Shown one piece after another: positions 1-64,000 of a DNA stretch of 64,000 nt; within the stretch, counting starts at the first letter, position 1, and every line of letters starts with the position of its first letter. This stretch comes from Octopus vulgaris. Lineage: Eukaryota. Both the position numbers and the translations under genes were made by a program. Where the stretch lies: NCBI GenBank assembly GCA_951406725.2, contig OX597815.1, forward strand, positions 13,144,001 through 13,208,000, in the 5' to 3' direction. Below the pieces are notes generated by a model. The model was not told the origin of the DNA, did no database searches, and worked only from the letters and a program-made list of their open reading frames with translations.

Positions 1-35
1 AGATTCCGAGTTCGATTCCAAGCAGTGACCTGAAT

Positions 36-234
<199 letters not shown>

Positions 235-336
235 GAGAGAAGCAGAAAGAGGAGAAAGAACCGTATGAAAACAGAAAGAACCGTATGAAATCAGAAGATG
301 TAGCATAAGGTACACAATTCATATGCGCCAGGATAT

Positions 337-800
337 GGATGCTGAAATCTCGATGGGAATAAGGGTAGGGTGGAAGGCACTTAACCCCAAAAATATGTTC
401 CCGAAGCAAAGCCAGGCAAAGCAATACGTGCCAGACTCTTCAATATCACCGTCCTACATGGACGTGAAAGATGGGTTACTACGAAGACACTAAAATGTTG
501 ACTGGCTGCAACGCCATGGGTTGTGGACAGATCCATGTCAAGAATATCATTAAGGGATCACATAGGAAATGAAACAATTGGAGAAGGGAAAAGGGTGAAT
601 GATGTGATCTCAGATAACCGTAAAGAGAAGCCCAGCCGGGATGGATATGTTACAAGACATGGAGCCGTGCAGTTTCTATTGTTATCAAAGAGATCGTAAA
701 CGGCCACTTAGGAGGCCTGCACGACAATGGCAAGAACATTTGGTGTAGTAATTCGGGTCAACATGGGAAAATATGAAGTACTCAAGAAAAAACTAAAAAG
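337..800 (+). mobile_element. Degenerate 3' part of an RTE/RTE-X-like LINE ORF
   Basis: Frameshifted translation gives DAEIS..IRVGWKA, IRARLFNITVL, ISLRDHIGNETI, RVNDVI and RKRPLRRPARQW, which resemble the post-RT C-terminus of RTE-clade elements. Confidence 0.65.
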
Positions 801-3760
801 CACATTCTGACCAGGTGTGTAACGACATCTGATGGCTTAGCCGATACTGAAATACAGCGATATATCTATCTATCTACTTGTATATGTGTTTGCGTGCATG
901 TGTGCGTGCGTGTGTGTGTGTGTGTGTGTATGTGTGTGTCCCTTTGTATGTATGCATTTATACATATGTGTGTGTTTATATATGTTACATAGATAAAGTA
1001 AGCTTTTGTAAGCGCACGTTAATTTGAGATGCATAGGCGCATTTAAGCACATGCTGAGGAATATACTGACAATCTCCCATCTTAACTTCAACGATGATGG
1101 CCAAGGAAAAACCGCTGCCTTTTATTCGATAGAGAATTATCTAACATGGTCAAGTTGCCTTTATTACAACATCCCAACACGTCTAGTTATATGAAAGATA
1201 TGATTAAATGCTAGAATGTGTTTTCCATTTCATTTCTTATTTTATTGGTAATAGTCATTCTCAAGTTTGATTTGGTGAACATGGATATTCTAACTATGGC
1301 CCTGACGACCAAACGAAATGACACATGATTTATCCATTAAAAATTGTGTTCAGAAGTCAAAAATTACTGTCAAAGAGTTACGAGATGACTCTGGTTCATA
1401 AAATTGGAAATGTTTAAAGGTATAATACAGATGATGGTTGTTCGTATGAGTAAAAGAAGGTGCCTCATTCGCAATAGAAAATACAGTTACTAAAATCATC
1501 TTTCATAAGTACTCAAACTATAAAGTTGAATGTGTAATATATATCAACAACGTATAAGGCCATCTTTCGGAGTTTACTACTGTATTTGTTGATTCTTCAG
1601 TTATCTTCAATTATTTTTGAGTTTCTTCAATTATTTACTAAATCTTAAGAACATAGTGTAGTAATCCTGAAAAGGTATCGATACATGTTTAGAAATAAAG
1701 ACGGAAAATTAAGAAATACTAGAAATAGCAAAACTTTTTCACCTCGACGAAGAGCAGCCGGAGGCGAACGATTTTTTCTGTTTATATTCCTGCAGTTTCC
1801 TTCTTCTAATGACACTATGAAACTTGGACATACATGATTGCTGCGATATCAACTGACGGCAAAGCTGAACGTAGAGCCTAAATGTTTTTTTCCCTATTTA
1901 TTGTTCTTAGCAGCAAGTTTTAGAAAAGAAATATCGAACCTTATCATTTATGGAATGCTAAAACTAGAGCATCTGCAGGCAACGTATTCGCACCGTATTT
2001 GAAGAATTCTCATAACAGGTAAAGTTATTTTTAAGTAGTTACGTTATTCCAACTAGAGAGTATCTTCTAGCTATGATGTAAAAATCTTAAGTATCCACAG
2101 TTAGTGTAACTGAAAGAATCAGAATTGTGCAAATCACTTTAATACAAACAAAATGTTTCAATCTGGCTACGATAATCCTATATATTTTATGTTGCTTTTG
2201 TTTATTTGCATGGGCTTACGCAGAAGTGTTCTTTAAAATTTCTATCTTCCAAAAAGTGAACTATCCATATTTTATACTGAATAAGAATGATATGAAAGCA
2301 ATATATTTTGAGACGATGTTTGGTTCAAAAAGTTGTTACATAACATCTAAGCTTGAAAATTCCAAGCATCGTTCCTGCAAAAATGGAAGTCCTAAAAAGG
2401 AAGATCACTGTTCGTTAGGGGAATTCGTTCAATTTGTCACTAATTGATAGTACGAAAAAATTCAATTTGTTGGAAAAGAATTTTAAAAAAATAAATAAAT
2501 GACAAACTGCATTTTTTAATTAGAAAATGTGAATCTTACCATCTTAAAAACATTAGCAGGATCTAGGGTATCAGATGCTTTACTTAATCCTATTGCCACA
2601 CAAATAATTGTCAGGAGTCTTAATGGAAATTCGTTAATGTATCACTTATACATCATTTTATGAGATTAAATCCTTCTAAGTCGATAATTTATTGTAATGA
2701 CATTCGTTGTCTGAACACACATCGGTTGTCATCCATCCTTAAACCACAATTAGTTATAACAACTCTCCTTCTTGAAAAATTATTTTCATCCTGGGTAGCA
2801 TTGAAAACGAAGAAAATAATTCACATAAGCGTATCGATTCGGATAAGGAATTTGAACTTCACTGGAGTAAATGAACATTCTAGTCATGGGGGATTAATTA
2901 TTTTACATGTTAGAAAACATTTTTCCATGTAACAAACTTACATTTGTACACTGCTTGTATACGAATTTTGCAATATGGAAACTGAAAAAAACATTTTCAT
3001 ATTTTGTGCGAATTCCTGCGTGAATTAGGAAACGACAGCAAATAAATTCTTATATTTTATTTCCTTTCTTCAGTCTTTCTATTTCTTCTCTCTCTCGCAG
3101 TTTACTTTGTATAAATCTAAGATAATAAAAATTTGAATAATATAAACTGTTTTGAATTTGGTTAATACTATATATTTAACCAATTAACACAATTTATTAG
3201 TAACAAAAGTAGAGAGATAGGTGTGAGATAAACATATCTAAATGATTAATGAATTTGAGTCGCGATAGAATTAAATTTTGAAACATTTCCAAGGAGTGAT
3301 GGCACTGCCTTACAGCATGTCTTTCAAATATCTATTGTTTTGAGAAGCAGTTAAACAACGTTGGCATTGTTCATTGTGTTAGTGTAACATTTTTCAGTTG
3401 ATGTCGTAGAAAGTAAAAACTCAGAGTGATTGTTTAAAGCAACTATCTCTTCAGAAGAACTCTCTCATAAATCTATCTTAGAAATAAATGCTATAATGAA
3501 TACTTTCGAATGGACTCGGTGCCACATCACAAGCATTCTAGTCGCTTCGCATATAAAATATTTGGTTTCATGAGCAAATACTATGATAAAAAATAAAGCA
3601 AACCTCAGATTCTCCTGTTAATTATCTAAAAGTTTAAGAACTTACAGATAGTTTCAATATTCCAACGAAATTGCGAAAAAAAAAAATGGAATCATTAACG
3701 CTTCAGAGTATTTGCCGTTCTGTGAGATTTCTATCGTTTTTATGTATATATATATAGTCG

Positions 3761-4103
3761 CCTACACTCGCCTCCTTATGAGAGCTCAAAATCTCTCGTG
3801 GAAGCGCCATCCAACCAAAATGCAAATATATGGGAAACTACCACCTATGTCATCTCTTGTGAAAGGTAGGAGAGTCCAGTTTGCTGGACATTGTTGTAGA
3901 GCTGAAAAAGAGGTAATTTCTCCTCTTCTTCTCTGGAAGCCATCTACTCGCAATACCAGAGGACGCACACTCTCCTACCCTGATGTAATCTCCAGGGATA
4001 CAGGCATCCAGCAACAGGACCTCCGTAATGCCATGATGGACCGTGAAGTCTGGCGTAGCATGGTAAATTCCATTGTCTCGACCAAGGTCGAACAATGATG
4101 ATG
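3761..4103 (+). mobile_element. 5'-truncated RTE-like LINE 3' end with (TGA)n tail and 11-bp TSD
   Basis: Open frame YTRLLMRAQNLSWKRH...RRVQFAGHC...AMMDREVWR, then a TGATGATGA tail; ATATATAGTCG is repeated at 3750-3760 and 4104-4114. Confidence 0.85.
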
Positions 4104-6977
4104 ATATATAGTCGGAAATGCTCTCGCGTCTTGGTTTACGTAAAGTTGAGCATTACTACAGCAATATCCCTTGTATATAACAGTGGCTAATACTTAAACG
4201 TTATTACAAGTATTAATGGAAAAGCAAGGAAAATACTTGAGAGAAAAGCAAATAATTACAAAGCATTTTTTAAACATATATTCTCTCAGTTCTCTCATAA
4301 TTATCCAAAATTTGTATAGCGTACCTAAGCTTTTTGTATTAACACTCCGGAACACGAAATAATAAGATGCAAGATACAGTAGTCAAGATTTTGTTTTAAT
4401 TTGAAACACCGACCCAAAATACTACTGCAGTAATTGTTTTACTATCACTGTACTAATCAAACTGAAATAGAATTTACTACTAGAAGGAGTATTAATTTGA
4501 TAGTTGAAAGTGTTTTTGCATATGTTACTGAGAAATTGGTCGCTTGCTAAATAAATAGAAATGCGTTAAACTGTAATTTTAAAATTTCAAGAACTGTGCT
4601 ACATTAAATCTTAAAAACGGACGTTAATTGACTCGATTCTTTGTAGTATTCTAACGTTTGCTAATGGATATAAAGAAAGACGAAAAATTAGTTCTCTTAT
4701 ATACACATGAACATGTATTCTCATGTAGTTTCAGCTGCTCTACTCATTCTATACTAGATATTCTCTCCGAATCTACATGATGACGAAATCAAAATAACTC
4801 AAAATATCCATCACATTAAGTAAAACCCATGCTGCTTTGAATTAAGTGAGTAATTTTGGCGCTCAAATTTCTATATGCTTATCAAGCACTTTCTTTTTAA
4901 ACCAGTAAATTACACCACAGAGACTGTTTCAGTCTCAGAGAACCTCATGGCACAGTAGTATTTTCCTTAGATTTGTATTCTATATAAACCAGTCTAATTC
5001 TCTGACTTGTCCGCCGATTAATGCTTCGTCGACGCAAAGTATTTATCGGCTTTTTAGAACTAGTTACACATGCATATCTTCAACATTATCAAATGAATCT
5101 TCATACATCACACGCTTTTCTGTGTAACATTAGGTTCGAAGAGGATATTGTATGGCCCCGGTTCACATTGCGATTATATAAGCAAATGGAACGTTCTTCG
5201 TTAAAGTGATGCTTGATATCCATGGAGTTGGACACAGATTCGTTAATAGTATTATGCATAGCTAAATGATACTAAATTAGATTGTACCTTTTATTTAGAA
5301 AACCTTACTGTAACCTAAATGCATCTACTACGTAAATACATTACAATTTTAGAACTTTCTTGGTAGAGGATAAATTCATTGCACATATGGTTCGTTAATT
5401 TGCAATTATTTTGAGGGCGAGTGGAAATGAACATATATAGCGGTTTTGCCTGCAGGGGAATTGGCAAAGCAATGATTACCTGTCGTGAACGTTTCTGTAA
5501 ATGTGAATTATTCTCCATGGTGATTCAAGTACTTGTTGCAGTTTCATACGGATTGTTGAATGTCAGAAATGAATATTAATACATCAAAAAAAATTTTAGG
5601 ACCGAATCACAACTTGGATTTCTATAATTTCCTCAAGATATTCCATGATGATTTCTTTCTTCTAACGTTTCCATATACATAGTGTGTATATATCCAAATG
5701 GTAGAAAGAACTCCCAGGAAGAATTTAGTTATAATTTTAACAGGTCAACGAACTGCGTATAGATCTCTGCGTATGAACTTTACGCCATCGCATTTATAAT
5801 GGCCAGGTTCGTCTCGTCCATGTCGATCCTTCACCAACATTTGTACGACTACGTATCTGGCATAGCGCTGCATGATCATGAGCGATACGTGCTTAAACTA
5901 CGGAAACTAATTTATTAATATAAACGAGAATGAATAAAATATATATGATGACATTAATTGAAAGAGCTCACTGCATGTAGTAATGGCAGTATTTTTGAAA
6001 CGTATCCTATGTAAACGTAGTTGATTTTGAAGTGAAGTAAGAAGAAAGACCGCATAATAAATTTACATTGATATATCACCTTGTGTTGAGAAAGAAAGCA
6101 AAATGATATTCAACAACGTTCATATTTATTTCAAAAGCCAAATAAATGTAAACATTGTGAAATCTATAGAAATCGTTAATCAAATTGGATTGTAGTTTCA
6201 GAGAGCGCTGAGATAGAATCAAATATTTTATAGTTTTCGATTTTGATGTCTAAGAAAGTCGATGAATAATCTAAAATTGAAGGATATAGCATATGTGTGT
6301 ATTGCCTTGTCGTACATCAAATTTCTACAGATTTCTGCAGAAGTGCGATACACCATCTTAGATCTCAGTTAAATTTCATCGACCTATATAAAACCATGAG
6401 CGACGCTGATAGAAAAGCATTTTAACCATGAACAATGCAGAATATATTTTTTATGAAAAAAATTGGCACAATATATTTTTGATTAGTGTTTCATTATCTT
6501 AACAATTCTACAACTGTTAAATACATAATAAAACTGAAATATTTTATTGAATTTTTTTTTATATGGCAATATAAGAGTTCAAAAACACATTTTAAATACA
6601 GAATTGAGTATTAGGCCATGCTACGTTTTATTGTTTAGTGGTGCACATTGATTCATTTCTAGTAAACACAATCCACGATAATCTGATAGACGAATCTAGT
6701 CATTTCAAATTATTAAGTTGCTATTGTTAACGTGATTGTACATGTTGGCTTGACGTGCTGTAACCAGCACTGAAATATTTCTCCAAACCTCATCTACTCG
6801 CCATAAAAATAAGGACACCCTGCAATATATAGCCATTGTAATAGAAAAATACAACTTGATAGTGAAAGATTACTAAAATAGTGAATTGATTTCCAAAATA
6901 GCATTATTACATACAAGAAAATTTTACGCACATGTACAAACATACACACATATATACAGACTTAATAGAAATTAAAT

Positions 6978-7224
6978 ATGCCCTTTTAAAGCCTAGCCAT
7001 GCTCATGGACCCGGTTTCCCGATTGCTATAGCGTATGTGTTCCCTAGTTTGACGGAACGCCAGTCCATCGCAGCGTTACTCATTTTTGCCAGCTGAGTGG
7101 ACTGGAGCAACGTGAAATGAAGCGTTTTGAACAAGAACACAACACGTCGCCCAGTCTAGGAATCGAAACCACAATCTTACGATCATGATGCTGACACACT
7201 AACCACTAAGCCACGTGTCTCCAC
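6978..7224 (-). mobile_element. tRNA-derived SINE with Meta/V-like central domain
   Basis: On the minus strand: A box TGGCTTAGTGG, B box GGTTTCGATTCC, body CTCCAGTCCACTCAGCTG...GCGATGGACTGGCG. Imperfect TSD ATATACAGA(C/A)TTA at about 6952 and 7225. Confidence 0.8.
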
Positions 7225-7562
7225 ATATACAGAATTATGTACACACAAATTATAGATATATGTGTGTGTATATATGAATGTATGCTACTGAATTGATTCG
7301 TATAAACGATTAACCCAAATTTCATACAAAGAAAGTTCTCTAATTCAATTTTTGAAGCCATATAAAATTATTTTTTTATTCGACATTAGACAGTATATAT
7401 TTCATTTGACTTAAAATTAATTGATTATTTCTCTCCACGCTTTTTAGCGTAAGCTATAAATATCATAATTATATATTTCCACCATTTAATTAGAAGTTCC
7501 CTAACAATTGTATTTGTAAAATAATTTCAAGATGTGATACACGTGATCTACAAGAATTGTTT

Positions 7563-7699
7563 TCATGTATGTATGTATGTATGTATGTAGGTATGTATGT
7601 ATGCATGTATGCATGTAAGTATGTATGTATATATGTATGTATGTATGTATCTATCTATCTATCGATCTATGTATCTATGTATGTATGTATGTATGTATG

Positions 7700-7762
<63 letters not shown>
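7563..7762. repeat. Compound (ATGT)n/(ATCT)n microsatellite
   Basis: Direct reading. Confidence 0.95.
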
Positions 7763-7789
7763 CAGAGCCTCTGCCTCTGTGTGTATACA

Positions 7790-8340
7790 TTATTGAATGA
7801 GAGAGAGCAGTGCATGCCATAAAATTGACACTAGGGTAACATATACGAATCCTAGTATACCCATCATGACTACCTGTCTGCTAAGGGTATACCAGGCACA
7901 TGCATCACAACCACATGTGCGCGACATGGTGATCTCATATCAAGATAAACAGCGCATGATTTTGCAGTCAGGGTAGACCATCCCGCTCAAAAGCTCCCTA
8001 AATAAGGTTTGTTCAAGGATGTTGAATGAAACACTTATGTTTCCAGAGGGTAATTATCCGAACCTTCAAAAATTCCTCTCAACGCACGGCTATGATTCTC
8101 CCTCAGTACTTCTTCTCGTGATCAGAGTTGTACATATCGTCAGTCACAACGAGACATGCTCATCTGGTTAAGGTCAAACAACTGACAAGCAAATCTGTGG
8201 TATTGAGCAAATATTTGCTGTAGCCCATCTTTTATACGAAAACTAAACAATGCACATGATAACACTTTCTGTCAGTTAAGATCAGTAGCCATGAGACCTA
8301 CTGTCTTGCACTGCATTAGGGTTTATTATTATTATATTAT
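7790..8340. repeat. Probable interspersed repeat, unclassified
   Basis: Higher-GC block ending in (TTA)n. It resembles a repeat I recall from octopus genomes, but only one copy is in this window. Confidence 0.35.
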
Positions 8341-8399
8341 TTTAAAATGACTGATATAAATCTTCACCAAGGTAAACAGTCAAGACGAAGAGCACGATT

Positions 8400-9100
8400 C
8401 AATTGTACTAGATATTTTATTGGTTGAACGATATTTCGACTTTAAGTCTGTCTTTGCTGAGTTCAAAATATAAAGTGATAGAAATTAAAATTTAAAATAT
8501 GAACGAGAGAAACCATCGTCCACACGCTGATGGAATGACATCATTAGTCTTTAAGTTTCAATTTTATAACAGGCGAAAAGGGGACAAAAAGAAAGAGGAA
8601 AGAAAAAAGAAGAATATTTAATCAAACAGTTTTGTATGAATTTGATGGCATTCTGTTATTTTAATTATTCTTCCAGAGTGTAATGTTAATAACCCGAAAA
8701 CATATTTCTCCTCATTCAATATGAAATGTGAAAGTGAATCAGATTCAGAATAATTTCTGAGAATATGCACTTTCAACCCTTTTGCAAAATCGCAGCCGTT
8801 TGAAGCAAAAAGTTCAGCAGGTTAAGATGCCTGATGTCATATCTGTGCCCCATAAATCTTTTGTTTAATTGTTCTGTTGTACAACTATCATAAATCAAGT
8901 TGTGTTTCGTGCATTCTGCTACGTACGCCAGATTGGAATCTCTACATGCCCCACCTTCTGTAGAAATCATAACATTTCTGTTATGATTCTTGATGGAATT
9001 CACTTGACTCATATTGTTGCAAAATGAGCAGGGCTTACATATGTGCAGATATTCCAATGTTCGTTTTCTTGGAGTCAGAAGTAGAAGTCAATATTTCTCT
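8400..9100 (-). mobile_element. Penelope-like element 3' fragment: GIY-YIG endonuclease remnant plus pseudo-LTR end
   Basis: ORF 8773-9057 reads CKPCSFC...CRDSNLAYVAECTKHNLIYDSCTTEQLNKRFMGHRYDI (PLE endonuclease pattern). Downstream are a hammerhead-like junction (8424-8466) and AATAAA. Confidence 0.75.
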
Positions 9101-9603
9101 TATGTTCTTGTTCCGTCTAAAGTCTACAATACGCGACTGAGGAAGCATCTGTTCGAATCTCGGATATTTTTCCACCAGATTCTGATAACTTTCGTACAAC
9201 ACTTTTGAAATGCCAACGAAATTTAGTTGCCAGTGAATTATTAAATTGTGTCATCTATTGTATTTTGTTTGCTAAAATTATGCGTGAAGGTTTGACTGCC
9301 TTTGCTAATCTCAGCTATTCCATTTGCTATTTCCTTTAATTGTAATTCACTGTAACCACGCTTGACACAGATGTACAAAAGCATTTGCACTGCTTCCAAT
9401 AATCCAGTATATCAGTACAAGTCTGTTTTGTCCTCAAAAATCGGGGTTTCAGATTATACCAATATGATGTGGATGATCGGAGCACCGATGGAGATAAATG
9501 TGGGATGACGTGGGCTTGCAAAATAAGTCTGCCCCCAGAAAACTTAACTTTTGTGTCAAAAAATTCAACGCTAGTTGAAAATTATCCAAAAACATACAAT
9601 ATT

Positions 9604-10343
<740 letters not shown>

Positions 10344-10345
10344 TT

Positions 10346-10566
10346 TATGTGTTTGCGTTTGCCCCCCCCCAACATCACTTGACAACCGATGGTGGAATGT
10401 TTACGGCCAGGTAACTTAGCGGTTCGGCAAAATAGACCAAAAGAATATGTACTAGGCTTACAAAGAATAAGTCCTGGGGTCGATTTGCTCGACTAACGGC
10501 GGTGCGGTGCTCCAGCATGGCCACAGTCAAATAACTGAAACAATTAAAAGAGTAAAAGAGTAAAAG
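10346..10566 (+). mobile_element. 3' half of octopus-type tRNA/CORE-like SINE (family A)
   Basis: Matches the 3' halves of the copies at 22034 and 38964; (GTAAAAGA)n tail. Confidence 0.9.
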
Positions 10567-10574
10567 ATATATAT

Positions 10575-10862
10575 AGGATTTAAAAATAGGATCAAATCTT
10601 TATAAGAATTTATCAAGTAGTTAGCGGGAAAAACCTCATAAGAGAAAAAAAACCATCATTTTTTTCCCCTTTAAATGTATTCATTTTTATTTTATAGAGG
10701 TAATTATTACACATAAATGGCACACGCTAGGAAGGACTTTGAAGTCAAAACTACTAAACTAAACATATCGTACCGAAAAAAATGTCGAAGCAAATCATTT
10801 AAAAACAGATTTCGGTACGATAGGTTTATTTTAGTAGTTTTGACATCGAAAGTCCCTCCTAG
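10575..10862. mobile_element. Fold-back element, probably from a PLE pseudo-LTR (same family as 13025-13470)
   Basis: Homologous to 13025-13265; inverted arms at 10727-10778 and 10810-10862. Confidence 0.75.
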
Positions 10863-10864
10863 AG

Positions 10865-11050
10865 AAGGCAGGTGGTGTACAAAACAAACATATGTATTAG
10901 TATAACGGTCAGGAATAGGAAAAAGTATTTACGTTTTGAGACTACGCTTTTCTACAGAAAGGGACACAGAAAAAAACAAGGAGAGAAACAAGGAGAGAGA
11001 AAAAAGGAGAGAAAAATGTGTGTAGTGGCTAAGGATCTATCACGGCGGCT
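10865..11050 (-). mobile_element. PLE pseudo-LTR fragment (family of 23101 and 57641) with decayed hammerhead
   Basis: Aligns with 23140-23310 and 57670-57830; decayed motif CTGTAGA-A-AAGC..TCTC-AAAACGT at 10927-10961. Confidence 0.75.
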
Positions 11051-11070
11051 ATATATATATATATATATAT

Positions 11071-11157
<87 letters not shown>

Positions 11158-11178
11158 AATAGATAGATAGATAGATAG
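11051..11178. repeat. (TA)n(AGAT)n microsatellite
   Basis: Direct reading. Confidence 0.95.
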
Positions 11179-11256
11179 AAAGATATACATTTCAAAATGT
11201 GACCTCGCGATTTTTTTCCCTCTGTCTTCCCTTCTCTGGATCTTTCCTTCTCCTTT

Positions 11257-11291
11257 GCTTCCGACGAAGAGCTCCGCTGGAAACATTAAGC
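11257..11291 (+). ncRNA. Degenerate minimal hammerhead motif in a PLE-type end (element about 11190-11395)
   Basis: GCTT-CCGACGA-A-GAGC-tcc-GCTG-GAA-ACAT-T-AAGC: stem I GCTT/AAGC, core U4>C, one stem II mismatch. Confidence 0.55.
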
Positions 11292-11409
11292 CCTCCTTCT
11301 TTCCTTCTTTCCTGAGCGTCCAATAATGCTACATTTGTTCCACGTCCTCGCGTTGTTGTTTTTTTGTGCTTTCTTGTTTGGATTAACTTTATAGATATAC
11401 ATACACACA

Positions 11410-11463
<54 letters not shown>

Positions 11464-11744
11464 CATCTGTGTGTGTATGTGTGTGTGTGTATGTATCTAT
11501 ATATCGATCTATCTATGTGTGTATGTATATATATATATATATAAACATAATCAAATAGGGTAATAAAATGAATTATTATTACCAGTGGCCTAGCACAAAA
11601 GACGAATTAGTCCTTAGACTATATATTATTCATATAGAAATATAATAAAGGGCTTCCAAATAAGGAAGCGTAGTGCGAGAAACACAAAAAGGGATAAATT
11701 CATGAAAGGAATGACAATTAAAAACATTTACCATCTCAGCTATA

Positions 11745-11820
11745 TCCCAGACCGAACGGTTCTACCTATTTTCAGCAAACAAACAGAATATATTTGCCAA
11801 GGCAAGGTTCTTCAGTGGGA
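11745..11820 (-). ncRNA. Type I hammerhead motif with one core lesion
   Basis: TCCCA-CTGAAGA-ACCT...AGGT-AGA-ACCG-tt-CGGT-C-TGGGA. All three stems pair and the triplet is GUC, but GAA reads AGA. Confidence 0.7.
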
Positions 11821-12015
11821 AGCCTTCGTAATTCTAGAAGCACAGACTGTTAGAAGCACATGTAGATATAACGGTTTGTATATCCTAACTTTTCAAACCT
11901 CTGCGCAGACGCAAATCCTACCCGGCGACAGAGAGGATGCCGGTAAAAATTTTACGAACAAAATTTGTGTTTCTAACACTACGCTTCCTTGTTTGGAAGC
12001 CTTTTATTATGTTTA

Positions 12016-12058
<43 letters not shown>

Positions 12059-12061
12059 ATA

Positions 12062-12095
<34 letters not shown>

Positions 12096-12181
12096 CAACT
12101 GAAGCGTGGAAGATATTTGTAAGCCATTTAAGAACCCAAAACGATCACTAAATTCACTGCAGCGATTAAATTTGATTTGGG

Positions 12182-12224
12182 TCAACATATTTTCGGTGCT
12201 TTGAAACCGCGACATGTTCACTGA
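12182..12224 (-). ncRNA. Hammerhead-like motif with G3-C8 core (GTGAACA), degenerate
   Basis: TCA-GTGAACA-t-GTCGC...GCACC-GAA-AATATG-T-TGA; homologous to 13871-13917. Confidence 0.55.
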
Positions 12225-12280
12225 AATAACGCCATGCTGCATCTGAGAGCCTTACAGTTAGTTCATGATATATAGGTGTT

Positions 12281-12314
<34 letters not shown>

Positions 12315-12744
12315 TGTATGTATGTATATATGTATGTGTGTGTGTATGTATGTATGTATGTATGTACGTATATATGTACGTATGTATATATGCATGTATG
12401 TGTGTATGTGAGCATCTACGTATGCATAAGTGTACATGCGTTTGCATACATATGCGCACATATGTATGTATGTGTATATGCATGTACGAATGGGTATGTG
12501 TATATATAAAAGTATATATTATACATATACTTATATATGTGTGTGTATGTATGCATGTATGCATATACATATGTATATGTCTACGTAAGTTTCCAAAGGA
12601 AATTTATTTGAGTTTCACCGTTGTCTGTGACTGTAGAGACATATATGTGTAGATGGATAAAGGTATATATATGTATACTGTAAAATCATACGTATATATG
12701 TGTGTGTATATACGTGTTTATATGATTGTGTGTGGTTGTACATA

Positions 12745-12976
12745 TTTTTTTACTTGTTTCAGTCATTTGACTGCGGCCATGATGGAGCACCGCCTTCAGT
12801 CAAGCAAATCGACCCCGGGACTTATTCTTTGTAAGCTCAGTACTCATTATATCGGTCTCGTTTGCCGAACCGCCAAGTTACGGGGACGTAAACACACCAG
12901 CATCGGTTGTCAAGCAATGCTAGGGAGACCATGTGGTTGGTTAGCAAGCTACTTTCACACAGCCACTCCTGCGCCT
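12745..12976 (-). mobile_element. SINE family A copy with internal deletion
   Basis: The tRNA head (GGCGCAGGAGTGGCTGTGTG) joins directly to the 3' half near 12927. Confidence 0.88.
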
Positions 12977-13024
12977 ATGTATATGGTAGGTTTATATATA
13001 TATATATATATACATACATATATA

Positions 13025-13608
<584 letters not shown>

Positions 13609-13870
13609 CAAACTTCGACAGAATATGCCATATATACAACTTGAAGAGACACACATATCAGTATATACATATACACACATATGCAGACACGCCTACACAT
13701 TTATATACGTAAATACTCACATACATACATACATACATACATACATACATACATACATACATACATACATACATACATACATACATACATACGTACTACG
13801 TACATGCATTTATACGTACATTAACATATATATCATGAACTGTTACTTTCTCATTTGAAGCACAAAATTT

Positions 13871-13917
13871 TGTCAATGAACATGTCGCTGTTTCAAAGCG
13901 AGTAAAATATTTTGACA
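13871..13917 (+). ncRNA. Second copy of the G3-C8 hammerhead-like family, degenerate
   Basis: TGTCA-ATGAACA-tg-TCGCT...AGCGA-g-TAA-AATATT-T-TGACA: 5-bp stem I, 5-bp stem II, palindromic stem III; G3 and G12 are mutated. Confidence 0.55.
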
Positions 13918-14296
13918 CAAATTAAATTTAAATGTTGAAGTGAAAGCCGTTCTATATTAAAAACAGCATTAGATTCTTGAGCAGTTGGGTAATTTCTCCC
14001 TATTGTATGATATTGTTCCTAAGTTGATGTGACAAGCATTTTTAATCTAGCTATTTTGCGGATTACTTTATCCTGCAGCAAGCCTTTCAGAAGTATGAAC
14101 TTTTTATCCTTTTCACACTAAGACCTTCGAAGCTTCTTTCCCGACATCTTATACTGCAGGTCATTCCAACAGCCAGGCAAACCAGCATTCCTACACGATC
14201 GATATGTAGGAAAATTTGTGGCACTAAAAGTACAGCTGTTTTCTGCGAGCAACGTCATGTCTTGTTTTACAGATGTAAAGTGAGAAAGGTAATATA

Positions 14297-15082
14297 TTTA
14301 TTTCTTATTACCCACAAGGGGCTAAACACAGAGGGGACAAACAAGGACAGACGAAGGGATCAAGTCGATTACATCGACCCCAGTGCGTAACTGGTGCTTA
14401 TTTAATCGACCCCGAAAGGGTGAAAGGTAAAGTCGACCTCGGCGGAATTTGAACTCAGAACGTAGCGACAGACGAAATACCAATTTCTTTACTACCCGCA
14501 AGGAGCTAAACACAGAGAGGACAAACAAGGGCAGACAGAAGGATTAATTCGATTACATCGACTCCCGTGTGTAACTGGTACTTATTTAATCGACCCCGAA
14601 AGGGTGAAAGGCAAATTCGACCTCGGCGGAATTTGAAATCAGAACGTAGCAGCAGACGAAATACCTATTTCTTTACTACCCGCAAAAAGCTAAACACAGA
14701 GAGGGCAAACAAGGACAGACAGACGGATTAATTCGATTACATCGACTCCAGTGCGTAACTGGTACTTATTTAATCGACCCCGAAAGGGTGAAAGGCAAAG
14801 TCGACCTCGGCGGAATTTGAACTCGGAACGTAGCAGCAGACTAAATACCTATTTCTTTACTACCCGCAAGGGGCTAAACACAGAGAGGACAAACAAGGAC
14901 AGACAAACGGATTAAGTCGATTACATCGACCCCAGTGCGTAACTGGTACTTTTTTAATTGACCTCGAAAAGATGAAAGGCAAAGTCGACCTCGGCGGAGT
15001 TTGAACTCAGAGCGTAGCGGCAGACGAAATACTGCTATGCATTTCGCCCGACATGCTAATGTTTCTGCCAGCTCGCCGCCAA
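14297..15082 (-). mobile_element. Tetrameric tRNA-derived SINE (family B, Nin-like domain) with one head and one 15-bp TSD
   Basis: Four ~183-bp units. The head GGCGGCGAGCTGGCAGAAAC occurs only at the 15080 end. GAGAAAGGTAATATA is at 14282-14296 and 15083-15097. Confidence 0.92.
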
Positions 15083-15871
15083 GAGAAAGGTAATATAGCT
15101 AGGTGTTGGGCGAAGGAAGAAGTCCCTCCAGGCGACACCTTTACAGAGACACCTTGGTGCTGGTGTATAAACCTGTATTGGTTTACAGGCGGAGCAGTAA
15201 CGGTATATCGCCTGTGCTACTGAAATATAATTCAGAAGAAGAAAGGGTGAAAGAAAGAGGCGGAAAGAAAGACTAGGTACTGAAATTTAGTTGAATGGTC
15301 ACTTCGTTTATAGGAACTTATCTCTTAGCATGACGGACTTGAATCAGAAAATATCAACGGTATACGCCCAAACACAAGGACACAGAAATACATACAGACA
15401 AACATACACACACACACACAAACACACACACATACCCTCCATTCACCCTCATATTGTTGACATAAAAATTGGTATCATCACACATTGTTATCATGCTGAT
15501 ATATTATAGCAATTGTTACCGATTAGTTATTCAAAAGACGATTGTATTGAGGTTGGTGTTCTAATTTCTAATGGTTTTCGTTTCGGCGATGGTGTTGGTA
15601 GTGTTGGTTGGTTGCGGGGGTTGCACGTTGCTCTTCCTAATTGTATTGTCGTAACTGTTACTTTCATGTAAATCCTCACTGACCTAAGATCAAAGACTTT
15701 TATTCAACATATACAATACAATAATGTACTGCATTAATTCATCTCGTTGTCTTTTATATTAGATACAATTCCTTATGTTTTTTCATACTAATGATGCTGA
15801 TCACTAAGGAGTTAGTGGCTTGATAATAACCGTCAATATATTGATGATAGCGGCGATGGACATGGTGAAGC

Positions 15872-15872
<1 letters not shown>

Positions 15873-15920
<48 letters not shown>

Positions 15921-15949
15921 ATGTGTGTGTGTATGTGTGTGTTTGTATG

Positions 15950-16041
<92 letters not shown>

Positions 16042-16340
16042 TTATGTATGTATATATATAATGTGTATATGTATATATTTATGTGTATATATATATATAT
16101 ATGTATGTATAAAAAATATATATAAAAATGCAAAATGGGACAAGAACGCAAAACACTCAAAGAGACGACATATATATGTATATATATGTGTGTATATATA
16201 TGCACATATATATGAGTATATTTATATATGTATATATATATATGTTTATATAAATATATAAGTATATATATGTATATAAGTATATGTGTGTAAATATATA
16301 TATATATGTATATGTATGTGTGTATATATATGTATATATG

Positions 16341-16400
<60 letters not shown>
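15873..16400. repeat. Long compound (TA)n/(TG)n low-complexity tract
   Basis: Direct reading; one short unique island at about 16120-16170. Confidence 0.92.
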
Positions 16401-16406
<6 letters not shown>

Positions 16407-19400
16407 GGCAAATCATTAACGCACGGAGAATTCCAACCCAAAATCAACAAACGTCAAGTGGTTATTCACAGTGAATATTAATAGTCTGGCGCTCAATGAA
16501 AGTCTTAGAGGAAAAGAGAAATGCAGAAATACGACTCGGACACAAGGAGGAATTTGAAACAACAGGAAAAACGCGTACGATAAGTGGTTAGAAACAGGGC
16601 AACAAGACAAGTGCATAGCTATGAGCTTCATCGAAATATAACTGACCAGAAGTTTGAGACTGGGAAGATAAATTTATCCGAAGATAGAAGTATCTGTATT
16701 TGCATTGCGATGTGTGTTCGGTTCTGCGTGTGCATATACGAGCGCGTATGTCGTGTGGTTACATATGTCCTTAGGGTAAATTTTTGTATGTCTGTGTAGG
16801 TGTAAGTTTGTATGTGTGTGACGTGTAGCTTTGTAAGTGCACGTACGCATGCTAATGTGTGCATACGTGTGTGCGTCCATATGTGTGTATCTGGAGTAGG
16901 ATTATTGTCTATGCATGTGGATGCGCTTGCTTGTGAGGAAGAAATTGTGAGGTTGGAAACATCGACATCTTTCGTGCCGGGGTGATGTGAGGCGTTGTCT
17001 GTGAGGATACATTTTCAAACATAAATCTTAAGGAGATTAATCTCATGGCATATAGGATAGACTTTCTACATAGTTTACATTTGTTCTATAAGTTATGACT
17101 TAAATGATCGTTAATTTCATTATGATTATCGTTTGTTAGATCTTTATACCTTACTATAGTATGAACAGATTAATTTATATTTGGGATTCTATACCTAAAT
17201 ACTAAGTCTCACGGCAGTTTATACCATACGTGAAGTAAAAGAAGAGGTTGATTGATGGCAGAAGATGCCAATAGTCATCTGTATTGATACATTAGCTTCC
17301 TCTACAGAGTCAAATGTTCACAACATGATTTTTGATGATGGGATTACGGAGATCATGGATTCTTGAATGATATGTATAAGCTTTACTGGATCAAAGAATC
17401 CGTAAATATTAGGTAAAATTATAAACGTATAATTTTTAGCTTCATTGTTATGATCTAAGAAAATATTTTGGAACCATAATAGTCGAACACATGTAGTTTG
17501 GCAGTATTTTGAATATTGTAAGTTTTACATTTTACAGCTATCAGTATGACTGTCTGAAGATGAATTGAATTCAGAATGGTTGTTTGGAATATATGCCGAT
17601 TAAACTGCTTTATCCTCAAGCGAAAAATTTGATTCCTTCTCCAGAATCTGGAAGTAATAAATATCGTGTATATCATTCAGGGATTGTTAATAATAAACTA
17701 TGCAACAATGGTCGAGCTGAAGCCAGTTCTTAAATAGTCTTCCTTTCTCTTTATGCGTATATTTATTGCCTGATATAAGGAGATTTCTAAACTGTTATGC
17801 TCTTGCTACCAGTTATCATTGTTCTCATATATATATGAAAATATATCAGGAACATATTTGTATTTGGTAATTTCTAATCCTATTGCTCCCTCGGCGAACG
17901 GAAATATGTTCATTCTTGCTCTTATAATTACTTATTCACTGCTGAACATTTTCTCATTTGAATGTAAAATCCATAAAACCTACAGATCTCTGTTAGCATA
18001 AAACTCCCATTTCTTTCAATAAAATACTATTTTGTCTAATATTACGAAATAAGAGGAATACCTTTCCGTTGACAAAAGAATACGTGGAAACGAATCATTA
18101 ATGCCGTACCTATGAGCTATATACTATAAATATCGATATGTTCTCTCTACCATCATATGGACGCTACACACCATTATTGTTTGTATACAACCAACACAGT
18201 TATATTTCTGTTTTTACTATTGGTAATTATTTTATCAACTGCTGTATGATCAGAAGCTAAGAATACCCAACTGAGAATGAAATTTAGAAAGATTTACTAC
18301 GAATGCAATATTCTATTATCAAAATAAAATAAAAACCAATCTGTTAAATTTATGTATTGCTTTGGAAGTGATAAATTGCTAAATATAAAATTAGCATTTT
18401 TAAATAAGAAAATACGTAATTCGTACATAGTTTCTGCATGAATAATATTTTTCCCAATGGTACAAGCTATGTGCAGAGTTATGTTACATATGGAATGAAG
18501 AGCATTGCAAGAATGGACCTATTATATCGAAATATATCGACGCCAGAGACGTGACCTTAAGTCCACCTTCATTGATATCGTACTCAGGAATAAATTGCTC
18601 CTATGTATTTTACCCTGAGAACTATTATTTCTTGTTTCTTAGTGTTCAAAACAAATATAAACCAAATTCAATATCTCCCTCTCGTTTTTATTAGCCAATA
18701 AACCATTCCCCTTGCTTTAAGTATGACATTTCATAATTTCATATAAACGGTTTGGAGTTTAGAGGAATTTACGCTATAATATAACTGATCATTATCAGAA
18801 GATTCCAGCCTGATGCAAATGTGTGTTAACAACTAAGTGGCTAAAACATTCACCAAAATATAATGCAACTAATATTAACAAAGATGGATTTTGTAAAAAT
18901 ATTCGTTAATCTTATGCTTCTTATGAAATATTAGACACGTTTAATTATCATTTCAGTATAGATTTCATCCACATGGATAATTTTGATCGTAATTGTCTGA
19001 AATTAATGTTAAATTAAAAAGGCACTTTTGGTTTCCTTCTCTTCAGATTGCTGTTTTTTCATATAGACCTATATAGGCAGGCATCGGTCAAAATATACAG
19101 CACACAGCTTAATCATCGAATGATGAGGCATGCGCGCACACACATACATATAATTGAGGTTCAGTTGAATTAGGTACTTAAGTTGAAGCACTAAGTCAGT
19201 CTGGTATTATCCGGACTGCTCGAAGTAAGGTGAATAAAAACAAAATTAACTACAGGATATCAAGATGTGATGCAGTACGACCGTTTCAAGCGACTCCATT
19301 TAGTTGAACAACCTAGTCATTATATCAATTTAAATGCAATGCCGTCTTCAGGGTCACAAATAAATAAATGGAATTTTAACAAGCAGGACATATTGATATA

Positions 19401-19833
19401 AATCTTCTGAAATATTTTAACAAATGTATATACAATCTCTCACTAGTGAGAACAAAATGAGAAGCTACAACGGATATCGACAATTTATTTGACTATGTGA
19501 CGTTTCGAATATTTTACATATGCGGTAATATCCAGTGTATTTCTCAACGAAAGCAAGAAGTTATCTGCTATTGGCCAGAGTGGTATCAGAGACGGTAAAT
19601 GTTGTCCAGAATTTATACTTGCAGATTTGTCGATTTGAATGATCGCTGATGAAAACTTCTAAGTTTTATGGCCAAGTCAAACGTATTCTTGTTTCACATA
19701 CCGAGTAGGAACTTGTTTTCTTTGATATCAATAGCCTAACACAAATACACGTCACCAACTGAATACGAAAACCTATAACCACAGACGCATACACACACAT
19801 ACGCACACAGACACACACAATATAATATAAATA

Positions 19834-19874
<41 letters not shown>

Positions 19875-19908
19875 AGTAGTTGAATGAATTATCTTATTAT
19901 GGATATAT

Positions 19909-19964
<56 letters not shown>

Positions 19965-20489
19965 CAGCATAAACGTGGACGAATCCAAAGGAACTAACAA
20001 GACGTTGTATTATGAATAGGCGAAAGTTGTTTGTAAGATTTCAGACACGACCACATATTTATTTGAGAATGCTGCTTCATCTCACATAAATAACCGAGCC
20101 ATTCCAATAACATTCACAGTAAAAGCATTCTCAAAATCTTGACAGAAACACATATTTAGACATATAAATATATACAAACAGCCATATATATATATATGCA
20201 TTATACTATTTATTTATTTAATTGAACCCGACGCATCCATTTTCAAGTAAGTTTATCTTCACCCGTTTTTATTTGAATCTTTACTTATTTACTTCCTCTT
20301 CTCTTTTTTTCCTTCTTCCTCCATCTTCCGCTAGTTCGTTTTTAACCCTTCCGTCCTTCCCCGTTCTTTATCTGTCTCTGTTTCTCTCTGTCTCTCTGTC
20401 TGTGTTTCCTCAAACGTGACCATCGTCCATCCTTCTATTCCTCTATTGACCATATTTCTTTCTCTGCTCGGAGGTCTAAAGGACAGGAC

Positions 20490-20520
<31 letters not shown>

Positions 20521-20910
20521 CCTCTCTCTCTCTCTCTCAGTTCTATCTTTTCTCTTATACAATATTCCCCTGAGTTCAATATTCTTCATTCGTACCGGTC
20601 TAGCGACCCTCCATCTCTATTTTCCTTCGGCTTGCTTGTATGTCTCCACTCTTCTTTTATGTTTCCAAATTTGACCCTCCATAGATCCTAAATCTTATTT
20701 TAGAATTTATGGAACATACTGTCTCTGAAGAATTATATTGACATTTGAACGCCCGACATGAGGAGTAGACGACCGACAACTGACGTTTCCATTTTTTCTC
20801 GTTGCTACGTATTTCACTCATTTTGTCCTGTATTTACTGACCACCTCTTCTGTCTATCGCTCGTGTGTATGCTATTTGCGCTGTTGGTGATGTCATTTAC
20901 CCCATATATG

Positions 20911-20988
<78 letters not shown>

Positions 20989-22033
20989 GAGGGAATATTA
21001 TTCCAAACTTACAGGATAAATTTCAATCTAGAAATAATAAATCAAATTTCAAAAAAAATTTTTGTTATCTATGTGAACAATTTTATAAATTTTTAATTAT
21101 TGCAAATAATTATGTTTAACTCTACTACAGAGATAATTGACTTGGTAGAACATTATATGCAGTGGAGTATATAACTGGGAAGTTTCATACATATGCCTAC
21201 GCACAATTGCTTGCATGTGTGAGTCAAGTGGAAAAATAATATTCCCGTTCGTATACCCACACATATCAGCCATATATGAAGAATTGATAAAAGCGTATAT
21301 ATATGCATATGCACGTCTCATATTTATAAAACTCATTTCTATAGCATTGAATCTACATACATAATAGTATATTTACACAGAAACACACACAACCACACAT
21401 TCACACACGAGTCTGTGTATATCCATATATATATATGCATGTGTGTCTGTGTATCTGTGTGTGTCCGTGTGTTTGTGTGTGTGCGTGCGTGCGTGGGCAC
21501 GTACGTACGTGCTAAAGTGTGTGATGTTTAAATTTTTCAGATGTTGACCAGAAATATTTCAAATGTCAAATTTAGGTGTACTTCAAAATCAAAGGTCAAT
21601 CTCTATAACTTTGATGGCACACTGATGAAATGTATATGCAGGCGTTGAAATTCGCGTCAATTCATTTGACCTTTGGAAGTGGATAGTGAGATGGGAAGTA
21701 GGTGTACGTAGGAAAGATAAAAGTGAACACATCAGACACATGTATCCAACGTCATTGGTGTGAAAGATATATATATATATATATATGGAAATTAAATTTG
21801 CACAATCGCATTGATTGAAAAATATTCTTATATTCAAGTTTTGAAGTATGTTCCAATCGTGTGTTAGTGATATAGAGAAACGTATACATGCAATGGGTAT
21901 GTGGTGATTCTATGTTTCGATATTCGGGGTCTTATATGCATAGTATATATTAATCTTTGTTGCACATACATAAACTGAAATAATCACATGCATACATACA
22001 CAAACACACACGCTTACACAAAAACATGCATAA

Positions 22034-22448
22034 GCGCAGGAGTGGCTGTGTGGTAAGTAGCTTGTCTACCAGCCACATTGTTCCAGGTTCAGTCCCACTG
22101 CGTGGCACCTTGAGCGAGTTTCTTCTACTATAGCCTCGGGACGACCAAAGCCTTGTGAGTTGATTTGGTAGACGGAAACTGAAAGAAGCCCGTCGTATAT
22201 ATGTATATATATATATATATATATACGTGTGTGTGTTTGTGTGTCTGTGTTTGTTCCCCTAGCATTGCTTGACAACCGATGCTGGTGTGTTTATGTCTCC
22301 GTCACTTAGCGGTTCGGCAAAAGAGACCGATAGAATAAGTACTGGGCTTACAAAAGAATAAGTCCATGGGTCGAGTTGCTCGATTAAAGGCGATGCTCCA
22401 GCATGGCCGCAGTCAAATGACTGAAACAAGTAAAAGAGTAAAAGAGTA
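22034..22448 (+). mobile_element. Full-length SINE family A (tRNA head, CORE-like segment, internal microsatellite)
   Basis: A box TGGCTGTGTGG, B-box-like GGTTCAGTCCC, GGCACCTTG(A/G)GC.AGT, internal (TA)n(TG)n, (GTAAAAGA)n tail; collinear with the copy at 38964. Confidence 0.93.
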
Positions 22449-22480
22449 TACCCACACACATACACGTACGCATATATATA

Positions 22481-22708
22481 TATATAAGGTGCGGTGGGAA
22501 TGCGTGTACAGATATTATTTCGTTTTGCACCTGTAATGTACTAATTAAGTATATTATAAGTTTACTAATCAAAATTGTGCTCCATTTTATGTTAGCTGTG
22601 GGTCATTCTTAAGTTTGATTTTAGCGCAAGAAATATTCTATGGCATTCACAGCGAGCAATAGGGCTGTGATGTTGATGAGAGACCAATGACATTTGTAAT
22701 ATGCATAT
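22481..22708 (+). repeat. Segment A, diverged duplicate of 24400-24642
   Basis: Shared TATATAAGGTGCGGTGGGAATGC...CATTTGTAATATGCATAT with substitutions and a ~20 bp indel. Confidence 0.9.
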
Positions 22709-22988
22709 ATACTCATCACCTAATTTTACTATCTTGATCGCATTAATTACCTAAAGGAATTCATATACGAAACGTAGTAACTTTCATTGTTCTCTCGGAA
22801 CTCTATAGTATTTCTGTAGAGATGAAGTTAAAAGATAAGCTGATACTTAAACAGTGAAGTAGACACATACAAAAATAGAGACTTATATATAGATGGATAA
22901 GTAGATACGCAGATATATGTAGATATATATATTTGTATATTTATACACATACATAAATATATATACATATACATATGTCTCTCTCTCG

Positions 22989-23022
<34 letters not shown>

Positions 23023-23023
23023 G

Positions 23024-23100
<77 letters not shown>

Positions 23101-23103
<3 letters not shown>

Positions 23104-23450
23104 GGGAGAGTTCACGAAAAAAAAAACAACAAAAGATGAAGACAGGTGCTGTAGAATTTAGAAAGCAAACAGATGTGTTAGTATAACGCTGGGGAATTGA
23201 AAAATTTTTTAACGTTTCGAGCCTACGCTCTTCCACAGAAAGGAGCACAGAAAGAAACAAGGAGAGAAAGAAGGATAGAGAAATTGTGTGTAGTGGCTAC
23301 CCATCTATCATGGCGAATGCCGGACTGAAGGGTCACACAGGAGACGGCAGAAGTAGGGAAGATAACAAAGTAGTAGTGATCTCAAAACGAAGATGCGCGT
23401 GTGTGTAAGAGAGTTCGTATGTGCGTGTGAAAGAGTGCTGGTGATATACA
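23101..23450 (-). mobile_element. PLE pseudo-LTR fragment with A6U hammerhead motif (23207-23242)
   Basis: Homologous to 57641-57960; CTTT-CTGTGGA-A-GAGC-gtag-GCTC-GAA-ACGT-T-AAA. Confidence 0.8.
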
Positions 23451-24112
23451 TAGATATATAAGGTTTTAGGGGTTATTCTCAGGCCTTGGCTTTGTTGTAT
23501 TAAATAAATTTAACATTTTAATGTTGTACTAGCAAAAAATTAGGGAGTATATTCTATTCCTATTTTCCACGGTTTTTAAATCGTTCTCAAAGATTTACTT
23601 GAAAATGCAGAATCAAAACGAGCAGGAAACACCAGCAAATATGAAATGTTTCTCGCCTGTCTGGGTGAAAAAGAAAATATTTTGATGAAACTATTAGTGA
23701 GACATTTCTTGTTAATTTATAATTACTGATTAGCCTGAATGTATTAGGTGAATCTATCAATGACTAAAATGTCGAAGCTACCACTTAGCTCTTCGCATTT
23801 TCCTCAAAGAAAAAAATACTGTTGTTGCAGCAGTGTAATTAAAGATATCCATTTATGACCTATTTTCGTAAGTGCTGATATTAGGTCAAGCTGAAACAGC
23901 CTCCAAGCATGTGGTATTAAGAGAGTACTTGTGAACACATTGCATCTTTGAACCAACTCAATTAAATATATTTCAAGTGTGTGAAGGCGTTGAATACGAT
24001 CTAATATTGTACGTTTGAAAATTACAACTTCACATCGGTTGGAAGACAGCGAGAAAGGTGCGTCTTATCTTACAGCCTGAAGTCAGATTTAATGTACAAA
24101 ATCTGAATAAAA

Positions 24113-24869
24113 ATGTTTATCAAAGTTAAAATGTGAAATCATTTATTAAAAGCAGATGTGTCTCCGAGGCTTCCACTCTTTCTGAAGGCAAACTTTTTTG
24201 TCTCACAGATGTGTCACCACCAACGCTGCATGTACACCACATCATACAAACACATATTCTCTTACTTTACTACAGAACACCCACGTCCTACAGTAACAGT
24301 AATTCTCCTTTTCCATTTCAAATGCACACCACATGTGAATACGTACATAAACACACACAAACACATACACATACATACACACACATGCATATGTACATAT
24401 ATATAAGGTGCGGTGGGAATGCATGTACAGATATTATTTTGCACCTGTAATGTACTAATTAAGTATATTATAAGTTTACTAATCAAAATTGTGCTTCATT
24501 CTATGTTAGCTGTCGTCATTTCTAAGTTTGATTTTATCGTAAAAATGTTTCTATGGCATTCACAGTCAGCAATAGGGTGTGGATAGTTTTGCCGTCGGAT
24601 GTGATGCTGATGGGAGGGCAATAACATTTGTAATATGCATATGTTTATCAAAGTTAAAATGTGAAATCATTTATTAAAAGCAGATGTGTCTCCGAGGCTT
24701 CCACTCTTTCTGAAGGCAAACTTTTTTGTCTCACAGATGTGTCACCACCAACGCTGCATGTACACCACATCATACAAACACATATTCTCTTACTTTACTA
24801 CAGAACACCCACGTCCTACAGTAACAGTAATTCTCCTTTTCTATTTCAAATGCACACCACATGTGAATA
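24113..24869 (+). repeat. Near-identical 229-bp direct repeat (24113-24341 and 24641-24869)
   Basis: Offset 528 bp; one mismatch seen (TTCCATTTC vs TTCTATTTC). ORFs 24133 and 24661 are near-identical duplicates. Confidence 0.95.
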
Positions 24870-25774
24870 ACTCCATATAGCGACTGAAAATTCTGCTAAA
24901 CTCCTAAATCAAACTAGAGAAAAATCATAGCTTGATGATCACAAGAAATGAAGATTTAAAGGTTAGGACTGAGACGTTGAGTACCAAATTTTCTTCACCC
25001 AAGACAAGTCAAGTGTGGATGTTTGGATGCCGAATGACAATGCAAGAAGAAAGTACGTTTAAGAAAAATGTACTTTCACTATGCATTATGTAAGAACAAG
25101 TAGAAGCACGTAAGAGTACATCTCGCGGAGGAAAAGGGCAATTTCCCGTGTGGTATCAATGTTCGCCGTACAGAGGGGATCAAATTGCTTGTCGTGCAGC
25201 TTTACATAATATGTGTCCTATATAATTATGTACTTGTTATCCACCTTACACATTGTCTATATTCTAAATTATAAGAAAATACAATTTTGAAAATTTACAA
25301 AATATTTCATTTTTTTCTCATAAGAAACAAGGAAATTCTTGATACATATGTGAATATACTATGTGACCCCCCACAAAATAGTGGCAGTACTTGAAATAAA
25401 GGTCATTTAATAAATTTTCTACTAATTCGCTGCTGATATCTTTCAATCCAAAATAGACTTTGAAATTGCTCCGATGATAATATGATACAATACTCACTCC
25501 ATACAAAGTTCACCAGCAACTGAGCCAAATATGATTGTATTTGTGAGAATCTCTAAATATATGTTTATATGTTCATATTGCTTCTAGGAATTACGTCAAC
25601 CCAATTAGGTACGTGTGCTACCCAATTTTACTCATGTATTGAATACTGGGAAGGTAAAGTATTTGTGTGCAATTTCATTGTGCTTGAATGAAAACATTTC
25701 TGAAATAATGAACGGGATGTAAAGTTGATTAATCGATGAATGTGAGATAGACACTGCTTGACATTATAGATTGT

Positions 25775-26130
25775 ATGCAACAACCAGAAACGTTTAAACT
25801 ATGCTGCATCCGTAGATAATTCTACTAACTACTGTATCGAGCTGACTATTAATTTTAAACGGAGATTTTCTGCACCTGTAAGATCATTTAAGTATGAGAA
25901 GCATAGCAAATCTACCTTCTTAATTAACCATATAAACCATCGAAAATATAAGAGGAAGCCATACAGGATATCCTCGGCCATAATAGAATACCAAGACCTG
26001 CGATCCAGTTGTAGACAATGCCTACAAGAAGCCTACGGAATATTAATACATAATTCACAGCAATCACTAAATAAACAAAACGGAGCTTTTCTACATGTTA
26101 TCATAAGTTCTATCACACCTACAAATGCTT
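25775..26130 (+). mobile_element. Degenerate PLE GIY-YIG endonuclease C-terminus
   Basis: Frameshifted YAASV..NYCIELTINFKRRFSA..RSFKYEKHSKST and CRQCLQEAYGIL...SLNK..TCYHKF match the PLE pattern YIG.T..FK.R..H..SF / C.LC..E...LN...C.H. Confidence 0.6.
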
Positions 26131-26197
26131 CCATAAGTTCAAATGCAAACAAAATCAACACGCATAATACGGTCTTTAAAATATATATATGGATTTA

Positions 26198-26431
26198 AGG
26201 CGGCGAGCTGGCAGAAACGTTAGCACGCCGGGCGAATTACGTAGCCGTATTTCGCCTGCCGTTACGTTCTGAGTTTAAATTCCGCCGAGATCGACTTTGC
26301 CTTTCATCCTTTTGGTGTCGATAAATTAAGCGCCAGTTACGCACTGGAGTCGATGTAATCGACTTAATCCGTTTGTCTATCCTTGTTTGTCCCTTCTATG
26401 GTTAGCCCCTTGTGGGTAATAAAGAAACAGA
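26198..26431 (+). mobile_element. SINE family B monomer
   Basis: Head GGCGGCGAGCTGGCAG, B-box-like GAGTTTAAATTCC, domain GCCTTTCATCC..GTCGATAAA. Confidence 0.92.
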
Positions 26432-27204
26432 TATGTATATGTATGTATATGTGCATGTCTTATATGTAGGCTTATGTGTATCTTTGTGTATATATGTATA
26501 TATATGTGTGTGGGTGTCTGTGTGTGTATACACCTTTTTCTTCCCCTACCTTTCTATCACTATATCTATCTTAGAAACCAATTAATTTCAACTCAATAAT
26601 TTTTAATTTTCATAGTTTTAGATTTTATTTTTTTTAGTTTGTAATTTACGTTTTAAATTTAAATTTTAATTTTTAATCATTTATCTCATATCATTTAATG
26701 GCTATTAAGCTTGAAATACAATTTTAAATATCTGGACTAAACTATTGTCTTTATAACTTTACCTAGATTGGCCTTCCACCTAATTCTACTGAGACTTTAA
26801 CGTTTGACCTCTGATCCTCATCAAATACAGAATATCTATATCATTGCCTTTAGTTTTATTTATTTACTTATATTATATTTGTATTATTTTTTACCTTGAT
26901 ACCACTATCTTATTTTTATTTTTCTTCCCTTTCTCCACTCTCCCATACACACTCGCTCACAAAACCCATTTATGTTATATATGACATTACTTTTTTTCTT
27001 TTATTTTATTATGTTTAATATATTTTTATTTATATTTTACTTAGTTTATTATATTCTTATTTTTACCCTTTTAACAATATTTTTTTTCTAATCTTTTCGC
27101 CTATCAGTCTTTCTCAATTTCTCCTCTTTCCCTCTCATACACCTCCTCACAAACCCATTTAGGTCTCTCATATTTTCTCCCTCTATATACTCAGATTTTT
27201 TTTT

Positions 27205-27420
27205 TTTACTATCCACAAGGGGCTAAACACAGAGAGGACAAACATAGACAAACAAAGCGATTAAGTCGATTACATCGACCCCAGTGCGTAACTGGTACTT
27301 AATTTATCGACCCCGAAAGGCAAAGTCGACCTCGGCAGAATTTGAACTCAGAACGCAACGGCAGACGAAATACGGCTACGCATTTCGCCCGGCGTGCTAC
27401 CGTTTCTGCCAGCTCACCGG
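27205..27420 (-). mobile_element. SINE family B monomer with A-rich tail
   Basis: Reverse complement of the 26198 copy; T run at 27196-27207; imperfect TSD TCTATATA(C/A)TCA. Confidence 0.92.
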
Positions 27421-27721
27421 CTTTCGATCTATATAATCATTTACAATGTGAATACATCATTCAGAGTACTTCTAAAATACTGCCTGAATTTACCTGGGAT
27501 TGTAACTAAAAACCTGTAACTCAATGGAAGTACTGACCAATATCCATATCGCATGGAAAAAGATGAATTTTGAACATTATACTCCTGCCTTTATTCTTCT
27601 AACTACTTTTCTTATTTATTCTGATATTTTACTCCTTTATACTTCTGTTTTATTACTTATAAACCGTGGATTCTCTTCCTTGTAAACTGTAAATTTTCCT
27701 CGTCTAAAATATTCATACGTT

Positions 27722-27795
27722 TCTCTGATGACGGAACACCCAGTGCAAGGACATGCTAACCTACTACTTGTGTTATCCCAGAAACTGCTGTAAGA
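27722..27795 (+). ncRNA. Degenerate hammerhead motif in a PLE-type pseudo-LTR (about 27430-27890)
   Basis: TCT-CTGATGA-cGGAACAC...GTGTTatccca-GAA-AC-tgct-GT-A-AGA. The core is intact; the base of stem II is imperfect. Confidence 0.6.
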
Positions 27796-28023
27796 CTTCA
27801 AATTTACCTTATCCTAATTAAACTATTCTAAATAATTTGCGACACATGTCCTGCTTTGGGTTTCATTTTTCCTCCAATATAATATATACCTCCTATAACA
27901 GAACAGTAACACAGATCCCTAGATCCAGCTTTGACTGTGGTCTCGGAACCAAGCGGTCGACCATCTATAGCACTTACCCAGCGTACCTATTTGTTTACAT
28001 CACAAGTGATATCAGCGAATAAG

Positions 28024-28062
<39 letters not shown>

Positions 28063-28090
28063 ATGCATACATAATATATATATATATTTC

Positions 28091-29495
28091 ACCTTGTTTA
28101 AAGTGGCACTCTGTACTTTCCAACATGTGGCGGCATGTGCCACAGTTAGGCCGACCGCATTTTCTCACTTTGGTTCTTTTGTTAATGGATAATGTCTTGC
28201 TTTGGTTAATGTTTTTTCAATGATTTCGGTTGCATTTTCCTCTTGATAATTTTGTGTGAGACTAACATTTTTTTCATTGTTGTATCTCCTGTGATATTGG
28301 GTAGATTTCGGGTGATAATGTTGAAGGCTTCGTTGTTTCGAGGTTTACATGTGGAAATTTATGGGAGTATTTTTAAGTCTGGTGTTGTGTTTCGGTTGAC
28401 TTCCCTTAGTGTTCGTATGTCTGTTTCCTTTGTTCGTTTAATCCCATCATTTGTTAATGATGTTGGGTAATTTCACTTGATTAGTATTGATCAGACTTCA
28501 AGGAGTCTTCGTTCCCGAGTATTGGTGTCCGAAACTATGGTACAGATTCTTTTCGCTAGGTTATAGGTTTATTAATTTTTATGCGTCTGGGGTGGCATGA
28601 GTTGAATAATATTATTGTTAAGAATATGTGGGTTTATAGAAGAGGTCTGTTTCGATGTGGTTATTGACTATTAGGATGTCAAGAAAAATGAGTTGTTTAT
28701 TGCTGTATCCCATGGTAAATTGTATGTTGCTATTGATATTTTGCAATCTTGGAGTTTGTCCTTGCTATTTTTCCAGCGTACGCATCACTTATCTAAATAC
28801 CGCTTCTAGTTCTTTAAATAGCAATCAAATGAGGCGTCATATTTTTGTAGAGATGATTGGTATATTTTAAGTTCTAGGTAACCCATTAGAATGTTCGAGA
28901 TAACTGGAGCGGCCCGGGTTCCCATCGCAATTCCACATTTTTGTCGATAGTAGAATGCATCGAACATGAAATAGTTGTTCACTGGGATTAATTCCAGTGC
29001 TGAGATTATGAATCTGTGGTAGATGAGTCCTAGGATCTCTTCTGGGTATTTTTCTAGCCAGAAGGTGATTGCTTTTATGCAATGATCATGCGGGATATTG
29101 GTGTACGGGTTCTCCACATCGAATGCTACTAACAGGGTTCCTTCATTCATTGCCTTCGGGAGGTGGTTAAGCATGTCTAAGCCACCCCTGATGAAACATT
29201 TCACATATTTTAGAAACGTTTTGAGTAAGATGTCGAGGAAAATGCTCAAACAGTGAGTTTCACAGCAGGGTCCGCAATGATGGGTCCTTGTTTGAGATAA
29301 GTAGCGGGAGGAACATTAAAGCATATGCTTCGAGAATCTTTGCAAGCTTTATAAATATGTACATTTTTGTATATTTTAGGTAATCCGTAGAATGGACTAG
29401 CCCCGTATTTAAAATTGGATAAATAGTCAATTTTTGTTTTAGTGAGGCCCTTTCCATGTATTTGAAGTAAGATGGATAAGTTTTTAAGTGTCTTA
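28091..29495 (-). mobile_element. Penelope-like retroelement RT pseudogene fragment
   Basis: ORF 28806-29249 has FDVENPYTNIP and RQKCGIAMGTRAAP. Frameshifted continuation gives RYLD, IQFTM..FLDI..TDLFYKPT..NSCHP and KCGRPNCGTC. Confidence 0.92.
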
Positions 29496-29508
29496 TATAT
29501 ATATATAT

Positions 29509-29771
29509 ATATTATATTAAATTAGAGATAAAACCACTATTAGGCAAATCAAACAATGAAAAACTTAAGCCAATACATAAAATTAATTAATTTATATTAT
29601 TTTTAAAATATATCAAAAGTATTAAAAGTTTAATCAAAGATAATGATTAAACTTTTAATACTTTTGATATATATTTAAAATAATATAAATTAATTAATTT
29701 TATGTATTGGCTTACGTTTTTCATTGTTTGATTTGCCTAATAGTGGTTTTATCTCTAATTTAATATAATAT
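29509..29771. repeat. Near-perfect ~127-bp-arm palindrome at the 5'-truncated end of the PLE
   Basis: Arms at 29509-29636 and 29644-29771 with a 7-nt loop and few mismatches. The extension 29776-29850 resembles the reverse complement of 20985-21050. Confidence 0.93.
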
Positions 29772-29847
29772 AATATTTTACTATAAAATTGGATTCAATC
29801 CTTAATCTAATTTTTCCCTGTAAGTTTGGATTTATCCCCTAATATTT

Positions 29848-29885
<38 letters not shown>

Positions 29886-30753
29886 ATGCAGGATATGATG
29901 CATTTAATTGAATATTATGCGACCTAATATGGACAGCGCAATCATACACTTCGTCTATCGAACTGATGGACAGTTAACAAAGGTTACCTGTCCATCAGTT
30001 CGATTCACAGTTAACACAGAATACATTGACAGTTGCAAAGCGATTTACTACTAATGATATTCCCCTCAATTCAAAGAAGGGAATGTAAGGTCGAACACAC
30101 ATTTTGTCTCTGTTACAGCATCGATGTCCTCTAACTGGTTTCAGAATATTTACATTTCAGGCTATGCAAAGATCGGCCTTTAATTTTTGTTCATATTCAC
30201 TTTATATGTCGAACGAGATGTTGTATGTAAAACTTTGTCCATACATTTTATTTAGAGAGCATTTATCTTCTACGTCTTTATTGTCGAGATCTGAACTAGA
30301 TTAGAGTAGTTCAAATCAATATGAACTGAAACAACCCCACCTATAAGTGTCGGCTCTCAAATGCCATGAACTCTGTCAGTCATCTACAGACTAATTAATA
30401 TTAGAAAAGAAAATGATATGACAAAGAATACCGCTGTGTGTAATTATATTTGAAATAACCTCAGTAAATAGAGAAGTGCAATCGTCTGTATCAGACAGAA
30501 TGTGTCTATACCGAGTTATTGTTAACTACTATATCGGGATATAAAGAATTATGGGACAGGAATTCTCAAATTAGCTCATATTTTGTACAGGGAGATATTA
30601 ACATAGAACCCAATGTTGTACTCCAGCCACATTTACAAACACGCAGATTAGTACGTTTATTGCACATAAATGCTTGTGTGTATATATGTGTATATTTGAT
30701 CGTGTGTGTGTGTGCATTTATGTATGTACGTATGTATGTGTATATGTGTCATA

Positions 30754-31603
30754 TACGTGGTCTTTTCAATAAGTAACCTGACTGTTTCAATACTAACGAG
30801 GCTAAAGCACCCAGAGTGAAGCGGCTTGGCACATTTTGATCTGGATGTCAAGTTTTGATGTAAAGTTTTAACATTCTAGCTCATATCCGCTGTGTAACGT
30901 GTGGCGGAGAAAGTTGAGCAGAGCATCTGCATAAAAATTTTGCCAAAAGCTTGGTGATACCTGCTCAGAGCCCTACGCAAAGTTTTCAAAAAGTTGTCAG
31001 CGATCTCAATACAATTAACGTAATCTTTTTCAACTAAAACCCGAGTATCCTTTTAGTCAACTGAAAGCAGTTTGGGCACAGACTTAGCAGACACGCGTCT
31101 CATACCTAAGTCTTCACTGATAATGGAGTTAACTGAACCGTAACTAAGTTACACATCCTCTTATAACTCACAAATGGAGATTCAATGATTTTGCTTCGCA
31201 GCTGCACGTATATCTGAGATGTTTTACTGAGTATTATTAGTTGCGGTTCCGCAGAAGGATCGTCAATATCGACAAATTTTCGGCCATTTTGGAAATGTCT
31301 GAACCAGTCGTACACTTGTCTACGTTTTATACACTCCTCGCCATACACCTTCTGCAACTTTGCGCAGGCCTTTTCTCTGGAATCGCCGTGACATCTTTTT
31401 CACTCATGGTCAATGCAACTATCACACGTTACACACGTTACTTCCAAGCACTGCTGTAAACAGGGTATGTAAGCCAGGACGTTGAATCTTAGTGTGCCTG
31501 CACAGCAGAGGTCAAGGTTAATCTATGCCAAGCAGCTTGATTCTGCTGGCTTCAGCTTCGTTACTATAGCAGCAGTCCAGAGACTTACTGATCAGATTTT
31601 GTA
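30754..31603. mobile_element. Non-autonomous mariner-like element with degenerate long TIRs
   Basis: TA-flanked ~80-bp imperfect TIRs. The plus strand gives KVEQSICIK/FCQKLG; the minus strand gives QKVYGEECIKRRQVYDWFRHFQNGR. Confidence 0.8.
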
Positions 31604-31848
31604 CGTGTTGTCTTTATTGTAATGAGGTATTAATGCTGTTACAGTTTTGCCCATCGTATTCTTAATCACCATTTCCCCCTGATACATTTGATGTCAATTA
31701 TTATTTACAGTTCAACCATAGCTTAATTAGTTTGATTGATTTAAGGATTAATCCCATTCCATTAACTAACCTACTAAATTTTATCACTTAATCAGGAAGA
31801 ATATTCATTATCGTATAGGCCCCACCAAGAGAAACAACTTATTGAATA

Positions 31849-32151
31849 CTAGCAGTATCGCTCGGCGTTGCTCGGGTTTGTAAGGGAAATAACTATATAA
31901 GCATTTTTAGAGAGTTACTTCCCTTATATAATAGCAAAAATAATGCATTAAGAATGGGACAAAATTATGGTAATTTTTTTTTAAATCGCAGACTCATCGT
32001 AGACGCGCGCTAATACCCAGAAGGGCTCGATATGAATCACGACTATAAGATACCCGCTTTTGGTTAAACTGCACCGCAAAATGTGGGAGTAGTTCGGAAT
32101 CTAAATCGTAGGAGACAGACACTCACACAACTTCACTTTTATATATAAAGA
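31849..32151 (-). mobile_element. Non-autonomous Helitron
   Basis: The minus strand begins TCTTTATATATAAAAG and ends with an imperfect GC hairpin (CCCGAGCAACGCCGAGCG) and CTAG. It sits between A and T with no TSD. Confidence 0.85.
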
Positions 32152-32887
32152 TATTAGGACATACATACATTGAAAGTGGTGACAGAGAGCATTAAAATAA
32201 AAAAAAAGAGCGTTAAATAAACAGAAGAACATAGTATAAGTGTGGAACAGGGTCATTTAAGAGAATATCGTCTTATAAGAATAACGTAGAGACAGATTTT
32301 GGAAAAGAATGTTGAAGAAGCTACTTGAAAATAGAGCAAATGATGGAAGGGAAGCACGGACTGATAAGCAAAAATTGAAGGGTAAAAAAGGGTGCCTACT
32401 CATGCAATATTTCGTCTAAATTTTGGTTCAACCTATTATAAATTGGAAGAAAATCACAAACATAAGAATGAGTCATGAATATTATACAAAGTCGAATACA
32501 GAATAAAAATTAGGAGCGTAGGGTGAAAAATGGGGAATACGAAAAAACATATGCGAATGAAATGGTAAAATTAGAGATGTCTTGATTCTGAAATAATTTA
32601 CTGTAGTAAAATCAATTTACTACCGATAAATTACCAATATTTGACAGAAGTAATATGAAGTCACTGACTGACTAAATACATAAACTATAGCCATTTAAAA
32701 TGAATTCATTTATTACCTAGAAATTCTTTGGCAAGATCAAATATATTTTATCATTACCGGTTTGATTTTTAAGAAAGAATTGCAGTAAAAATGTAAGCTT
32801 TGTAATAAGAAAATAAACTTATTGTAATGTTTTAAAAGACACACTAAATATTCTATTGCTATAAGATTTTATTATTAAATATTTGTA

Positions 32888-33620
32888 AAGCGGCGAGCTG
32901 GTAGAATCGGTAGAACACCGGGCGAAATGCGTAGCCGAATTTTGTCTGCCGTTACGTTCTGAGTTCAAATTCCGTCGAGGTCGACTTTGCCTTTCATCTT
33001 TTCGGGGTCGATAAATTACGTGCCAGTTACGCACCGGGGTCGATGTAATCGGCTTAATCCGTTTGTCTGTCCTTGTTTGGCCTTCCAGTGCTTAGCCCCT
33101 TGTGGGTAGTAAAGAAATAGGTATTTCGTCTGTCCTTACATACTGAGTTCAAATTTTACCAATGTTGTCGTTGATTGTTCATCTGTTTTGGTGTCGGTAA
33201 AGTAAGTACCAGTGAAACTAGGTAGTCGTTGTAATCGACGTAACCCCCCTCCCCTGAAATTGCTGGCCCTCTGCCAAAATTTGAAATCAGTATTAAATAT
33301 CTATAAACCGCCGAGCTGGAAGAAAAGTTAGAACACTTAGCGACATTTCATCGCTGAGTTCACATTCCACCGATGTGGAATTTGTATTTAATCATCTTGA
33401 AATCGGTAAAATAAGTTCCAGTCAAGTACTCAATCGACCTACCACTTCCCCTGAAATTGTTGGTCTTGTGCTAAAATTTGAAACCATTATAGAATATCTG
33501 TGTAAGACGTCGAAATGGCAGAGTCGTTTGAACGACAGATAAAATTCTGAACAGCAATTCGCCTATCTTTACGTTCTAATTTTAAATACCACAAAAGTCG
33601 GCTTTGCTTTTAATAGTTTC
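32888..33620 (+). mobile_element. SINE family B copy followed by tandem, more diverged units
   Basis: Monomer at 32888-33120, then a head-less unit starting GTATTTCGTC, then degraded headed units at about 33308 and 33508. Confidence 0.85.
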
Positions 33621-33633
33621 GAAAATAACATAT

Positions 33634-34029
33634 AGTGGCTGTGTGGTAAGTAGTTTGCTTGCCAACCTGTGGGTTCAGTGCCACTGTGTGGCACCTTGGG
33701 TAAGTATCTTCTACTATAGCCTCAGGCTATTCAAAGACTTTTGAGTGGATTTGGTAGATGAAAACTGAAAGAAGCCTTTCGTATATATAAATACATATCT
33801 ATTGTTTGTTTGTGTGTATGTGTGTATTTGTTCCCCGAACATCTCTTGACAACCGATACTGGTGTGTTTACGTCCCCGTAACTTAATGGTTTAGCAAGAG
33901 ACCGATAGAATAAGTACTAGGCTTACAAAGGATAAGTCCGCGGTTCGATTTGCTGGACTAAAGATGATGCTCCAGCATGGCACAGTCAAATGACTGAAAC
34001 AAATAAAAGAATGAAAGAATAAAAAAAGA
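33634..34029 (+). mobile_element. SINE family A, diverged copy
   Basis: Collinear with the copies at 22034 and 38964. Confidence 0.9.
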
Positions 34030-34849
34030 AGTTCTTCAAAACTTTGGAATATAAACGATATACATACCGGTCAATTTGCGCAGTTTCATACTTGGAACAT
34101 TTAAAAGTATTACGCCAATTTTTTTTGTTTTGTTTACTCCTATCTTTATCGGTACTATTTTAATATTTTATTAAATCAACAACATTGCCTTTAGCCTAAT
34201 GATATCCCCCAATGTTTAAACATGACACTAATGGCTTTAACTCCGAAAATATTTTCCTTATGTATTTCCCTGCTGTATATTCTTCATATTTTATCTAGTA
34301 ACCGTTGACTACGCTCAGCAACTCTTTCACTACCTCCTAATATTGTCATACGTAGATAAGTTCACCTAAATTGTAATTTAGAAAACAGAATTCCCCAAGT
34401 GAAAAGAATTAATTTTCTACAACACACAATTTGCAAGTTACAAAATTTACACCTCTACTTTCTTTTGTCCCAGGCAATATCTTTAATACTACGTTACACT
34501 CACCAAAATACCTTTGTATAATTTTCATCGCAATAAAGTTTCACATATGACATATTTTACATTCTTCTCATAAGAAATATGAATTGAAATTCCAAAGCTG
34601 ATTACGTTTCTTTATGTTAACATCATGTTTCACTACATCTCAAGCAGTTTCATTGGGTTTATATTTTTTAAAATTTGTTTTATTGTTTACACATTTACAC
34701 ACGTGTAAACAATAAAGCATGAATTTAGTGTTATTCCATCTCCTCTGTGACATAATGGCGTTATTTCATTTCCTACCGCTGTCGCTGCTAACATCAGGAG
34801 GTATATACGGGTGTACCTGTTCATATCGCTTGGTTTTAGTTGTTTATCA

Positions 34850-35400
34850 ATATATTTTGGCGGGGAGCTAGTTGAATTTATACTGCAGTTACGCTACTCG
34901 TTCCTCAAGTAAGTGTTTATCTGTTGACGCATGTCAAGTACATTTGCATAACGTATGTAATTTATCGAATGGTTGGGTCTTTTGACCATTTTTATTGACC
35001 TTCTTTGTTTTTATATTGTAGGTTGGTAAAGTGTTCCTGTTCCTTTCTTTTCCTTATATTTCCTCTTGTGTTTTGCAAATCTTCCATATAGGCTTCCGGA
35101 TGTCTCTCCTTTGTAGCTTTCGCAGCCACCCGGCATGGTTTCTCTATGTATCGAATGTTACACAGCGTGTCAAAGTTTGTAGCAGTTTCTATTAAAATTA
35201 CTTTTGAGCGTATGTTCCAGTTGTTCTATGTGCAAGGATTTTAATTGTTATGAGTTACTGAGGAGATACTTGTTCTACTACGGAGAAATCATTGGGTATG
35301 ATATCTGGGGATTTCCTTTTGATATATCAGCAGTTTCTTTATAGTAAATTTGGGAATAAAGAATGAATCAAAATATAAACAAACCTTGGCAACTATCTTT
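34850..35400 (-). mobile_element. Highly degenerate PLE endonuclease remnant
   Basis: 35050-35137 translates to PGGCESYKGETSGSLYGRFAKHKR, similar to C..YIGET.R.L..R..EH. Outer boundaries are uncertain. Confidence 0.45.
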
Positions 35401-35446
35401 ACTGACTGTTATTAATCTTTTCAGTTTCGATATAAAATAATTTTAA

Positions 35447-35490
<44 letters not shown>

Positions 35491-35494
<4 letters not shown>

Positions 35495-36076
35495 AAAACA
35501 AGTCAGAATAGAAAATGCTAAAATAATTTTATAAAGAACATTTCAGTACCGGTTTCAGTCTGAGGCTTTTTCAACTGTAATAATTAAATAATTAAATTTA
35601 GAAAAATTAAAAGGAACTCCTTCTCCTACCTTTTCCTTCCTAACCTTATCACTAATGCTTTTCATTATAACACCTACGCAAATTCTATGAACAAAACATT
35701 TAATAGATATATTTTCATGAATTGAACAGCAACTGCTAACCTCCACTGACCATTCAAAATACTACAATCATCGCACTCCCAAATTCTTCGTCTTCTTCCT
35801 CACCTTCTCCTCCTCTTTCTTCTTCTTCCGTACCAAGAATTCACAATGACCTCGAACCCACAAGAGTAAACAAGAGAGACAGAGACAGACAGAAACAAGG
35901 AAAAAACCACTTGTATTTGAACACTATACAAATATTTTTTTTAAAAACTTACCTTTTAATTTTTCTAAATTTAAGTATTCAATTGTTACAGTTAAAAATG
36001 TCTCAATGACTGAAACCGGTACTGAAATGTTCTTTATAAAATTATTTTAGCATTTTATATCTTGACTTGTTCTTTC
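35491..36076. mobile_element. TA-flanked element with ~125-bp inverted arms, each carrying a hammerhead-like motif
   Basis: Arms at 35491-35614 and 35952-36076; motifs at 35544-35577 (-) and 35989-36024 (+). Confidence 0.85.
35544..35577 (-). ncRNA. Minimal hammerhead motif with U3-A8 core
   Basis: CAG-TTGAAAA-AGcC-tca-GACT-GAA-ACCGGT-A-CTG; palindromic stem III, GUA triplet. Confidence 0.6.
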
Positions 36077-36106
36077 ATATATATCAACTCGTGTGTTTCA
36101 TTTCAT

Positions 36107-36155
<49 letters not shown>

Positions 36156-36200
36156 TATACACATATACAAATACATACACATATACACATATCTATATAT

Positions 36201-36253
<53 letters not shown>

Positions 36254-36271
36254 AACATATATATATATAAA

Positions 36272-36853
36272 ACATCTCCCCACACAATACAAGGTATCAT
36301 AAAAGTTGAAGCACCTCAAAGGGCAATCACAAAAAAGATAGATGGCATGACAGGCCTCGACTATTGGGGTCGACTAGAAAAGCTAAAACTCTATTCTCTC
36401 CAACGTCGTCGTGAGCGCTACATCATCTGCATGATGTGGAAAATATTCCATCAGCATTGCCCAAATGATGTTGGCATCACCTTTAAGGTACATCCAAGGC
36501 TTGGGCCCCGTGCCATCCGCCCAAAACAAAAATCGCACTATCATCTCATAACAACAATACGGCACAATTATTTCACCTCAATTGGCCCCGCTCTCTTTAG
36601 CATTACACCAAAACACATTAAAACAGAAACTGACCCTATAGGGTTCAAGAAGTCTTTGGACAGATTCCTTCAAGAAATCCCGGATAAACCCCCTACACCC
36701 GGATATGTCTCTGTAAACAATAACTCTCTACTTGAGTGGGCCATAGTGCCCAAATTCTGACTTGAAAGACTTCACCAGGTGGTGCTATTAAGTTAGACAT
36801 GGCCTGGGCCAATAATGGCCGAAACCTATCAAAGTATCAAAGTATCAAAGTAT
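36272..36853 (+). mobile_element. 5'-truncated CR1-group LINE 3' end
   Basis: Open frame [32 protein letters not shown]...GPALF...[16 protein letters not shown]; 3' UTR stem-loop and (TATCAAAG)n tail. Confidence 0.9.
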
Positions 36854-37033
36854 TTATATATATATATATATATATATATGTGTATATGTGTATGTATGTA
36901 TATATGCATGTATTTGTATATGTGTATATGTGTGCATGTCTGTCTGTATGCATATATATATATATACACACATTCATATATATATATATATACATACATT
37001 TATAAACTTAGATATACATATATATAGACATAG

Positions 37034-37087
<54 letters not shown>

Positions 37088-37158
37088 GTCTATATATATG
37101 TATATCTAAGTTTATTATAAATGTATGTATATATATATATAAATATGGACGTATATTA

Positions 37159-37232
37159 AGGTGGTGCTATTAAGTTAGACATGGCCTGGACCAATCTTTG
37201 GTCGAAATATATCTAAGTTTATCTAAGTTTAT
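37159..37232 (+). mobile_element. Short 3' UTR-only copy of the same CR1-group family
   Basis: AGGTGGTGCTATTAAGTTAGACATGGCCTGG is shared with 36777-36807; (TATCTAAGTT)n tail. Confidence 0.85.
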
Positions 37233-37749
37233 ATGTATATATATACATATACAAAGAGAGAGAGAGGGGGGAGAGAGAAAGAGAGAAAAGTACCCACGCA
37301 GACATATACATATATGTGTAGGGTAACAGTGGGTTTGTATTCAGCCTAATTCTAAACTTACCACTCCCGTATAGAAATAATCTTCAAAACTTCAGTGGTT
37401 GGAAGCTAAAGGTTTGAAGCTATTTCCTTTGTTGCGGGGTGGTATGCGGTTGTGAGTATACATTGTAAACATGTACAGAGGGAAAACTTTCCATGACTAA
37501 ACTCGTTACTGTCTTCGCTACTTCAGACTTTCGGAATCCACTTAAGAAAGTACTTTAGAGTACTATAATGGCACGTCTAAGTTTTGGTTGTTTTCATGTC
37601 TTGGAATACAACGCAACATATTTAAAATTACGCTTCAAATATTAATAGTATTCTAAGTGCATAACGATTCTCGAATACTTAGATTACGGATTATTCTCCT
37701 CTTTAAAAGAAGCGGTTTCATTTTGGATACAGTTTTAGGGATTCCTCTC

Positions 37750-38102
<353 letters not shown>

Positions 38103-38639
38103 TATTGTATATGTTATTATGCTTAATGAGAGCTCGTCAGAAATATGAAGCATAGAGTGCAATCATTGCGTGCTAGAAAGATTACGACTATGTTGTTCGT
38201 AAGTTAGGATTATCAAGTAGTGCAACCATATTGATCTCGTATATATTTATGTAGCGTATATTGCGTGGAAAATTCATACGAGACTGAGAGATCACAAAGA
38301 TACTGCAAATGGATTTATTCGTGAAGCCATAAATGTTTAGTTTCCTGAAGATTTTGAGATATATCCAGAGATTGTGGAGGTCGCTTGTGGATTTAACTTC
38401 AGCGAATAAATAAAAGTTCTGAATGATATAGTCATAAGATTGTGTGGGAAAAATAGAACACACACACACATTTATGGTGTGTAGCTACTACTAAGTACTG
38501 CCATCATTCACAAGCCATTAGATATGGCATTGGAAGTATGTAACATTCTTTCATACAATGTTTTAAGTGTGAACATACTTGGAGTAGACATAAGTAACCC
38601 CTGCGTCCAAGGACTCTTGATCAGAAGGTCGAGAATGTG

Positions 38640-38778
38640 AAAACTGGTGGATGAGCGTGCAACACCAGTGTTCAGCTAAATACACTCGAGTAACGTGAAA
38701 GTGCCTTGCAAAACCATGCAACCCACCTGCACCAGGAATCGTGCAAGCGTGTAATAGTGAACACCACCCACTAACCAA
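38640..38778 (-). mobile_element. Old degraded SINE related to 6978-7224
   Basis: Minus strand TGGTTAG..CGATTCCTG..TTTCACGTTACTCGAGTGTATTTAGCTG resembles TTTCACGTTGCTCCAGTCCACTCAGCTG. Confidence 0.5.
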
Positions 38779-38963
38779 CGGAAAATATCACTGAATTATT
38801 AATAAAACTATGCTGATGCCATTATCAATACAAAAATAACAACCAAATGAAAAAGTAAAGTCGTGCATTAAAATTTCATGGAGTTAAAATATTTCTTATG
38901 AGCCCAAATATTTTGTGATATGAAATCATACAAAATAGAACTTTAATGAATAGACATGATTCA

Positions 38964-39128
38964 GGCGCAGGAGTGGCTGTGTGGTAAGTAGCTTGCTAGC
39001 CAAACTCATGGTTCCGGGTTCAGTCCCACTGCGTGGCACCTTGGGCAAGTGTCTTCTACTATAGCCTCGGGCCGACCAATGCCTTGTGAGTGGATTTGGT
39101 AGACGGAAACTGAAAGAAGCCTGTCATA

Positions 39129-39167
<39 letters not shown>

Positions 39168-39383
39168 ATGTTTGAGTGTCTGTGTTTGTCCCCCTAGCAT
39201 TGGTTGACAACCGATGCTGGCGTGTTTACGTCCCCGTCACCTAGCGGTTCGGCAAAAAGAGACCGATAGAATAAGTACTGGGCTTACAAAAGAATAAGTC
39301 CCGGGGTCGATTTGCTCGACTAAAGGCGGTGCTCCAGCATGGCCGCAGTCAAATGACTGAAACAAGTAAAATAAAAAAAAAAA
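38964..39383 (+). mobile_element. Full-length SINE family A
   Basis: tRNA head, GGCACCTTGGGCAAGT, internal microsatellite, A-rich tail. Confidence 0.94.
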
Positions 39384-40409
39384 ATTCCACCTAGGCATGT
39401 TTATGGTCATGTGAAAAAGTGTGATTGTATTTCATAGTAAATTATGAATCTCTTAGCAAAGGTATATTATATATCGAAGTATCCATAAGTATGATAATGA
39501 AAAAATTGTATGGACTATATCATAAATTATAGCCACCATAGCATATTTCTTATTTTCATATATGACGAGCTTTCTGTTTCCATCAATGTGTTCACTAGTT
39601 TCTGATGACGCAGTAACAGAGAAAACGTCTCTTCTAAATATTTCATATATCTCATTAAAGGCTATCCCAATATAGCCATAAACATTCTCGTCGATTCACT
39701 AATATTACTTTCGTTTTGGATCAACGACTGTATAGCAAATTATCTTCAGAAACGTCCTGGTATACAATTCTTGCTTCCAAATAATATCAGGTAATTAATG
39801 AACATGGCCAAATTCCAAATAAAGGTTACATTTCCAAATATATTAGTGCCCTATTGCAATTTCGTGGCAAGGTTCCCATGTTTTTAAAATCTTTATCGCT
39901 AAAGAGAGCACATGAGTAAACTTAGTAAAGTTCGCTACGATAAATCAGAAGCAAACCAGAGTGTGGGTTTCTAGAGTGTTACACATTTTATTAATGGCAA
40001 AGAATGAGGACGTCCGTCTTTAGGTTCTGGGAATGTCATGTAAAATTTTTAAACTCAGTATGCCAATGGACAAAATTCAATAATTTTATTACAATCCCTC
40101 TAATATTCAAAGTGAAGGATATTTAGTAGTCAATATCTGAGAATTTATGTTTATATTTATTCGATAACTGTAGCCTCGGTTAATAATTTCTAATTTAAGT
40201 TAGAAAGTCTTTCGTATATGCAGTTGATCGATTACAGCGATCCCAGTGCTTGAATAGTTCTTTCACCTATAGCCCCCCCCCCTTAAGAATGGAAGAAACG
40301 TGGGGAAAAATTTGTAATTTCTGATTTTTGTTATTATTTTCTCTTCAGATGCTTGATATCATAATATTGCAAGTATTACTTTATCATTTTGTACGGTTAC
40401 GTCATCTTT

Positions 40410-40707
40410 AAGGCCATGTAGGGGGACATGGAGTTAAGTACAGGGTGGTGTTCATGTAAAGAGTTCAGGCCACTTGAGGTCCAGGGAGGCTTTGAACAAA
40501 GCGGTCGTCGGCATCTTCACCATCTCGTCTGGAACAAGCTGCCAGACGAGATGGTGAAGATGCCGACGACCGCTTTGTTCAAAGCCTCCCTGGACCTCAA
40601 GTGGTCTGAACTCTTTACATGAACACCACCCTGTACTTAACTCCATGTCCCCCTACATGGCCTTGCTATTTGCTTTTGAGCCAAATTAACTAACTAACTA
40701 ACTAACT
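40410..40707 (+). mobile_element. CR1 LINE 3' end with inverted self-duplication (123-bp hairpin) and (TAAC)n tail
   Basis: Arms at 40410-40532 and 40542-40664 with one mismatch. The forward part encodes WNKLPDEMVKMPTT..., as in the 42940 copy. Confidence 0.95.
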
Positions 40708-40816
40708 AAAAATTGCTCAGAATAGTTGTTGTTTTTCAAGTTGAGAGTGTTTGAAACAGTCGGTTAGCAGGCAGTGGATTTCCAAGAAATTTGTCCACAA
40801 GTTTGACCCGATTTTA

Positions 40817-41817
40817 TAGGGTCATCCCATAAATAATGCAAATTTTAATACTTCTTTTATTTTTCAGTATTAAGATAAACAAAGTTCTTCTTTAATCTAA
40901 AATATACTCTCCTTCATTTTCTACAATGCTCTTCCATCTCTCTGGTAGACCTGCTAGACCCCTTTTTTAAAATTCACTTGTCCGTGACAGAATATACTCC
41001 TCCAGTACTGTTCTGAACTTGTCTGCAGAATTCATATTTTCGCCGTCTAACTGATTTGGAAGACTATATAGCAAATGATAATCAGACGGGGATATGGTGA
41101 ATGGGGGGGGGTCGGTTCCATTCAAACAGCTCCAGCTTTTGGAATGTCATCCCCTCTCTTTGTGCCCGAGTATTATCCTTATAGAAGAACACATTTCGTG
41201 TCTTGAAAGCATAGATGGCTATTTTCCTTCTAGCGCTAAACCTTTCATAACCCATCAAACAGGTAACAACACCTTACGTGAGTAAAGACCTTCTTTAGCC
41301 TGGGGTGTTTCCCCTTTCCCTACCCACTATCTTCGGCGTTTGACATTTTAATAGGGAACCCATTTCTCGTCACCAGTCAGTATTCGGTCCCAAAATGGTT
41401 CATTCGTGTGACGTGACAGCATAGAGGATCACACATTCACTGTCGGCCGTGTGATTATTCTCCGAAGGTTTGTGAGCAACACACTGACCCAATTTTCTGA
41501 CTTTTCCGATGGCATGCAGGTATCGTTGAATGGTTGAATGGCAAAATCCAAGCTCGTCTGCTAGTTCCTCAACAGTTACGATGGGATTTTGTTCCAGCAG
41601 TGTTTGCAGGACGGCCTCGTCAAGCTCTACAGACCTCCCAAGACGAGGACCGTCTCCTATGTTGCAGTCTCCAGCTCAAAATTTCTGGAGCCATCGTTGA
41701 AACTGACTTACGCTTATTGTCCGATTCTCATATACTGCATCAATAATCCTCACACTCTCCTTGGTGTTGGTAACTCATAAAGCAAAGATGCTCAATATGC
41801 TCCTTCGTAATTTCCAT
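40817..41817 (-). pseudogene. Degenerate mariner transposase with one TIR-like end
   Basis: Frameshifted MEITKEHI, VEELADELGFCHSTIQRYLHAIGK, RILTGDEKWV, SDYHL and LPERWKSIVENEGEYILD* (stop at 40892). TA plus GGGTCATCCCATAAATAATGC at 40817. Confidence 0.88.
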
Positions 41818-42939
41818 TACAGCTTTGCAGAAATAACTGTTAAAATTGAACTGCATTCTTCAAAATTGCTCAGCATATTTGTTGTTCAATTTGAGAATAT
41901 TTGAAAGCTAGTCGGTTCAAAATTTGCAGTAAGTATTAGTACAAGGTACAATTATTACTTGCTGTTATAGCAAGTTGATGTAGGTAGTTTCTCGCGTTCC
42001 CTTTCGTCTTTTAGTTCAGGCAATTGAAAAAAACCGCATTGCTTATTGGACGACCCAATAATTGAGATTACAATTAACGTATCTGGATAATGTTTTCCTC
42101 TTTGACAATAAACATTCGTTTTTCTTTTCGAGTCCAAATCAAAGAGAACGGAGAAAATTGTCGGAATAAGTGTTCTGAATATCTTAGTTTTTAATGTATT
42201 TTGGGTTAATTTACTTAGTTGATATGGTTTTTACAGGTAGTGAACATGGGTAAAAAAATATTTTTATTCGCAAATGAAAATGAGTAAATATTACTCATTG
42301 TGCTATATTTAATTATAGTTTATCTTTGCCATATTTTGAAACTAGAAGGTGAAGAACCAGAATATATATTGCTTAACACTGTTTTCTTCTTGAATAAATA
42401 AACCCGCAAATCTAGAATTTTGCAGTCTTTACAAATTAAAACATGCATATGATATGAAAGTGAACGCTATAAAAGGAATTTTGGGTGAGGAACTCAAAAT
42501 AATATATTCAAGTCAACACTTTCTCGCACTTACGGAAATTCCAGTTGGACAACTGGCATTTCTGTAACACAATTCTATAGACAGTGGAAATTAACGATGA
42601 TGGAGTTCGCACAAAATGAACAGAGCTGAATTCAGAGGATATCAAAGTAATTTCTGGATTAAACCCCAAAATAAGATTTCTTCCTTCTTCAACACAATAC
42701 ACCGGGAAATATAAATACAAATAATTGCACATACCATACAAAGCATATATAATTATATATATGTGAATATTATTGTTAATTTAATGTATACATTGCCTAT
42801 ACCTTGTCATAACATACTGACTAGCAGATAAAAATCATTAATGTGACTTTTATCCTTATATTCTATTATGAATTAATATATACATTTTAAAAAAAAATAA
42901 TTTACTTATTTTACAGAATAACATATACTGCATGACTAT

Positions 42940-43443
42940 ACATATATCTCCTCAAAGACATACAGCATCTCGAAAGAGTCCAGAAGTTGGCTACCCGCAT
43001 GGTTCTTGGTCTCAAGAATTTGTCTTATGAAGAAAGGCTGAAGACGCTCGACCTTTATTCTTTAGAAAAACGACGACGCCGTGGTGATCTCATTCTTGCT
43101 CACAACATCATAAGCGGAAAGTGTAACCTCTCGAAAGAGCTGTTCTTCACTCCTGCTCCAGAGCGTCGGCTGCGGGGTCACTCCAAAAAGCTCCATCTGC
43201 GACGATTTCATCTCAATCGAAGGAGGGGGGCTTTCTCCGTCCGGGTTGCGGATCCGTGGAATAAGCTGCCGGACGAGATGGTGAAGATGCCGACGACCGT
43301 TCGGTTCAAAGTCTCCCTTGACCACAAGTGGCCTGAACTCTTTACATGAGCACCACCCTGTACATAACTCCATGGCCTCCTACATGGCCTTGCTTTTTGC
43401 TTTTTGAGCCAAAATTAACTAACTAACTAACTAACTAACTAAC
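42940..43443 (+). mobile_element. 5'-truncated CR1 LINE
   Basis: LERVQKLAT..SYEERL..LEKRRRRGDLI..RGHSKKL..FSVRV..WNKLP..FKVSLD; (TAAC)n tail. Confidence 0.95.
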
Positions 43444-43897
43444 ACGGGACTGCCATGAGATGATTTAAAATTGACTCATCTTGGATATATACGTGAAAAT
43501 AATTGTATGTAAACGTGTGAACCTGTTTTGTATGTTATGTAAAATCATTAGTATTTCTATTTTCCCGTGTATTATGTTGAGGAATGAAGAAAGCTTGTTA
43601 GTGGCTTTAATCCTGGAAATTGAAACGAATTCACAATTAACGTTGTCTTTTAAATATTCTTTCTAGAGCCCGCGTTGAGCCATGCGTATATTGGGTGTTT
43701 TTGGTAGTTTTTTTAAGGTGTCGGCACATGATAGAGATAGTTCGTGTTCGACCATGTTCGCTTAATATAATTATACACATATGTATATTATTATCAATTT
43801 AATTTATAAACTGCTTATAAATTGCTTTAGCATGCTGACTACCTGATAAAAATCATTAACGTGATTTTTACTCGTATATTCTATAATGAATTAATTG

Positions 43898-43948
<51 letters not shown>

Positions 43949-43974
43949 TACGAATCTCTCTATGTATATACAGT

Positions 43975-44273
43975 ATAGACCTACAGCTCTTCAATGCCCT
44001 GCCACAAGAATTAAGACATCTGCATAATGTGGACGTACATGTCTTCAAAATGGAACTAGAGTATTCCTCTTTACAATACCGGGGAAACTGACAGCCCGGT
44101 TTGAGGAACAGATTATGGCAGTGGGATCTTACTCTCTCATATACCAAAATCGCCAACAACTGGGACAAAGGTTCATACAAGAGTGGTGATATAACCCCAC
44201 CCTAGCTTGAGGAAATCAGCAAAACCACGGTGGACGGTGGTGCTGCATAGCTGAAACGAATAAATGAATAAAA
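43975..44273 (+). mobile_element. Degenerate CR1-group LINE 3' end
   Basis: LQLFNALPQELRHL..VFKMELE; the 3' UTR has GGTGGTGCT..GAAAC, as in the 36272 family. Confidence 0.65.
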
Positions 44274-44497
44274 GTATGTATATATTTGCGAAGGAGTATA
44301 AATTTTATTTCATAATGTTGAACCATTTTGAGGTTCTTATAAGGAAGAGCGTACTTTCGAAATGTCAAATACTATTCCTTTCTTCCAGAGCGTGAAACTA
44401 ATACACCTGTTTGCTGTTCTCTCACCTGTTTTCCTCTTTTGTTTTCTATACGGTTGAACTACGTGTGTGTGTGTGTCTGTGTGTGTACATATATATA

Positions 44498-45612
44498 ACT
44501 GGTGGTAGTTTGTTCAACCGATTCCGCTTCAAAGCAAAACTTAAGACTGGGGGCTAACAGTTAGATATTTGCTCTTCGTAGACGATTGTGCACTTGTAAC
44601 ACACGATGTTGAGGACATGCAATGGACTAGGAAGAAATTCTTGCGTGCATCGAAGACATTTGTTGTGATAATGATACAACAAGATAACTAAGCTTCTCCT
44701 TCAGCCCATTAGTGACCATCTTCCTGCTGTTGTCCTTTCTTTATATGTTGATGGGAAATTACTAAAAACAGTTTCCTTGGTAATGTATCTGGGTTCCATT
44801 GTGTCCGATGATGCTAAGAAGGATAAAATAATTGTGTCCACAATCGTTAATGCTAGCTGGAACTTCAGTAAGCTTCATCAAAATCTTTTGAACAGCCACG
44901 ACATATCGTTAAAGGGGAAAGTCGATGTATATTAGTCTGCGGTGCTGCAAATTTGGTTTTGTAACGAAAGTACATCAATTAGATTGACGATCTTTCATAT
45001 CCGATGCTAAAAGCCCGAACTATCATATTTATAAAAGTGAGGTACAAAAAATGCAACATATCAGGTATTGAAGACATCCTCATAAAAAAACAGTTTAGAT
45101 GGTCACGTTATCTGTGAAGTCTGAGAGATATCAAAATTCTGAAGCAACTTGTCTTTGGTAAATTCCCAGCCGTTAGATCTGTTGGAAGGCCGATCTTGCA
45201 CTTCAAAGACAACCTAAAAGACCATCTGAAGCGATGCAAAATTCGATTTTCTACGTTGAAAAAGAAAGCATCCGAATGCAGGACATGGCCCAGGCCTACT
45301 TCTCCTCAGTTCATAGATTTGAGTAAAGTTGACTCCAAAATCGGGACCAACTTTGTGCAAGCATGAAAGCACGCTGGCAAAACGGACCTCCTCTAAAAAG
45401 AAACCTTACCTCTCACTGTGGATTGGTGGTACGAAGCAAAGGAGGCCTTGCTGTCCACCAAAGAAAACATATAGTAAATGTGTCCTCGACTTGTTCCATT
45501 TGCCAAAATATTTGTAAGTCACAAGCAGACCTCAAGAGATACCATTTGTGCCATAGAACATGACTACCGCTTTATTTTACTTAATACTCTTTTGTCGTTC
45601 ACAAGGGAATCC

Positions 45613-45615
<3 letters not shown>
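44498..45615 (+). mobile_element. Degenerate RTE (BovB-like) LINE 3' part
   Basis: GSLFN..FKAK, LLFVDDCAL, YLGSIVS, QFRWS, KQLVFGK, RSVGRPILHFKDNLK and a C-terminal Cys/His cluster; many stops and frameshifts. Confidence 0.88.
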
Positions 45616-45660
<45 letters not shown>

Positions 45661-45665
<5 letters not shown>

Positions 45666-46117
45666 GAAGGTCTGAAAATGCAATTTTAGAGATGTTTATT
45701 CACTTGACCGTTTTCTCTTTTTTAGGAAATAGCAAACAGTCCTTAACTACGCACAAAAGAAAATATCAGAAAGACATGTCAGTTATTCCACTACAGTTTT
45801 TTGTAAATTCTTTGATATATCTTCTGTGGATTTATACACTACCAAACAAACATAATTTTTATTGAACTCAAAATACTTTTTGGAGTCACATTCTGATTAC
45901 TTTCTTACATAATTTCTTGTAAACTGTTTTTAACATTTTCTTATTATTATCAAAGAATGTATATCTGTATTTGAATACTTTGGTGATAACCGGTACTTAA
46001 CAGAACAAAGCTCATAAAAAGCTTTACATTTTACTTTCGACAATCTTTTTTCTGATAAAAGTGAAATCGGTCAAGTGAATAAACATCTTTAAAATTGTAT
46101 TTTCAAACATTCTTTCA
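45661..46117. mobile_element. TA-flanked element with ~60-bp imperfect inverted arms
   Basis: Arms at 45661-45722 and 46057-46117. They carry GAAA.CGGTC plus AATAAA and loosely resemble the arms of the 35491 element. Confidence 0.8.
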
Positions 46118-47234
46118 TATATATTTCCCCTCGTGCGGTACCTTACAAATTTACTTTGTTATATATGTATGCGTGGGGGTATGGGCGTGTGTGTATACAT
46201 AATACATATGTCGAAATGCATGTATGTATGCATGCAAGTATGTACGTATGTGCATGTGTATATGCATATATATATATATATAGATATGCATTTTTATAAA
46301 TATCTATGTGCGTGTGTGTATGTTTGTGCATTTGTGTATATGTGTGTATATGTGTGTGTGTGTGCGTGCGTATTGTGCATATCACTTCTTTCTCAGAGCA
46401 CTTCTGAAGTTTATGTTCTCCAATCATTCAGCATCCTATGGTTCTAACATAGGTACAACTTGGATTCCATTTTTACTTTTATTTTGATGCCCCCGCAGCG
46501 TCATCTGGCATTGGTCCTCAAGAAAACAAATAAACTTTCACAAGCTATGGTTTTACATTGTGTTGACCGCCCCCAAATCCTTTACATTGAACAGATTTTA
46601 CTTGAAGAAAAGTTAGTTGTCGATCACTCAACAATTAGCAGTCAGCACTTAATTACACGATTACGAGAAGACGGTTTATATCAGCTTATACTTAATTGGA
46701 CTTTGCTCCAATTAAAATTACACATATATTAGGGATCTATGATATACATCTCAATGAAGAGAATCAGTTGTAACTTCAATGAAATTCAAGCTCCCACAGG
46801 AAACAATATATATCAAGTGAATACCAGAGAAATGGATATCCAACTTTTCTATATGGACAAAATGACCTTGTACAGAGGTGGGTGGCGATATCGCTTTCGG
46901 TTAGGGGATGGAAAACGCGTTGAAACCACAAGAATTTTGCAGGCCGTTTGTGGTTAATTTCTATCATAATATATTCGTCCGCAAAATAGCTGAGGTAGAA
47001 TTGGCTTCACGAACAGTAAATTTAAGATTTAAATTTCCAGTTAAATATAGGCTTACAGGTGATTCAAATATGGAGCCACGTTAGAATGCACAGCGTCTGC
47101 TAAAACTTTTCTATTTTAAAGTAATTTAAGAATACATAGCTGTTCATTCAATTTATTTTCAATACAACACACAAAGGTACACACATATATCTATGTAGAT
47201 AAAGAAATTTACATATGGGTGTGTTTGTGAGTGC

Positions 47235-47280
<46 letters not shown>

Positions 47281-47929
47281 AAACATATTAATGGAATCGA
47301 CGGACGCAAAGATCAGATTTTACCTCGAAGCAAAAGTAATATATATGATAAATATAACCAATAAATTTAGTCTCAATATATACTTGGTATATAATGCACA
47401 CACATAGACACATCACTGCAGCCGCTTGCATACAGACAAAACTTATTGAAATTGAATTGTAATAGGCTGATGGATTTTGACTTACGTCTTATGTGTATGT
47501 GTCTATGTGTGCTTGACTCTGTGTGTGTGTGTGTGTGTCTTAGTTTGCATGCATAAATTTGTTATATTTCCGTCAAACCTGAATTAATATATGTGATACA
47601 AATATTTCACTGTGTCTAAAGCTGATTGAAATGTATAAAAATATGGAATGTGCAACAGATATATCCGAGCGAACAGCTTTCTAACAAAAACCACATGAAA
47701 AGCCACACAATATTTTTATCAGTAAAATTTATGAGCGACAAAGACACTATTAATACCAAAACGTAATATTTAATTCTAACTTATGGTTAGAGCGCCGAAT
47801 ACTGCACTACTTACCTTGAGAAAACACCTCGTATGTACGCCTGGTGCATAAGAGCACACATTTATCTCATTAGACAACGACAATTGTCTGCTACGACGTT
47901 CGGAACAGCCAGGTTGCGACGCACCTCGT

Positions 47930-48480
47930 CCTTTCACTGGCGAACGTCCAGTAGTCACATACTGGGTACCTAAAGGTCAGGGATAGAAGGAATTTGTCTG
48001 TTCAGGCAAATGCTGAAAATCGTCAGTATGCATATTAATGCCCTCATATTGATTGCAGACGAGTTTCATCTGTTACAGCACCGGAACTGCCAGCGATATA
48101 AAAATATGTGCTTATATGCACCATGCAATCATATGAAAGGCTTTCTCGAGTTTAATAACGCAGAATTCGATGCTCTAGCTATATATCCACCTTCAAAAGG
48201 ATGTCACGCTTGAATTTGGCACATTATCCTGTTTCTATCACTAATAATTATTTCTTAATAATTCTGTGGGATATTTGCGACATGAATGCATGAATGGCGA
48301 CTGAAATTTCATACATCGCTGCCAAAGAGTTTTGGCTGTATTCGGTTACCAGACACCTGTCACTAGGACGAATGTCTGTGAATACGTCAACATCACTTGA
48401 TACGATACATGCACTGCACGTAGCAAATGGTTGTCCGCCGCTCGCACTATAAACATGAGTGTACTTTTGCATCATGCGTA
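47930..48480 (-). mobile_element. Possible very degenerate Tc1/mariner transposase remnant
   Basis: Scattered motifs only: SGGQP..DR..LAAMYEIS, QDNVP, SIPDL..CDYW. Confidence 0.3.
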
Positions 48481-48615
48481 CATATGTGAGGTTCCCTCAA
48501 AAGAAATAGTGCAGGACTTGGCGCTCTATACCACTGCATAACCGTATGAGGTTGGTATTTGTGTGTGTGTGTATGTATTTGTATGTATGCATATGTATGT
48601 ATATGTATGTACGTG

Positions 48616-48697
<82 letters not shown>

Positions 48698-48903
48698 TGG
48701 GTACAAAAAATTCAGGGTGATTACTTGATAACTGTACGTTTTCCCAAATTTATAATGTAATACATGTCTTTCGTGTGGTAATTGTGCGCGGCTGAAGAAG
48801 GCTATTGACATACATATTACATCAGTTATGCATTGATATAAACCGTCTAATAAAGCCAGAAACATATGTACCGCTAAATCCTTTGCATCCTGTTTTTCTT
48901 TTC

Positions 48904-48968
<65 letters not shown>

Positions 48969-49121
48969 CTTGCCGACCAAGTGTGGCGTCCTTGGATTCT
49001 ATTTTTATTTTTCAATTTTGATACACCCCTTAGAGACATCTAGCAATGACCCTCAATCCCTGTAAGATATCTCTTCCAGCTGGCTAACGACACACATTCT
49101 ATGTCCGATTCTGTGTCCAAT

Positions 49122-49327
<206 letters not shown>

Positions 49328-49383
49328 CGACAGGCTTCTTTCAGTTTCTTACCAAATCCACTACAGCTATCGGCCCGACTATA

Positions 49384-49428
<45 letters not shown>

Positions 49429-50458
49429 CATCTAAGATGGAGATCAATTGTAGCTGGCTCCATAATTAATAGAGGTTCACCTCTCCATTAAGACATGTGA
49501 TGCATTGGTGGACTTGTTAACCCACAAATAGAGAATATTTATCCATCATTGTAGTGATGACAGGCTTAATCTTACTATTCGTTATTAGCCTGTGTAGTAA
49601 GAAGCTTGCTTCAAAATCACATGTTTCCAAGTTCAGTGCCAATGTTTAAAATATGCAAAATATATTCAGCTCTGCTGTGTTTAAAATATGTTAAAGAAAA
49701 GATAAGAAAAAATGTATTCTATTTTCGCTGAGTAGCTAAATGTTGTTGATATTCTTGCCTGACTCGTTTATTCGTACGTATGTGTAATTAAATAATTCTG
49801 ACGTCTGAACACAGATCTTACAGCTGCGACTATTCCATCTTTTTTGCCGCACGCTGTCTAGACCACATTATCCATCATTTTATCTTGTCTTTTGACACTG
49901 TGTGTTGAGTCTTTGCTTGTGTTTGTGTCTGTGTTTGTGTGTGTATGATTGTATTTGTGTATGGTTGTGAGTGAGGATGTTTGCGTGCGTTCGTGTGTTG
50001 AGGAGAATTTTATATTTCTCATTTTGTAACCGTGAGACTACATCTAGCTTTCAACTGTCGCTGCTTTTTGTCTTACTTTTATTTATTCTTTTTTTGGTTT
50101 TTCTTCCTTAATAATCTTGTCCAGTTAGAAAATATTACTTCTAAATATACTGGAAAGGTAACAACAGGAGTCACCTTTCGAGTTAATTCTTGCTTTTCTT
50201 TTTTAAAAAAATTTATTTTATATTACTATTGGCAAACAATAGCTTCGTTGGTTATATGTTTCTACTTGCCCAGTCACAGCTCCAGTGTATTTCTAATGTG
50301 GATAGTAAGTAAAGCGTATCTTTCACAGTCTACAGAACAAATATTGTGAGGAACGACGTTCGAAGATCATAGCACTTTGTTGTTGATTTTGACAATGCTC
50401 ACCGTTATATAAATCGGTGAAATGCGAACAGAATCGTATACTTACACACTGTCTCTCG

Positions 50459-50562
<104 letters not shown>

Positions 50563-51122
50563 AAATGTATGTGTGTACATTGTGTGTGTTTATGTATGTA
50601 CACATGTATGTATATGTATGTATATGTGTGTCTGAATTCGTGCGGTGTTAGTGGGTGATGCACACACCTGACGGTTACGGTATGTGCGAGTCGAATTGAC
50701 CCAGTCATGATATCAGCACGTTGATTAACTTCATAAATTGAAAGAGACGAGTAAATTGAATATAATTTTGGTGTAGCACGGAGTAAGACGGCTAGATATT
50801 TAAATAGTTAAGTAACCTATCCGTTGGGCCTTTTCACACTTTCTGCATTACACATTTCACTAACAAATCTAGGTCATCGTCAGGCGACGTTAAATACTGT
50901 CTCGAAAGAGGTGCACAATAATATCGAAGCAAAGGATTCCTGATTCCATTGTGAACGTATAGGCGACACTACCTTTCACACATGCACTCATCCACGCACA
51001 CACACGCACTCATACACATATACATACGTATACATACGTGCATACATCGGTGCATACATACATATATCCGTAGATACATATATTGATGTATGTATGCATG
51101 CATATATATATACACACATATT

Positions 51123-51620
51123 TAATCATATCAAAGGGAAATAGAAATTAATTCAAATTTACATTTCCAATGGTCTAACGTGTAAAAATTTAGTCCAAAA
51201 GACCATACATTAGTCATACTATATGGTGTATATTTAGACACATCAGAAATCCACTCATGGGGAATTCAGCATGCTAGAAAGAACAGCTAGGTTCTATAAC
51301 CACAAAAGTAGGGATAAAATTCGCCAAGAACGAAATGAAAAATAAAAACAGTTTACCATCTAGTTTCCTGGATCAATTGGTTGCTGATTTTAGTTTAGCA
51401 AGTAAAGGAACCCGCCAGGCGCAATCTTCTTCAGCAGGACCGCTTGGAGTTAAACGTATACACACTGGGCGATCAAACTACTTACCCCGTATTTATACGT
51501 CCTAACGTTTATTGCCTTCGCCGACAATAAAAAAATGCCGACTTTTAAAACCGAAAAATTATGCAAAAACTTACAGAGTGTTGAATTACTATGAGTGGAT
51601 TCCTCATGTGTTTAAATATA
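51123..51620. mobile_element. Second copy of the 9604-10196 TIR element, inverted, with right arm truncated
   Basis: Same terminal arm; the interior is the reverse complement of about 9740-10085. Confidence 0.85.
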
Positions 51621-52810
51621 CATACACAAATACATAGATGCCTGTATGCATGCATGTATACATACATACATACATACATACATACATGCATGCATATAGT
51701 GACATACATATATATATATGTACATACATACATACGTAGGTACGTACACACATACATACCTGTAACATAGTTAAAACTGGGATCTCATCGACTGGCACTT
51801 CTATAATACCCATTAATTAATTTCTCAGGTAGAAATTTTGGCAATCTGCAATGCTCGTGTGAGTATCACTATGGAAATGTGTTTTCACACCGGGGAATAT
51901 GTTGCTGCTGCAAACACAAATACTTTAGACCATGTGTCACCCTTTTGATTGACATAAAGTCATTAATGCAACACGTTGAAACCTGTACTGTCACATTTCT
52001 CTATTTGTACCGTTACGATAACCGCTCCAGCTACTAGTTATTAATTGGAATAATGTCAAATTCATTCAGACATTCTTCTTCTACTTTTGCAGAACTTTCT
52101 CTACACCATTGCTGTGTCCAAACCCCAATCCCAGCAATACTCTATTCTTGAGACCATACGTTTTAGAATGTCAACCTTTCTAAAATTCTTCCATGATACT
52201 ATCTTTCATAAGGGTGCTAGCTGCAATGTTCTAAAGCCGATATTTATGGTATCAACAACCCATTGAACAAGACAATCTGTGAAAACCATCGTCCTTGACT
52301 TTTCCTTCAAATGCAGAAGGCGAAATAATTTAAACATTAAAACTTACTTATGCATTGTTTCTGTATTTTAAAGTGTCATATGTTTCTTTCATTTGTATCT
52401 ATACAATGATATGAAATTGATAATCTTTACTTTTATTGCTTAGGGAACCATTTTGTCCGCCGTGACGATTCCAATTAATTATAAAAAGATTATCTTGGAG
52501 CCATATTTCTCCCGAAGGGTGATTTGTCTGTTGGCTCGGAAGGCTGGGTAACCACATAAAATGATGAATGCAAAGAGCCTAATCACCGATAACATAGTTT
52601 GTTATAACGTACCTGTTGGTAATTAAAAGTGAATTATGTGAGTATTTTGCTCAAAGACGAGTAAACAATGTAATAATATCATAGAATTAATAATCCTTCT
52701 AGCCAGGCATATTTTAAATGTAAATGAAAAGAAATACTTTATCATTAAAGAGTAATATCTAGAAAAATGCCAGACATGCTTCACTCTCCATGCATTTTGT
52801 GTTATATATG

Positions 52811-52925
52811 TTTTTATTCTTTTATTTGTTTCAGTCATTTGACTGAAGCCATGCTGGAGCACCGCCTTTTAGTCGAAGAAATCGATCCATGGACTTTTTC
52901 TTCCCACAGGGCCACGGCTGCGCCT
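52811..52925 (-). mobile_element. SINE family A, heavily internally deleted
   Basis: A ~20-bp head remnant is joined to the terminal ~90 bp. Confidence 0.75.
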
Positions 52926-54242
52926 AACAAATATATTAAACAACGGATATGTAATCTGCAACTGAATGCCCTTCATTTCAGCAAATGACCGTTTCGAGAA
53001 CACCCACGTATGTTAAAGCAGTAGTTTCAGTAGCAAGAAAAAAATGTATCCGTACGCTGTTCTGCTCTGAAATATTAGCATTATTTATTCCCATACGTTG
53101 CACAAAACATCTGAGTCTAGTTAAAGATATGGCCATAGGAAATATCATAGAATGTCTAAGTATGTTAAACAAAAAATGTTTTAAATGTATTTCGATTAAT
53201 CTCAATAGAAGAAATAAGGAGAGTTATTTAAAAGAATATTAGATTTAAAAATACGAATAATAATGCTTTTATTACCGAGTAAGATAATAATAATGAAAAA
53301 AAAATGTGATTACAAATAATAGTGAGTGTATAAAAAGGGGGGCTTATTTTTTATCATTGTCAACGACAAATGAAATTGGAAGTATTTTCTACAGTTACTA
53401 TAATGTAGTGGCATCGTTTAACAAAGTTTTTCCCCTGCACGTAATTCTCCCGCACAGAGAACGGTGATCTGAATCATTACTCATGTACTGACGTAGATTA
53501 ACATACTTTATAAAGTATAAACATATACATGTATAATTATACGAGTTCAACTCTATTCGGTTTCGTTGTACTCACGGACTAATTTCTATACTTTAGCCTA
53601 ACAAAATATCCAAAATGAATAACGTTATCAAAAACAAGTGGATAGAATACAAAAGGCAAAACGAGACAACGGAGCGATAGAAATACTGAGTGATACCGCG
53701 ATTAGGAAGAAGGAACAGAGAAATGAAATATAAAATATAGAAAGCAACGAATTGCAAGGCATCGACACCATGAAAAATGGTCAACAGCCATTGTAAAAGA
53801 GAAAAAAAAAACACGATAAGTTGTAACAGACTATCAGAAACCAAACATGTAACAAAACTGTATTGTTATGTAAATATGCAAATTGATAATGTAAAGCAAT
53901 ACTACAGCAAATGTGAGAGTAAAATCCTACGAACGTTTCTTATTACTTGTATATTACAAGCACATTGTATATGTTTTAGTCTCGATAACATGTTGAGCAT
54001 GTATTGCAATGCACTTACGGCAGCATTGCAGCTTCTTTGATTTCAAACACTCAACAATACACTTGTTAAACTGCATATAAGAAACAGTACTTAAAACTGA
54101 AAATATTTAATATATATACACATACATCCATAGGTATGTATGTACGTAAGTATATATGTATGTGCGCATGCATGTAGTATATATGTATGTATGTGTTTGG
54201 CTGTCTGCCTGTCTGTCTATTTATCTATCTGTCTATCTCGTC

Positions 54243-55337
54243 ATGGCCAGGAGGTTGGAACATAGAGCCGACGTGAAATTTTGCGATAAATCTGGGAAGA
54301 CTGCTACAGAGTCAGTGAACATACTTCGGGAAATCTCACGGTCACGAGGTAATGGGTCGCGCGCAACGTTTCGAGTAGCACGGGCGCTTCAAAAGCAGAA
54401 GGCCTTCTCTCGAAGATGATCAGTGATTTGATAGACCTGCCACAAGCCTCAGCCCCAGAAATGTAGAGAAAATTTATCCGGTGGGAGGACAATCAATAAG
54501 ATTGCTGATATTGTCTGTCTGTCGTGTGGGTTTGTGCAGACAATCCTAACAGCCTGTCTCTGAAAAGTTTGTCCCCCACATGCTAACCAGAGAACAGAAA
54601 CGACATTGCATCGAAATATATCCAGATTAACGTTAGCCAGCCGCTGCTGACTCGTCCTTCATGTGAAAGATCATCACCGGTGACGAGAAATAGGTCGACG
54701 GTTACGACCGTGACACGGATCAGCAGTTGTCGTAATGGAAGCGGCTTGGATCTTCAGAACCGAAGAAGACACGACACAGTCGGAGCTCAATTAAGAGCAT
54801 GTTTATCGTTTTATTTCGACATCTGTGGCATTGAGCATCCCGCAATCATTTTCGAGGGTCAGATTGTCAATCGAGACTCCTACTGCGATGTTTCGAAGCA
54901 TTTGATGGAGGACAATCGGTGAAAGTGACCGCATCAGTGGATCGCGAAGAATTGGTTTCTTCAGGACAAAAATGCACTCTGCCACCGAGCTCTCCTTACA
55001 TGTAAGTTTCTCACCAAAAGCAACATCGCATTGCTTCCGCATCTGCTGTATTCGCCAGCTTTAAGCGTCTGCAGACTTACGTCTCTTCTTCCAGATGAAA
55101 ATACAGCTCCAAGGTCACTGTTTTAATAACGTTGTCAAGATCCAGAACGAATCGCAGAAGGCCCTTGATTCGCTTATGGAAACCGACTTCCACGCCGAAT
55201 TCCGAAAGTGACAGGAACGCTGGGACGGGTGTGTATTGGTGTGCAAGGTGACAATTCCGAAGCTGTTGATGTTAACACTTAGGTAAATATTTTATTTTAA
55301 CATAACTAGTCCAAGAAACATTTGAAACTACCTCGTA
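54243..55337 (+). pseudogene. Degenerate mariner transposase with 3' TIR-like end
   Basis: MARRLEHRADVKFC.KSGKTATE, IITGDEK*VDGYD, LPHLLYSPAL and QERWDGCV; ends ...AACTACCTCG-TA. Confidence 0.9.
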
Positions 55338-55980
55338 CAATTCACCTGCAGCTAGTACAGCATGATAAAATAATTTGAGTAAGCTTATAAGGAAATGAAA
55401 CCAAACAACTATCTTTCTCACTAAAATAATTGGTGTGTCGAGAACGCTATTGGTTCTTTAGTGATTAAGTTTTCCACTCCCACATTTTTATTCTTTCTTA
55501 TAGCCTAGATTTTTTTTGTATTCACCATTATAGCGGACTATTTTCAACAAAACTGGCGTATGAATCTGATGAAGACGTTCTCGGCACGGCTACAAGACAT
55601 TCATAACATACCTTAGATTTACTTTGTATACTTGTGAAACACCTACGGAACCTATCTGACATTTGAGGCTGATTATTTATTGATTCGAATATTGCATTAT
55701 AACCAGTGTTTATTGCTTTCCAAATCTTAGCACCTGTCATCTTTGCGGAATTTTCTATCAAATCTCTATCTATGACGAATTATATTTGATGCATTCATTA
55801 ATAAATTTAACTGGTTAGTTAGCGAGTCTCCTGTACTTTCTATGCAGGCATTGCTTATACTAGAAGACAGAAGCTTCGTTTAACCGGTATCAATCAATTG
55901 ACCCTACTACATTATATGTGTGTATGTCTTTGTGTGCACGTGTCTATGTGAATGTGCATCATTCATATACATACCTACAT

Positions 55981-56036
<56 letters not shown>

Positions 56037-56098
56037 ATATTTCGGAATGGTCATATTTAAACGTATATATATATATATATATATATAGATACATTTAA

Positions 56099-56134
<36 letters not shown>

Positions 56135-57010
56135 GTATAAGTGCGTGTGAGTTAATGAATTTATGTATTTATGCATGTATGCATGTATGTATGTACGTAT
56201 GTATGAATGTATGTATGTATGTATGTATGTATGTATGTATGAAATGTATTGAATCATAATTCATAGTGTTTACATTCTTTAGGCAAATTCAGATATATTC
56301 CAGACTTCAATTATTTTCATACAACTATATGCAGCACAGCCTTTCAAAAATTACAACTAATTATCCTACTGATAATTACATTTGCATCTAATACAATTTC
56401 CATTATCTATTACATATTAATATTAATTATATTCTCTGTTTAAAGAAAATCATCGTATATAATTATTGGTGCATTTATATTTAATACATTTATATATTAT
56501 ACCGTCCGTCTGGAGCCAACAATGCATCGTGTCTTCTTTCACGACTGTGTATGCTGGAAATTACAGTCAAATTTCCACAAATATTGCTATGTTTCTATCC
56601 TAGAAATTGCTACGCGATTCTATATCAAATTACTACAGGTTGTGGATTTTCCGCCAATTCAGATGATGACTATTCGTTTATTCGAGTAAATGATTGCATA
56701 TTTGTGAAACTAACAGATGAGTGTCTAAGAATTCCATCAACAAGTGCACCATTCCATAACTAGGGTGGGTGCTTAAATTGCTGGTACAAAAAGAATGGGC
56801 ACTTAGCAATGGACTGCCACTTCTGTGAAAGGACAATATGTTTACCACTAAGTGAAATGCACCTGACGCCAGACATATTGGATATGGAAGTAGATATACC
56901 GGGTCATGTGCTGCCTACAGAACTAAGCACAGAACACGGAAACAAGGAGGTATAGCGACTTTCATCCAAGAAGACCTGGCAACAAACAAATGACCTATTC
57001 TCCCATTGCA

Positions 57011-57636
<626 letters not shown>

Positions 57637-57640
57637 CATA

Positions 57641-58527
57641 GGGGGTGAATTCAAGAAAAAAAAAGACGATGACAGGTGGTGTAGACAACAAACAGATGTA
57701 TTAGTTTAACGTTCGGGAAGTGAAAAAAGTCTTTAACGTTTCGAGCCAATGCTCTTCCACAGAAAGGAACACGGAAAGAAACAAGGAGGGAAAATAAAGA
57801 ATTTGTAGCGGCTAGCGATTTATCATGCCGAATGCCGGAGAGGGGTCACACAGAAGAGCTAGGAAGAAGGGGAGATAATAAAGTAGTGGTGATACCAAAA
57901 CGAAGGAGACTGTGCTTGTGTATAGAAAGCATTATGTACGTGTGGAAGAGGGCTGGTGACCTTGACATGTGCGTGTGTGTATGCGTACATGTGTGGATGT
58001 GGAGCTGGGAAGTAGACAGTGCCACTGTGTGCGTGGTGGTGTGATGTGATGCGCTGTGGTGTTGTGTAGTATAGTGGCTTATGGTGTAATGGTGTGTGAT
58101 GTTCTGTGATGGTTTTGGGATGTGGGGTAGGCAAGAATGGGGATGGTAAAGGTGGGGTCTGGGTTTGGATGAAGTCGGAGGTAGAAGTGGGGAATATGGG
58201 TAGGCTGAGGGTGGAGGTGGAGGTAGAGGTGGGAATGGTGGGATTGGGTATAAGGAATGAGGTGGGGTGGGATGGGATGAATAGGGAAGATGGGGTTGGA
58301 TTGTGTGGAGGTGAGGTTACTAGGGAGGGGTAACGATAAAGGGAGAATGTGGGTAGGAGTGAAGAGAAGAAGTGGGAGTCGGAGCTAGAGAGGAGAGGTG
58401 GGCGGGAGATGGAGAGAGGAGAGGGGAGGAGAGTTAAGCCCATGTGGCTCAAGGGAGCAAAGAGAGAAAATTAATCCTTGTTCACGGCGCAAACGGGAGT
58501 CCGGATGGCTCCTGAGCAAGGACGTTG

Positions 58528-58530
<3 letters not shown>
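57641..58530 (-). mobile_element. PLE 3' end: endonuclease C-terminus, pyrimidine-rich linker and pseudo-LTR with hammerhead
   Basis: ORF 58385-58618 contains RLRREQGLIFSLCSLEPHGLN (PLE motif RE..WI..L.TL.P.GLN); hammerhead motif at 57731-57766. Confidence 0.85.
57731..57766 (-). ncRNA. Minimal hammerhead motif with A6U core
   Basis: CTTT-CTGTGGA-A-GAGC-attg-GCTC-GAA-ACGT-T-AAAG. Stems I and II pair perfectly; stem III is a 4-nt palindrome. Confidence 0.65.
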
Positions 58531-58571
<41 letters not shown>

Positions 58572-59451
58572 TGTATGTTTGTGTGTATGTGTATGTACAT
58601 GTGTGTAGGTATATACATACTACATACAACATGTAGCTAGTATATAAGAATATAAGAATACAAGAAACGCCGCGTCAATATGACAATTCAGAATTTAAGA
58701 GGTAAGAAAGAGAATACTAATCAACTTGCTTGACGACGGCGCAAAATCTTTTCATATTCTCCTCAAAAGGTTTCGAATAATTTTTTAGCTTAATGCTAAA
58801 TTATTCATATATATATATATATATATATAAGATTATATAAAATTCCATAGATGTATATGTGCGTATGTGTGTGATAGAGGGAGATACTGTGAGAGTGAGC
58901 GAGAAAGAGATAATGAGTAACGATACATGTATGAATGTCTCTGCATCCCTACAAATACACTAAGTGCAAAGTTCTCTTGAATTCTATGCTGACGTCTGGT
59001 GCACTGCTATTAAAGTTAATCTGCTGAAATACGTTGTTACTTGCTTAAGGAGTTGCTTCACAAACACACGCTCATAAACATAATGTAATATATTATATTC
59101 TTCTGTGAGATTTGACGAAATAAATCTATTCCATTTATCAAATGAACCAACTATTAATACGAAATCAAATTGTAAAGTGGTGAATATTTCATTCATGAGT
59201 GTATCGTTAATGTAATTTTGGTGTCACAAGATTGGACATTAAATTTCTTCTACATCTTGCTTTACCACCCTCTACAAACGAACATTCTATCGAGATTACC
59301 TACTAAGATTTGAGTTTACCGAATGATGTGGTAAAAACAGTAGCAATATACCTCACAGTGTTGTCCAAAGTTGAACCGTATATTCTACAAAATGAACTTC
59401 AAATTAACTCAAAGCTACACAAATCGGTTGAGCCTATTATAATTTTGAGTA

Positions 59452-59975
59452 CCGTAAATCCTCGAGTATAATCCGCATTTTTTCCGCAAAATTTAAAGAT
59501 CAAAATCCCTAATGCGTACTAAAGACGAGGTTAAAAATGAAAAATATTTCCTAAGCAATGTCCGAGTCTCTATTTGCTGTCCAGCAATGTTTATTCACAC
59601 GCATTTTGTGATGTCGGACGCGAAAAAATACCTTAAGCTAAGACTGAAAGCAATGAAGTCATAAAAGAATCATCCATAACTTGCAGTAAGCAACATTTAT
59701 TAAAATAAAAGTATTCATAACACAGAATAACATGTAACAAAAACAATTTGCAAACATATTTACATTCCCATATAACAGTTAAGAACATCACCATTATTGT
59801 ATTACGCATGCGCGGAAGTATTTGTTCGACTAGGTGCTGCTGGCTTAATTACGCACGACTCAAGTTAGAGAAGGGGTGCATATTATACAAAAGGTTTATG
59901 GTTTTCAGAGGCACATCCCCCTAAAAATCCCTTGCGTATTATACTCAAGGGCGGACTATACTCGAGGATTTACGG
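59452..59975. mobile_element. pogo/Tigger-like MITE
   Basis: 25-bp TIRs CCGTAAATCCTCGAGTATA(A/G)TCCGC (24/25 match); TA on both sides (59450-59451 and 59976-59977). Confidence 0.92.
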
Positions 59976-61634
59976 TACGTCTCCTTACGCAGACATAAGC
60001 ATCAAAAGCCATTATAAAATTGTGGTACATGATACGCTTGGCTTTACTTAATATGCTTTGAAACAATGCGTATATTACTAATATTTTTTGAAATCCTGCA
60101 TTTGAGTTTGAATATTTTTATTTCGAAACAAATAATTATAATATACAACTCACATTTGTTTATGTTTATAAGATTAGATTAAATAATTGCAAGATCTACT
60201 CCTTTTTTTTCTATAGATTACGTATGAGATATTTTGATATAAATATCAGTCTAAAATCGGTAGCCCGTTCAAAAGTTAATGAAAATCCTACATTGTTTGT
60301 CATTTTGTAAAAATCGCTACGAATTTGATATAGCGTTCGTTAAGATATTAAGGATCAGTTGATACTGAAAATATGGTAGAAAGAAACCGAGAGAGAATTA
60401 TCATGACTAGAATGCCGGCCGAACGATAGTTTTTTCCGCACACAGAAGTATATTTCTCAGCCTGCACACATGGCAGGAGGATGCATTGACTAAGAATTTC
60501 CTCATTATAGGCTTTAAATACATAATGCATCGTAGAAAGTATAAAACGTATTTCCACGGACACTCAGAAACAATCTAATTTTCAAATACTCATGAAAATA
60601 CATGGCTTTGCAGAAGATATGAAAGTATCACTAAAATGAACAAGAGAACAATACAGATAGATACAAGTATAAATATCTCCATTGACATAGCTACTGACCT
60701 GCATAGAATATGTTTACAATTATTGCTCTGCACGAAAAATTACGATAGAACCATCTTAAAATTACTTCAAAACATGAAACAAACATTTGCATGGAATTGA
60801 ATATTTTCTTACCATATTCGACGTTCATATTCATTCCCTAAAAATAGAAATCATTCTGAATAATTCTGAACTCCTAGGAATCTAGCTTTCACTGAAAGCC
60901 CCAATAGCTTCTTTCTCTACGGAAACAGTTTAATTACATGGTTTCTACGTACGAAACTGTTGTGTGGACGCCTCCAGACGATGAAGTAGGCTAACCCAAT
61001 ACGTACATATAGAGGAAGAAGCCTAGACGTTGGAGAGGGAAGAGAAGACTAGAACAGTGTAGAGTGGAAAAGACTTGAGTAGACGACATCCGAACGTGCG
61101 ACATAACAGTGGTGACAAGGATTTCGTAGCTGATACAGCCACTGTGTAGTATTGCGGTATCACAGGAAATTACAAATGAGATTCGTAAACTAATGTGAAT
61201 GATAGACTGTTGGCGCGTGAAACGTAAATTTTCAAATCAAAACGCAGCAACATTAACGTAGAAATATAATACTTAACCGTATGAACACAGTAATTAAATT
61301 CCTAGAACCTGAGAACTAGGTAAAATATAATAATTCTAGAGCATGAATATAATGAATAATCATCACACAAGCATATTACTTTCTAGTGGAAACCCTCTGA
61401 CGTTCTAACGTAATCTCATCCATGACTTTAGTAACCCATAAATAATCCTCTCGAAATAATATCATGAGTTTTCAACTTGTAACTTACTAAGAAACCTAAC
61501 GTAGAGGACACAGTTTGCCCCAAATATAAAATTATTTAGACATGAACCATTCTGATTCCTGTCAACTTATTAAGGCTTTCAACACCATCTTTATTATTCC
61601 TCCATATAATCATGGTTTCAAATTTTCCCACAAA

Positions 61635-61822
61635 ATCAGCAGTTTCGGGGAAAGGGGTAAGTCGATCACATTGACCCCCCACCCTGTGCTCAACTGTTAT
61701 TGACCTCGGAAGGATGGAAGGCAAAGTCATCGACCACAGCAACATTCGATTCAGGATGTAATCTCGGAGGAAATATCGCAAAGCATTTTTCTGACGCGTA
61801 AAAACTCTGCTGGCTTGACGAC
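61635..61822 (-). mobile_element. Old diverged SINE family B-like copy
   Basis: The minus strand retains GACTTTGCCTTCCATCCTTCCGAGGTCAATAA and a degraded head. Confidence 0.65.
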
Positions 61823-63271
61823 TTCTTCTGGCATATAAAAATAATAACAATCTCCACCAACAGAAGCATCACAGTTTTAGATAGTAAACTGACGGGTAAG
61901 TTGCCAAAATTATATACTGGTCAAGAACAGTATTTCTAAAGCCAGTAATTTCCTGGAGTACCAAAGGGATTATACCTACGTGAACTCTTTACATTCTCAC
62001 GCATCTTGCGTAGAAATCCATTCAGATTCGATCATACACGCAAAATGCGTACGTTCTGTTACTGAAGTCTCTAATACGCCAAATGTACATATACCATCTA
62101 GGAAATAACAGTTTTAAATTAGCACGTAACAAATCGATTGTGTTCTCATCTTAAAAACCACAAAGGACACATTAGATAAAGGGAACTATAACACACCATA
62201 GAATAAGACTTGTACATTTATTGCAGGTAAACAACCAAAGCATTACATATGCTTCCATGAAACCATTAATAGAAAAAGGGTAAAGTACTTGTAAATGTTG
62301 CATATCGTGTGTAGTACAATCCCCAACTCGAGAGATACTTAGAACAAATGAGAACCTTCATTGTGTGTGGCAGCTCTTCGTTTATCTGTGCATCTACATG
62401 TTCTATAACATATTTACCGGGGCTAACTTTTACTTGCAGAACAAACAGTGTTGTACTGCCAATGTAGAGGAATGTATATGTGTATTGATCTGGCCATATA
62501 TATTAACTCTGATTTGACTTCATACAAAGACGTCGATATATTGCGGTTTTGAAACAATCAATGTGTGTAATGGGAGGCTATATCCATTTTTTTTTTATCA
62601 GACCAACGTCAATAAAATCTAGATGTTCAACATAGATTACATTTTTCATATCATTTTCTATATCTCTTCAGCATTTTGGAAACGCATATTGGTTTCGGGA
62701 GTATATAAATGTTATCAGGGCATCTATTGCAGCTTATTTCCGCATCGTGCATCGTGATAATTTAGAAGAGGAGAGAGTTGTAACACACCTTAAGATTTAC
62801 AACACATCAATTTTAATTCTGCTGCGACCTACTCTCAATAATTATTCAAAATGGAGTCCTGCATATGAAAAAGACAATTTCTAAAAAAAGATATTTATTT
62901 AACAAGTAATTTTGTCAAGTAAGGTACGATCCACTGAGTTGCCATCAGTGATGTTCGTGATTTATAATTTCATATAATATAATAAATAATATAAAAATAT
63001 TGATAACATGAGTGAGATTCCGAATTTATAAATATCCGTAATTTGATATATGATTTAGTCTGTTACATAATAATCCAGGGTTGATAATATCTGTAAACTT
63101 AATTCGTAATTAAGTAAAACTTTAGATATGAACCTTCAATTCGTAGCGAAAAATGATGTTTAATATTTAAACGTACGTACTTACCTATAATTCCCAAGCT
63201 TATTACGTTAGATGAAGGCAGATTAATTATCGTAATTATTAGGCAAATATTCTATACACGATACAAGTATG

Positions 63272-63341
<70 letters not shown>

Positions 63342-63375
63342 GTGCATGTGTGTGTGTTTATAAATACATATACAT

Positions 63376-63408
<33 letters not shown>

Positions 63409-64000
63409 CACTAATACATTTTTAATATGATTACATATTGATCTGCAGTATTTGTAGCTAATCCCGTTGGATTTCTATTAAAAGTAATCACGAAATAACC
63501 GGATATATTTGTAAAGGATGTAGTCTAGGGCCATTTTCTCCCCTTTTTTTGTGTGTGTGGGATATACTTAATTAAGTCTGTATTGACGTATATTTTTAAT
63601 TAGTTACTTTAAACATACTATAATATAATTCATTTCCGATTTAGCTTAATAGCTTTTTTTTTTTTTGATAATGTAGCTTTTCTTTCTGCTCACGTGATAT
63701 CTTGTGACTCGCGTTTTATACGTAATATCACTATAAAAGAGAATGAACACTACAAAATTATATGAGCATGGCAGTTTTAAATTCGTTGAACGAAAGAAAT
63801 ATTAATGCGGTCGTTATCTTCAGTGCATTGTTGAAGTACGTTAATATTTTTGTAAGCGAAAATAGCAAGAAAAAATTAATGCAACGAATTACAGTTTATT
63901 AGCTTTATTCAGCGGTTAAATACTTAATCTGATCTGTTATGTATTTATGTCCATTTCCTTAAAAGAATATAAATGTGTTTTGCCATTAACTTTCATTCAG

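What the first reader, a model, noticed from the sequence alone, without database searches (positions are those of the whole stretch)
14282..15097. SINE tetramer inserted as one event, with the same internal junction at another locus
Seen: one tRNA head plus four ~183-bp bodies inside a single 15-bp TSD. Each extra unit restarts inside the head, past the A box, at the junction AAAGAAAT(A/T)G|GTATTTCGTC. The same junction occurs at 33111-33130. Inference: the template was multimeric, either from a tandem master locus, from repeated template jumping at a fixed point, or from rolling-circle copying of a circularised SINE RNA.
Basis: partly seen in the sequence, partly recalled or inferred. Interest (0 to 1): 0.75.

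Follow-up and report, generated by a model that had tools for sequence, protein, structure and literature searches.

The report
Octopus SINE tandem array, shared junction
A short jumping-gene copy in an octopus-type genome carries four repeats of its own body joined at a fixed point that recurs elsewhere; it most likely arrived as a short multimer and then grew by ordinary DNA duplication, not by copying round an RNA circle.

Summary
In detail: on the minus strand, one Pol III-type head plus four 184-bp units lie inside a perfect 15-bp target-site duplication, with three copies of one junction and a fourth at 33111-33130. The element is an Octopus SINE: 5 of 5 named database hits are O. bimaculoides.

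The interpretation needs correcting in three ways.
1. The units are not a star. Units 2 and 3 share 5 derived sites, so at least one unit came from a later DNA duplication or conversion. This rejects one-pass rolling-circle copying.
2. The second locus is a heterodimer: after the junction comes an older subfamily with a different tail, which one circle cannot supply.
3. No ribozyme was found, and the array starts with a head that a unit circle lacks.

Best reading: a junction-bearing linear multimer inserted by LINE machinery and expanded afterwards by unequal exchange. The architecture TSD-(SINE)n-TSD with head-truncated repeats is already described in a clam and in squamates.

What remains unusual: the same junction occurs on two subfamily backgrounds, it sits at the apex of the head hairpin, and it is the only site in the monomer complementary (6 bp) to the tail. 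That hints at stem-guided RNA ligation, which is untested.

The parts
15083..15097 (-). target-site duplication, 5' copy (15 bp, identical to 14282-14296)
15033..15082 (-). single SINE head with A-like box starting at 15070
15021..15050 (-). upper stem of the predicted head hairpin; the unit restart (15032) lies just 3' of its 4-nt apical loop
   Evidence: 4 copies, 0 of 63 pairs with compensatory change
14849..15032 (-). unit U1 (184 bp; B-like box 15006-14996, body, A-rich tail)
14665..14848 (-). unit U2; shares 5 derived sites with U3
14481..14664 (-). unit U3; B-like box altered by one change
14297..14480 (-). unit U4; its tail end differs from U1-U3 and abuts the TSD
14839..14858 (-). junction U1|U2 (1 mismatch)
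14655..14674 (-). junction U2|U3 (0 mismatches)
14471..14490 (-). junction U3|U4 (1 mismatch)
14282..14296 (-). target-site duplication, 3' copy
32888..33120 (+). second locus: head plus one young unit of a different subfamily type (differs from all four array units at unit positions 16, 77, 80)
33111..33130 (+). second-locus junction, identical 20-mer
33121..33290 (+). headless old-type body with a different 3' tail; first 12 nt match the young majority (0/12 differences), positions 13-120 differ at 32/108
32873..32889 (+). 17-mer repeated (15/17) at 33291-33307; TSD-like, flanks head + young unit + old body
26197..26430 (+). monomeric family copy, used as outgroup
27197..27423 (-). monomeric family copy, used as outgroup

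Best explanation
This is a SINE-derived tandem array built in two stages.

Stage 1 (inferred): a linear Pol III transcript that already held the tail-to-position-51 junction (head-unit-unit, perhaps three units) was reverse-transcribed at a target nick by a LINE enzyme, which left the 15-bp TSD. Only the first unit has an A box, so such a multimer is transcribed as one RNA from its 5' end. The junction is a family-level feature, made once or rarely at the apex of the head hairpin and handed on by junction-bearing templates.

Stage 2 (DNA-level duplication or conversion is shown; that it happened at this locus is inferred): misaligned exchange between neighbouring units copied the junction-spanning segment, giving a middle unit. 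That unit gathered 5 changes and was then duplicated into U2 and U3.

The same internal homology lets a junction-bearing copy join in register to an older family member, which gives the heterodimer at 33111.
For: - TSD around the whole array.
- U2+U3 clade, support 97/94, the only strong fork of 4; distance U2-U3 11/175 against 16-19/175 for the other within-array pairs.
- Star model rejected except under an extreme setting.
- Reciprocal mosaic: U2, U3, U4 share position 61; U1, U2, U3 share 147, 167, 173. The array state at 61 is absent from 11 of 11 protein fragments that show the site, and the array state at 167 from 3 of 3.
- U1-U3 end like the unit at 33120, not like U4.
- No T4 run in the majority unit, so Pol III read-through is possible.
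- Junction on two subfamily backgrounds in the window and, about 4 nt shorter, in database fragment P0013.
- Same architecture ascribed to unequal recombination in squamates (PMC10702118, parts 1-4 of 5 read); TSD-(SINE)n-TSD arrays described in a clam (PMC11481361, section 15 and passages read).
Against: - The window cannot tell duplication here from duplication in a source locus: a 15/15 TSD has probability 0.24 or 0.39 under the two ages.
- Private changes are similar in all four units (6, 5, 6, and about 7 outside the tail end), which fits a four-unit insertion slightly better.
- The mosaic rests on 4 sites, two of which (147, 173) vary among outside copies.
- No second intact homodimer was seen in the window.
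- The junction is rare in the database sample: 1 of 21 fragments that cross position 1.
- One fragment (P0004) has a different junction further into the head.
- Each unit holds one TATTT and two TGTTT, partial terminators in HeLa assays (42% and 20%, PMC8466645 passages), so long transcripts may be scarce.
- No LINE partner was identified.
Confidence: 0.5

Rival explanations
1. Tandem master: the array reached four units by DNA duplication at another locus and then retrotransposed here as one tetramer.
For: One TSD around all units; similar private loads in all four units; no T4 run in the majority unit.
Against: The array states at positions 61 and 167 were seen in 0 of 11 and 0 of 3 protein fragments and in none of the outside window copies that hold the sites (2 for 61, 3 for 167), so there is no sign of sister copies. 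About 12 weak terminator motifs would have to be read through (efficiency extrapolated from mammals).
Confidence: 0.2
2. In-register addition: a monomer (head + U4) inserted first with the TSD, and junction-bearing units were added later between head and body by homology (cDNA- or DNA-templated conversion, or integration of a unit circle), then duplicated.
For: The second locus has this form: young tract from about -18 to +12 past the junction, then an old-type body (0/12 vs 32/108, Fisher p 0.035; young unit vs old body p 0.0002), with a TSD-like 17-mer around head and old body. U4 ends differently from U1-U3.
Against: All four units share subfamily states at 16, 77 and 80 that the 3 outside young units lack, and U4 shares position 61 with U2 and U3. 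Whether the head at 32888 is old or young is unresolved (6/31 differences; p 0.21 vs young, 0.36 vs old), and its shared variants with the neighbouring old copy depend on the alignment.
Confidence: 0.17
3. Repeated reverse-transcriptase jumps or repeated RNA joining among different family RNAs during one insertion, always at the hairpin apex.
For: Explains the heterodimer directly; the restart sits at the hairpin apex; U1, U4 and the U2/U3 pair are almost as far apart as independent copies (16-19/175 against 17-28 to outside units).
Against: Independent RNAs would not share the rare states at 61 and 167 across three units. Three jumps in a row at a junction seen in 1 of 21 sampled fragments is improbable.
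Confidence: 0.07
4. Rolling-circle reverse transcription of a 184-nt circular RNA laid down all four units at once.
For: Exact unit-length repeats with one junction; the unit's two ends form a 6-bp complement found nowhere else in the monomer (about 1% by chance), as a ligation substrate would.
Against: Non-star units; a head that the circle lacks; heterodimer at 33111; no Rfam ribozyme; no hammerhead core 7-mer in any family copy; junction folds are no more stable than shuffles (z -0.47 to +0.79).
Confidence: 0.04
5. Assembly artefact or chance.
For: The region is repeat-rich (90 TRF rows).
Against: Units differ by 6-11% as substitutions with a tree structure; intact TSD; junction at a second locus.
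Confidence: 0.02

Closest known systems
TSD1-(SINE)n-TSD1 arrays of the blood clam Scapharca broughtonii (PMC11481361; section 15 and passages read)
   Same: Mollusc; one TSD pair around the array; first SINE with a full head, later units with the same head truncation, last unit with a full tail; more than 3 units.
   Different: There the first and inner units are also cut at the tail. Here every unit keeps the full tail, and the junction recurs at another locus on another subfamily and joins unlike bodies. The passages read do not report a shared junction across loci.
SINE-derived satellites (sSat) of squamates (PMC10702118; parts 1-4 of 5 read), above all sSat3Ati2 (179 nt: end of head, body, LINE-derived region) and the uncommon form with both SINE termini
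   Same: Unit shorter than the SINE and, in snakes, keeping box B; short arrays of 4-5 units; the same unit boundaries at many loci; locus-specific subvariants; ascribed to unequal recombination.
   Different: The sSat definition counts at least four middle monomers (here two). Those authors found no true dimeric SINEs and the parts read do not discuss TSD-flanked multimers; long arrays are subtelomeric, which was not testable here.
Head-to-tail SINE multimers and complex SINEs (B2 and Dip multimers, PMC8466645 passages; Alu-type dimers, PMC3531059 passages)
   Same: Same-orientation tandem copies; open question of sequential insertion versus a dimeric template.
   Different: Those units are full-length or nearly so; here the extra units lack the first 50 nt at a fixed point.
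Non-LTR retrozymes (PMC7761336 passages; bioRxiv 10.64898/2026.07.22.740005 passages)
   Same: Tandem units of 150-300 bp in animals, molluscs included; proposed multimeric cDNA from a circle.
   Different: Retrozymes carry a hammerhead in each repeat and have no Pol III head in front; none was found here.
U6/L1 chimeras made by RtcB ligation (PMC6789731; abstract and start of introduction read)
   Same: A full Pol III RNA joined to a 5'-truncated RNA before retrotransposition, as the novel reading proposes here.
   Different: There the L1 partner is variably truncated; here the point is fixed and both partners belong to one family. No ligation evidence exists for this element.
Octopus tRNA-derived SINEs OK, OR1, OR2 (Ohshima and Okada 1994, seen only as a reference) and 'Twitch' (name recalled)
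   Same: Abundant Octopus SINE; fragments are caught in O. bimaculoides gene models.
   Different: No reference sequence could be compared, so the family name is not established.

Membership tests
tRNA-derived SINE | short, interspersed, non-coding repeat | tested here: met
   About 234 bp; copies at 4 young loci plus old-type copies in 64 kb; ORFs under 80 aa within the array, no Pfam match for the junction-spanning one
tRNA-derived SINE | head with Pol III A and B boxes, derived from a tRNA | tested here: inconclusive
   A-like and B-like motifs present, strict patterns fail; no ARAGORN or Rfam tRNA match; the head folds as a rod, not a cloverleaf
tRNA-derived SINE | variable-length TSD and A-rich tail (LINE-type insertion) | tested here: met
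   15-bp TSD; weaker TSD-like repeats at other copies
tRNA-derived SINE | 3' end shared with a partner LINE | not testable with these tools
   No other window sequence matches the tail; no Octopus repeat library available
TSD-(SINE)n-TSD array (clam type) | one TSD pair, full first head, equal head truncation in later units | tested here: met
TSD-(SINE)n-TSD array (clam type) | first and inner units truncated at the tail | tested here: not met
   U1-U3 keep the whole tail
SINE-derived satellite (sSat) | tandem unit is part of a SINE and shorter than it | tested here: met
   184 of 234 nt
SINE-derived satellite (sSat) | at least four middle monomers | tested here: not met
   two middle units
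SINE-derived satellite (sSat) | many loci with the same unit; subtelomeric bias | not testable with these tools
   No genome available; junction seen at 2 window loci and in 1 of 21 database fragments
non-LTR retrozyme | hammerhead or other self-cleaving ribozyme in each repeat | tested here: not met
   Rfam gives only two sub-threshold osmY matches, E 1.4 and 4.5; 0 of 35 window matches of the core 7-mer fall in a family copy
non-LTR retrozyme | unit-length circular RNA in vivo | not testable with these tools
   needs RNA data
true complex (dimeric) SINE family | many independent TSD-flanked insertions of the same multimer | tested here: inconclusive
   One TSD-flanked homo-array, one heterodimer with a 15/17 flanking repeat, one database fragment without flanks
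Octopus OK / Twitch SINE | identity to the published consensus | not testable with these tools
   PMC4795812 not held; the 1994 paper seen only as a reference

The most novel reading that the evidence does not exclude
The junction is made again and again at the RNA level. The SINE RNA is cut at the apical loop of its head hairpin; the freed 5' end pairs over 6 bp with the 3' tail of a family RNA, and an RtcB-type ligase seals them. In trans this gives linear head-unit-unit RNAs, including heterodimers of unlike subfamilies, which then retrotranspose; in cis it gives a 184-nt circle without any ribozyme. The SINE would thus seed its own tandem arrays and swap tails between subfamilies by structure-guided ligation.
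Probability: 0.13. Interest if true: 0.8.

Novelty: new variant of a known kind. Interest (0 to 1): 0.4.

Why it matters
SINEs make up 11.6% of the O. vulgaris assembly (PMC13282606, parts 1-2 of 3 read). Whether SINE multimers arise from dimeric templates or by later insertion and recombination is stated as unknown for B2 (PMC8466645, passage read). This locus shows that one TSD and one uniform junction do not prove one-step insertion: the units keep a record of later DNA duplication. The fixed junction on two subfamily backgrounds and the heterodimer give a genome-wide, purely computational test of how SINE-derived satellites are seeded and how SINE tails are exchanged. If the junction is re-made by RNA ligation, it would extend RtcB-type chimera formation from U6/L1 to a SINE acting on itself. 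Without that, it is an octopus example of a described repeat architecture.

Tried and rejected
Rolling circle in one pass: rejected by the star test, the heterodimer and the lack of a ribozyme.

Back-splicing, suggested by AG|GT at the junction: rejected by inspection. In monomers the unit start follows CC or CA, not AG, and the unit end is not followed by GT.

A specially stable junction hairpin: four junction windows fold no better than shuffles; the whole array z +1.02, a monomer z -1.57; no covariation in 4 copies.

That the head at 32888 is the old copy's own head: inconclusive. Shared-variant counts with the neighbours gave P 0.03 to 1 and depend on gap placement. An upstream extension of the old array was not convincing.

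Counting junction copies outside the window through spurious translations: the first search found nothing; later ones gave 25 proteins in all. One search printed 28 rows from 24 of them; 5 cover the tail only and 2 stop at or before position 1, leaving 21 that cross it. Of these, 20 fit the head better (five by 6 score points or fewer) and 1 the junction. The query spanned the junction, and copies with stops are invisible, so this is a rough sample. A probable junction in P0018 did not pass the score cut. The organism of the 20 unnamed fragments is not known.

Dating by TSD identity: uninformative.

Ten literature searches showed no description of this junction or of such arrays in Octopus. 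Most subscription papers, Repbase/Dfam entries, the Zenodo library of PMC13282606 and the supplements of PMC10702118 and PMC11481361 were not seen and may hold it.

Full report
What is there. On the minus strand, 15082 to 14297 holds a 50-nt head followed by four 184-bp units. A perfect 15-bp direct repeat flanks it at 14282-14296 and 15083-15097; 12 of 4,855 random flank pairs reach that length. Each extra unit restarts at element position 51, between an A-like box (15070) and a B-like box (15006); B-like boxes are intact in U1, U2 and U4. The 20-nt junction occurs three times in the array and once at 33111-33130, against 0.01 expected. The tRNA origin of the head is not confirmed: ARAGORN and Rfam find nothing and strict box patterns fail.

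Family and host. The window has two monomers (26197-26430, 27197-27423), a compound locus from 32888, and older copies with a different tail. Antisense translations of the unit match fragments caught in gene models; all 5 named hits are Octopus bimaculoides. The window's own species is not established. The family may be the published OK or Twitch SINE (recalled names; no sequence could be compared).

The units are not a star. Against the three outside young units, U2 and U3 share derived bases at positions 14, 102, 117, 127 and 161; the other five pairs share none. Under a star model, any pair sharing five or more came up in 0 of 20,000 runs with uniform rates, 2 with CpG x3, 133 with CpG x10, 23 and 126 with CpG x3 plus gamma 1 or 0.5, and 2,089 only with CpG x10 plus gamma 0.5; the measured CpG ratio is 0.83. 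The tree gives U2+U3 support 97/94, the only strong fork of four. So at least one unit arose by later DNA duplication or conversion.

A reciprocal pattern fits growth from a dimer: U2, U3 and U4 share position 61, while U1, U2 and U3 share 147, 167 and 173. The array states at 61 and 167 are absent from 11 of 11 and 3 of 3 protein fragments showing those sites. This rests on four sites, two of them variable in the family. Branch lengths of 0.04 to 0.07 would mean roughly 11-20 million years at the rate used in PMC13282606, near the SINE burst reported there at 18 million years (inference; species unknown).

The junction was not made locally. U1-U3 end like the unit at 33120, whereas U4 ends differently next to the TSD. 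The unit before the second junction differs from all array units at positions 16, 77 and 80, so the junction either predates that split or recurs. One database fragment (P0013) crosses from unit start to tail at the same point, about 4 nt shorter; 20 of 21 crossing fragments run into the head instead, and P0004 shows a different junction deeper in the head. The junction is therefore real outside this locus but is a minority form in a small, biased sample.

The second locus is a heterodimer. After the junction, 12 nt match the young majority exactly, then positions 13-120 differ at 32 of 108 sites against 12 of 120 in the young unit (p 0.0002), and the tail is of the old type (local score 11 to the young tail, 53 and 30 to two old tails). 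A 17-mer (15/17) flanks head, young unit and old body, and two more old copies follow head to tail. One circle cannot give two different bodies. Either a junction-bearing young sequence was joined in register to an old copy, or two different RNAs were joined before insertion. Whether the head there is old or young could not be settled.

No ribozyme. Rfam gives only two sub-threshold matches, and none of 35 window matches of the hammerhead core falls in a family copy. A unit circle would also lack the head that starts this array.

What is unusual. In the consensus fold of four copies the head is one long hairpin, and the restart lies just 3' of its apical loop (no covariation support). The only 6-bp perfect complement of the tail within the monomer is the restart site, which a random 9-mer gives in about 1% of trials; this was noticed after the fact. 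The junction windows fold no better than shuffles. The restart also begins with a TATTT motif, a partial Pol III terminator in mammalian assays (PMC8466645, passages), so transcripts of a multimer may end just past a junction and carry a 3' end homologous to every family copy (inference). RtcB is known to join a Pol III RNA to a 5'-OH RNA before retrotransposition (PMC6789731, abstract). These points make RNA-level joining at the apex a live but untested origin for the junction.

Mechanism. Most likely (0.5): a linear junction-bearing dimer or trimer was inserted by target-primed reverse transcription and then expanded in place by unequal exchange. Shown: structure, TSD, non-star history, heterodimer, lack of ribozyme. 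Inferred: the size of the first insert, the place of the duplications, Pol III read-through, the LINE partner. Rivals: tetramer master (0.2), in-register addition to a monomer (0.17), repeated jumps among RNAs (0.07), one-pass rolling circle (0.04), artefact (0.02). TSD identity does not separate the first two, and the even private loads lean slightly to the master.

Comparison with what is known. TSD-(SINE)n-TSD arrays with equally head-truncated units are described in a clam (PMC11481361, section 15), and SINE-derived satellites with a unit of end-of-head, body and tail in squamates (PMC10702118, parts 1-4 of 5). This array works like those. It differs in keeping full tails in all units, in sharing an exact junction across subfamilies, and in joining unlike bodies. 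It fails the retrozyme test. Ten searches showed no description for Octopus; repeat databases, subscription papers and most supplements were not seen. Papers read as passages only: PMC4758252, PMC3531059, PMC12988792, PMC9115989, PMC7761336, PMC8967140, PMC3024322, PMC8466645 and bioRxiv 10.64898/2026.07.22.740005; the one supplement of PMC13282606 was searched.

Verdict. Real feature; new variant of a known kind; interest 0.4. The circle reading of this tetramer is not supported. The most novel reading left open, stem-guided ligation of SINE RNAs, has probability about 0.13 and would merit 0.8.

Noticed in passing
window 33308-33630: Two more old-type copies of the SINE follow the second locus head to tail, each behind a related AT-rich spacer; database fragments P0003, P0008, P0012 and P0021 also seem, by eye, to hold two copies in tandem.
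   Followed up: partly
window 14467-14480 and 33121-33134: The first 14 nt of U4 and of the old body after the second junction are identical, including a T at position 13 that U1-U3 lack. Unexplained.
   Followed up: no
P0017, P0020, P0021 (database fragments): In 3 of 5 tail-only rows the match runs 3-8 nt on into the junction continuation, as if some single copies ended just past a junction. Weak; local alignments extend by chance.
   Followed up: partly
window flanks of 15082, 26197, 27423, 32888: The TSD or TSD-like flanks are all rich in TA steps where the tail would prime, suggesting a preference for TA-rich targets.
   Followed up: no
window 24113-24349 and 24641-24877: 237-bp direct repeat at 98% identity around a different repeat (24368-24642); a recent local duplication.
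   Followed up: no
window 10290-10560, 12745-12929, 22034-22448, 33634-34021, 38965-39379, 52811-52902: A second interspersed family, 75-91% alike, often next to (TA)n runs.
   Followed up: no
window 28806-29315 (-): 169-aa frame with a weak reverse-transcriptase match (PF00078, E 6e-4, below cut-off). Frames at 3652-4098, 36026-36760 and 42936-43349 look like LINE C-terminal remnants (recalled resemblance; no relevant Pfam match).
   Followed up: partly
window 40410-40709 and 43257-43438: Two adjacent segments match the same region at 91%, one inverted and one direct.
   Followed up: no
P0001, P0022-P0025: Antisense pieces of this SINE are built into five O. bimaculoides protein models; likely annotation errors or exonisation.
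   Followed up: no

Follow-up and report, generated by a model that had tools for sequence, protein, structure and literature searches.

Overall structure of the insert

The window, a 64,000-nt stretch of Octopus vulgaris contig OX597815.1, is ~33% G+C and rich in TA repeats and repeat families. The element under study, insert C, occupies the region 35491..36076 and is bounded by two inverted arms, 35491-35614 (+) and 35952-36076 (-), which are identical at 113 of 126 aligned columns (10 mismatches and 3 gap columns). A blastn comparison aligns them over 124 nt at 90.3% identity, and within the window only these two arms match. They enclose an interior of 336–337 nt. The left arm, whose sense strand is minus, is interpreted as the 3' end of a long pLTR copy; it is untailed and directly abuts a 42-nt (TA)n tract on the left target side (35449..35490). 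The right arm, in plus sense, is interpreted as a second, shorter copy of this 3' end in inverted orientation. It is followed by a 33-nt extension (36077..36109, +), a PLE-type tail consisting of a short TA run and 25 unique bases, and only then by the 38-nt (TA)n tract of the right target side (36110..36147). The tail is present at the right arm only, making the layout asymmetric. The first-pass annotation of this region described ~125-bp inverted arms between TA tracts; the arms and the tracts are indeed present, with the correction that the extension separates the right arm from its tract. If the arms were identical at insertion, insert C would be about 11 million years old, based on 10 mismatches at 123 positions and a rate of 0.0036 per million years taken from Bonar 2026.

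The tail recurs in a second insert of a related family, insert D (45662..46150), which has the same end and tail as insert C, inverted arms of 72 columns and a different interior, and retains only the second half of a hammerhead. In a pairwise test, the tail of insert C, together with the 3' half of its arm, aligns with the end of insert D (46.05-46.15 kb) with a score of 173, compared to 93.6±12.6 for shuffled sequences (0/2000 as high), and this alignment is the best non-self match among 2554 tiles. Both tails share a short TA run and the hexamer that comes after it. Since a homologous tail is found in insert D (at 46.1 kb), the tail belongs to the element. A four-way MAFFT alignment was poor and was not used for this comparison. 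The interiors of inserts C and D have no homology, and no relation was found between insert C and inserts A, B, E or F, some of which are described below.

Hammerhead motifs in the arms

Each arm of insert C contains an outward-pointing motif composed of a 3-bp stem I, a 7-nt core, a short stem II, the sequence GAAA, a palindromic stem III and a GUA triplet. The left motif (35544..35577, -) is of the minimal type I and has a complete U3-A8 core (35574-35568), with a predicted cut after 35547; its stem II contains one mismatch and a 3-nt loop. The right motif (35989..36024, +) has a mismatch-free 3-bp stem II and, flanking it, a single U, with a predicted cut after 36021, and carries both U3 and A8, together with an A at core position 5 (35994). 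Thus, of the U3-A8 hammerheads initially proposed for both arms, an outward motif is present in each, while the complete core is confined to the left arm and the right one has the G5A change.

We searched the window with a minimal-hammerhead descriptor that requires an intact core and was composed after the motif had been seen. With at most one stem II mismatch allowed, it returned a single match, in the left arm (mean 0.05 and maximum 1 in 100 dinucleotide shuffles); no match was obtained with a perfect stem II, and 5 matches were obtained when one core change was allowed, compared to 0.925 in 40 shuffles. The expectation for the descriptor is ~1e-4 per arm. A broader hammerhead scan was noisy (15 cores, versus 3–12 in 15 shuffles), and its matches were therefore accepted only where stems and position agree. 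No Rfam hammerhead model reached its gathering score in the window, and none of the 10 Rfam matches with E up to 10 in 35400-36150 belongs to a hammerhead family.

The predicted fold of the full-length insert RNA is dominated by pairing of arm on arm, with energies of -169.6 and -209.6 kcal/mol (z-scores of -21 and -14 in 20 shuffles). The local hammerhead fold is disfavoured on both sides, at +5.6 versus -7.3 on the left and -1.9 versus -5.0 on the right. Self-cleavage at insert C is unlikely, as the arm-on-arm fold of the whole transcript would bury both motifs. An active type I hammerhead requires a stable stem II, which is broken in the left motif. The G5A change inactivates hammerheads. 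U3-A8 variants keep partial activity; our literature searches found no activity data for U3-A8. The published hammerhead consensus keeps G5 (Cervera and De la Pena 2014, supplement), and minimal motifs are described in the same work as not cleaving as monomers and cleaving weakly as same-strand dimers. Each strand of insert C holds one motif, such that the same-strand partner for a dimer fold is absent. Cleavage is, moreover, reported to be unnecessary for insertion of an element from Anolis (Frangieh 2024).

We also considered selection on the ribozyme. The arms share an identical run of 49 nt (P ~0.04), yet 4 of the 11 difference events fall in core 1 and stem II, leaving such selection unsupported. 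The hammerheads of insert C are most likely inherited passengers that would not cleave at this locus. The expectation of functional hammerheads on both strands, with transcripts that cleave themselves, is accordingly not supported: the right motif carries G5A, stem II of the left one is broken, and both are buried by arm pairing.

The neighbouring endonuclease remnant

A GIY-YIG endonuclease remnant of a PLE is located next to insert C, at 35050..35127 (-). It was recognized with a frameshift-aware profile built from 8 related proteins, scoring 39.2 compared to 20.3±2.9 for shuffled sequences (0/100 as high) and ranking second among 354 window tiles. Pfam did not detect it, and a profile-free search gave a single match, to a tandem-repeat protein, which is an artefact. 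The weak PLE endonuclease remnant reported earlier beside the insert is, therefore, real. No support was found for the proposed tie between the two, as the 3' side of the remnant has no homology to the arm or the interior of insert C in either orientation (168/300, 27/300 and 132/300 shuffles gave equal or better scores). Remnant and insert are best regarded as distinct insertions that would share a TA tract.

Coding capacity was also sought in the interior of insert C. By eye, it might represent the C-terminus of a GIY-YIG endonuclease; its profile score is 22.0 compared to 19.8±2.7, with 15/100 shuffles as high, and neither tblastn with 12 proteins nor a six-frame Pfam search gave an endonuclease end. 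The arm was not found beside any of the PLE remnants tested in the window, and no parent PLE with the arm 3' of its ORF was found. Two GTDB scans gave 0 and 0 matches, this collection being uninformative for an animal element.

The window contains other PLE remnants. An RT remnant at 28082-29494 (-) has, among 12 matches, a protein of Octopus bimaculoides as its best named relative (58% identity for 28.1-29.5 kb). Beside it, at 29503-29882, is a 275-nt palindrome with a one-sided extension that recurs at 20946-21022 and holds the motif GTAAGTTT. Another remnant, at ~8400-9570 (-), extends from the RT thumb to the GIY-YIG domain (profile score 53.6, 0/100 shuffles), with a decayed hammerhead-like stretch visible by eye near 8440. 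On the other side of insert C, an open frame at 36290-36760 (+) is silent in Pfam; we take it to resemble the 3' end of a CR1/L2-type LINE. The end of another LINE forms a 255-nt palindrome at 40410-40664 and is also present at ~43.3 kb.

A splice-donor motif at the junction of the two copies

On the minus strand of insert C, the arm homology ends exactly at a donor-type motif, AG|GTAAGT (35947..35954, read from 35954 to 35947), which is positioned at the junction of the inverted copy and the long copy, with GTAAGT at offset -1. Counted from the GT of this donor, a stretch of 378 nt ends in an AG immediately 5' of the left hammerhead core. The putative acceptor is moderately pyrimidine-rich (0.6). 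These motifs delimit a putative GT-AG intron of a pLTR 5' UTR (35575..35952, -), comprising the interior together with the innermost 40 nt of the left arm. A comparable arrangement has been described for Penelope of D. virilis: its intron reaches as far as helix I of the hammerhead (Cervera and De la Pena 2014) and is part of the pLTR promoter region, beginning 46 bp after the transcription start (Schostak 2008). Because the donor-to-acceptor layout matches that of D. virilis Penelope, the interior of insert C would most simply be the retained 5'-UTR intron of the long minus-strand copy, and the right arm the inverted short copy.

Over both strands (128 kb), the window contains the AG|GTAAGT 8-mer 3 times and likewise the 10-mer GTAAGTTTTT 3 times, the latter in every case at such a junction (inserts C, A and A2). 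A total of 10 inverted inserts were examined, and the count below was restricted to the six with a whole or half hammerhead (C, D, A, A2, E and F); inserts B, F2, H1 and H3, in which no hammerhead was shown, were left out. GTAA lies within 10 nt of the junction in 5/6 inserts (offsets -1, 4, 4, 8 and 10), five inserts that represent only two independent families, in a pattern that was noticed in insert C and then looked for elsewhere. The background frequency in that offset range is 7.4% for GTAA and 0.5% for GTAAGT. Inserts D and E have GTAAAA instead of GTAAGT, and insert F has no donor. The probability of finding GTAAGT by chance at two or more of 8 arm boundaries is between 1e-5 and 3e-4.

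Inserts A (9577-10200, hammerhead at 9912, +), A2 (51105-51625, hammerhead at 51434, -) and E (11545-12025, hammerhead at 11815, -) form one family with hammerheads of the C3-G8 type. Its members are ORF-less units of ~450 nt in which a donor, a putative intron of ~110–150 nt and a hammerhead are followed by the 3' end; every unit also has an inverted 3' arm. Their long copies are related throughout and begin at one shared aligned donor (A2 and A are identical at 359/480 positions, E and A at 264/453), while their inverted arms measure 147, ~72 and 62 columns for A, A2 and E, respectively. In a four-way alignment, the boundary of this family falls at the GT itself. A stop at the branch point was considered as the cause of the junction; it fits insert C and is rejected, given the position of the family A boundary. 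Only ~6 nt separate the inner arm ends of A and A2, a distance that is also compatible with copying as a unit. The outer extension of insert A is an inverted copy of its donor region (9577-9607 and 9741-9771, 31 nt, 96.8%), as if the unit had been derived from a tandem or circular template; such an origin would make it an intron-bearing retrozyme-like element.

Several further inserts carry hammerheads or hammerhead-like motifs. Insert F (13121-13480) is a palindrome with a complete C3-G8 hammerhead core in its centre, at 13283 (+). The inverted arm of this insert terminates a few bases downstream of the predicted cleavage site. A short insert between TA tracts at ~48694-48907 (+) has an intact-core hammerhead at 48792 with a long stem II, and no inverted arm. 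Members of a dispersed repeat family at 23238 (-), 57762 (-) and ~10940 (-) contain a minimal hammerhead-like motif with at least one core change. No hammerhead was seen in two elements with short or diverged inverted ends, at 59449-59978 and 47784-48533, which are possibly true derivatives of DNA transposons.

Proposed origin of insert C

Insert C has two inverted arms, a one-sided tail, a hammerhead motif in each arm and a donor exactly at its inner junction, and the same layout is seen in other inserts of the window. We consider it probable (roughly 0.6) that insert C is a decayed, ORF-less PLE insertion into a (TA)n tract, in which two copies of one pLTR end were joined at their 5' ends at integration. 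The long copy, of ~460 nt on the minus strand, would comprise the splice donor, the retained 5'-UTR intron, the hammerhead and the untailed end; the short copy, 125 nt plus the 33-nt tail on the plus strand, would be an inverted, truncated 3' end. We infer the following sequence of nicking, dual priming and joining. The RT-endonuclease of a PLE, acting in trans, would nick both strands of the TA tract, and two cDNAs would be primed at two neighbouring initiation sites, with and without the tail. The long cDNA would end at or just before the donor and the short one after 125 nt, and the two 5' ends would then be joined via a microhomology of 1–4 nt. The inverted repeat would thus be a by-product, rather than a site for a transposase. 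Against this origin weigh the silence of Rfam, the failure to find a parent PLE and the absence of a donor in insert F; in D. virilis, moreover, the 46 bp from transcription start to intron exceed the 0–10 nt seen at the junctions described here.

Several features of this scheme have precedents in published work. In vitro, the purified PLE enzyme of Anolis extends both target strands from two neighbouring RT start sites and is predicted to form a dimer (Frangieh 2024, where the PLE tail is also described). An inverted 5'-truncated copy, a tail of 30–40 bp at one end and a preference for (TA)n are given as the layout of PLEs by Craig 2021. A 31-bp tail on one of the inverted pLTRs, and truncated members flanked by inverted pLTRs, were described by Arkhipova 2013.

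Alternatively, insert C might be a MITE-like retroelement, one of a non-autonomous family whose members move as a single unit including both arms. It would possibly have arisen from an inward read-through RNA in which splicing had joined the GTAAGT donor to an acceptor within a longer inverted PLE insert, and which was then retrotransposed via the tailed end. The location of the arm boundary exactly on AG|GTAAGT, with its three occurrences in 128 kb, and the two copies of family A that share an interior and have nearly coincident arm ends favour such a family, and PLE ends can mobilize intervening sequence in trans (Arkhipova 2013). However, the related insert D has arms of another length and no homology in the interior, insert E bears a different arm on a related long copy, and the RT would have to cross a hairpin of 124 bp. 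In inserts A and E the donor is, moreover, on the hammerhead strand and is, therefore, read naturally as the element's own intron. Overall, we regard movement as a unit as rather unlikely. An ordinary complex insert with the opposite polarity, in which the long copy is on the plus strand, the interior is the end of the ORF plus the 3' UTR, the truncations are random and the donor is fortuitous, appears improbable. It would account for the tail on the right copy, for the absence of a donor in insert F, and for the existence of short, randomly truncated ends with a hammerhead at ~48.7-48.9 kb; it fails to explain why the interior lacks an endonuclease C-terminus (15/100 shuffles) and why GTAAGT recurs at no fewer than two of the 8 boundaries (1e-5 to 3e-4 by chance).

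It is very improbable that insert C is a MITE of a DNA transposon, with 125-bp TIRs targeting TA and a hammerhead-like motif that arose by chance. TA on both sides, arms that are 90% identical, the lack of coding capacity and the silence of Rfam are all compatible with a MITE, and many TIR and MITE families are reported in octopus genomes (Bonar 2026). In contrast to the symmetric TIRs expected of a MITE, however, the tail is one-sided and conserved in insert D. The descriptor expectation of ~1e-4 per arm also argues against a fortuitous motif, this very core has been reported in a PLE (Cervera and De la Pena 2014, supplement), and the same layout is found with hammerheads of the C3-G8 type in inserts A, E and F. 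The hammerhead layout, the one-sided tail and the (TA)n target thus bear out the first-pass annotation in assigning the arms to pseudo-LTR (PLE) ends, rather than to the TIRs of a DNA transposon. An assembly artefact, or a local inverted duplication of unique sequence, is hardly credible: the surroundings are rich in microsatellites and there is no third copy in the window, but the arms differ at 13/126 columns and a homologous end is located 10 kb away. Two other element types were rejected. For a DIRS-like element, the tail and the start of the left arm were compared with the interior, with 101/300, 153/300 and 240/300 shuffles scoring as well. A non-LTR retrozyme requires tandem same-strand hammerhead units, and the window shows only two inverted arms.

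Within the preferred origin as a PLE insertion of two joined pLTR ends, the start of the long copies at the donor could be explained if the RT of the PLE copies a splicing intermediate consisting of the intron plus exon 2, or stops at the donor, while the second enzyme of the dimer primes the inverted short copy on the opposite strand of the target. We regard this as quite unlikely and offer it tentatively. The retention of introns in PLEs has been called unexplained (Craig 2021). If the splicing intermediate is indeed the template, these inserts would be a fossil record of the PLE template, which would explain why introns are kept, and a class of MITE look-alikes would consist of twin-primed solo pLTRs. 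Should pLTR-sized 5' ends pile up at the donor genome-wide, they would provide a handle on intron retention and template choice in PLEs. We found no report of PLE 5' ends clustering at a donor, nor of a MITE-like PLE family, in a literature search that covers a minority of subscription papers. The donor-start pattern is the only lead here that could be new.

Comparison with known systems

The opposite-strand layout and the U3-A8 core are not new: both are contained in Cervera and De la Pena 2014, and opposite-strand hammerheads in inverted PLE ends have thus been in print since that year. That study describes dual minimal hammerheads on opposite strands 100–700 bp apart and counts ~1,300 U3-A8 motifs in S. 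mansoni. It also presents one PLE-linked U3-A8 example with the UUGAAAA core that is also found in the left arm of insert C, as well as a truncated PLE whose 5' end bears a second, opposite-strand motif. Insert C resembles the minimal hammerheads of Cercyon in Schistosoma mansoni in its U3-A8 core, short helix I, palindromic helix III and pairing on opposite strands at a distance of 100–700 bp. It differs in its stem II (3–4 bp, compared to 7–8 bp in the main Cercyon families), in the damage to both motifs and in its cephalopod host.

The pLTR of Drosophila virilis Penelope has a GT-AG intron that ends at helix I of the hammerhead, as inferred for insert C, along with inverted terminal repeats of variable size and a tail of ~34 bp, similar to the 33 nt of insert C. 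However, the intron of insert C, as delimited by its motifs, is 378 nt long compared to 75 nt, exon 1 is missing, and the core in D. virilis is C3-G8. Non-LTR retrozymes (Li 2026, preprint) are, like insert C, ORF-less, derived from PLEs and equipped with a type I hammerhead. As described there, retrozymes are head-to-tail tandems whose same-strand hammerheads are able to dimerise, whereas insert C has one motif per strand. With MITEs of DNA transposons, insert C shares its short length, lack of coding sequence, inverted ends and TA flanks; it is distinguished by the asymmetric tail, the retroelement-type ends and the variable arms in related inserts. Annotation tools based on TIRs probably label such inserts as MITEs.

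The arm motif of insert C has no match in the supplement of Craig 2021. The hammerheads of the Hydra clade listed there have one U on either side of stem II, and the right arm of insert C resembles them in that a single U flanks its stem II. In the same supplement, Penelope-13_HM of this clade carries one hammerhead per strand, ~100 nt from either end, because it includes an inverted truncated copy. Like this element and the other PLE complex insertions (Craig 2021, Fig. 2; Arkhipova 2013), insert C has an inverted truncated 3' copy at the 5' end, a tail at one end and (TA)n flanks, with hammerheads on opposite strands ~60–100 nt from each end. Unlike them, it lacks any ORF, and its long copy is only the size of a pLTR and starts at a donor motif. 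In summary, insert C is real and is probably an ordinary complex insert of a PLE, with damaged hammerheads.

What the first reader, a model, noticed from the sequence alone, without database searches (positions are those of the whole stretch)
40410..40707. 123-bp snap-back hairpin formed from a CR1 3' end
Seen: the arms match at 122 of 123 positions around a 9-nt loop. The forward LINE sequence runs through the loop as TGG-AACAAGCTG-CCA, so a 3-bp TGG/CCA inverted microhomology closes it. No TSD is visible, and the flanks join as ...TCTTT|AAAATTG. Inference: the cDNA 3' end folded back and copied itself, unlike twin priming, which does not duplicate sequence. If transcribed it gives long dsRNA, a potential ADAR or siRNA substrate homologous to other copies such as 42940.
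Basis: partly seen in the sequence, partly recalled or inferred. Interest (0 to 1): 0.7.

Follow-up and report, generated by a model that had tools for sequence, protein, structure and literature searches.

The report
Folded-back retrotransposon fragment in octopus
A short, dead piece of a common jumping gene in what looks like an octopus genome carries a mirror copy of itself, most likely because its new DNA folded back and copied itself during insertion, a known kind of insertion accident with no sign here of a function.

Summary
The hairpin is in the sequence as described: arms 40410-40532 and 40542-40664 match at 122 of 123 positions around a 9-nt loop. The forward part, 40530-40709, is the 3' end of a CR1-type LINE, 91% identical to the copy at 43257-43438, whose protein is 90% identical to an Octopus vulgaris record. 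The inverted arm lies wholly inside the forward piece, starts 12 nt downstream of its 5' end, and joins through TGG/CCA. That fits cDNA snap-back, a junction class already described for R2 insertions in human cells. Two corrections: twin priming does duplicate sequence in 17% of L1 inversions, so nesting, not duplication, is the argument; and a 3-bp TAA target duplication is possible, though not above chance. The single mismatch is a derived change in the right arm, which argues against a library chimera. Fold-back repair of a later break gives the same sequence and is not excluded. Transcription, editing and small RNAs are untested. A second young short-loop hairpin (126 of 129) of another repeat lies at 29508-29772. 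Verdict: real, known mechanism, new host and clade; modest interest.

The parts
40410..40532 (-). Inverted arm: reverse-complement copy of the CR1 piece 40542-40664 (last 26 codons of ORF2, stop, first 42 nt of the 3' UTR); has no tail; inferred snap-back product
40530..40532 (+). TGG (Trp codon of the W-N-x-L-P motif): first bases of forward LINE homology and last bases of the inverted arm; inverted microhomology with CCA at 40542-40544
40533..40541 (+). 9-nt loop, native forward LINE sequence (codons N-K-L), present once
40530..40622 (+). Last 30 codons and stop of CR1-type ORF2 (5'-truncated forward copy)
   Evidence: tblastn of P0001: 90%, E 4e-14
40542..40664 (+). Right arm of the hairpin; carries the one derived change (T40605, Pro to Ser) not found in the left arm, the second copy or P0001
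40623..40686 (+). 3' UTR of the element; inverted arm stops 22 nt before the tail
   Evidence: weak predicted stem-loops, not above shuffles
40687..40709 (+). (TAAC)n tail, five full units plus TAA; same tail in the second copy
40409..40411 (+). Left copy of a possible 3-bp target duplication TAA (right copy 40707-40709); its AA may also be a 2-nt microhomology at the outer junction; unproven
   Evidence: 67% chance level; 3-5 bp expected for CR1/L2 clades
42945..43443 (+). Second, longer 5'-truncated copy of the same CR1-type family, no inversion; used as ruler for the native sequence

Best explanation
One aberrant insertion of a young CR1-type LINE. (1) Target-primed reverse transcription began at the (TAAC)n tail and stopped after about 180 nt at the Trp codon (5' truncation; shown by the anatomy). 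(2) The free cDNA 3' end, ...CCA, folded onto a TGG 9 nt back on the same strand and was extended about 120 nt with the cDNA as template (inferred from nesting, short loop and 3-bp inverted microhomology). (3) The extended end was unwound and joined to the upstream target end with 0-2 nt of microhomology, and the other strand was filled in (inferred). The polymerase, the element's own RT or a host end-joining polymerase such as Pol theta, cannot be told from sequence (Pol theta named from general knowledge). (4) One C-to-T change later arose in the right arm. The product is a dead, non-coding 300-bp insertion; it would fold as a 123-bp duplex if transcribed, but most likely it has no selected function.
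For: Inverted arm wholly nested in the forward piece, 0 nt unique to it, its inner end 12 nt from the forward 5' end. Same anatomy as the 'snap-back' junction class of R2-mediated insertions, including target junctions to antisense cDNA (PMC11371274; low frequency, PMC11331408). Yeast experiments show single-molecule fold-back inversions with outer junctions of 0-5 bp microhomology (PMC11724301). A short-overhang LINE (ZfL2-1, also called CR1-1_DR) gave no twin-priming inversions in two cell lines (PMC4245944). Left arm has 0 of 26 residues that differ from both other family copies, so little divergence built up before the fold-back; arm divergence dates it to about 1.1 My (95% range 0.03-6.3, rate). 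CR1 has recently active families in O. vulgaris (13 families, 787 insertions).
Against: A 3-bp microhomology arises at 5% of random junctions, and 68 of 412 possible cDNA stop points in the second copy offer such a fold. The terminal 3-bp stem is not in the minimum-energy fold of the cDNA end. The second copy has CCG, not CCA, so the third base of the microhomology may not be the family state. Target-site integrity, which would tie the event to integration, is not shown. 6 of 11 positions where both arms differ from the second copy are synonymous or in the UTR and cannot be polarised, so shared private changes are not excluded. The sequence alone cannot separate this from later break repair.
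Confidence: 0.6

Rival explanations
1. Post-insertion fold-back: a double-strand break or stalled fork at or inside an existing CR1 copy exposed the same bottom strand as a 3' overhang, which folded back at TGG/CCA, was extended and was end-joined to the left side, possibly deleting the 5' part of the LINE and some flank.
For: Gives the identical sequence. Templated inverted duplications form at breaks in yeast and beside L1 insertions; 277 inverted duplications outside mobile-element events, median 284 bp, in 1,019 human genomes. Flank continuity could not be shown. A second hairpin of an unrelated repeat in the same window suggests a host process not tied to CR1.
Against: No amino-acid change private to the left arm (0 of 26), so the copy was young when it folded; the fold point is the 5' end of the LINE piece, where a cDNA end would be; a possible TAA duplication would indicate an intact target (not significant).
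Confidence: 0.2
2. Twin priming with complete overlap: the top-strand end primed on the RNA in the 3' UTR, both cDNAs ran to nearly the same point (for example the end of a broken RNA) and annealed by TGG/CCA.
For: Twin priming gives internal duplications in 283 of 1703 L1 inversions and microhomology at both junctions; it can in principle yield this exact sequence.
Against: Those duplications are short (median 22 bp) while the inverted part is long (median 0.54 kb) and reaches 5' of the forward part; here the duplication is 123 of 123 nt and nothing lies 5' of the forward part. Both cDNAs would need the same 123 nt of template. Short-overhang LINEs gave no 5' inversions. Priming homology is at most AA.
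Confidence: 0.1
3. Library or assembly artefact (fold-back chimera).
For: Short-loop palindromes are a known product of amplification and library steps (general knowledge); two near-perfect ones occur in this 64-kb window; no reads were available.
Against: The arms differ, and the left arm keeps the family base. The left arm exits after 123 nt into unique sequence and does not continue as an inverted copy of the right flank (no alignment), so an artefact would need two switches. No gap in the window. The second hairpin has 3 mismatches in 129.
Confidence: 0.07
4. Two independent head-to-head CR1 insertions, later homogenised by gene conversion.
For: The family is multi-copy; another copy lies 2.5 kb away.
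Against: The left copy has no tail and overlaps the right one by 3 nt; the arms agree at 11 positions where the neighbour copy differs.
Confidence: 0.03

Closest known systems
'Snap-back' 5' junctions of R2-protein insertions (PRINT; PMC11371274, PMC11331408; passages read)
   Same: cDNA 3' end primes on the cDNA itself; the target is joined to antisense element sequence
   Different: Engineered avian R2 in cultured human cells at rDNA, often after full-length cDNA; here a natural, 5'-truncated CR1-type copy fixed in an assembly
L1 twin-priming inversions with internal duplication (10.1101/2024.08.27.596794, PMC12350158, PMC2912911; passages)
   Same: Inverted 5' part, duplicated element sequence, microhomology at junctions; annotation tools would probably bin this insertion here (inference)
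   Different: Duplication usually about 22 bp and inverted part extends 5' of the forward part; here fully nested with a 9-nt loop
Fold-back inverted duplications at breaks and beside L1 insertions (PMC11724301 abstract and two sections; PMC10191854 and 10.1101/2024.12.14.628481 passages)
   Same: 3' overhang folds on a 2-10 bp inverted microhomology, is extended and end-joined; 52-220 bp in normal colon L1 insertions
   Different: Those duplicate the genomic flank on the reciprocal end; here the element's own cDNA side is duplicated
Inverted pLTRs and junction palindromes of Penelope-like elements (PMC3846280; passages)
   Same: Head-to-head inverted 5' segments attributed to self-priming
   Different: A regular feature of a different retroelement class; not described there for CR1. 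Probably the right comparison for the second hairpin at 29508-29772

Membership tests
CR1-clade LINE | ORF2 C-terminal region homologous to APE-endonuclease/RT proteins and to bird CR1-type RT | tested here: met
   Second copy: 49% identity, E 8e-25 to a Grus japonensis RT record; 14 longer relatives, 12 with PF00078 and 5 of those also with both endonuclease domains. That the bird record is CR1 is inferred from general knowledge of avian LINEs, not from a label.
CR1-clade LINE | Placement in the CR1 clade (not L2 or other sister clades) by RT-domain phylogeny | not tested
   No RT domain of this family in the window and no labelled reference set in hand
CR1-clade LINE | 3' end in a short tandem repeat, not poly(A) | tested here: met
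   (TAAC)n in both copies
CR1-clade LINE | Conserved 3' UTR stem-loop | tested here: inconclusive
   Weak folds, z -0.8 and -0.5; only two copies
CR1-clade LINE | Short (3-5 bp) target-site duplication | tested here: inconclusive
   TAA candidate; 67% chance level; expected length
cDNA snap-back junction | 5'-adjacent sequence is the reverse complement of the element's own cDNA | tested here: met
   definition
cDNA snap-back junction | Inverted part nested within the region the cDNA had already copied | tested here: met
cDNA snap-back junction | Formed during integration, before the 5' junction | not testable with these tools
   Needs the empty site or alleles; flank continuity not significant
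Twin-priming inversion | Inverted segment extends 5' of the forward segment's breakpoint | tested here: not met
   0 nt outside the forward piece; usual geometry
Twin-priming inversion | Long overhang / 10-20 bp target duplication | tested here: not met
   Longest junction repeat is 3 bp; 10-20 bp typical
Functional hairpin RNA (endo-siRNA, miRNA or ADAR substrate) | Transcription through both arms, small RNAs or A-to-I edits | not testable with these tools
   No expression data; no Rfam match in the window; 0 of 198 screened frames matched a host-gene family, 3 matched transposon-type domains
Functional hairpin RNA (endo-siRNA, miRNA or ADAR substrate) | Compensatory changes maintaining the stem | tested here: inconclusive
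   One copy, one difference (G-U compatible on the + strand only); too young to show selection

The most novel reading that the evidence does not exclude
Snap-back is a common, host-driven way of finishing truncated retroelement insertions in octopus, across unrelated families: this one window holds two young hairpins of about 125 bp with 7-9 nt loops and the same nested layout (CR1 at 40410, a probable Penelope-type repeat at 29508). If that density held genome-wide there would be many thousands of near-perfect hairpins matching active families, a self-made source of long dsRNA for cephalopod ADAR editing or endo-siRNA silencing, and a natural record of the end-joining step in a clade thought not to make 5' inversions.
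Probability: 0.15. Interest if true: 0.6.

Novelty: new member of a known kind. Interest (0 to 1): 0.3.

Why it matters
How the 5' end of a LINE insertion is joined is still unsettled. A clean natural snap-back in a CR1-type element would show that the junction class seen with engineered R2 also occurs in a germ line and in a short-overhang clade where twin priming was not observed, and it warns that nested inverted duplications may be mislabelled as twin priming. As a single dead insertion it matters little; its value is as a search image for a genome-wide count and for overlap with the repeat-directed editing reported in coleoids.

Tried and rejected
Empty-site reconstruction from the mariner paralogue at 41862: right flank matches, left flank does not beyond chance (17 of 150); rejected as evidence. 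TAA as a proven TSD: rejected. A stable pre-formed fold at the cDNA end: not found in three folds. A 3' UTR stem-loop as the stop signal for the copied arm: folds not above shuffles; left as speculation. Known RNA family: 0 Rfam matches in 64 kb. Host gene giving a transcription direction: 198 stop-to-stop frames (45 aa or more, filtered for simple repeats, GC 36% or more) scanned against Pfam, 3 hits, all transposon-type; short or AT-rich exons would be missed. More DNA copies of the family: 0 matches in the bacterial/archaeal genome collection, as expected; no octopus genome or read set was searchable, and viral and metagenome contigs were not searched, so alleles, the empty site and the family's base at the CCA/CCG position stay open. 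Pfam has no model for this C-terminal piece. The species label rests on one source's name for P0001. Literature for a CR1 or cephalopod snap-back: searches (0 papers; 4 papers, none on this by listing or passages; first 20 of 1,264 listed, none containing 'snap-back'); the library lacks most subscription papers, including the 2025 Science paper on R2 repair pathways (nothing read). The supplement of PMC13282606 (listed only) and the supplementary size distribution of twin-priming duplications in 10.1101/2024.08.27.596794 (not seen) could bear on family identity and on the twin-priming rival.

Full report
Observation. A scan of all centres and loop sizes gives arms 40410-40532 and 40542-40664, complementary at 122 of 123 positions, with a 9-nt loop at 40533-40541 and one mismatch, G40469 opposite T40605. 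As RNA the + strand folds into an unbroken 123-bp stem, the mismatch pairing as G-U; z = -33.4, 0 of 100 shuffles as stable.

What the sequence is. 40530-40709 aligns to 43257-43438 at 166 of 182 and both end in (TAAC)n. The second copy holds 137 open codons that match a protein named Octopus vulgaris at 90% identity, a crane reverse-transcriptase record at 49%, and 14 longer proteins of which 12 carry the RT domain PF00078. So this is the 3' end of an APE/RT LINE of CR1 type, and the window is probably from an Octopus species (inference). Clade placement by RT phylogeny was not tested. Forward homology begins exactly at the Trp codon: the 15 nt before it match the second copy at 1 of 15, while the second copy and P0001 agree there. 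The inverted arm corresponds to positions 43269-43391 of the second copy and the forward piece starts at 43257, so the arm is fully nested and its inner end lies 12 nt from the forward 5' end.

Order of events. Both arms agree at 11 positions where the second copy differs; five of these change amino acids to the state seen in P0001, six are synonymous or in the UTR and cannot be polarised. The left arm has 0 of 26 residues that differ from both other copies; the right arm has 1 of 26, the Ser made by T40605. The one mismatch is therefore a later change in the right arm, not a copying error in the left. With the rate used for octopus repeats (0.0036 per site per My; PMC13282606 passages) the arms separated about 1.1 My ago, range 0.03-6.3, if not homogenised since.

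Junctions. The inner junction shares TGG/CCA. That is modest evidence: 5% of random junctions show 3 nt or more, 68 of 412 possible stop points in the second copy offer such a fold, the terminal stem is absent from minimum-energy folds of the cDNA end, and the second copy has CCG. At the outer junctions TAA occurs on both sides, in the 3-5 bp range reported for CR1 and L2 clades (PMC4245944 passages), but the same permissive rule finds 3 nt or more in 67% of 5000 blunt placements. The right flank resembles the 5' region of the neighbouring mariner (48 of 59); the left flank's continuation scores no better than 17 of 150 random segments. The empty site is thus unknown.

Mechanism. Best reading (0.6): reverse transcription stopped after about 180 nt, the cDNA 3' end folded back 9 nt, was extended about 120 nt on itself, and was end-joined to the upstream target. 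Shown: truncation, nesting, loop, microhomology, one later mutation. Inferred: timing at integration and the polymerase. R2-mediated insertions in human cells include this class, with target junctions to antisense cDNA (PMC11371274 passages; low frequency in PMC11331408 passages), and barcoded ssDNA in yeast shows single-molecule fold-back insertion (16% of 342 with identical barcodes, under 1% expected; PMC11724301 section). The main rival (0.2) is fold-back repair of a later break, which uses the same strand and gives the same sequence. An artefact (0.07) would need two template switches, since the left flank is not an inverted copy of the right remainder, and would not explain a polarised mismatch; only reads can exclude it.

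Function. Nothing here shows transcription: no Rfam match, and 0 of 198 screened frames matched a host gene family, 3 matching transposon-type domains. Coleoids do edit repeats widely (PMC9068888 passages), so if the locus lies in a transcript editing is plausible, but that is a by-product argument, not a function.

Context. A scan of the whole window for non-simple inverted repeats of 20 bp or more with spacers up to 30 nt returned 4 candidates: this one, two TA-rich stretches at 37002 and 37808 that fall in microsatellite arrays, and a second long hairpin at 29508-29772 with 126 of 129 matches and a 7-nt loop. Its right arm continues about 70 nt to a (TA)n tract, so it has the same nested layout; it abuts a decayed RT (PF00078, E 6e-4) that I read as Penelope-like from a recalled motif, and junction palindromes from self-priming are described for that class (PMC3846280 passages). 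No native copy of that repeat spans its loop in the window, so its origin is less certain. Two cases in one window are a lead, not a rate.

Novelty. The mechanism is known; I found no report of it in a CR1 element or a cephalopod in searches, within a library that lacks most subscription papers. Other papers seen: 10.1101/2024.12.14.628481, PMC12350158, PMC10191854, PMC2912911 and PMC13580325 as passages only; PMC11724301 abstract and two sections; no supplement was read. Verdict: real feature, new member of a known kind, interest 0.3; the bolder reading, that snap-back hairpins are abundant in octopus and feed dsRNA pathways, has probability about 0.15.

Noticed in passing
window 29508-29772: Second near-perfect short-loop hairpin, 126 of 129 matches, 7-nt loop, AT-rich, not CR1; right arm runs on about 70 nt to a (TA)n tract, and that end piece recurs at 20946-21022. 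Probably a Penelope-type inverted terminal segment.
   Followed up: partly
window about 28100-29495, minus strand: Decayed reverse-transcriptase ORF with several stops and frameshifts (PF00078 E 6e-4); read as Penelope-like from a recalled N-terminal motif.
   Followed up: partly
window 40817-42058, minus strand: Decayed mariner-type transposon with terminal inverted repeats (18 of 23 identical) and TA on both sides, 107 nt right of the hairpin.
   Followed up: partly
window 40709-40765: The hairpin's right flank is 81% identical to the mariner's own 5' region at 41862-41917 although it lies outside that element; possibly an older related element split by both insertions.
   Followed up: partly
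window 13121-13480 and 10727-10862: A repeat family with long inverted arms (85% and 77%) and longer spacers, at least three pieces in the window; the 13.3-kb spacer and a small palindrome at 29957-30004 have hammerhead-like core words by eye (recalled motif; no Rfam hit at gathering threshold).
   Followed up: no
window 36269-36760: 3' end of a second, more distant LINE family (29% to P0001, E 3e-6).
   Followed up: no
window 14299-15032: Four tandem copies of a 184-bp repeat (91% match) whose unit is also dispersed at 26.2, 27.2 and 32.9 kb in both orientations; a likely SINE-type repeat and a more abundant source of inverted pairs than the hairpin.
   Followed up: no
window 31109-31399, minus strand: Another mariner transposase fragment (PF17906, E 6e-8).
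   Followed up: no
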